From Heptranchias perlo (taxonomy: Eukaryota): a stretch of 64,000 nt of DNA. Location: positions 58,838,001-58,902,000 of the forward strand of contig NC_090336.1 of the NCBI RefSeq assembly GCF_035084215.1, in the 5' to 3' direction. Of the stretch, positions 1-64,000 are shown piece after piece (within the stretch, counting starts at the first letter, position 1; every line of letters begins with the position of its first letter). The notes beneath the pieces are model-generated. The model had not been told where the DNA came from. It ran no database searches and was given only the letters and a program-made list of their open reading frames with translations. The translations under genes and the position numbers were made by a program.

Positions 1-24107: not shown

Positions 24108-24414
24108 AGTTGGTTTGAAGTGAATTGGTTGAGGATGGAAGAGTGACTCAGGCTGCCAGCAACACAATTGGGCAGGTCCTTCAAGGGGCGGGAGATCCGC
24201 TCTGCCAGGTTACTGCCCAGACAATGAATCAAAAATTCCCCCACCCCCTTGATGTCACAAAAATGGATAAATGTAATAGCAGTGTACTGGGCTTGAGATG
24301 AGGAGGGGAGAGTGGGGTTTGAACATTGAAGTTGGACGTCAAAATATGAATCTAAATTTGGATTCAATTAATTACATTCAGCCATAGGGGGAGACAAAGC
24401 ATAAGGCTGTTGTT

Positions 24415-24418
<4 letters not shown>

Positions 24419-24456
<38 letters not shown>

Positions 24457-24472
24457 CGCTCGCGTGTATGTG
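24419..24472. repeat. (TG)n microsatellite
   Basis: Direct reading. Confidence 0.95.
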
Positions 24473-25147
24473 AAAACTCTAGCTTGTTATGATGACAAAC
24501 TATCAGTCGGCTCTTTATATAAAAAGGACTCTGTTTCAGCCTTTTTATAAAATGTAATGATAAAAATGAGTAATCCAGCAAGGAAGATGAACAGCAAATG
24601 AACAGAGCCATCACTTAGCATAACGGTTGGTAGTTATTACTTCAGCAAATACAATCGGTGAGTGTAATGGTTGATATGTATGTGTATAAAAACATACATA
24701 AGAACATAGAAAAAGGGCAACAAAAGACCATCAGACAACTGTGATCCTTTTATTGTTAGATATGGTCTACCCCCTCCACCCACAATCTGTAGTAACGCTA
24801 ACACCCAGAGGCAGCAAAAACACAGAATCGAGGGCCAATTTCATACTTCAAACAAATTGCAGGCACACGTGATTCATTGACATTTTACACGTTATGTTTG
24901 ATTATGAATGGTGCAAAGAAGCTTCTTATTTTTTAAAAACAACCTATCTTTCATGAAATATTTTTCTTTTTGTTACCAATTAGCGGTACAAAAATTTTGG
25001 TGATATCTCGTTACCTTTGTTTAACTTCTGTGTTGACGCTGGAGTACAACTCCCTCTTTTGGCTGATTGAAAATTAGCAACAATTTGAGAAAACTACCAG
25101 CTGTGTGAATATTGCAATTTGCTTAAACTGTAATAGCAGTGGTGCTA

Positions 25148-25532
25148 ATTTAAAATTCTCAGCCTTGTGTTCAAATCCCTCCAGGGCCTCACCCCTCCCT
25201 ATCTCTGTAACCTCCTCCGGACCTACAACCCTCCGAGATCTCTGCGCTCCTCCAATTTTGGCTTCTTGCCCATCCCTGATTTCCATTGCCCCACCATTGG
25301 TGGCCGTGCCTTCTGCTGCCTAGGCCCTAAGCTCTGGGATTCCCTCCTTAAACCTCTCCGCCTCTCTACCTTTCTCTTATCCTTTAAGTTGCTCCTTAAA
25401 ACCTACCTCTTTGACCAAGTCTTTGGTCACCTACCCTAATATCTCTTTACATGACTCGGAATCAAATTTTGATAACGCTCCTGTGAAGCACCTTGGGACG
25501 CTTTACTAGGTTAAAGGCAAGTTGTTGTTGGT
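25148..25532 (+). mobile_element. L2 LINE 3' fragment
   Basis: FKSLQGLTPPYL...GGRAF..GPKLWDSL..LKTYLF. Confidence 0.88.
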
Positions 25533-25624
25533 GTTATGTTTCTAGTCATGAATATATTCTCTATTTTACTGTAGTTTTTTTATGTACTCATCATGGTGAG
25601 GGATGCTGGTGCTAGGGAATGGAA

Positions 25625-25828
25625 CATTTCCATTGTGAACATCCATTGTCAGCACTAAGCACTCCCAGGTCAGGCAAAACATGGTTAGATGCAGAGCAAA
25701 GCTCCTTGTACTCTACACCAACCACACGTCTTGGCCCCGACCTCAGAGGAGTATCCTTCACTGCACTAGTGCGACATTTGTAAATTCCCACATTAACCAT
25801 TCTGCGGTCTCTCTGATTGAGATTACCA
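25625..25828 (+). repeat. Old unclassified interspersed repeat
   Basis: Homologous to 13025-13207. Confidence 0.6.
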
Positions 25829-25841
25829 ATCCACAACAGCT

Positions 25842-26160
25842 GCAACTTGTGTTTATATAACGCCTTTAACCTAGTTAAATGTCCCAAGGTGCTTCACTAG
25901 AGTGTAATCAGACAAAAAACAAAATTGAAACCAAGCCAAAGAAGGAGACATTAGGACAGGTGATGAAAATCTTGGCCAAAGAGGTAAGTTTTAAGGAGCG
26001 TCTTTAAAGGAGGAGAAAGATAGAGAGGTTTAGGGAGGGAATACCAGAGTTTAGGACCTAGACGACCGAAAGCACAGCCACCAATGGTGGGGTGATGGAA
26101 ATCAGGGATGCGCAAGAGGCCAGAGTTGGAGGAGCACAGAGATCTCAGAGGGTTGTAGGA
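25842..26160 (-). mobile_element. L2 LINE 3' fragment
   Basis: Minus ORF YNPLRSL..GPKLWYSLP..LKTYLF. Confidence 0.85.
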
Positions 26161-26594
26161 TTTAGGAATTAGGGTTAATTTTGTGCTGTGGACCAATAGC
26201 TTCTGAGAGCTGGACTGAGACTACCCAAAATAATTTCTAATGCTGCAGCTTTTAATTTTAATTTTTAAAATTTACTGTCTTCTGGGGATTATTACGATCA
26301 AGAACCGCCCGTTTGGGGAACCACAGAGATGACTATGCATCCTACCAATCTGTGACCCAGCTCGTTACAGCATCAACTCTGTGCCAGAGGTGGGATGATG
26401 CCTACCGCACCTGAGATACAACTTGGTGCAGAGGTGCAATACCTGGGAGCCACGGATTGAGATATTAATGTTTGATTAATGCTCTTCAACCGGATGGTGC
26501 AATGTGCATTCAGTGCAGGCACTCGCAGTTTCAATCTAAATTAGCATTTAAAACAGAAAGTGTCACGACTTAGAGCTCTTACAGGGGACAGAGT

Positions 26595-26750
26595 GACCAC
26601 TGGCTCAGAGATAGTATTCCCGCCTCTGAGCCAGAAGGTGAAAGGTGCGGGCCTCACTCCAGACAGCCCCGGTGAGCGGAGATCGGAGCTCCAGCTCTGA
26701 ATACTAGATTGACGTCCAGTGGGGGTACTCATGTCCGGTAGGTGTCCCCA
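26595..26750 (+). mobile_element. tRNA-headed SINE, third family
   Basis: ctggctcag..tag.attcc.gcctctgagccagaaggtg...gctctgaat.ct.g.ttgac; homologous to 45015-45140. Confidence 0.6.
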
Positions 26751-27504
26751 ATCCTAAAGGGTAGGTGGGTCTTTTTAGCCTTGGTTGGAACCCACCTTGG
26801 AGAAGGTACTAAGAAAACAACGAGAAACCACCTCAGCTACTCTTCCCTAGTTAAGTGGCTCAGAATCTCCTGTGTGAGACTTGAGTTAGGACCTGCCCTA
26901 GGACACAAAGCAACACAACGGGACGTATGGTGTTATAAATCTGTAATATAAATCTTTACATCAGCTACAATGCTGTAACTGACCAGAGGGGGAGTCTGGT
27001 GTTTTGCAGCAAAGAAAGGACTCGACAAAAACATGCAATGTGCTCGCAGTTGATAGTGGGAGCACAGCCTCATATTTGGGAGACTCCTGTCAAAAAAGAT
27101 AATTCAAATACACACACAGACGAATTGTACGGCCATGCACACCTGCACTGCACTACTTTTGGAGAATTTATTGGTCAGTTAGTTCCTGATACACCCAGGC
27201 ACAGCCTGCAGTACACATTCGGTTTGTAAAGCAGATATAAAAGTTACTGGGTAAGGTTGCACTATAGCAAATGTAATACCTGATGCAATGCAAGCTATTG
27301 TCAGGCGGTTTTTGCAGCAATGTTGAATTTTTAAAGAAACATTTGATATATATATTTTTAAGGGTGCACGTCATCAGTGATGGAATGACATTAAAAATTT
27401 ACCAGACGTGTTATTGCACAGCACTTGTTTACAAACTTGGAAAAATTAGTTGCTCACCAATTTACTGGGAAGTTGATGACCCTTTTAATGACTGTGGTGT
27501 TACA

Positions 27505-28132
27505 GGTGGCTATTGAAGCTGATTCAATCACAAGATTTAAGAGGGAGTTAAATAGACACCTGGAGGAAGAGAAGGAGGAGGCAAAGATTAAAGAAAGAAC
27601 TTGCATTTATATAGCACCTTTCACAACCTCAGAATGTCCCAAAGTGCTTTACAGCCAATGAAATACTTTTTGAAATGTAGTCACTGTTGACATGGCAGCC
27701 AATTTTCGCACAAGCTCCCACAAACAGCAATGTGATAATGACCAGATAAAGTGGTGGTGTTTGAGGGATAAATATTGGCACAGACACTGGGGAGAAATCA
27801 CCTGCTCTTCAAAATAGTGCCAAGATCTTTTACATCCACCTGATAGGGCAGACATTTAACATCTCTTCCGAAAGACAGCACCTCCGACAGTGCTGCACTC
27901 CCTCAGTACTGCACTGGAGTGTCAGCCTAGATTTTGTGCTCAAGTCTCTGGAGGAGGACTTGAACTTACAACCTTCTGACTCAGAGGCGAGAGTGTTACC
28001 GGCTAAGCAGACACCGTGGGGAACAAGCAGGAAATGAACACTAAAATAGGTAGCTCCACTGTAATGTTAGCAGTGGCACAGGACACAATGGGCCAAATGG
28101 CCTCCTTCTGTGCTTAAATTTTTATGATTCTA
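27505..28132 (+). mobile_element. Old CR1 3' end split by a DeuSINE
   Basis: IEADSITRFKRELNRHL before the SINE; ggggaacaagcagg...ggccaaatggcctccttctgtg..atgattcta after it. Confidence 0.65.
27590..28015 (-). mobile_element. DeuSINE
   Basis: Tail, Deu core and head all present. Confidence 0.88.
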
Positions 28133-28370
28133 GGTAATTGTGTTTAGGATTATTTTTATAAGCTAACTTTTTTTTAAAGAGGTTAGAAGAGATTAAAATC
28201 ATAAAACTATTTGCTTCTGAATGACAGTGTTATAGTGAGACAGCTCTTTAGTCTTTGATGTGTGTGCTCAAGGACTGTTTTGGGTTTGCCACTATTGTGA
28301 ATAGCAGCCTTTCAAGGACTGATAGACAGGACAGGGAGCTCATGTCACTCAGAGAGACAAACTGAAGATT

Positions 28371-28725
28371 GGGGCAGAATTTTGACTTCAAGCGGGGAAG
28401 AGAGCTGAGGTGGGGCGGGGAGGGGGGAAGATTTTCGGGTGCGAAACCTGGAAGGTAAGTTGGCGGCGTGACCTTAATGATCGTGGGGGTCCTGTCGGCC
28501 AGGTGAGCTTGTTGGGTCTGGATGAAGCACTCCTGCTCCTTTGGACCCATAAGCAGCAATAAAGGCACTCACCTCATGGATCCGACCCCGACCTCCAGCT
28601 TTCACCTGACATGAATTGGAAGCAATGGGAAACCCGATCAGGTAAGGTTAAATTCATTTTAATTTTCCAATACACAAAATATTGAGTACCTCAAGTATTT
28701 CAGTCTTACTGATGTGGCATTAACG
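28371..28725. mobile_element. Partial MITE, same family as 49584-50351
   Basis: Shared aataaaggcactcacct...ctttcacctgacatgaat...ggtaaggttaaatt. Confidence 0.7.
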
Positions 28726-28754
28726 GGTGATATGCTCTCCATCACCAAGACCGC

Positions 28755-29258
28755 CTAACTTGAGCTCATCCAAAACTCTGCTGCCCGTTTCCCAACTGGC
28801 ACCAATTCCTGTTCACCCATCACCCCCATGCTTGCTGACCTACATTGGTTCCCGGTCTAGCAACGTCTCGAATTTAAAATTCTTATCCTTGCTTGAAATC
28901 CCTCCATGGCCTCGCCCCTCCCTATCTCTGTAACCTCCTCCAGCCCCACAACCCTTGAAGACCTCTGCGCTCCTCCAATTCTGGCCTCTTGCGCAGCCCA
29001 GATTTTAATCGTTCCACCATTGGCGGCCGTGCCATCACCTGCCTAGGCCCTAAGCTTTGGAATTCCCTCCCTAAACCTCTCCGCCTCTCTCTCCTCCGTT
29101 AAGACGCTCTTGAACCCTATCTCTGCGACCATCTATCGTAACATCTCCTTATATGGCTCGGTGTCAAATTTTGTTTGATAACACTCCTGCGAAGTGCACT
29201 GGGATGTTTTACTACGTTAAAGGTGCTATATAAATGCAAGGTGTTTTTGTTTTGTTGT
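28755..29258 (+). mobile_element. L2 LINE 3' fragment
   Basis: L2 3' consensus and tail. Confidence 0.88.
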
Positions 29259-29721
29259 AAATCACATCAGGAACGAAGAGGGAGAAATAGCCAAATACAG
29301 GAAAAGGTGAGAGGCTGCAAAGGATAGGGATTTAAAAACAAAAGGTGAATTTTGAAAGACGGTATGTAAGACTCCCATATCACTGAGCCCTGGCGGCTAC
29401 TCGATGAGCTATTGAAAGATCGCGACTGCTATGTGTTTGTAAAACCAGGCCAACGCTGGCCTTATCTGTGCATAATTTTTCAGAGACCTTATCCTGTTGT
29501 CAAAGGGAACATGGCTTGCCAGAACAGCGTTACCTGCACTCCCTCAGTTTCAACAGCATGTCTGTCTTAGTACTAGTGTAACATCTCCTATTGCCTGAAC
29601 AGGTAGGAAGGAATTCATTTACTCTTTGCTGTTTCAGTTGCAATGGCTGCTGGTCATATTTCCGCTGCCCAAAAATACATTTCTGCATCAGTGCTAAAAG
29701 AAAAAAAAGGGAGGAAGAAGA

Positions 29722-30102
29722 AAAAGAAAGAAAGACAGACTTGCATTTATATAGTGCCTTTCATGACCTCAGGTCACCACAAAGTGCTTTACAGCTAATG
29801 AAGTACTTTTGTAATGCAGGAAATGCGGCAGTCAATTTGCACACAGCAAAGTCCAACAAACAGCAATGTGATAATTGACCAGATAATCGTTTTTTAGGTG
29901 TTGGTTGAGAGATAAATATTGGCCAGAATACCAGGGGGATCTCTCCTGCTCTTCTTCAAAATAGTACCATGGGATCTTTTACACCAGCCTGAGAGGGCAT
30001 ACGGGCCTCGGTTTAGCCTCATCCAAAAGACAGCACCTCTGACAGTGCAGTACTCCCTCAGTACTGCACTCGGAGTGTCAACCTAGATTTTGTGCTCAAT
30101 TC
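29722..30102 (-). mobile_element. DeuSINE (head truncated)
   Basis: Tail and Deu core. Confidence 0.85.
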
Positions 30103-30247
30103 TTTGGTCTTCCAGTGAGTCATATTTTGTCTGAGAGGTCAAGAGAGGAGGATGGAGATGGAGGGGACAAGCAACTCACTTCCAGGTTTCTGTCAGTTTT
30201 GTTCTGTAATTGGCAGCTGGAAGGTGCCCAATAACTGGTTGTTTTAA

Positions 30248-30677
30248 TCTGAGTCAGAAGGTCATGGTTTCAAGGCTCACTCCAGAGAACAAAATCTAGG
30301 CTGGCACTCCAGAATAGTACTGAGGGAGCGCTGCACTCTCAAGAGATGCCGACTTTCGGATGGGATGTTAAACCGAGGCCCCGTTTGCCCTCTCAGGTGA
30401 ACGTAAAAGATCCCACGGTGCTATTTTGAAGAAGAGCAGGGGCATTCTCCCCATTATCCTGGCCAATATTTATCTTTCAATCTATCCATCACTAAAAACA
30501 CAATATCTGGTCACTATCACATTGCTGTTTGTGGGACCTTGCTGTGCCCAAATTGGCTGCTGTGTCTCCTACATTACAACAGTGACTACGCTTCAAGAGT
30601 ACATGATTAGCTGTTAAGCGCTTTGGGACGTTCTGAGGTTGTGAAAGGTGCTATATAAAGGTAAGTCTTTCTTCTTT
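30248..30677 (+). mobile_element. DeuSINE
   Basis: ctgagtcagaagg head remnant, Deu core, tail. Confidence 0.85.
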
Positions 30678-30890
30678 TGAAGTACCTTGTGTCCACTTAG
30701 AAGTCCCCCTTGTTGGCCAGAGATTGACTGAGAGCTTGTTGTGTTTGAAATTTTGGGTGCAAACCTGCGGTGTCCCTTTTTGGCATTAGTGTATCAGTGC
30801 TCTGATGTTCTACAATGATTTTAATAAGAGTTCTATCGCTCATTAGAATTTCAAAAAATTTAGATCATTTAGACCAGAAAGTTACTTTAA

Positions 30891-31002
30891 TTTTTTTTTA
30901 TTCGTTCATGGGATGTGGGCGTCGCTGGCAAGGCCGGCATTTATTGCCCATCCCTAATTGCCCTTGAGAAGGTGGTGGTGAGCCGCCTCCTTGAACCGCT
31001 GC
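30891..31002 (-). mobile_element. HHHLL-family LINE 3' end
   Basis: T-run + attcgttcatgggatgtgggcgtcgctggcaagg. Confidence 0.8.
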
Positions 31003-31359
31003 TTCAAATGGTCTGGAATCAATGTGAAATAACCAGCTTGTGCCACAGGGATAGTGTAGCAGTAGGGGGGCAAGCATTACACCACTGCCCACGTCACAAC
31101 AAGAGTACTTCAGCAGTCATTCACTGTATCTGAAATGTTTCCGAGAGATGTGATGAGATGCTACGTAAATGCGAGTCTCTTTCCCTGGCCAAAGAACACT
31201 TACTCTTCAAAGGATTACCATATGAATTCTGTCAGTTCTCAGTGAGCTGTTAGTAGCGTGAAGTTGGGAGACTTATTTATCCATAACTGCTGTTAGACAG
31301 ATGTACACTTCCTACTGACTGATAAATTCTAGTCTCCCTCTATGCTGTTTGGACTGGGG

Positions 31360-31392
31360 AGAGGAGGAGGAAGAGGAGGAGGAGGAGGAGGA
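31360..31392. repeat. (GGA)n microsatellite
   Basis: Direct reading. Confidence 0.85.
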
Positions 31393-31842
31393 AAAATTGT
31401 AATGAATAAAAACAAAGTGGAAAATCATGATATAAAATGGAAAAAAAAGTGACAAACTGCTGGTTTCATACACAATCCTAATCTCAACAATAACTGTGAT
31501 GACCTCCTGTTATTCTGTATACTTGCTTTGAGATAACACTTAGGATTGTGTTTCTATGAATACTATTATGGTTGTACAGACCGTTCTTTCTTATTTTCTG
31601 TTACCATTGGGGCCTTGAGCTTACACAAGAAAGAGAAATTACTTACTGGTAAATGTTTTTCCCAGATGAACTCACTCACAAATCTCACAGTCTACACCAA
31701 ATAGATTTCTCTTTTTCTTTTTGGTAGTTTTATTGTATCTTTCTCTCTTACCTGCTCCTCCAATAGTTGCCCAGTGAATGTACCTCTCTGACCCCCATCA
31801 CTGTTACTCTATAGCTGACCACCAGGTGATGTACAAGTATAG

Positions 31843-32360
31843 CCAGCCTTCCATCTTCCACCCTTTATAAACTTGAGCTCATCCAAAACTCTGCAGCCTG
31901 TATCCCATTTTGCACCAAGTCCCATTCACCCATCACCCTAGTGCTCGCTGACCTACATTGGCTCCCAGTGCACCAGTGCCTCAAATTTAAAATTCTCATC
32001 CTCATGTTCAAATCCCTCCATGGCCTCGAGCCTCTATCTCTGTAACATCCTCCAGCCCTACAACTCACCGAGAATTCTGCATTCCTCCAATTCTGGCCTC
32101 ATGCGCATCCCTGAATTCCTTCGCCCACCATTGGCGACGGTGCCTTCAGTCTAGGCCCTAAGCTCTGAAATTCTCTCCCTAAACCTCTCTGCCTCTCTCC
32201 TCCTTTAAGATGCTCCTTAAAACCTACCTCTTTGGCCAAGTTTTTAGTCACCTGCCCTAATGTCTCCTTGTTTGGCTCGGTATCAATTTTTGGTCTGATT
32301 ACGCTCCTGTGTAGCACCTTGGGACATTTTACTAGGTTAACAGCACTATATAAATTCAAA
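31843..32360 (+). mobile_element. L2 LINE 3' fragment
   Basis: L2 3' consensus. Confidence 0.88.
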
Positions 32361-32534
32361 TTATAAGGTGATTTCCTCCCTTTTCTGATGGGGAAGCATT
32401 TGGGCTCCTCCTTAGAACCACCCTGAAGCAGCATGGTTGAGTTCGGAAGACTGAATCATTAGAAATAAACCCATCTCCTAACATGCTGTGGAATTGCATT
32501 ATGTGTTTTTCTTAATTAAACAAAGGGTTTGCAG

Positions 32535-32675
32535 GGAATGGCACAAAACCTGTCCTTCCCCTCTGGGATCTGGGTTCAATTTCAACCTGGACCAATGGAT
32601 TGAAAATCTGCTCTCTTTGCTGGATGTGAAATGAGTTTTGAATAGTTTCAAGTTAGTTCCCAGAAAGCCCACTAT
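32535..32675 (+). mobile_element. LF-SINE-like ancient SINE fragment
   Basis: ccttcccctctgggatctgggttcaatttcaacc and atgtgaaatgagtt..agttcc resemble the recalled LF-SINE consensus. Confidence 0.45.
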
Positions 32676-32687
32676 ACCCCTAAGCAT

Positions 32688-33552
32688 TGATGATTGAGGG
32701 GTGATCTGATCGAGGTGTTTAAAATGTTAAAAGGAGTCGACAGGGTAGATGCAGAGAAAGTATTTCCTGTGATGGGGGAATCAAGAATGAGGGGACATAA
32801 TCTTCAAATTCGAGCGAGGCCATTTAGGAGTGAAATCAGAACATGAGAAAAGAAGAAATAGGAGCAGGAGTAGGCCATACGGCCCCTTGAGGCTGCTCGA
32901 CCATTCAATAAGATCATGGCTGATCTTTGTCCTCAACTCCACTTTCCAGCCCGATCCCCACATCCCTTGATTCCCCTAGAGTCCAAAAATCTATCTATCT
33001 CAGCCTTGAATATATTCAACGACTCAACATCTACAGCCCTCTGGGGTAGAGAATTCCAAAGATTCACAATCCTCTGAGTGAAGAAATTCCTCCTCATCTC
33101 AGTCTTAAATGGCCCACCCTTTATCCTGAGACTATGCCCTCTAATTCTAGACTCTCCAGCCAGGGGAAACAACCTCTCAGCATCCACCCTTTCAAGCACT
33201 CTCAAATCTTATATATTTCAATTAGATCACCTCTCATTCTTCTGAACTCCAGAGAATATAGGCCCATTCTCTCCTCATAGGACAACCCTCTCATCCCATC
33301 AGGAAGCACTTTTTCACACAAAGGGTAGTAGAAATCTGGAACTCTCTTCCCAAAAAGCTGTGGATACTGGGACAATTGGAGCTTTCAAGACTGAGGTCGA
33401 TAGATTTCTGTTAGGTAAGGGTATCAAGGGATATGGAGCTAAGGCAGGTAAATGGAGTTGAGGTATCGATCAGCCATGATGTAATTGAATGGCAGAGCAG
33501 GCTTGAGGGACTGAATGGCCTCCTCCTGTGCTGTACATACTATGATACTATG
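32688..33552 (+). mobile_element. CR1 3' fragment (host of a nested CR1)
   Basis: Continuous CR1 text across the insertion; atcag duplicated at 32835-32839 and 33298-33302. Confidence 0.85.
32840..33297 (-). mobile_element. Nested CR1 3' fragment
   Basis: RGHSLRIKGGPFKTEMRRNFFTQRIVNLWNSLP. Confidence 0.9.
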
Positions 33553-34019
33553 ATGCCTTTAAATTCTTAGAGCTAGTTTACAAAAAACTGACGGGGGATC
33601 AAACTGTCTTCAGACTGGTCTAATCCAGACTAATGTACAGCAAGCAAAAAGAGTTAAGTGTTAGTTATTTAACTAAGTTAAAATGCAATCACTTCTATTT
33701 GGACCAGGTTTCTATTGTATGTATTTCATCCAAAAACAAATTTAAATGCATTATTTGTGCAGAAATGTAAAGTAAAAATCAAATAGCTTGAAGTATCTTG
33801 AAGCAAATACCATAGGCACAGAGTCACTATATCTGGCTTAGGAAAGAGAACACAACCAAATTTACTATTGTGATACAAACATATTTGAATTATAATTGAA
33901 TCTGGATCCACAGGGTTTTCATTGTTATTATCAGACATTACCTGGTATCATTAGCAGCACCTAAACTGATAACCAGTATCTAATACTAATCCACTGTAAT
34001 TTACATTTGAGTTACAGTG

Positions 34020-34130
34020 AGTCTACAGGACAGAAACAGACCACTCTGCCCAACTAGTCTATGTCGGCGTTTATGCTCCATATGAGCCTTCTCCCTCCCT
34101 ACTTCATCCACCCCTATCAGCATACCCTTC
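34020..34130 (-). mobile_element. CR1 3' tail
   Basis: acagaaacagacca..gcccaactagtctatg..tttatgctcca. Confidence 0.65.
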
Positions 34131-34310
34131 TTAAGGCAAAAAGGAACATTTTAGTGCACCATTGCTTATCAAAGAGTAGGTAGACCAGAATGTTTTGTTT
34201 TTCTTTTCTTTTCAGACTCGCTGCAAAGCAGGAACTTTTCCAGACATCATCTTCTTGGCAGATGCTGACAATTACATTTCAAATATTTCTTTACAGGAAG
34301 AGATGACCTT

Positions 34311-34542
34311 GAAAGAAAGAAAGTAAGTAAAAAATAAAACTTCCATTTCTATAGTGCCTTTCATGACCTCAGGACGTCCCAAAGTGCTTTGCAGCCAATG
34401 AGGTACTTTTTGAAGTACATTATTGTTGTAATGTAGAAAACGTGGCAGCCAATTTGCGCACAGCAAGGTCCCACAAACATCAATGTAATAATGGTCAGAT
34501 AATCTGTTTTAGTGATGTTGGTTGAGAGATAAATATTGGCCA
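34311..34542 (-). mobile_element. DeuSINE 3' half
   Basis: Matches SINE tail consensus. Confidence 0.82.
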
Positions 34543-34899
34543 GTAGTTTGAGCTGTGCTATGCCTCTTGTTTTTAAGGTGCTTTCCTGGATGGTGAAAAA
34601 GTGAGTAACAGTTAAGTGGAAAATCACTTGTGGCAGAATTGGGGCCGGACAGAGAATAAAGCAGCTATCCAACAGCTTTAGACTGTAAGCCCCACTGTCC
34701 TCACAAGTGAAAGCCTCTGAAAACTGAGGAGATTTCTTGAGCATTGTCTGAAAGAGAAATAGTTAAAGATGGAGAAGCTAAGGGGCAGCAACAACAATAG
34801 GTGATGTACAGAAGATTATGGATACATTTATTACAATATCATGAATCCATTTTTGTTTCTGATTGCTGTGTTCCAACAACACCGACACTGAAAAGTGTC

Positions 34900-35100
34900 T
34901 CAAGCTGCTTCACAGAGGCATGAAGAAAACAGACGCCAAGCCAAAGGAGAGATTCAGAGGAGCTTGGTCAAGAGGTGCGCTCTAAAGAGATACTTAAAGC
35001 AGGAGAGGGAGGTGGAGAAGCGGAGAGGCTTAGGGAGGGAATTCAACAGAGTGGGACCTAAGTGGCTTCCAGCATGGCTGCCAATAGTGGGGCGAAAGGA
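34900..35100 (-). mobile_element. Diverged L2 3' fragment
   Basis: gcttggtcaagagg..ttaaagcaggagagggaggtggagaagcggagaggcttagggagggaattc. Confidence 0.7.
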
Positions 35101-36915
35101 GGGGGGGTGGTGCACTTATTAATTCAACAAGAATTAATTAAGAACAGCACAATGGATTAAAAATACTTACAAAGGATTCAATGTAAAAATAGTACATAAA
35201 ATGTACGAAGTGCACTGTACTTGAGATAAAACACAAATTTCACCTTCTATTGATAAGAGTTGTTCATATCCTTAGTTTACAACGGGCTAGCCCTGGATTA
35301 TGTTAAAACTGAACAGGAGGTAAAACAAACACAAGTACACCATTGACAATCACAAAAACTAAACAAATGGTGTAAATCACTCTCAGTCAGGTTGTTACTG
35401 ATAAGGACCTATAGCTTAAGACCTTTCTTCACACCAGCAATCTACTAAACTGTGGAGAGGTTAATACCCAAACAAACAGGGGATTAAGGGGAACTATTTC
35501 AGATAAACTGTGTAGAGAGTTCCCCTGTTTGAAAACGGTGTTGATAATTCTAATAGTAAAAGTTTAATTGTAGAGAGGCATCAAGTTGTTGTGTTCCTGT
35601 TGGTTATATCGCTTTCTAACCTTACATCAGTCCCGAAGATTAGTCAGCAGTATGGAAGTGATGTAATTGGAAATACTTACAGTTTTCCAAACTTTGCCAT
35701 TTTATCTCAGAGTTTTATGTGATATTTTTACCATTCAGATTAGAAAAATACTCCCAAATTTATCCCTTCAGCACTCAAGCTATGATACAAATTGTTCTAC
35801 AGCACTGAAAGCTGCTTGAGTTTGAACAGCTATAGTCCGTCACAATGTAAATAGCCTCCCTGTCAGCCTGGTATGATTTCCCCTTAAATACCCTTTGTAG
35901 GTGCTAAATTATTTGGCAAGTGAGCTAAACTGTTTACAAGGATGAAAATATTTGCAAAACAGAAATAATAAAAAACAGTCTTGTGGCAGAATTTAGTAAC
36001 CAGTCCAGTAATTACTTTCATGTGGCAAACAGACTTTTGTTAGCAAACATGGTCTAGAAGTTACTATTGGTGATATTAGCAGATGAACACTCAGTGCGTC
36101 CAAATGACCTTCCTCCGTACACTATTTTAATATGTACATTAAATCTTTTTATTTTAAGTTTGCTATAGCCTCTACTGCAACAGATGGATGTCATACAAAC
36201 AGGTTAACTGTCTGCTAATAATATTAACAGGAATTTCTAGGCTCATATTTTCTCAGGAGAAAACCAAACCATATCAGACTTGTGAAGCATTAGTGTTTAT
36301 AGAACAGTAAGAGGCATTACAGAATATTGGAGAAAATTCTTCACAAAATACACACGGTGCAATAGATGAAGATTTAAACTCTTGAAGCACTTCAGGCTGT
36401 TTTAACTCTACAAACTATACTCCCTTCCTATCCTCCTTCCCCTCTCTCTTTCTCTCTCTCATTTTTCAATTTGCCACAAAGAACCAAAAATTCTACAAAT
36501 CACACAGTAGTGACCCTGAATTGTTGGAGGTTAGACTGGAAGTTTTCAGTCATGGACCCTTTGGCCAGGTCAGTACAAGGCCTGTAATGTGAAGCACTCC
36601 ATCTTCTCATGTGTCTTAATAACCTAAAACACTATCCTGATAACTGTAATCCTGCTTTTTAACAAAGATAACTAGCCTATGCTGGACAGATAAGAGCAGT
36701 GGTGTCTGTTTTAAGATTGGAAGTATCATCGACATCATTAGCTTGACCCCGTGACCTTTTCCTGCGCTCCTTTGGAGCGTATCTTAACGAAGTATACTCA
36801 ATTTCTTCTCCAGATGCCATGCTGGTGCCACTTCCACACTAGCCCAGCGGTGGTTCATGGAACAGATCACTGGAAACATACTAACTCCATTGGGTTATAG
36901 TATTTACAAATATAT

Positions 36916-37123
36916 AGAAAGAAAGAACTTGCATTTCTATTGCGCCTTTCATGACCTCAGGACGTCCCAAAGTACTTTACAGCCAATCAAATGCTTTTGA
37001 AGTGTAGTCACTGTTGTAATGTAGGAACCGCGGCAGCCAATTTGCGCACAGCAAGATCCCACAAATAGCAATGAGATAAATGACCAGATAATCTTTTTTT
37101 TTAGTGATGTTGGTTGAGGGATA
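36916..37123 (-). mobile_element. DeuSINE 3' half
   Basis: Matches SINE tail consensus. Confidence 0.85.
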
Positions 37124-37572
37124 AGTGTGATTAGGTTTGGCTGTGGAAAGACTTGGCACACAATTATTGAAAAAAACAGGTGCAATATTACGAGATTAGC
37201 ACTTAGGGTTTACAATGAATAATATTCACAAAGTCAAGATTATGCCTTTCTTTCCAATAGATTTTGGTCTGCATTTATTATTCACATTAAGACTCTCTTG
37301 GATTTGTGACAAGACAGAATCCAGGACAAGCAAAGCACTGCAACGAACCTAACTGTGTGTGTGTTACAGATTGTTTGTTAGTTTAAAGGGTAAGTATTAT
37401 CAGTTCTAAGTATGTTTTTTTTCTTTGAATTTTAAGACTGGTAGACATTTATTTATACGGCAGTATCAACATGCAATGTGTTCTGGTTTTAAGTATAAAT
37501 TATGCCTCTCTGTCAATTCAATTATATTGCTTGGTTATTGACTTAAAAACAAGGCTGATAAATGGTTAGTTT

Positions 37573-37820
37573 GAAAGACTCACATTTATACAGTGCCTTA
37601 ACACATCTCTCTCAAAATACAATGACAGTCTTTAAAATGCAGCAACTGTTGCTATGGAGACAAACGTGGAAGCCATTTTTGGCACAGCAAAATCCCACAA
37701 GCACCAATGAGAAGAATCTGTATTTTTTGGTAGTATTGGTCAAAGTTAGCCAGGACAACATGCAAAATCTCTGCTCTTTATTTTTCAATAGTGCTTTGGG
37801 TTCTTTGACATCCACCTGAA
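37573..37820 (-). mobile_element. Diverged DeuSINE
   Basis: aagactcacatttatacagtgcc..gcacagcaaaatcccacaa..acatccacctga. Confidence 0.6.
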
Positions 37821-38360
37821 CATTTTCTGTGAGCTGCATGCATTAGTTTAAAAAGTTAGAATGAAAATTAGCCCCCCTTTGTCTTTTTAAATAGTTTGCA
37901 TTCTCTACAGAACAAGTATATGTAAAACTAATTGAATCAATAGATCTTTTCAGTGCAAGTCATCTAAATAATGTAAAAGATGCATTATATCTACATGAAA
38001 CCTTTATTTTTTTTTGGGGGGGGGGGGCTAGTCGCAATTTCTTTGCCCATATTTCATCTCCCCTGCACCGTTATCTTGGTTCAACAGAGAGAAAAGTCTC
38101 ATTTTTCAGCAATGCTGCCCTAGGCCCCAGGTTCCCATCATACATCCTGGGTCTAGGGTGACAGTTGCACAACTGACTGAACCACTGGTATGTTGGGCGT
38201 GGGCTCCTGCCTTGTAGCTGTCAGCCTGTAAGGCCCGTCTTCCCAGGCTGGGCCGTGATTTAATGGTGGATGAAAACCGCAGGCAGCACAGGTGCTGTAC
38301 ATCAAATCTTCATTGACTGCTGCGAAAGGTTTAATCAGTGCTTTTCTGAATGAGTTTTTG

Positions 38361-38382
38361 CTCTCTCTCTCTCTCTCTCTCT
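38361..38382. repeat. (CT)n microsatellite
   Basis: Direct reading. Confidence 0.9.
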
Positions 38383-38531
38383 GTGCACTCGTTCTCATGA
38401 GTTTTATAGTGGAGGGGAACCAGAATATATATTTTTTATTCATATTTTAAGACAGGCGATAATCCATTTTGCTTTTGTAATTAAATATGTTAGTGTTAGT
38501 TAGCTGAACTGCTTTTGCACCGTAGTGGGTT

Positions 38532-38638
38532 ACACACACATACACGTATGTGCACACACACACATATGTGCACACGCACACACGTACACACATGTGCACA
38601 CACACGCACGCACATGTACACGTATGTACACACACACA
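38532..38638. repeat. Imperfect alternating purine-pyrimidine (CA/TG/CG) tract
   Basis: Direct reading. Confidence 0.9.
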
Positions 38639-38643
38639 GTTTG

Positions 38644-38712
38644 AATCATAGAATGGTTACAGCACAGAAGGAGGCCATTTGGCCCGTTGAGCCCGTGCCG
38701 GCTCTTTGTAAG
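38644..38712 (-). mobile_element. CR1 3' tail
   Basis: aatcatagaatggttacagcacagaaggaggccatt. Confidence 0.75.
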
Positions 38713-39221
38713 AATGCCAGTTGAATGACAATACATAAATAACTCTTATTTGCTTTGTACTTTCTATAACAGCAGTGACTGGGAGTGGGGTTGTGGGGGG
38801 AGGGGGGGGGAAAGAGAAGTATGCATTCCTGTTGGAGCAGTATTACCAAGTAAGTTGCAACACAGGCTGATACGGACACTGAACGACTTCCATTATTCCC
38901 AGCACATAAAGAGTTTCCAGCCTCAGGTGGTGGGGTGCGGGGGGCAGGTGGAGGGGCTGTTTGGGGGTAGAGTGATACAATGAGTGGTAGGTTGGAAAGT
39001 CCCGCACACCTGTGTTACCGATCTCAACTGTACCAATATGGGGAAGCACCGAGAGAAGAGCAGGCCTTGCCCGCAAGAGAATCAGGCTCAGGCCACTCCT
39101 GTACACCTGCCAACACCCACTTGTAGAGCAGCACCAACTGAGGCCTGGGAGCAGGTGTATGCCACGGAAGCCTTTCAGGAAGTATAGAGAATATAAAAAA
39201 TAATAAATATATAAAATGAAA

Positions 39222-39592
39222 AAAAAGAAAGACGTCCATTTCTATAACGCCTTTCATGACCTCAGGACCCCAAAGCGCTTTTACAGCCAATGAAGTACTT
39301 TTGAAGCATAGTCACTGTTGTAATGTAGGAAATGCGGCAGCCAATTTATGCACAGGAAGATCCCAGAAACAGCAATGTGATAATGACCAGATAAAATGTT
39401 TTTTAGTGATGTTGATTGAGGGATAAATATTGCCCCCAGGACACCGGGGAGAACTGCACTGCTCTTCTTCAAAATAGTGCCATGGGATCTTTCATGTGCA
39501 CCTGAGACGGCAGATGGGACCTTGGTTTAACATCTCATCTGAAAGATGGTACCTCCAACAGTGCACTCAGTACTGCTCTGGAGTGTCAGCCT
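39222..39592 (-). mobile_element. DeuSINE (head truncated)
   Basis: Tail and Deu core. Confidence 0.85.
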
Positions 39593-39789
39593 CCAAGCTT
39601 ATGTCAGAAATAATTACTGCCGTACTACTCCCCCCAACCTGGCCAATGGCTCAGTCCGTAAATGCAGCACTTAGTATAGAAAGGTCCTTGTGCTGAGCTA
39701 GCTTCTTGGAGCTTGTCCTTGTTGGTGCGGCCACTATAAATGGGTGACAGGTCCCCCTTGTACATCGTTACCCAGTGATGCCAGCTGGA

Positions 39790-39880
39790 TGAGTGTGTCT
39801 ATGAGTGTGCATATATGTGTGTGTGTACGTGTGCGCGTGTATCTGTGTGTGTGTGTGTGGGTGAGTGTAAGTGTGTGTTT
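39790..39880. repeat. Imperfect (TG)n tract
   Basis: Direct reading. Confidence 0.85.
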
Positions 39881-39924
39881 GCACAGCAGTGAGAGTGACT
39901 GTGATGCCAGCATTCTTGCCAATG

Positions 39925-40755
39925 CATAAAAATATAAGAAATAGGAGCAGGAGTAGGCCATACGGCCCCTCGAGCCTACTCCTCCATTCAATAAGATCGT
40001 GGCTGATCTTCTACCTCAACTCCACTTTCCTGCCGTATACCCATATCCCTTGAGTCCCTTATTGTCCAAAAATCTATTAATCTCGGTCTTGAATATACTC
40101 AACGACTGAGCATCCACAGTCCTCTGGGGTAGAGAATTCCAAAGATTCACAATCCTCTGAGTGAAGAAATTTTTCCTCATCTCTGTCCTAAATGGCCGAC
40201 TCCTCATTTTGAAACTGTGACCCTAGTTCTAGACTCTCCAGCCAAGGCAAAAAGCCTCTCAGCATCTACTCTTTCAAGCCCTCTCGGAATTTTATATGTT
40301 TCAATGAGATCACTTCATTCTTCTAAACTCCAGAGAGTATAGGCCCTTTCTACTCAATCTCTCCTCATAGGACAACCCTCTCATCCCAGGAATCAATCTA
40401 GTGAACCTTCGATGCACCGCCTCTAAGGCAAGTATACCCTTCCTTAGATAAGGAGACCAAAACTGTACATGGTACTCCAGGTGTGGTCTCACCAGAGCCC
40501 TGTATAATTGCAGCAAGACCTCCTTACTCTTATACTCCAATCCCCTTGCAATAAAGGCTAACATATCATTTACCTTCCTAATTGCATGCTGTACCTGCAT
40601 GTTAACTTTCTGTGATTCATGTACAAGGACACCCAAATCCTCTGAATACCACCATTTCTTAGGCTCTCACCTTTTAAAAAATATTCTGCTTTTCTATTCT
40701 TCCCACCAAAGTGGATAATTTCACATTTCCTCACAGTATGCTCCATCTGCTACCT
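39925..40755 (-). mobile_element. CR1 LINE 3' fragment
   Basis: LYRALVRPHLEY..FWSPYL..LYSLEFRR; FFTQRIVNLWNSLP. Confidence 0.92.
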
Positions 40756-41115
40756 TGACTTTTACTATTCTATAGATTTGAGGGTCTGCTGTCACTGATT
40801 TCACAATAGCTATGTTTATGAGCAGATACAAAGACAAGATCAGGATTATTTGAGTGTGTTTGTTTTTGGATAGCTTGTAAAGGACCAGTAAACTTGAATT
40901 AGAACCCTGTGGGCTAGTTGCTTGCTGTTATGGATTTCTTTTCTTCCTGTATGTTTGAGCACTGTTGTTAATATAATAAATTTCTTGTACTCCATCCAGA
41001 TGCTTCAAAAACGTGGCCTTTCCTAAAGTGCCTTCTATTAAGGTGATAGGAACATAGGAATCGCTAGACGAGAAAAGACCAAGGTCCATCTAGTTCCCCT
41101 TCCACCATCCTGGTA

Positions 41116-41320
41116 TGGAGATGCTGGTGATGGACTGGGGTGGACAAATGTAAGGAGTCTTACAACACCAGGTTATAGTCCAACAGTTTTATTTTGGAGC
41201 TTACCTCCTTCATCAGGTGAGTGAGGGGTCACCTGACGAAGGAGGTAAGCTCCGAAAGCTTGTGATTTTCAAATAAAACTGTTGGACTATTACCTGGTGT
41301 TGTAAGATTCCTTACATTTG
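41116..41320. mobile_element. Penelope-like element remnant: palindromic pLTR insertion
   Basis: Arms 41145-41220 and 41229-41320 are reverse complements; 12-bp direct repeat accatcctggta at 41104-41115 and 41321-41332. Confidence 0.8.
41229..41265 (+). ncRNA. Minimal type I hammerhead ribozyme motif (Penelope-associated)
   Basis: TCAC-CTGACGA-A-GGAG-gtaag-CTCC-GAAA-GC-TT-GTGA: helix I TCAC/GTGA, core CUGAnGA and GAAA, helix II GGAG/CTCC, palindromic AAGCTT in place of helix III. Confidence 0.7.
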
Positions 41321-42532
41321 ACCATCCTGGTAGTCACATGATACAACGATGATGGAGTTGTTGATTAATCAGAGCAATCAATCAGTCTACAACAGACCCA
41401 GAAATGAGGTGAGGAAAACCCCCAGTTGTGGAGAGATTTGGGAACCATAGGTCCAAAGTTACCTTTCCCCCCCCAATCATCCTACATTTACCACATGTCA
41501 TGTCTCAAATTACTCATATACCATATCCCAGAATGTTACTTTCTGAAAGAAATCTATTCAATTTTTATTTGAAAGAATCAATATTAACTGCTTTCACCAA
41601 CCCCGTAAAGAGCCTTTCCCCTAAATTTACCACCCACTCACTGAAATAACCTCACATGGCACCACCATGTTTGCAGCAGCTGTCACTGGGCTGCTCCATC
41701 ACTTGCCTGCAGACTTACACCTCTGCCTTCCTTTATGTTTGCCTACCATTTCTTAGTTCTTCAGCGTTGGCGAAGGCTGCTGATGAGTTGAGGGGTTTCC
41801 TGATGCTCCCTAAAGGCCTTCAGACTTTTTGTCCACCCCCCCCCCAACATTGGCATTCCCCTTTAATCATTCTCATCCCTTTAATTCTGACTTCTGCAGA
41901 ATTTTCCGTACCCACTGGTTTCTTCTCCACGCCCATCTGAGTTTGCACCTGTTGCTAGGAATAATTATGCCAATAAGCTTAGACCGGAGAATTGGGTGCT
42001 ATTTACATGTGAACTTTTGAATGTGATTTGCATCTGTTCCGTATCATTTATGGCTGACATGGACCTGCAGACAAAAAATTACCCCAATATCTATAGTGAT
42101 TCCCCAATGTGAAAACTGTGATCTTATTTTAAACACGCAAAGGGACAAGCTCAGGTCAGGCAGAAAACTGACTGACTTGTAACTTGCACGCAGTGACCTT
42201 ATCTTCTGCGGGAGGCAGCAGCAAGATTCACCAGGTGGCAGTGGATTGATTGGGTTAGACTGATGTGTGAGACAAGATGGCTCCTTCCTCACATTAGTGG
42301 ACAGCTATATAATCCATCGCTAATTATCCAAGTTATTGGACTGTGAAGTAATGAAGGATTAATTAACATTTCCACGTGTGTTTTCCTGATCTTCCACCGG
42401 GTTTTCAGCAGGAGATTGGCAGAAATCCTGGAGAAAAGGTGCAAATGGCCATTTTATGCCATTTCTGTAGGGCTTCTTATGAAGTTGCAATGGGAGATTG
42501 ACAGAATCCCAGCAGAAATTCTACACCATTAT

Positions 42533-42858
42533 AGAAAGAAGAAAAGACTTGCATTTATCTGGAATACACTGCCTGAAAGAGTGGTGGAAGCAGATTTAAT
42601 AATAACTTTCAAAAGGGAATTGCATAAATACTTGAAAGGGGAAAATTTGCACAGCTGTGGGGAAAGAGCAGGGGAATGGCACTAATTGGATTGCTCTTTG
42701 AAAGAGCCGGCACAGGCACGATGGGCTGAATGGCCTCCTTCTGTGCTGTATCATTCTATGATTCTATGATAGAGCGCCTTTGATGACCTCAGGACATCCC
42801 AAAGCGCCTTACAGCCAATGAAGTACTTTTGAAGTGTAGTTACTATTGTAATGTAGGA
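42533..42858 (-). mobile_element. DeuSINE tail split by a CR1
   Basis: aagacttgcatttat | (CR1) | agcgcctttgatgacctcagg. Confidence 0.75.
42558..42770 (+). mobile_element. CR1 3' fragment
   Basis: IWNTLPERVVEADLIITFKREL; attctatg tail. Confidence 0.88.
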
Positions 42859-43993
42859 TATAATGGCATTATATCAAATGCCAGTAGATAGCAATGGTAA
42901 GGTTAATGCATGATGAATAGATTACCATAGAACACAGTTGTTTCATGACCTAAGTCAAGTTTGAGTTGATTGCCTTGGGTTTGAGTTAAATGTTTCCCAA
43001 ACTGAGACAGATTTAGATTTTCGTTAACACAAGGTTGTACTTTTTTTTTATTGCTTAAACCCTTTTTTAGCCCTTCAAATCTAACAAGAAAAAAATAGGC
43101 TGAAAGTCTTGTGCAGTTGTCATGGGGGTCAACTTGTGACAGGTACAGCTCCATGAGTTTAAGGGATTTTTAAAATCATTTTTAAGGAAGTCCTTGTTGG
43201 AGTTGTCGTCAGCCTTGTTCCTGTATGTACCTTAAAATTTTTTTAACTCTTTCCGTGTGTGGTGTGCGCTGCTCTTAATCAGAAGAAACTGAGGGAAGTA
43301 AATGCAATTTTGAAAAATGACTATTGTGATCGGCTGAATGAGGCAACTGGAGTAGAAATCTTTTACTTTAATTTAGAAAAAAATTTAGTTCAACCTTTCC
43401 CCCTCAAAAAAAAGGAGTCAATTTATCAGAGTAACTCCAATCAGCAGTACATTTTCCTCAGAAATCAAAGAAATGGTCTTTCCCTGACCAGGCCGAATTT
43501 CTTTCTATAAAATGTACTCAGTGCATTGGACCTAATTGTGTGAAGTACAGCTTAGGGATCAGTGAACCAGCCCCAAGTTCAGTGGGTTAACCTGAACTGA
43601 CCCCAGTCCATCAGACTCAATGAAAGGCTTCGGTCCCCATTCCATCCCGCACATTTCAAGGTCCAACAGTTAAATCCTGATGCAACGTGTCAAGGAATCT
43701 AATTCATAGCTTAGCTCCCCTCAGTTTGATTTAGCTCGCCATAAGCCACCTCCCATTCAGTCTACTTTACAGATGTTCCCAGCAATCAATCTTTAGCCCT
43801 GCAGGACTCCTTTATGAGGGTGTGTTACCCTCCATTGACAGCAACCCACCCCACCCCCACCCCCCGCAACTGATTTCAATTGCTTACTAGAGGCTGAAAT
43901 TCCATTGCCAGCGTCATTGTGGTTTATGTGACAACGCCAATTGTGCCAGAACAGCAGCTTACCAACTGCCCTGAAATTTCTGTTCCAGTTCGG

Positions 43994-44212
43994 TTGAATA
44001 ATTATGCAGAGCTACCTGCAGCTTATTTGAATAATTATGCAGAGCTACCTGCAGCTCATTTGAATAATTATGCAGAGCTGCCTGCACAGCCCACTCCAGC
44101 TCATTTGAATAATTATGCGGAGCAACCTGCAGCTCATTTGAATAATTATGCAGAGCAGCCCGCACAACCCACTCCAGCTTATTTGAATAATTATTGGGAG
44201 CTGCTCGCACAG
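43994..44212. repeat. Minisatellite, 33/45-bp units, ~6 copies
   Basis: Unit ttgaataattatgcagagctacctgcagct(c/t)at. Confidence 0.92.
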
Positions 44213-44504
44213 CTTTGCCCTTGTGCAGGGAGAAAGCCCAATGGGGCAAAAGGCCCAAATTAAAGGGACGCGTGCAATTAAAGGGGAATGACTGAATATG
44301 GGGAGAATATTTATTTCAGTTTTGTATTTATTAATTTCTGATATTTGTGAACCTTGGCTAAGGCTGGGGGTGTGGGGGGGGGTGACAATTATAGTACAAA
44401 AATGAAGTGAAAGGAACCCCTAGTTTTACAGTGGTCAGGTTGCGCCAATGATGCAACGCATTGGAAATTACGAGGCGACAAAGACATGTTCCAAAATATA
44501 TTAA

Positions 44505-44790
44505 ATTAAAGACACTAATGAGGCTTGTGCCACGAAGCAGAGTTAGAGGGGCGATGAGGACAATTTTTTTTTAACGCAGTGAGTTGTTATGATCTGGAAT
44601 GCGCTGCCTGAAAGGGTGGTGGAAGCGGATTCAATAGTAACTTTCAAAAGGGAATTGGATAAATACTTGAAGGGAGAAAAGTTGCAGGATTATGGAGAAA
44701 GAGCAGGGGGAGTGGGACTAATTGGATAGCTCTTTCAAAGAGGCATGATGGGCTGAATGGCCTCCTTCTGTGATATATGATTCTACCATA
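44505..44790 (+). mobile_element. CR1 3' fragment
   Basis: ctggaatgcgctgcctgaaagggtggtggaagcgg...gaatggcctccttctgtg. Confidence 0.85.
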
Positions 44791-45014
44791 GTTTCTTGCT
44801 CCCCTAGTGCAAAGCCTGGAACAGTGCGCTTAAAATAAAAATTGATGCTTAAGCCTCTGCCCTCGGCCTTCACCTCCTCTGCACCTGGTTCAAACCTGTG
44901 CTGCTAATGCATTGGGAGTGCCTTGGCTGGTGGCTGACAGCAGCCAGTAGAGTCACCTCTTCTGATTTTTCTTCCCTTCCCTTCCTCACACTTGGGGAGA
45001 TGGTTGGCCGTTGT

Positions 45015-45260
45015 CTGACACCTGGCTCAGTGGTAGCATTCCTGCCTCTGAGCCAGAAGGTGCAGGCTTTGAACCCCAAGAGTGGAGGCTGGAGCTTGGC
45101 TCTGAATGCTGGGTTGACATCTACTGGGATATTCGTGTCCCCCCCCCCCCCCCGCCCCCGCACCATCGGATGGGTTGTGTGTGCCCATAAAACCCTCCCG
45201 CCGTATAGGACTAACCACGCTATTGGCTGGTATAAAGATGGTTACGGCCATGGAAGGAGC
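45015..45260 (+). mobile_element. tRNA-headed SINE, third family
   Basis: Homologous to 26595-26750. Confidence 0.6.
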
Positions 45261-45902
45261 GTTCATATTGCAGCCTGCCAGACTGTTAATCAGCCTGCAC
45301 ATCTTTCCACTATTCTCCGAAGGAAGAGTGTGAAGATACGAAAAGAGCAACAACCCTCCACAAAAATACTAGTGTTCCACCATTATTGTGCAAAGTGTGG
45401 GGTAGGTTTTCCTGACATTCCCTCCCCCCCCCCCCCCCACCCCAGTCTAGGCTGAGGTATGGCAGAATTCCCTGTTCCAGTCTGATGAGGTGGGCTAAGT
45501 GTATCCCTGGCAGAGTCTCGTGCTGACGAAGGAGGGAGGAAATTGGGGTACAGCTGCAGGCAGCCTGCCTCATTTACATGATAATGATGGGCCTGTGCCT
45601 ATTGTGGGCACTGGCCCAACTCTTCCCCCCTGGGGAAATTCAGGAAATCCTAGGACAATGTAAACAGGGCAGTGACCCAACAGAATTGGTTTAAAAATGG
45701 CATCCTTCTAAAGAAAGCACCTTGTAACTGATGATTCAACAATCCCTAAACTGCATTCTTCAAAAATAATTTTTTCCCAAGAAATCAATTTTTTCTCAAG
45801 TTTATACAGCTGAAATTCTAGCTCTTGACCTGAATCCATCCACATCAGGGATGCAAGGTTCAGGAGATGTTTCTGGAGATAAGCGCCTTGGGACGTTTTA
45901 CT

Positions 45903-46258
45903 ACAACAACTCGCATTTATATAGCGCATTTAACGTGGTAAAAACACCTCAAAGTGCTTCACAGGAGCGTTATCAGAGAAATTTTGACACCGAGCCATAT
46001 AAAGAGGTGTTAGGATAGATGACCAAAAGCTTGGTCAAAGAGGTAGGTTTTAAGGAGCGACTTAAAGGAGGAGAGAGAGGTAGAGAGGTGGAGAGGTTTA
46101 AGGAGGGAATTCCAGAGTTTAGAGCCTAGGCAGCTGCAAGGCACGGCCGCCAATGGTGGTGCGATTAAAATCAGGGATGCGCAAGAGGCAAGAATTGGAG
46201 GAGCGCAGAGATCTCAAAGGGTTGTAGGGCTGGAGGAGGTTACAGAGATAGGGAGGGG
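45903..46258 (-). mobile_element. L2 LINE 3' fragment
   Basis: L2 consensus on the minus strand, flanked by plus-strand L2 tail pieces. Confidence 0.88.
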
Positions 46259-46599
46259 TTGTTGTTGTTGTTGGTGCATTTGCTTATTTACAGTTCAGAT
46301 ATGCTGTAATTTAATTCCAAATATCAGGATTTTGTTTTTCCAAGCTTTTATCAGGCTCTGACAAGCAATGTGTTTTTACTGACAGAGGGGGCGTTGTTGG
46401 AGGTGGTCGGATATTATTCACATTGCCCTTTTACTAACTGTAAGGGATCCTGAACGTGTATAGGTATACTGTTAAATTTTAAACTATTAGAGGACGAAAA
46501 CACATAGCTCATCAAAGAATGTCAAAGATTTCCCTGCAAATCTTTCTCCCTGTTTTTTATCTTCCCGATGGTGCCACATCTTCGGGGCAGGTGAAATAT

Positions 46600-46865
46600 T
46601 CCAGCTATGGCCTTTTCTACAACAATGGCCGTTCTGCTGTTGCCCGACAGGAACCCCGATTCTGATAGACCAAGCTACTTGGGCTCAGTACACACTCCCC
46701 CACACAGGGTGAGACGACTGGCCTTCATCCACACCCTCGTCTAGACTCCAGTGAAGTTCATTCAACTAAATGCAAGTGAGCTGGCAGTGACAGGCAGCTT
46801 TGACTCAAATCTATGACCTCCTGGTTAGGAGTCAAGTGCTTGAACTACTAGGCGACCATAGCTGT
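46600..46865 (-). mobile_element. Degenerate tRNA-headed SINE
   Basis: rc GGTCGCCTAGTAGTTCAAGCACTTGACTCCTAACCAGGAGGTCATAGATTTGAGTC is tRNA-like; 3' extent uncertain. Confidence 0.4.
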
Positions 46866-46885
46866 AAACGTTCTTAATTTTTCTT

Positions 46886-47352
46886 AAAAAGAAAAAGGCA
46901 TTTATATAGCATCTTTCAGAACCTCGGGACACGGCAAAGCGCCTTACAGCCAACAAAGTACGTTTGAAGAGCAGTCACCATTGTAATGTAGGAAATGCAG
47001 CAGCCAATTTGCACACAGTAAGGTCTCACAAACAGCAATGTGACAATGACCAGATAATTTGTTTTTTTTAGTGATGTTGGTTGAGGGATTAGTTGGCTAG
47101 GACACCAGGGGAGAACTCCCAGGTACTCCTTCAAAATAGTGCCATGTGATCTTTTAAGTTCTAGCTATGATGGCAGGCAGGGCTTTGGTTTAATATCTTA
47201 TCAGAAAGATGGCACCTCCAACAGTACAGCACACCCTCTGCACAGGGAGTGTTAGCCTAGATTATGTGCACAAGTCCCTGGAGCAGGCCTCAAACCCACA
47301 ACCTTCTGACTCAGAGAGGCGAGAGTGCTACCCACTGAGCCACAGCTGACAC
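46886..47352 (-). mobile_element. DeuSINE, full length
   Basis: Tail, Deu core and head. Confidence 0.88.
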
Positions 47353-47407
47353 CTACAGCCTCAGTTGGACAAATGGGAAGTGCTCCAACAACTTGACAAT
47401 CAGAACG

Positions 47408-47665
47408 ATTGTCTCGGTCAACGCACTTGCAATGGCGAAAGATATACAGGAAGTTGCTGATGATAATATACAATGGTATCAAGGTTCTTATAAGTAATTT
47501 TGTACCCAGCGTTGCAAGTTCACGTTCACAGAATCACCGGGTATTGAAAGCCAGAGAGTAGCTGAAACCATTCCAAAAGAACACAGACTGCCAGAACACC
47601 ATTTGATACAGGATATTACAGTCAGATGGAACAAATTTTCTCTGCTTCTAGTTGAGCAAACAAGG
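47408..47665 (+). pseudogene. Decayed hAT (Ac/ZBED-type) transposase fragment
   Basis: Stop-free frame 47498-47761 contains KEHRLPEHHLIQDITVRWN..LLVEQ, matching the hAT motif LPxHxLIQDVxTRWNS...L.EQ. Confidence 0.65.
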
Positions 47666-48187
47666 CACTGGAATAAAACATTAGTAGCAAACGTAATTGT
47701 GGATCATCAGCAGCCGATTAATCTGCCGAAGTTGTTTTTTTTTAAAAAATCACACCCGTAATCTGAACTGCACCATCTCTCTCTGTCTTTCTGCCAAGTG
47801 TCCTACTGCACATACTCTCCAGAACCTAACACAAGGTTTGAGAAAGAGAATTGCTCAGGTCTCAGCCGCTGATGGAACTTTTTTCCTGACTGACTCTGAA
47901 GATGATTCAGCTCCAAATTTTTTTTAAGCTGCATTATTTGATTCTTAAGCCTTAAGTAATAAAAAAAATATAAACCAGATGGGGGCCCTCAAAACAGTTC
48001 AAGGACTAATTTGTCAGGAAGATCCACACAATCCAAGTCCTGCCAGATCGTGGCAGATCAACTCAATTTATTTGGCTGTCACATAATCAGTTTTATAGGA
48101 GCCAACTGAATCATCACCCACAAAAGAAACTGCAAATCGTAGCACCTCTGTCATGTTGTGTAAAACCCGATTATAATATATATACTT

Positions 48188-48620
48188 TTTTAATTCATTC
48201 TGGGATGTGGACATCGCTGGCAAGGCTGGCATTTATTGCCCATCCCTCGTTGCCCTTGAGGAGGTGGTGGTGAGCCTTCTTCTTGAACCGCTGCAGTCCG
48301 TGTGGTGATGGTACTCCCACAGTGCTGTTGGTTGAGAGTTCCAGGATTTTGACCCAGTGACCATGAAGGAATGGCGATATATGTCCAAGTTGGGATGGTG
48401 TGTGACTTGGAGGTGGTGTTGTTCCCATACACCTACTGCCCTTGTCCTTCTAGCTGGTAGAGGTCGCGGGTTTGGGAGGTGCTGTTGAAGAAACCTTGGC
48501 GAGTTGCAGCAGTGCATCCTCCATCCAGGCAAGTGGAGAGTATTCCATCACACTCCTGACATGTGCCTTGTAGGTGCTGGAGAAGTTTTAGGGAGTCAGG
48601 AGGTGAGTCACTCACCACAG
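48188..48620 (-). mobile_element. HHHLL-family LINE 3' fragment
   Basis: Minus ORF NSTVGVPSPHGLQRFKKKAHHHLLKGN. Confidence 0.85.
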
Positions 48621-48859
48621 AATCCTTACTGGCTTTCTTTAGCACATTTGTGCAAAAATAAAAATGGAAAGAGAAGCAGGGTGATTGAGTGGTCTAATCC
48701 AGATCTTCAAACTGTTTTGGGGGCTTTGGAAAACCAGACGAAGGCCAGACCAGACAGTTTAGTGAAGGTGAAAGTAACCAGTGGGTTCAGGATTCACTCA
48801 AATGATAACAGCAGATGTATCAAAAATGGATAAGGAAAATAATTATGTAGACAAACGCT

Positions 48860-49013
48860 GGGGATGGGATAAGTACTTGAAAAGGAAAAATTTACAGGGC
48901 TATGGGGAAAGAGCAGGGGAGTGGGACTAATTGGATAGCTCTTCCAAAGAGCCTGCACAGGCACGATGGGCCGAATGGCCTCTGTCTGTGCTGTATCATT
49001 CCATGATTCTATG
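48860..49013 (+). mobile_element. CR1 3' tail
   Basis: ggataagtacttgaaaagg..ggggaaagagcaggggagtggg..gattctatg. Confidence 0.82.
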
Positions 49014-49583
49014 AAACTGGGATGAGAGCTCTGGGAAGAATCCATAAACAGCAGATAGAAACAGCCAGAATGAGGAGTTTGTACTATGTGTTTCAGTAAT
49101 ATTAGACACTATTTTATATACTAGCCAATCTCCACGGTGTTGCACACAAGGATCGTGACCCACTATATTCTTCAGGTGAAGAGGCCAGGCCTATGGATTT
49201 AAGAAAGATTTAGATGGGTATACTGCATGAAATATATACATATTCTGTCCCCATTTTAAAGTGATACATTCTGCCCTTATTTTCACATAATACTTTGATT
49301 TGATATTATTTATAGTCAAATAACAAAACTCAGCAATTTGGGAAGCAGATAGGTAGAGTTGGTTGGATGTAGAGGTTTCTCTGTAGTGCAGGCTGAGAGA
49401 TGGGAGATGCAAAACGGAGGCATTACAGCACCACCACTAGTGGGAGGGTGTAATTACAGCGTGACGGGTTTATTATAGGAAGTTTCTATTATAAATTTAT
49501 AATGGAAAAAAGTTGACACAAAATCGTGACAAAAGCATAACAGCAAGTAAGGTTTTGTAGATAGGAACTGAGTGCAGACATAA

Positions 49584-50351
49584 GGGGCATGATTTTAGCT
49601 GAGAGCCAGGAACTCAGCCCATCTTTAGATATTCACGTGGGGAACCCTGGAGCCAAATAAGTGCATTGTAATCTGCGACCCAATTGAAGGTGAGTATTTG
49701 TGCTTCCGAGCTTCCCACTTGCCAGGCAGCCAGATTGACAGGCTGGCTGATTATCGGGAGTGAAAGGAGCCGCAAATCAGAGAGCGGGCATGCGGGAGAG
49801 AGATCGTGGACCCTGGAACAAATCGGATGGGTGGCGGAGGTGGGGGGACGTGGATGACATCGGGAGGGCCTTAAATAAGATCGGGGGGTCCAGCATCGGG
49901 AAGGGCTGGGGGGGGAGGGGTGCTGACCAATCGCAGGGGTCCGATCGCGGCAGGTAAGATTGTTGGGCCTGGAAGAAACCTTCCTACTCCTCTGCGCACA
50001 AGCAGTGCAATAAAGGCACTCACCTAATGGACCTGGCCCTTCCCGCCTGCTTTCACCTGACATGAATCAGAAGCGATGGGAAACTCGAACGGGTAAGGTT
50101 AAATTTGTTTTACTTTTGTAATACACAAAAAATTAAGTACCTCAACTATTGCAATGAGGTACATTGCCCCTTTAAGTATCGGCCTGCTGACTTTAAGTGG
50201 GGGCGGGACTTCTGGGTGTCTGCTGCCTAACATGCCTGGCTCAAACCCGGAAGTGGGTGCGATGGAATCGGGATGCGGTCCCGCTCCAAAAAGCTGGCAC
50301 TTTAACCACCCACCCCCAACCCACCCGTTCTATGGGGTTAAAATTACCCCC
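49584..50351. mobile_element. Non-autonomous DNA transposon (Harbinger-like MITE)
   Basis: Ends ggggcatgatttta / taaaattaccccc, preceded by TAA; interior homologous to 28371-28725. Confidence 0.65.
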
Positions 50352-50429
50352 AAGATTTTTAATAAATTGATTTAAAATGAAAAATAATAGGCTTGCAAAT
50401 ATACAGTACTTTATTGAAACCTCTCATAA

Positions 50430-50531
50430 CACTTCACACAATGAATTACTTTTTACAGTGCAGTGACTTGTCCTGCAGGCAAATCTAGCATCAACACCAT
50501 CCCACTAACAGCAATGAGATAAATGACCAAT
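50430..50531 (-). mobile_element. DeuSINE fragment
   Basis: caatgaattacttttt..agtgcagtgac..cccactaacagcaatgagataaatgacca. Confidence 0.55.
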
Positions 50532-50549
50532 TATAGAATAGTTAGCTTA

Positions 50550-52600
50550 ACCTATAGACCAGTTAGCTTAACATCGGTGGTAGGAAAGATAATGGAATAG
50601 TTACACAAAGATAACATAAGAACATAAGAAATAGGAGCAGGAGTAGGCCAATCGGCCCCTCGAGCCTGCTCCGCCATTCAATAAGATCATGGCTGATCTG
50701 ATCCTAATCTCAAATCTAAATTCATGTCCAATTTCCTGCCCGCTCCCCGTAACCCCTAATTCCCTTTACTTCTAGGAAACTGTCTATTTCTGTTTTAAAT
50801 TTATTTAATGATGTAGCTTCCACAGCTTCCTGGGGCAGCAAATTCCACAGACCTACTACCCTCTGAGTGAAGAAGTTTCTCCTCATCTCAGTTTTGAAAG
50901 AGCAGCCCCTTATTCTAAGATTATGCCCCCCAGTTCTAGTTTCACCCATCCTTGGGAACATCCTTACCGCATCCACCCGATCAAGCCCCTTCAGAATCTT
51001 ATATGTTTCAATAAGATTGCCTCTCATTCTTCTGAACTCCAATGAGTAGAGTCCCAATCTACTCAACCTCTTCTCATATGTCCACCCCCTCATCCCCGGG
51101 ATTAACCGAGTGAACCTTCTTTGTACTGCCTCGAGAGCAAGTATGTCTTTTCTTAAGTATGGAGGCCAAAACTGTATGCAGTATTCCAGGTGCGGTCTCA
51201 CCAATACCTTATATAACTGCAGCAATACCTCCCTGTTTTTATATTCTATCCCCCGAGCAATAAAAGACAACATTCCGTTGGCCTTCTTGATTCAAAGATG
51301 TAATAGAAAAACATCAAGAAAACAAAAATATAACAAAGAATAGTCAGCATGGATTTCAGAAGGGAAAGTCATGCTTAACCAACCTTACTGAATTCTTTGA
51401 AGAAGTAACAGAAAGAGTAGCCAGGGGTAATATATTTGGATTTTCAAAAGGCCTTCAATGAGGTATCGCATTGTAGACTCATGACTAAGGTCAGAGCATG
51501 TAGATTCAGGGACAGATAGCAGAATAGATAGCAAGATACAAAAGAGAAAACAGAGAGTAGGGGTTAACTGTTGCTATTCAGACTGGCAAAAGGTGGGAAG
51601 TAGTAATCCACAGGGATCGGTACGGGGACCTCTATTGTTCACAATTTACATTAACGATTTGGACTCGGGGAATCGGATGTACAATTTCAAAATTTACAGA
51701 CACCAAATTGGGGAGTGTAATTAATACAAAGAAAGAATGTATCAAAGTGCAAGAAGGCATTAATAAACTTGCAGAATGGGCGTGTAATTGGCAAATGAAT
51801 TTTAATACAGATAAGTGTGTGGTGGTGCATTTTGGTAGGAAGAATAAGGAGGCCACATACTGCTTGGATAATAACAGTCTAAATGGGGTAGAGGAGCAAA
51901 GGGATCTCAGGGTACAGATACACAAATCACTAAAAGTAGCGATACAAGTTAATAAGGCAATAAAAAGTATTGGGGTTCATTTCTAGAGGGATAGAATTGA
52001 AAAGCAGAGAAGTTAGGTTAAACTTGTATAGAACTTTGGTTAGACCACACTTGGAGTATTGTGCACAGTTCTGGTCTCCATATTATAAAAAGGATGTAGA
52101 GACAATGGAGAAGGTGCAAAAAAGATTCACAAAGATGATATCAGAACTGAGAGGATATACTTATCAGGAAAGGCTGGAGCTCTTTTCTCTAGAAAAGAGA
52201 AGGCTGAGGGGTGACCTGATAGAGGTCTTTAAGATAATTAAAGGGTTTGATAAGGTACACGTAGAGAAAATGTTTCCACTTGTGGGGGGTGGGGGGGGGG
52301 GTGGGAGTCCAAAACTAGAGGTCATAAATATAAGCTAATAAATCCAATAGGGAATTCAGAAGAAACCTCTTTACCCAGAGAGTGGTAAAAATGTGGAATG
52401 CACTACTACAAGGAGTAGTTGAGGCGAATAGCATAGATGCATTTAAGGGGAAGCTAGATAAACACACAAGGGAGAAAGGAATAGAAGGATATTCTGATAG
52501 GGTTAGATGAAGTAGAGAGGGAGGAGGCAAGTGTGGAGCATAAAAGCCGGCAAAGAACAGTTGGGCCGAAAAGCCTGTTTCTGTGCTGTAGACTTGTTGT
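50550..52600 (+). mobile_element. CR1 LINE (RT region to 3' end), degenerate, host of a nested CR1
   Basis: YRPVSLTSVVGKIME | KD..SQHGFQKGKSCLTNL..WQMNFNTDKC..LVRPHLEYCAQFWSP; TSD caaagat at 50606-50612 and 51293-51299. Confidence 0.9.
50613..51292 (-). mobile_element. Younger nested CR1 3' fragment (uninterrupted 183-aa frame)
   Basis: ORF 50722-51273 is the CR1 ORF2 C-terminus; (aacataag)n tail. Confidence 0.93.
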
Positions 52601-52609
52601 AACTTGAAG

Positions 52610-53415
52610 TGAATATTGGGAAGACCAAAGCCATTGTCTTCGGCCCCTACCACAAACTCTGTTCTCTAGCCATCGATTCCATCCCCCTTGCTAGCCACAG
52701 TCTGAGGCTGGACCAGACTGTTTGCAATCTCAGCGTTCTGTTTGACCCTGAGCTGAGCTTCTGATCCCATGTCCTCACCATCACCAAGACTGCCTATTTC
52801 CACCACCATAATGTCACCCGTCTCCGCCCCTGCCTCGACCCATTTGCTGCTGAAACCCTCATCCATGCCTTTGTTACCTCAAGACTCGACTATTCCAATG
52901 CTTTCCTGGCCAGCTTCCCATCTTCCACCCTCCGTATACTTGAGCTCATCCAAAATTCTGCTGCCTGTATCCTAACTTGCACCAAGTCCCATTCACCCAT
53001 CACCCCTGTGCTTGCTGACCTACATTGGCTAGCAAAGCCTCAAATTTAAAATTCTCATCCTTGTGTTCAATCCATGGCCTCACCCATCCCTATCTCTGTA
53101 ACTTACTCCAGTCCTACAATCCTCCAAGATCTCTGCGCTCCTCCAGTTCTGGCCTCTAGTGCATCCCCAATTTTCTTCTCTCCACCATTGCTGTGCCTTC
53201 AGCTGCTTAGGCCCTAAGCACTGGAATTCCCCCCTAAAGCTCTCCACCTCTTTTAAGATGCTCCTTAACATCTACCTCTTTGACCAAGCTTTTGGACACC
53301 TGTCCTAATATCTCCTTTTGTAGCTCAGTGTCAAATTTTGTCTGATAACACTCCTGTGAAGCGCTTTGGGACATGTTACTACATTAAAGGTGCTATTTAA
53401 ATTCAAGTTGTTGTT
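52610..53415 (+). mobile_element. L2 LINE 3' fragment
   Basis: aatattgggaagaccaaagcc (N.GKT)..IHAFVTSRLDYSN region..tail. Confidence 0.9.
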
Positions 53416-53465
53416 AAAATGAAAGGGGGGGAAAAAAAAATCAGCAAAAGCTGGAAATCTGAAAC

Positions 53466-53550
53466 AAATGACCAGATAATCTGTTTCTTTTTTTGGTGGT
53501 ATTGACTGAGAGCAGAATATTGGCCAGGAAAACTCCCTTCTTTTCTCCCA
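53466..53550 (-). mobile_element. DeuSINE fragment
   Basis: aatgaccagataatctgttt..aatattggccagg. Confidence 0.5.
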
Positions 53551-54032
53551 GTAGTATGACAGTGAAAACAAGGTAAAGCATGAATTCTTCAGCTTTTTCT
53601 GAGGTAATTTCCTTGAAAAAAACAATTCAAGTAACGATATTCAAGGGTTGTTTATGACATGTTGCAAGTGTGACAAAGGAGACTTAAGAATGCCAATTTA
53701 CAGAGTTAGATCTTCATATTCTGTAATGTTTCGAGAGCAGGCCAACATCTGCCTTCCATTTATTGTTTATGCTCAAAAACAATAGTTTTGCAAAGAAATA
53801 AATGTTTTCATGTAACTGTGGCATTTATTTATTTACATGAAAAGAGTAAAGAAAATACAAAATTATTTTCCAGGAACCAATCAATAAAAAACATTTACAG
53901 AAATGTCCCTGGAGAGGTCTCTTACTGACTTCCTTTCAAGTTCTTTCACTGGATGGACTACCCTACTTCCATAAACAAACATCCCTTTCCCCATTGCAAC
54001 AGTATAATATCTGATTCACCATAAGCAGTATC

Positions 54033-54462
54033 AGGTGCCAGTTGTGGCTCAATTGGTAGCACGCTTGTCTTTGAGTTAGAAGGTGGGTGGGTTCAAGTCT
54101 CACTCCAGAGATTTGAGCACATAATCCAGGTTGACAGTACCGAACTGTCGGAGGTGCTACCTTTTGGGTGAGACGTTAAACTGAGGCCTCCGTCTGCCCT
54201 CTCAGGTGGATGTAAAATATCCCATGCCACTTTTTGAAGAAGAGCAGAGGAGTTCTCCCCTGATGTCCTGGTCAATATTAATCCCTCAACCAACATCGCT
54301 ACAAAAAACAGATTATCTGATCATTATCAAATTCCTGTTGGTGCGCAAATTGGCTGCTGTGTAGCCTATGTTACATCGGTGACTACATTTCAAAAGTGCT
54401 TCATTGGCTGTAAAGCATTTTGGGATGTCGTGAAAGGCGGCAATGTAAGTTTTTCTTTTCTT
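54033..54462 (+). mobile_element. DeuSINE
   Basis: Head with A/B boxes, Deu core, tail. Confidence 0.87.
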
Positions 54463-55214
54463 GGAAAATCTGCTAGTATATCTATGTAAAATTGGTACAT
54501 CTAGTGCATGTTTTCCATCATATTTTCCTGTCTGACACTTCCTACGTCATGCTTCACACTTTGGATGTTTCACCTTGTCGTATGCACATTTCTTGCAGTT
54601 AGTTGACACAAATTTCATTTGCATAAAACAGCAATAAAGCACAATTGAATAGATAGTTTCTACTTGGTGATTGGTAAGTTGCCTAAGAATGAAAACCGCC
54701 AAGCTAACAGGCATCAATAAAAGAAATGAAAAACTGACCCACTCAAATTGCATCAATATTTTTTGAATGCCATTGGCCACCATCTTGGGTTCTCCACTAA
54801 GTTGATACTTACCACTGGAAATAGGGATCGTAACATAATGAAGACATAAAATATAAAATTAATACAAGAAAATTATGAAAGCTACTTATACGATAGCAGT
54901 GACTGCATTTGAAATGCCTGTAACAAGATTTCCCATCAGAGGTCTTGTCTATGGGAGAAGTCTGATCCTTGAGTTTCTGGACTCATCACTGTTAGCTGAA
55001 GAGACTCGAACTAGATGGCTCCAGATCCCCAGCATGCACCTGTGTGCACAACTTCCAGAAATTGTTCTGACTGACAAGATAGCCCATTCACAGAGCATTT
55101 TCAGCACAGTGACTATAACTAGAAAGTGTGTTTTTAGATAAAATATCAGACGCAAAGTAAGATATAAATTCTTAAACATTTTCTGAGTTAAGTTTCATGA
55201 AAAAAGCAATTTAT

Positions 55215-56220
55215 ATTACGTAGAATGTACAGCACAGAAACAGGCCATTCAGTCTAACAAGTCCATGCCAGTGTTTATGCTCCACAAGAGCCTTCTCCCT
55301 CCCTTATTCATTTAACCCCATTAACATATCCTTCCATTCCTTTCTCCCTCATGTGTTTATCTAGCTTCCCCTTAAATGCATCTATGCTATTCGCCTCAAC
55401 TACTCCTTGTGGTAGTGAGTTCCACATTCTAACCACCCTCTGGATAAAGAAGTTTCTTCCGAACTCCCTATTGGATTTATCAGTGACTATCTTATATTTA
55501 TGGTCCCTGGTTCTGGTCTCCCCTGCAAGTGAAAACATCTTCTCTACATCTGTCCTATCAAATCCTTTCATAATCTTAAAGACCTCTATCAGGTCACCCC
55601 TCAGTCTTCTCTTTTCTAGGTATAACCTCTCAGTTCTGGTATCATCCTAGTAAATCTTTTTTGCAACTTCTCCAGCGCCTCTATACCCTTTTTATAATAT
55701 GGAGACCAGAACTGTTCACAGTACTCCAAGTGTGGTCTAACTAAGGTTCTATACAAGTTTAACATAATTTCCCTGCTTTTCAATTCTATTTCTCTAGAAA
55801 TGAACCCCAGTGTTTTGTTTGCCTTTTTTAAATGGCCTTATTAATTTGCGTCGCTACTTTTAGTGGTTTGTATATCTGTACCCCTAGGTCCCTATGCTCC
55901 TCTACCCCATTTAGACTCTTATTTTCCAAGGAATATGTGGCCTCCTTATTCTTCCTATCAAAATGTACCACCTCACACTTACCTATATTGAAATTCATTT
56001 GCCAATTATACGCCCATTCTGCAAGTTTATTAATGTCTTCCTGCATTTTGTCCAGTCCTCCTCAGTATTAACTATACCCCCAATTTGGTGTCATCTGCAA
56101 ATTTTGAAATTGTACTTCCGATTCCTGAGTCCAAGTCATTTATGTAAATAGTGAACAACAGTGGTCCCAGCACCGATCCCTATGGAACACCACTTCCCAC
56201 CTTTTGCCAGTCTGAGTAAC
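55215..56220 (-). mobile_element. CR1 LINE 3' fragment
   Basis: QEDINKLAEWAYNWQMNFN; FFIQRVVRMWNSLPQG. Confidence 0.92.
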
Positions 56221-56899
56221 TATACTCAAGCTACCGTTTACAGCATATTACATGTATAAAATGAAACTTTAAACAAGATGCCAGATTTTGAAGTGGAATC
56301 TTTATATGTTGTGATGTATTCTAAATGCTAATAGCTGCTGCATTCCTTTCATTTGTTTATATTGAGAATGTGAAAATGATTGTTCATTTGAACAGGTTTC
56401 TTTATATACTGCAACTCTAATATTTATTTACCCACAGTGCATAAGAACACTATTTAATTTCCAGGAGTTAATCAATTATTTGATTGTTGCTGGGGAGATC
56501 TTTTACAAACTTCTTTCCAACTTCTTTCACTGGAGATGTACATCTATCCCCAGTTTCCACAACCAGCACTCCCCTTGCAACAGGATAACTTTTGACCCAC
56601 TATAACCAAAGTCGTGGAGAATTTGCGTGTACCTTTGTAGAATTTTGGAGATACACCTGTCACACTTGAGGTATCATATTGCCACGTGAGCAAAGTTCCA
56701 CATCACATTTAAAAAAAAAGAAATCAGCCATTTCCAATTTGTGGAGAAAATAGCTTCTAACTGACTTCAGAAGCCACACTTAAAAATATATATGCAAGTA
56801 AGAAAGAAAACAAGTCTCACCTTTAATTAACCCGAGGATCTGCTTGAGAGCAATTAGCCTCCAACTGTCCTCAGGAAGGGACAGCAATTAGATCACGAA

Positions 56900-57130
56900 T
56901 AGAGTAGTGAGTATGTGGAACTCATCACCACGAGGAGTGGTTGAGGTGAATAGTATAGATGCATTTAAGGGGAAGCTAGATAAGTACATGAGGGAGAAAG
57001 GAATAGAAGGATATGTTGATAGGGTGAGATGAAGTGACTAGAGTGACAGGAAGCTCGTGTGGAGCATAAACATTGGCATGGATTGGTTGGGCCAAATGGC
57101 CTGTTTCTGTGCTGTAAATTCTATATAATT
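56900..57130 (+). mobile_element. CR1 3' tail
   Basis: Same subfamily as 52380-52600. Confidence 0.82.
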
Positions 57131-57450
57131 CCCATCATTATTATACAATATACTGTCTGACCTATTGTGAGCATTTTGGGAGTTCATTCAAAATCATTGG
57201 GATATCTCTGGTTTCATTGGTCTTTATTGGTTGGGTAATTTACATATTTATACATATTGATAAAAATTAAAGTATCCACTGTATTTTTCCACCTAAACAG
57301 GTTTATTTTTTGAGGGTATGTGCTCAGCTTATGATAATCCAATGAAAATATGCTTTATTAAATAACGTCAGAAATCTATGAAGATTTTTGCTTGTTCCTT
57401 TATAGAACTGATTATACGGTATCAACAAAATCTTCTCTGGAAATGATCTT

Positions 57451-58203
57451 GGCCCGGAATTTGCTCTGAGTGGTGAACGAACGGCACCCGTTGCTCATTA
57501 GACTTGCACTTACCAATAAACTTTTTTGTTTATTTTCATGGCAAGTTCCTCTCATGGGGCGCTGAATCCAAAATGGCACGTTTTACAGGGCATCTGGGAC
57601 GTGTGTGAACGGGGCAATCAGGTTAAAGTGTCTGATGTGCAGCAAAGAGTCAAAACCAGGAAGTATGAGTTGGAATAGTGAATTCAATATCAGATCAGGT
57701 ACAGAAAGTGAAATAAAGAGGGGGCAAGAAATATTGAATTAAGAGACAGAGATAAAAGAGACAGAAAGAAAAAGTAAAAAAAATTTTAAATTTTTTTTTT
57801 AAAAAGTCCAACAATTAAAATCTGAAGGAATGAGACTCCACACTTGTTAAAGCAAATTTTCAGTGCCAGAGAGGTTGTTTGGCAGTCATTAAGACTTAGC
57901 ATGCCATTAAAAGTGTGCTTCAACTTTAAGTAACTTGATGTACCTTTTCCTTGGCGAGATTAGTTCGTATCCATTAGGGCAGTGCAGGAACTTCATGCCG
58001 TTCGATTCATTTCAACGGTGAGTCAGCCGGCGAGATCTCCTTCCCACGAAGCTTCTGGAGGAGCAGGGCATCCAGTAGAGGAACTCACGGATTTCCGCAT
58101 TTAACTGCGCATGTGCGGTCGCCAGAAGTTGCTCTGCCGTTTGCACTGAAATAACGGTGAGCCCTGTTAAGCTCACCATTATTTTCAGAGCAAAATCAGG
58201 CCC
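57451..58203. mobile_element. Non-autonomous DNA transposon (Harbinger-like MITE)
   Basis: TIRs ggcccggaatttgctctga / tcagagcaaaatcaggccc. Confidence 0.7.
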
Positions 58204-58487
58204 AATGTGTTGGCATGAGTTCAAGAGTTCATCAGATGTGCAAACAAATCTCACTGGAAAATTCTTGAAAAGGCGCATTCATTACAATTACTCTTGCAAT
58301 AAGTTTTATACTTGTTACAAAGATTGGGTTAGGAAAACAGAAAAGGTAATTTTACACAAGATATACCAATGAAAGACAAAATGACCTTGATCCAAAACAG
58401 TTCTCTTTCTTACAGTGGATCAAGTGCTGAAATAACAGTATGAAAATTGTGCAGAAAGATTCAATTCTCCATTCAAAACAGATCCCA

Positions 58488-58677
58488 ATGATCAGAACCA
58501 GGAAATACTTCATATAAATATGATCAGACCCTGAAAATACTTCATATAAATGTGATCAGACCCTGGAAATACTCCATATAAATATGATCAGAATCAGGAA
58601 ATACTTCATATAAATATGATCAGACCCTGAAAATACTTCATATAAATGTGATCAGACCCTGGAAATACTTCATATAA
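58488..58677. repeat. 32-bp minisatellite x6 with 96-bp higher-order period
   Basis: Unit (a/g)tgatcagaccctggaaatacttcatataaat, with variants in order A-B-C-A-B-C. Confidence 0.93.
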
Positions 58678-59207
58678 CCCACAACTTACTTTAGTTTTTA
58701 CCAGATAATGAGGAAATCGACCAAGAATTATTGTGGCATAATTTGTACTTCATTCATTCAACATTCGTCACTTCTGTCTCTTATCTCCCTTTATGTAGAA
58801 TAGATCGTGGAGTAGCCTGGTTAGAGTGCGCATTAATGAGTGACAAAATGCGAAGAAAGCCAAGTTTCCAGTAGATGTGGTTTACAGAAAGTGTATGTCA
58901 GATATGATAAATATAGCAGTGAAAAGATGGGTTGCTGCAACAACTCCCTTGAGCTATGGTTTCCTTTGCCAAAAACTGCGCAAAATTATTAAAAACAAAT
59001 TCTTGGCAGTTAACTTGAAAGGGATTGGTTTGGAATGTTATCGTTCAGTGTATAAAAATCTGTGAACTTGTTGGTGCGCTCCAGATAAATGGTTATGGCT
59101 CATAGACACCTGGTACTTTGGGCACACAGAAAGATTTGCTATGATTAAGGGAAAATAGTCTAAATCTGTTTTTAGTGACTTGATTCTTTTTTTTGTGTTT
59201 CAAAAAA

Positions 59208-59878
59208 AGACATAGAAACATAGGAACATTAGTAAACCCTCGAGCCTGCTCCACCATTCAATTAGATCACGGCTGATCTATACCTCAACCCCATTTACCC
59301 ACCTTCGCTCCATATCCCTTGATACCCTTCCCTAACGAAAATCTATTGATCTCAGTATTGATAGCTCCAATTGACCCTCAGCATCCACAGCCTTTTGGGG
59401 GAGTGAGTTCCAGGTTTTTACTACCCTTTGTGTGAAGAAGTGCTTCCTGATTTCCCTCCTGAATGGCCTGGCTCTAAATTTAAGATTATGTCCCCTCGTT
59501 CTTGAATTCCCCATCAGAGCAAATAGTTTCTCTCTATCGACCTTATCAACTCCTTTAACCATCTTAAACATTTCAATTAGATCACCCTTTAATCTTCTAT
59601 ACTCAAGGGAATACGAACCTAGTCCGTGTAACCTGTCCTCATAATTTAACTCTTTTAGCCCCGATATAATTCAGAAGAATCTGCGCTGCACCCCTTCCAA
59701 GGTCAAAATATCCTTCCTGAGGTGCGGTGTCCAGAACTGAATGCAGTTACTCCAGATGGGGTCCAAGCAGAGCTTTACATAACTGTGGCATAACTTCTAC
59801 CCCATTGTATTTCACCCACATTGAGATAAAGGCCAACATTCTATTAGCCTTTTAAATTATATTTTGTACCTGTTGCTT
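59208..59878 (-). mobile_element. CR1 LINE 3' fragment
   Basis: TRGHNLKFRARPFRREIRKHFFTQRVVKTWNSLP. Confidence 0.9.
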
Positions 59879-60234
59879 AGACCCAATGCCACAATCCAAA
59901 CATAAGCATGTGGAGGTTGTGAAACTTGCCCTGTTTATGCTGATTTTACAGTAATCCAATGACCATCCACTTTTCTTTTCAACATTGTGAACTGTGAAAA
60001 TTTTGTTTGTAAATGCAGCAGGCATCAACACTGTATTTGTTTTCTTTCTCATTAAGAGGTTGTGGATTTATTGCTGGTTTAATGTAGGTGAATCCAATTT
60101 GGCCAAAAATCTTGCTTTTCTCCTTGGCAGCAAAAAAAAAAGCATTAAATATCCAGTGGACAGAATTTTTGGTCTGTAGTGAACTTTTCCCTCACCTGTT
60201 CCCAAAATTTACCACACAACACAAAATGATAATT

Positions 60235-60640
60235 GTTTTAAAATTCTCATCCTTGTGTTCAAATCCCTCCATGGCCTCACTCCTCCCTATCTCTGTAACC
60301 TCCTCCAGCCTGACAACCCTCCCAGAATCCTGCCTTCCTGCAACTCTGGCCTCTCATGCATCCCCCACTCCCTTCGCCCCTGCATTGCTGTGCCTTCAGC
60401 TGCCTGGGCCTTAAACTCTGGAATTCCCTCCACTAAATCATCCCTCCTCTCTACTTCTTTCTCCTCCTTTAAGAAGCTGCTTAAAACTTACCTCTTTGAC
60501 CAAGCATATGGTCACCTTCCCTAATATCTCCTTATGTGGCTCCGTGTCAAATTTTGTTTGATAACGCTCCTGAGAGGTGCCTTGGGACGTTTCACTATGT
60601 TAAAAGGCACTATATAAATACAAATTGCTATTGTTATTGT
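60235..60640 (+). mobile_element. L2 LINE 3' fragment
   Basis: FKSLHGLTPPYL..FKKLLKTYLF. Confidence 0.88.
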
Positions 60641-61166
60641 TTTACTAGGAGCTACTGTGTATCTTTATACATTATTTAATACCTTTTAGAAGAATGGTAA
60701 CAACAGACTGGGCGATTGATACCGGTGTGTACAATAATCATTTACTGGAGTAACTGTTCAGTCTAAGAACTATGGGGGCTGAACAAAGCTTAGTTTAACG
60801 CCAGACTGATTGAACCTGCCAAATTCCTAATAGTTGAAATTTCTGGTCCAGATTTGATTTGTTAATTAAAAAACAAAAGGATTGAATTGCTTTTGCAGAT
60901 TTGGAAATATTTTCAAAATTCAAAACCATCCAATGCATTGTAGTTATGCAAAATATCATTGGATAAGATTCTGCTCCCCAGTTATAAAAGGAATTACACA
61001 CACAAATTTCTCACTGTAGTTAATTGTCACATCCCCATGTTGCTGCAGGAAAGTAACTCGCTACAGTTATAGTTTGCTCTAAGAACTGTGGAAAAGAGCA
61101 ATGCTTCAAACAAAAGCATTATTAACAGATAGGAAGGTAGGTACGTAGGTTTTAGGTAACAGATCA

Positions 61167-62788
61167 AAGAAGAAAGAACTTGCATTCATATAGTGCCTTT
61201 CACAACCTCTGTACATCCCAAAGCGCTTTACGGCCAATGAAGTATTTTTGAAGTGTAATCACTGTTCTAAGGAGGGTCGATAAAAGTAGTGCATTTGATG
61301 TAGTCTACATAGATTTCAGCAAGGCTTTTGACAAGATCCCACATGGCAGACTGGTCAAAGAAGTACAAGCCCATGGGATCCAAGGGAGAGTGGCAAGTTG
61401 GATCCAAAATTGGCTCAGTGGCAGGAAGCAAAGGGTAATGACAGGTGTTTTTGTGACTGGAAGGCTATTTCCAGTGGGGTTCCGTAGGACTCAGAAATGG
61501 GTCCCTTGCTTTTTGTGATAGATATTAATGATTTGGACTTAAATGTAGGGGGCATGATTAAGAAGTTTGCAGATGATACAAAAATTGGCCGTGTGGTTGA
61601 TAGTGAGGAGGAAAGCTGTAGACTGCAGGAAGATATCAATGGACTGGTCAGGTGCGCAGAAAAGTGGCAAATGGAATTCAATCTGGAGAAGTGTGAGGTA
61701 ATGCATTTGGGGCGGGCAAACAAGGCAAGGGAGTACATAATAAATGGGAGGATACTGAAAAGTGTAGAGGAAGTGAGGGAACCTTGAAGTGCATGTCCAC
61801 AGATCCCTGAAGGTAGCAGGACAGGTAGATAAGGTGGTTAAGAAGGCATACGAGATACTTTCCTTTATTAGCTGAGGCATAGAATATAAGAGCAGGGAGG
61901 TTATGATGGAACTGTATAAAACACTGGTTAGGCCACAGCTTGTGTACCGTATACAGTTCTGGTCACCACATTACAGGAAGGATGTGATTGCATTAGAGAG
62001 GGTACAGAGGAGATTTACGAGGATGTTGCCAGGACTGGAGAATTTTAGCTATGAGGAAAGATTGGATAGGCTGGGGTTGTTCTCCTTGGAACAGAGGAGG
62101 CTGAGGGGTGATTTAATTGAGGTGTATAAAATTACGAGGGGCCTAGATTAGATAGGAAGGACCTATTTCCTTAGCAGAGAGGTCAATAACCAGGGGGCAT
62201 AGATTTAAAGTAATTGGTAGAAGGATTAGAGGGGAGCTGAGGAAAACATTTTTCACCCAGAGGGTGGTGGGGGTCTGGAACTCACTGCCTGAAAGGGTGG
62301 TAGAGGCAGAAACCCTCAACTCATTAAAAAAGTATCTGGATGTGCACTGAAGTGTCGTGACCTACAAGGCTACGGACCAAGTGCGGAAAAGTGGGATTAG
62401 GCTGGGTGGCTCATTTTCGGCCTGCGCAGACATGATGGGCCAAATGGCCTCCTGTGGCGTAAATTTTCTATGATTCTAAAGCAGGGAAATGCAGCAACCA
62501 ATTTGCGCACAGCAAGGTCCCACAAACAGCAATGTGATAATGACCAGATAATCTGCTTTTAGTGATGTTGGTTGAGGGTTAAGTATTGCTACAGGATACC
62601 TGGGAGAATTCCCCTGCTCTTATTCGAAATAGAGCAGTGGGATCTTTTACCTGAGAGGGTAGACAGTGCAGCATTCCCTCAGTGCTGCACTGGAGTGCCA
62701 GCCTAGATTTTGTACTCAAGTCTCTGTCGTGGGACTTGAACCCACGACCTTCTGACTCAGGTGAGAGTGCTAACGACTGAGCAATGGT
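61167..62788 (-). mobile_element. DeuSINE split by a CR1 insertion (61167-61270 and 62479-62788)
   Basis: SINE tail left of the CR1; core and head right of it. Confidence 0.82.
61271..62478 (+). mobile_element. CR1 LINE (RT to 3' end), degenerate
   Basis: [40 protein letters not shown]. Confidence 0.93.
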
Positions 62789-64000
62789 GAACTAGTTAAC
62801 TTTCGTTGTTGTTGTGACACATTTGACGTTAATTTGTGCATTGGGGCCAGATTAGCTGAATTTGAATAACCCGGTTGAAATTCTACAGTCTTTCTGCAAG
62901 TTGTAAAAAAAAGGCAAAATTCAGCAGAGGACGAGATTGCGAATACTAAATGTCAAAAGCAGATATGCAAATTCTTAGGCACAGCTCATAATATTTTATT
63001 GACAGTAAACATGTACATATTAGGTTTAAGAATTCTGCAGGCTGGCTTTTGAGCTTAAAATTCCAAAGGCTCAAGATCAGCAGTTTTAAAAAAGTACCTA
63101 ATTTTCAAACTGCAGAAAAAAAGTACTTAATTTTTAAAACGGCACTAACATTTCTTCATAAATATATTAAGGGGGAAGTGGAGATAAGAAGTTTCCAAAA
63201 CAGCGCTTTGTTGAAATTATGCTGTAGATAAGTTGAAAGTGACATTATACATTACTAATGCGTTTCAACATCTCTGGAAGACCTTCGCGAGTCAGAGAAA
63301 TTACTTCATCCCTCGTTGGAGAGCCGGGGAGGGGGGTGGGTGGGGATGAAGATTATCTATTGTTATGAAAACAGTTGCTTCACGTGATGCTGCAAGCTTC
63401 ACTCTGACCCAGGCATGAAGAAAGAGATATACTGGTAATTTAAAGCCCCCGAAGTTAGCCTTCCCTGGTAGGTATTAAGCAACGTCCACAATTAGGTCTA
63501 ATTTACTGCTTTGAAAGACGGCAGAAAAATGCGCGAAGGCACTCCTTTTGGAGATACCGCGTAGAAGTGGAAAAAGCATACTTTTCCTGTTAAGAGTTAT
63601 CTTCTGCTCTTCAACAAGTATCAAGGTCACTCTTTGCTGCTACATACCGCGGTACGTTATAATTAATGTGCTTGCAGCTGGCAGTACCACTGTGGCTGTT
63701 TCAGTCTCAGGCTGTTGTTCCATATTTCTGCAGTCTGTTTGACCGCAATTGGACTAATTCCCATCTCCCTTCAAAACTCTGAAACCGCTCGAGTTTCAGC
63801 ACTTTTTTTCTTTGGAGGGGAGCCAGTTAGATTTTTAGAAATCACCTCATTGTTCCTTTCCATTACGGTTTTGGTAATCAATTGTATTTTCGGATTTCAA
63901 ACTTCGACCCAGTGAAACTCAAGCAGGATGGTACTGTTTTTAAAACTGATCTCTGTTTCCTGATTGTAATGCTCATGTTACTCACGGTTACCATCGAATG

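Follow-up and report, generated by a model that had tools for sequence, protein, structure and literature searches.

A palindromic insert within an older repeat

Positions 41104–41332 of the window (the whole stretch of 64,000 nucleotides analysed here, from contig NC_090336.1 of Heptranchias perlo) hold a short palindromic insert bounded by a 12-bp direct repeat, ACCATCCTGGTA, whose two copies are 100% identical, lie 217 bp apart and enclose 205 bp (Table 1). The 12-mer occurs singly in seven of the seven other copies of the surrounding repeat examined, where the left and right flanks of the window are joined, and contigs from 4/4 public runs carry a joint that skips 217 bases, its 12 letters fitting both sides. 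The duplication is the true target site, and the outline drawn in the first-pass annotation, 205 bp between perfect 12-bp repeats, holds. For the empty site that the same annotation proposed to look for there is one candidate: a contig from organism C tracks the left flank up to where the duplication ends and from there on departs from the insert, which is compatible with an orthologous empty site but falls short of showing one.

The dispersed repeat that hosts the insert has 3,771 candidate copies in the genome, the best 82–86% identical, with a sharp common end near 41046 and a variable other end. On the minus strand it probably corresponds to the 3′ end of a LINE of CR1 type; one copy (locus L174) runs on into a frame that, in our reading, resembles the end of CR1 ORF2. 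No host gene was found among the 92 non-repeat open reading frames of at least 70 amino acids, which gave one Pfam match, a reverse transcriptase (RT) fragment at 61252–61515 on the plus strand (RVT_1, E 1.6e-6). Some 36% of the window's sequence recurs elsewhere in the window. At positions 1–2800 the plus strand holds a decayed RT-like reading of a non-LTR retrotransposon (62% GC over 1–2000), which we presume to resemble Tx1-type elements.

Table 1. Features of the insert and its surroundings (window coordinates)
Feature	Position	Strand	Basis
Older dispersed repeat hosting the element	41046..41648	-	Genome search, repeat-copy extents
Left copy of the 12-bp target-site duplication	41104..41115	+	Direct repeat search
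29-nt tail, on left arm only, without right-arm counterpart	41116..41144	-	Sequence, family comparison
Tailed arm: element 3′ end, ~125 nt before the 16-nt loss	41116..41228	-	Family comparison
Damaged hammerhead	41192..41220	-	Sequence, comparison with L002
Head-to-head arm junction; all but ~3 letters assigned to left arm	41221..41228	.	Family comparison
Intact minimal type I hammerhead motif; predicted cut after 41261 (C-U-U triplet)	41229..41265	+	Sequence, family columns
Tail-less inverted arm, 92 nt	41229..41320	+	Inverted repeat, family comparison
AATAAA hexamer, part of the family terminus; any function putative	41272..41277	+	Sequence
Small hairpin TGTAAG-ATTC-CTTACA; tail-less arm ends at its 3′ foot	41301..41316	+	Sequence
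Right copy of the target-site duplication	41321..41332	+	Direct repeat search

Two inverted matches make up the palindrome, 41138–41194 with 41271–41327 (57 nt, 93%) and 41192–41220 with 41229–41257 (29 nt, 93%, 8 nt between). Arm lengths of 76 and 92 bp, as first annotated, are borne out, comparison with the closely related L002 showing the left arm to lack 16 nt. Apart from this loss, the left arm has four substitutions, three of them CpG-type, and the right arm a single change of its own; the 16-nt loss and the CpG changes are likely later decay. The 8 nt between the arms are present as described but are not a separate spacer; they are mostly a templated extension of the left arm, and at their position the family reads GGTGAGTGAG. 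The AATAAA hexamer likewise lies where it had been annotated. The element orientation is fixed by the 29-nt tail: element sense is the minus strand, so that the damaged hammerhead lies in the tailed copy and the intact one in the inverted copy. As RNA, the insert is predicted to fold into a single long hairpin (−155.6 kcal/mol, z −20.85), as good a fold being reached in 0/200 shuffles. On the plus strand lie two splice-donor-like words, at 41214–41222 (CAG/GTGAGT) and 41242–41250 (GAG/GTAAGC), followed by AATAAA, which are relevant only if a host transcript crosses the insert.

The hammerhead motif

The intact motif in the right arm reads TCAC CTGACGA A GGAG GTAAG CTCC GAAA GC TT GTGA. Both core boxes (CUGANGA and GAAA) and U16.1-H17 are present, and the isolated 37 nt are predicted to form a 4-bp helix I and helix II, with an AGCU palindrome at 15.2–16.2. 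The core boxes, the G10.1–C11.1 pair and the palindrome agree, as far as sequence can tell, with the annotated minimal type I hammerhead carrying a palindrome in the position of helix III, and the proposed cut site is supported as a prediction of the same kind. This is the sole match in the window to the core plus helix II with short spacing; besides it there is one loose match, at 53592, whose stem is 3 bp long. The left arm retains the 5′ strand of helix I, CUGAUGA and helix II and is without everything from G12 onward, the cut site and the 3′ strand of helix I; the loss of this segment, noted at first pass, is confirmed by the comparison with L002.

A search with hammerhead models, suggested at the outset as a check, came back empty: up to an E of 10, the Rfam scan matched no family of hammerheads, as would be expected of a motif that has no helix III. 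MicroRNA hairpin families did match in Rfam, far under their gathering scores; these matches reflect the hairpin and were rejected. Across the family, 263 motifs were gathered within four changes of the query, which makes their conservation partly a matter of construction; with that selection, the core columns are near-invariant, and N7 and loop II vary. The unpaired base between 9 and 10.1 is A in 261/263 motifs, and the G10.1–C11.1 pair is G-C in 246/263. Common stem variants are mostly G-U wobbles, and the sole position to covary, and that only in part, is the fifth of helix II (A-U in 67, G-C in 49, C-G in 21, G-G in 70 and A-C in 48 of the 263), where the window copy has G-G. One subfamily (L153–L161) has replaced G-C by A-U on both sides of the terminal hairpin, and its helix I gains a U-G wobble.

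The motif is predicted to cut only as a dimer, and its partner within the locus lies on the opposite strand and is broken. The dimer requirement, already proposed at first pass, is supported by analogy, as the portions of PMC4209133 available to us report for minimal hammerheads of Penelope-like elements (PLEs) that monomer cleavage was not found and that dimer cleavage was low. Dimer-shaped folds score about −15.5 kcal/mol against −22.4 kcal/mol for the best co-fold, the true dimer being a pseudoknot and beyond the scoring of the program. The whole right arm is predicted to adopt a fold other than helices I and II of the isolated 37-nt motif, and a read-through RNA of the insert would form a long hairpin. 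Because the right arm would prefer another fold and the whole insert a long hairpin, hammerhead activity at this site appears unlikely, and the masking of the ribozyme by a hairpin, as the annotation had it, is supported by the modelled fold of the insert.

The repeat family and its parent element

The 3.25-Gb genome contains 12,924 exact matches to a 32-letter pattern from the tail and 24,322 to the hammerhead pattern (reversed-pattern controls, 0 in each case). Opposite hammerhead cores within 30 nt of each other, i.e., head to head, occur at 4,848 places (reversed-pattern control, 1). The family was sampled as the first 90 of the 12,924 tail matches, all exact and all from the first 20 Mb, on contig C1. 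In these 90 loci, the tailed arms cover one and the same element for lengths between about 40 and 2,200 bases and form a continuum.

The longer copies lead to the parent. Locus L061 has a single open reading frame, of 634 amino acids, with an RT domain (RVT_1, E 2.4e-9), a DKG motif, a C-x4-C-x2-C linker and GIY-YIG-type endonuclease motifs, between which lie two cysteines, with later histidines (likewise in the parent copy L141); the frame is followed by the same hammerhead and tail as in the window, and the locus also has a 1.4-kb inverted copy. Locus L141 is arranged as pLTR-ORF-pLTR, with a copy of the terminus on either side of a 3,039-nt unit; its frame starts at an ATG where the tail ends, contains one in-frame stop and ends in a C-terminus matching Pfam GIY-YIG at E 3.3e-4 (score 21.3, just under the cut-off of 22.6). 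The L061 copy gave no GIY-YIG match in Pfam, and the PDB search returned one match only, at E 0.58. With the same terminus standing 3′ of an RT and GIY-YIG frame in both L061 and L141, the link to Penelope made in the annotation is supported. A CX2-5CxxC linker before the endonuclease is given as a feature of Neptune and Nematis in the available text of PMC8557442, and by its C-x4-C-x2-C linker the parent is probably an endonuclease-bearing (EN+) PLE of one of these two clades. The window insert is the last 120–125 nt of this parent, present twice, head to head. A partial-tandem pLTR, a tail, an inverted 5′ copy and a target duplication are all found in family loci. Two of the sampled loci, L062 (5474–9401) and L066 (3916–5486), both on C1, also contain the same 67-bp tandem satellite, ~96% alike.

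Arm ends across the family

A tail-less inverted arm accompanies the tailed one in 62 of the 90 tail-anchored loci. In 45 of these 62 the tail-less arm ends 29–34 nt inside the tail pattern, at the foot of the small hairpin, and in 52 the locus is flanked by a duplication of 11–14 bp (scored as the longest exact match, a few of which arise by chance). Two rows were dropped, L019 (the same place as L012) and L074 (no tail found), and the 26 loci scored as having no inverted arm include four (L037, L048, L051 and L142) whose arm is off the locus or short. Sixty cases are simple, L089, L140, L043 and L105 being set apart for a separate insertion, tails on both arms or an unresolved junction, and L036 and L060 are clipped at 1,532. 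Among the 60, 33 have a longer tail-less arm and 17 a longer tailed arm, and in 10 the two agree within 3 nt; the arms overlap by 1–4 letters at 39 junctions. The difference can be large, with 41 nt on the tailed arm and ~600 on the tail-less arm of L039, and ~290 and ~1,700 nt, respectively, in L103. Three loci (L012, L018 and L140) are head-to-head copies with tails on both arms, and L041 has a tailed stump of 120 nt, with a duplication of its own, right beside a longer copy that runs the same way and has no tail.

Arm ends are not spread evenly along the element. A 24-nt bin immediately 5′ of the hammerhead core (108–131 nt from the tail pattern) takes up 56 of 150, whereas the bins of equal size on its two sides hold 13 and 6 (p 3e-13, with ends treated as independent); 3/150 fall at 84–91 nt, around the predicted cut at 87/88. 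Several copies without an inverted arm also end just 5′ of the hammerhead. Because arm ends avoid the cut and pile up just 5′ of the core, the templates would have been mostly uncut, and because arms stop there, palindromes of about 200 bp are common.

Formation of the insert

The probable explanation of the window insert is that it is a 5′-truncated, head-to-head 3′ end of a PLE, formed in a single event, with primers supplied by both strands of the target. This reading builds on the family membership, the parent with RT and GIY-YIG, the target duplication, the tail on one arm and the continuum of arm lengths, each of which is established above. The endonuclease would nick the two strands ~12 bp apart, and both strands of the cut target would prime reverse transcription on uncut element RNA, one 3′ end starting at the end of the tail and the other ~30 nt further in, at the small hairpin. 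Both cDNAs would tend to halt just past the hammerhead, and the two short products would join end to end through an overlap of 1–4 letters; they would usually come from the same source copy and sometimes from two. As part of this explanation, the hammerhead is likely a passenger in the insert. In vitro, according to the parts of PMC11167929 available to us, a Poseidon protein cuts and extends both strands, uses uncut RNA and begins synthesis at two internal positions that mark the limits of the tail.

The inverted arm could instead come from self-priming or fold-back of a single cDNA, or of an antisense template, from the same parent, which is how PMC3846280, in the text available, interprets junction palindromes; asymmetry would then reflect bases lost later from the middle of the palindrome, and the occasional discordant pair gene conversion. 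Several observations favour this alternative and count against two-sided priming: in 39 of 47 loci the arms differ at no more than one diagnostic site (random pairs, 18%), four private variants are common to both arms of one copy, and the lengths of the two arms rise together (Spearman 0.57). The agreement between arms and the private variants they share fit copying from arm to arm or later conversion, and loss of the palindrome centre could leave either arm longer, with short overlaps. On the other side, the tail stands on one arm while at least 40 extra 5′ bases stand on the other in 19/60 simple cases (up to ~1.4 kb in L103), the target duplications are intact, and in 4/47 loci, counted without gap (deletion) columns, the arms belong to different subfamilies, differing at three or more diagnostic sites as against 0.09 loci expected from decay. 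Since each arm can hold sequence absent from the other, plain fold-back is insufficient, and we consider the combined alternative unlikely. Priming from both strands, usually on one source copy, fits arms that mostly agree together with the four discordant loci. The window copy itself, with one diagnostic mismatch in 13 sites, may have had one template or two.

Closest to the first-pass annotation is the view that the insert is a palindromic mini-element or retrozyme that lacks autonomy and spreads as a unit through transcription, hammerhead cleavage and re-insertion, which we judge improbable. Thousands of copies are of similar size, the available part of a report (10.64898/2026.07.22.740005) describes PLE-derived retrozymes in vertebrates, and the window and L150 have identical junctions, which would allow for palindromes being re-copied now and then. 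However, junctions vary widely among the first 50 head-to-head pairs listed, and both junctions and arm lengths differ between copies. Only six loci fall in the junction class of the window, two of them (the window and L150) sharing the exact letters, with the tail on opposite arms. The commonest junction recurs in several subfamilies with the tail on either side, and the 16-nt-loss pattern of the left arm is matched at two places in the genome, the window and one of another subfamily. Ends lie away from the cut site, the window copy is not a head-to-tail tandem, and no column distinguishes left from right arms in the unbiased locus set; an apparent arm bias at the N7 CpG (p 0.003) arose from loci picked for likeness to the window and is absent from that set. 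The annotation was right that the insert bears an intact ribozyme motif; it overlooked the tail, and the motif lies in the inverted by-copy. A foldback DNA transposon (MITE) with chance hammerhead-like words would account for the near-perfect hairpin, small size and high copy number, and is hardly credible given the unequal termini, the tail on one side, the varying duplication length and a sequence that is the 3′ end of an RT element, a link to an RT frame that refutes it.

Two-sided priming thus being the preferred reading, a wider one may be ventured, for which the odds are against us: the stumps may record PLE integration itself. In this picture a protein dimer would prime both strands using two uncut RNAs, which the palindrome of the hammerhead may hold together, and reverse transcription would halt at the 5′ edge of the ribozyme. 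If so, one model would cover the inverted pLTR and the tail, and a weakly cutting minimal hammerhead would double as a pairing or stop signal.

In sum, the insert is real, was correctly described and belongs to a known kind of element, of which it is an unremarkable stump. The locus carries little weight, being one decaying copy among thousands inside another repeat, and the inverted pLTR, the tail, the target duplication and opposite-strand pairs of minimal hammerheads are already published, as the accessible text of the papers cited below attests. What keeps some interest is that either arm may be the longer, that a few copies combine two subfamilies, and that ends pile up 5′ of the hammerhead, not at its cut. 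Both PMC8557442 and PMC11167929 describe the way in which PLEs acquire inverted copies and tails as unresolved, and the family data (arm lengths, overlaps, mixed-subfamily arms and the stop just past the hammerhead) give predictions for an existing in vitro system.

Comparison with known systems

An inverted 5′ copy, an optional tail of 30–40 bp and a target duplication are the known layout of EN+ PLEs in the available text of PMC8557442, PMC3846280 and PMC2377424. As in Adineta Pen2a (PMC3846280) and Penelope of D. virilis (PMC2377424), insofar as these sources describe them, a tail-less inverted copy stands head to head with a tailed one; the duplication of ~9–14 bp, the partial-tandem parent and the ATG at the pLTR end likewise match these accounts and that of PMC8557442. 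Unlike the EN+ PLEs described in these texts, truncation here leaves just the two termini, in thousands of such stumps. The same texts yielded no description of arm ends clustering just 5′ of the hammerhead. Our literature search, which covered sources other than Repbase, Dfam and subscription papers, found no published two-sided priming model or description of a shark Neptune, nor, in the text accessible there, a stop hot spot at the hammerhead.

The motif itself resembles the minimal PLE hammerheads of Cervera and de la Pena (2014, PMC4209133), as far as that source is available, in its core, the extra base between 9 and 10.1, the G10.1–C11.1 pair, the short helix I and the palindrome in the place of helix III. 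Their paper, in the same portions, reports opposite-strand hammerhead pairs 100–700 bp apart and thousands of solo motifs from truncated PLEs. Helix II, judged here from the letters, has 4 bp and a 5-nt loop, as compared with the 7–8 bp given there for schistosome families.

A further close parallel in the accessible text is Poseidon PAc of Anolis carolinensis (Frangieh et al. 2024, PMC11167929), which has two starts bounding the tail, at a small stem-loop, and whose cutting and extension of both strands and use of uncut RNA are as proposed here. Poseidon PAc differs in belonging to another clade, in being without the linker zinc motif and in that its frame starts inside the hammerhead, and the inverted arm stands outside the model in that text. 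Animal non-LTR retrozymes, in the part of 10.64898/2026.07.22.740005 available, are likewise non-coding, carry a type I hammerhead and derive from PLE pLTRs. They are head-to-tail tandems with a hammerhead in each unit, whereas the window copy is head to head with one motif broken; having no head-to-tail units with a complete hammerhead each, it was rejected as a member of this class.
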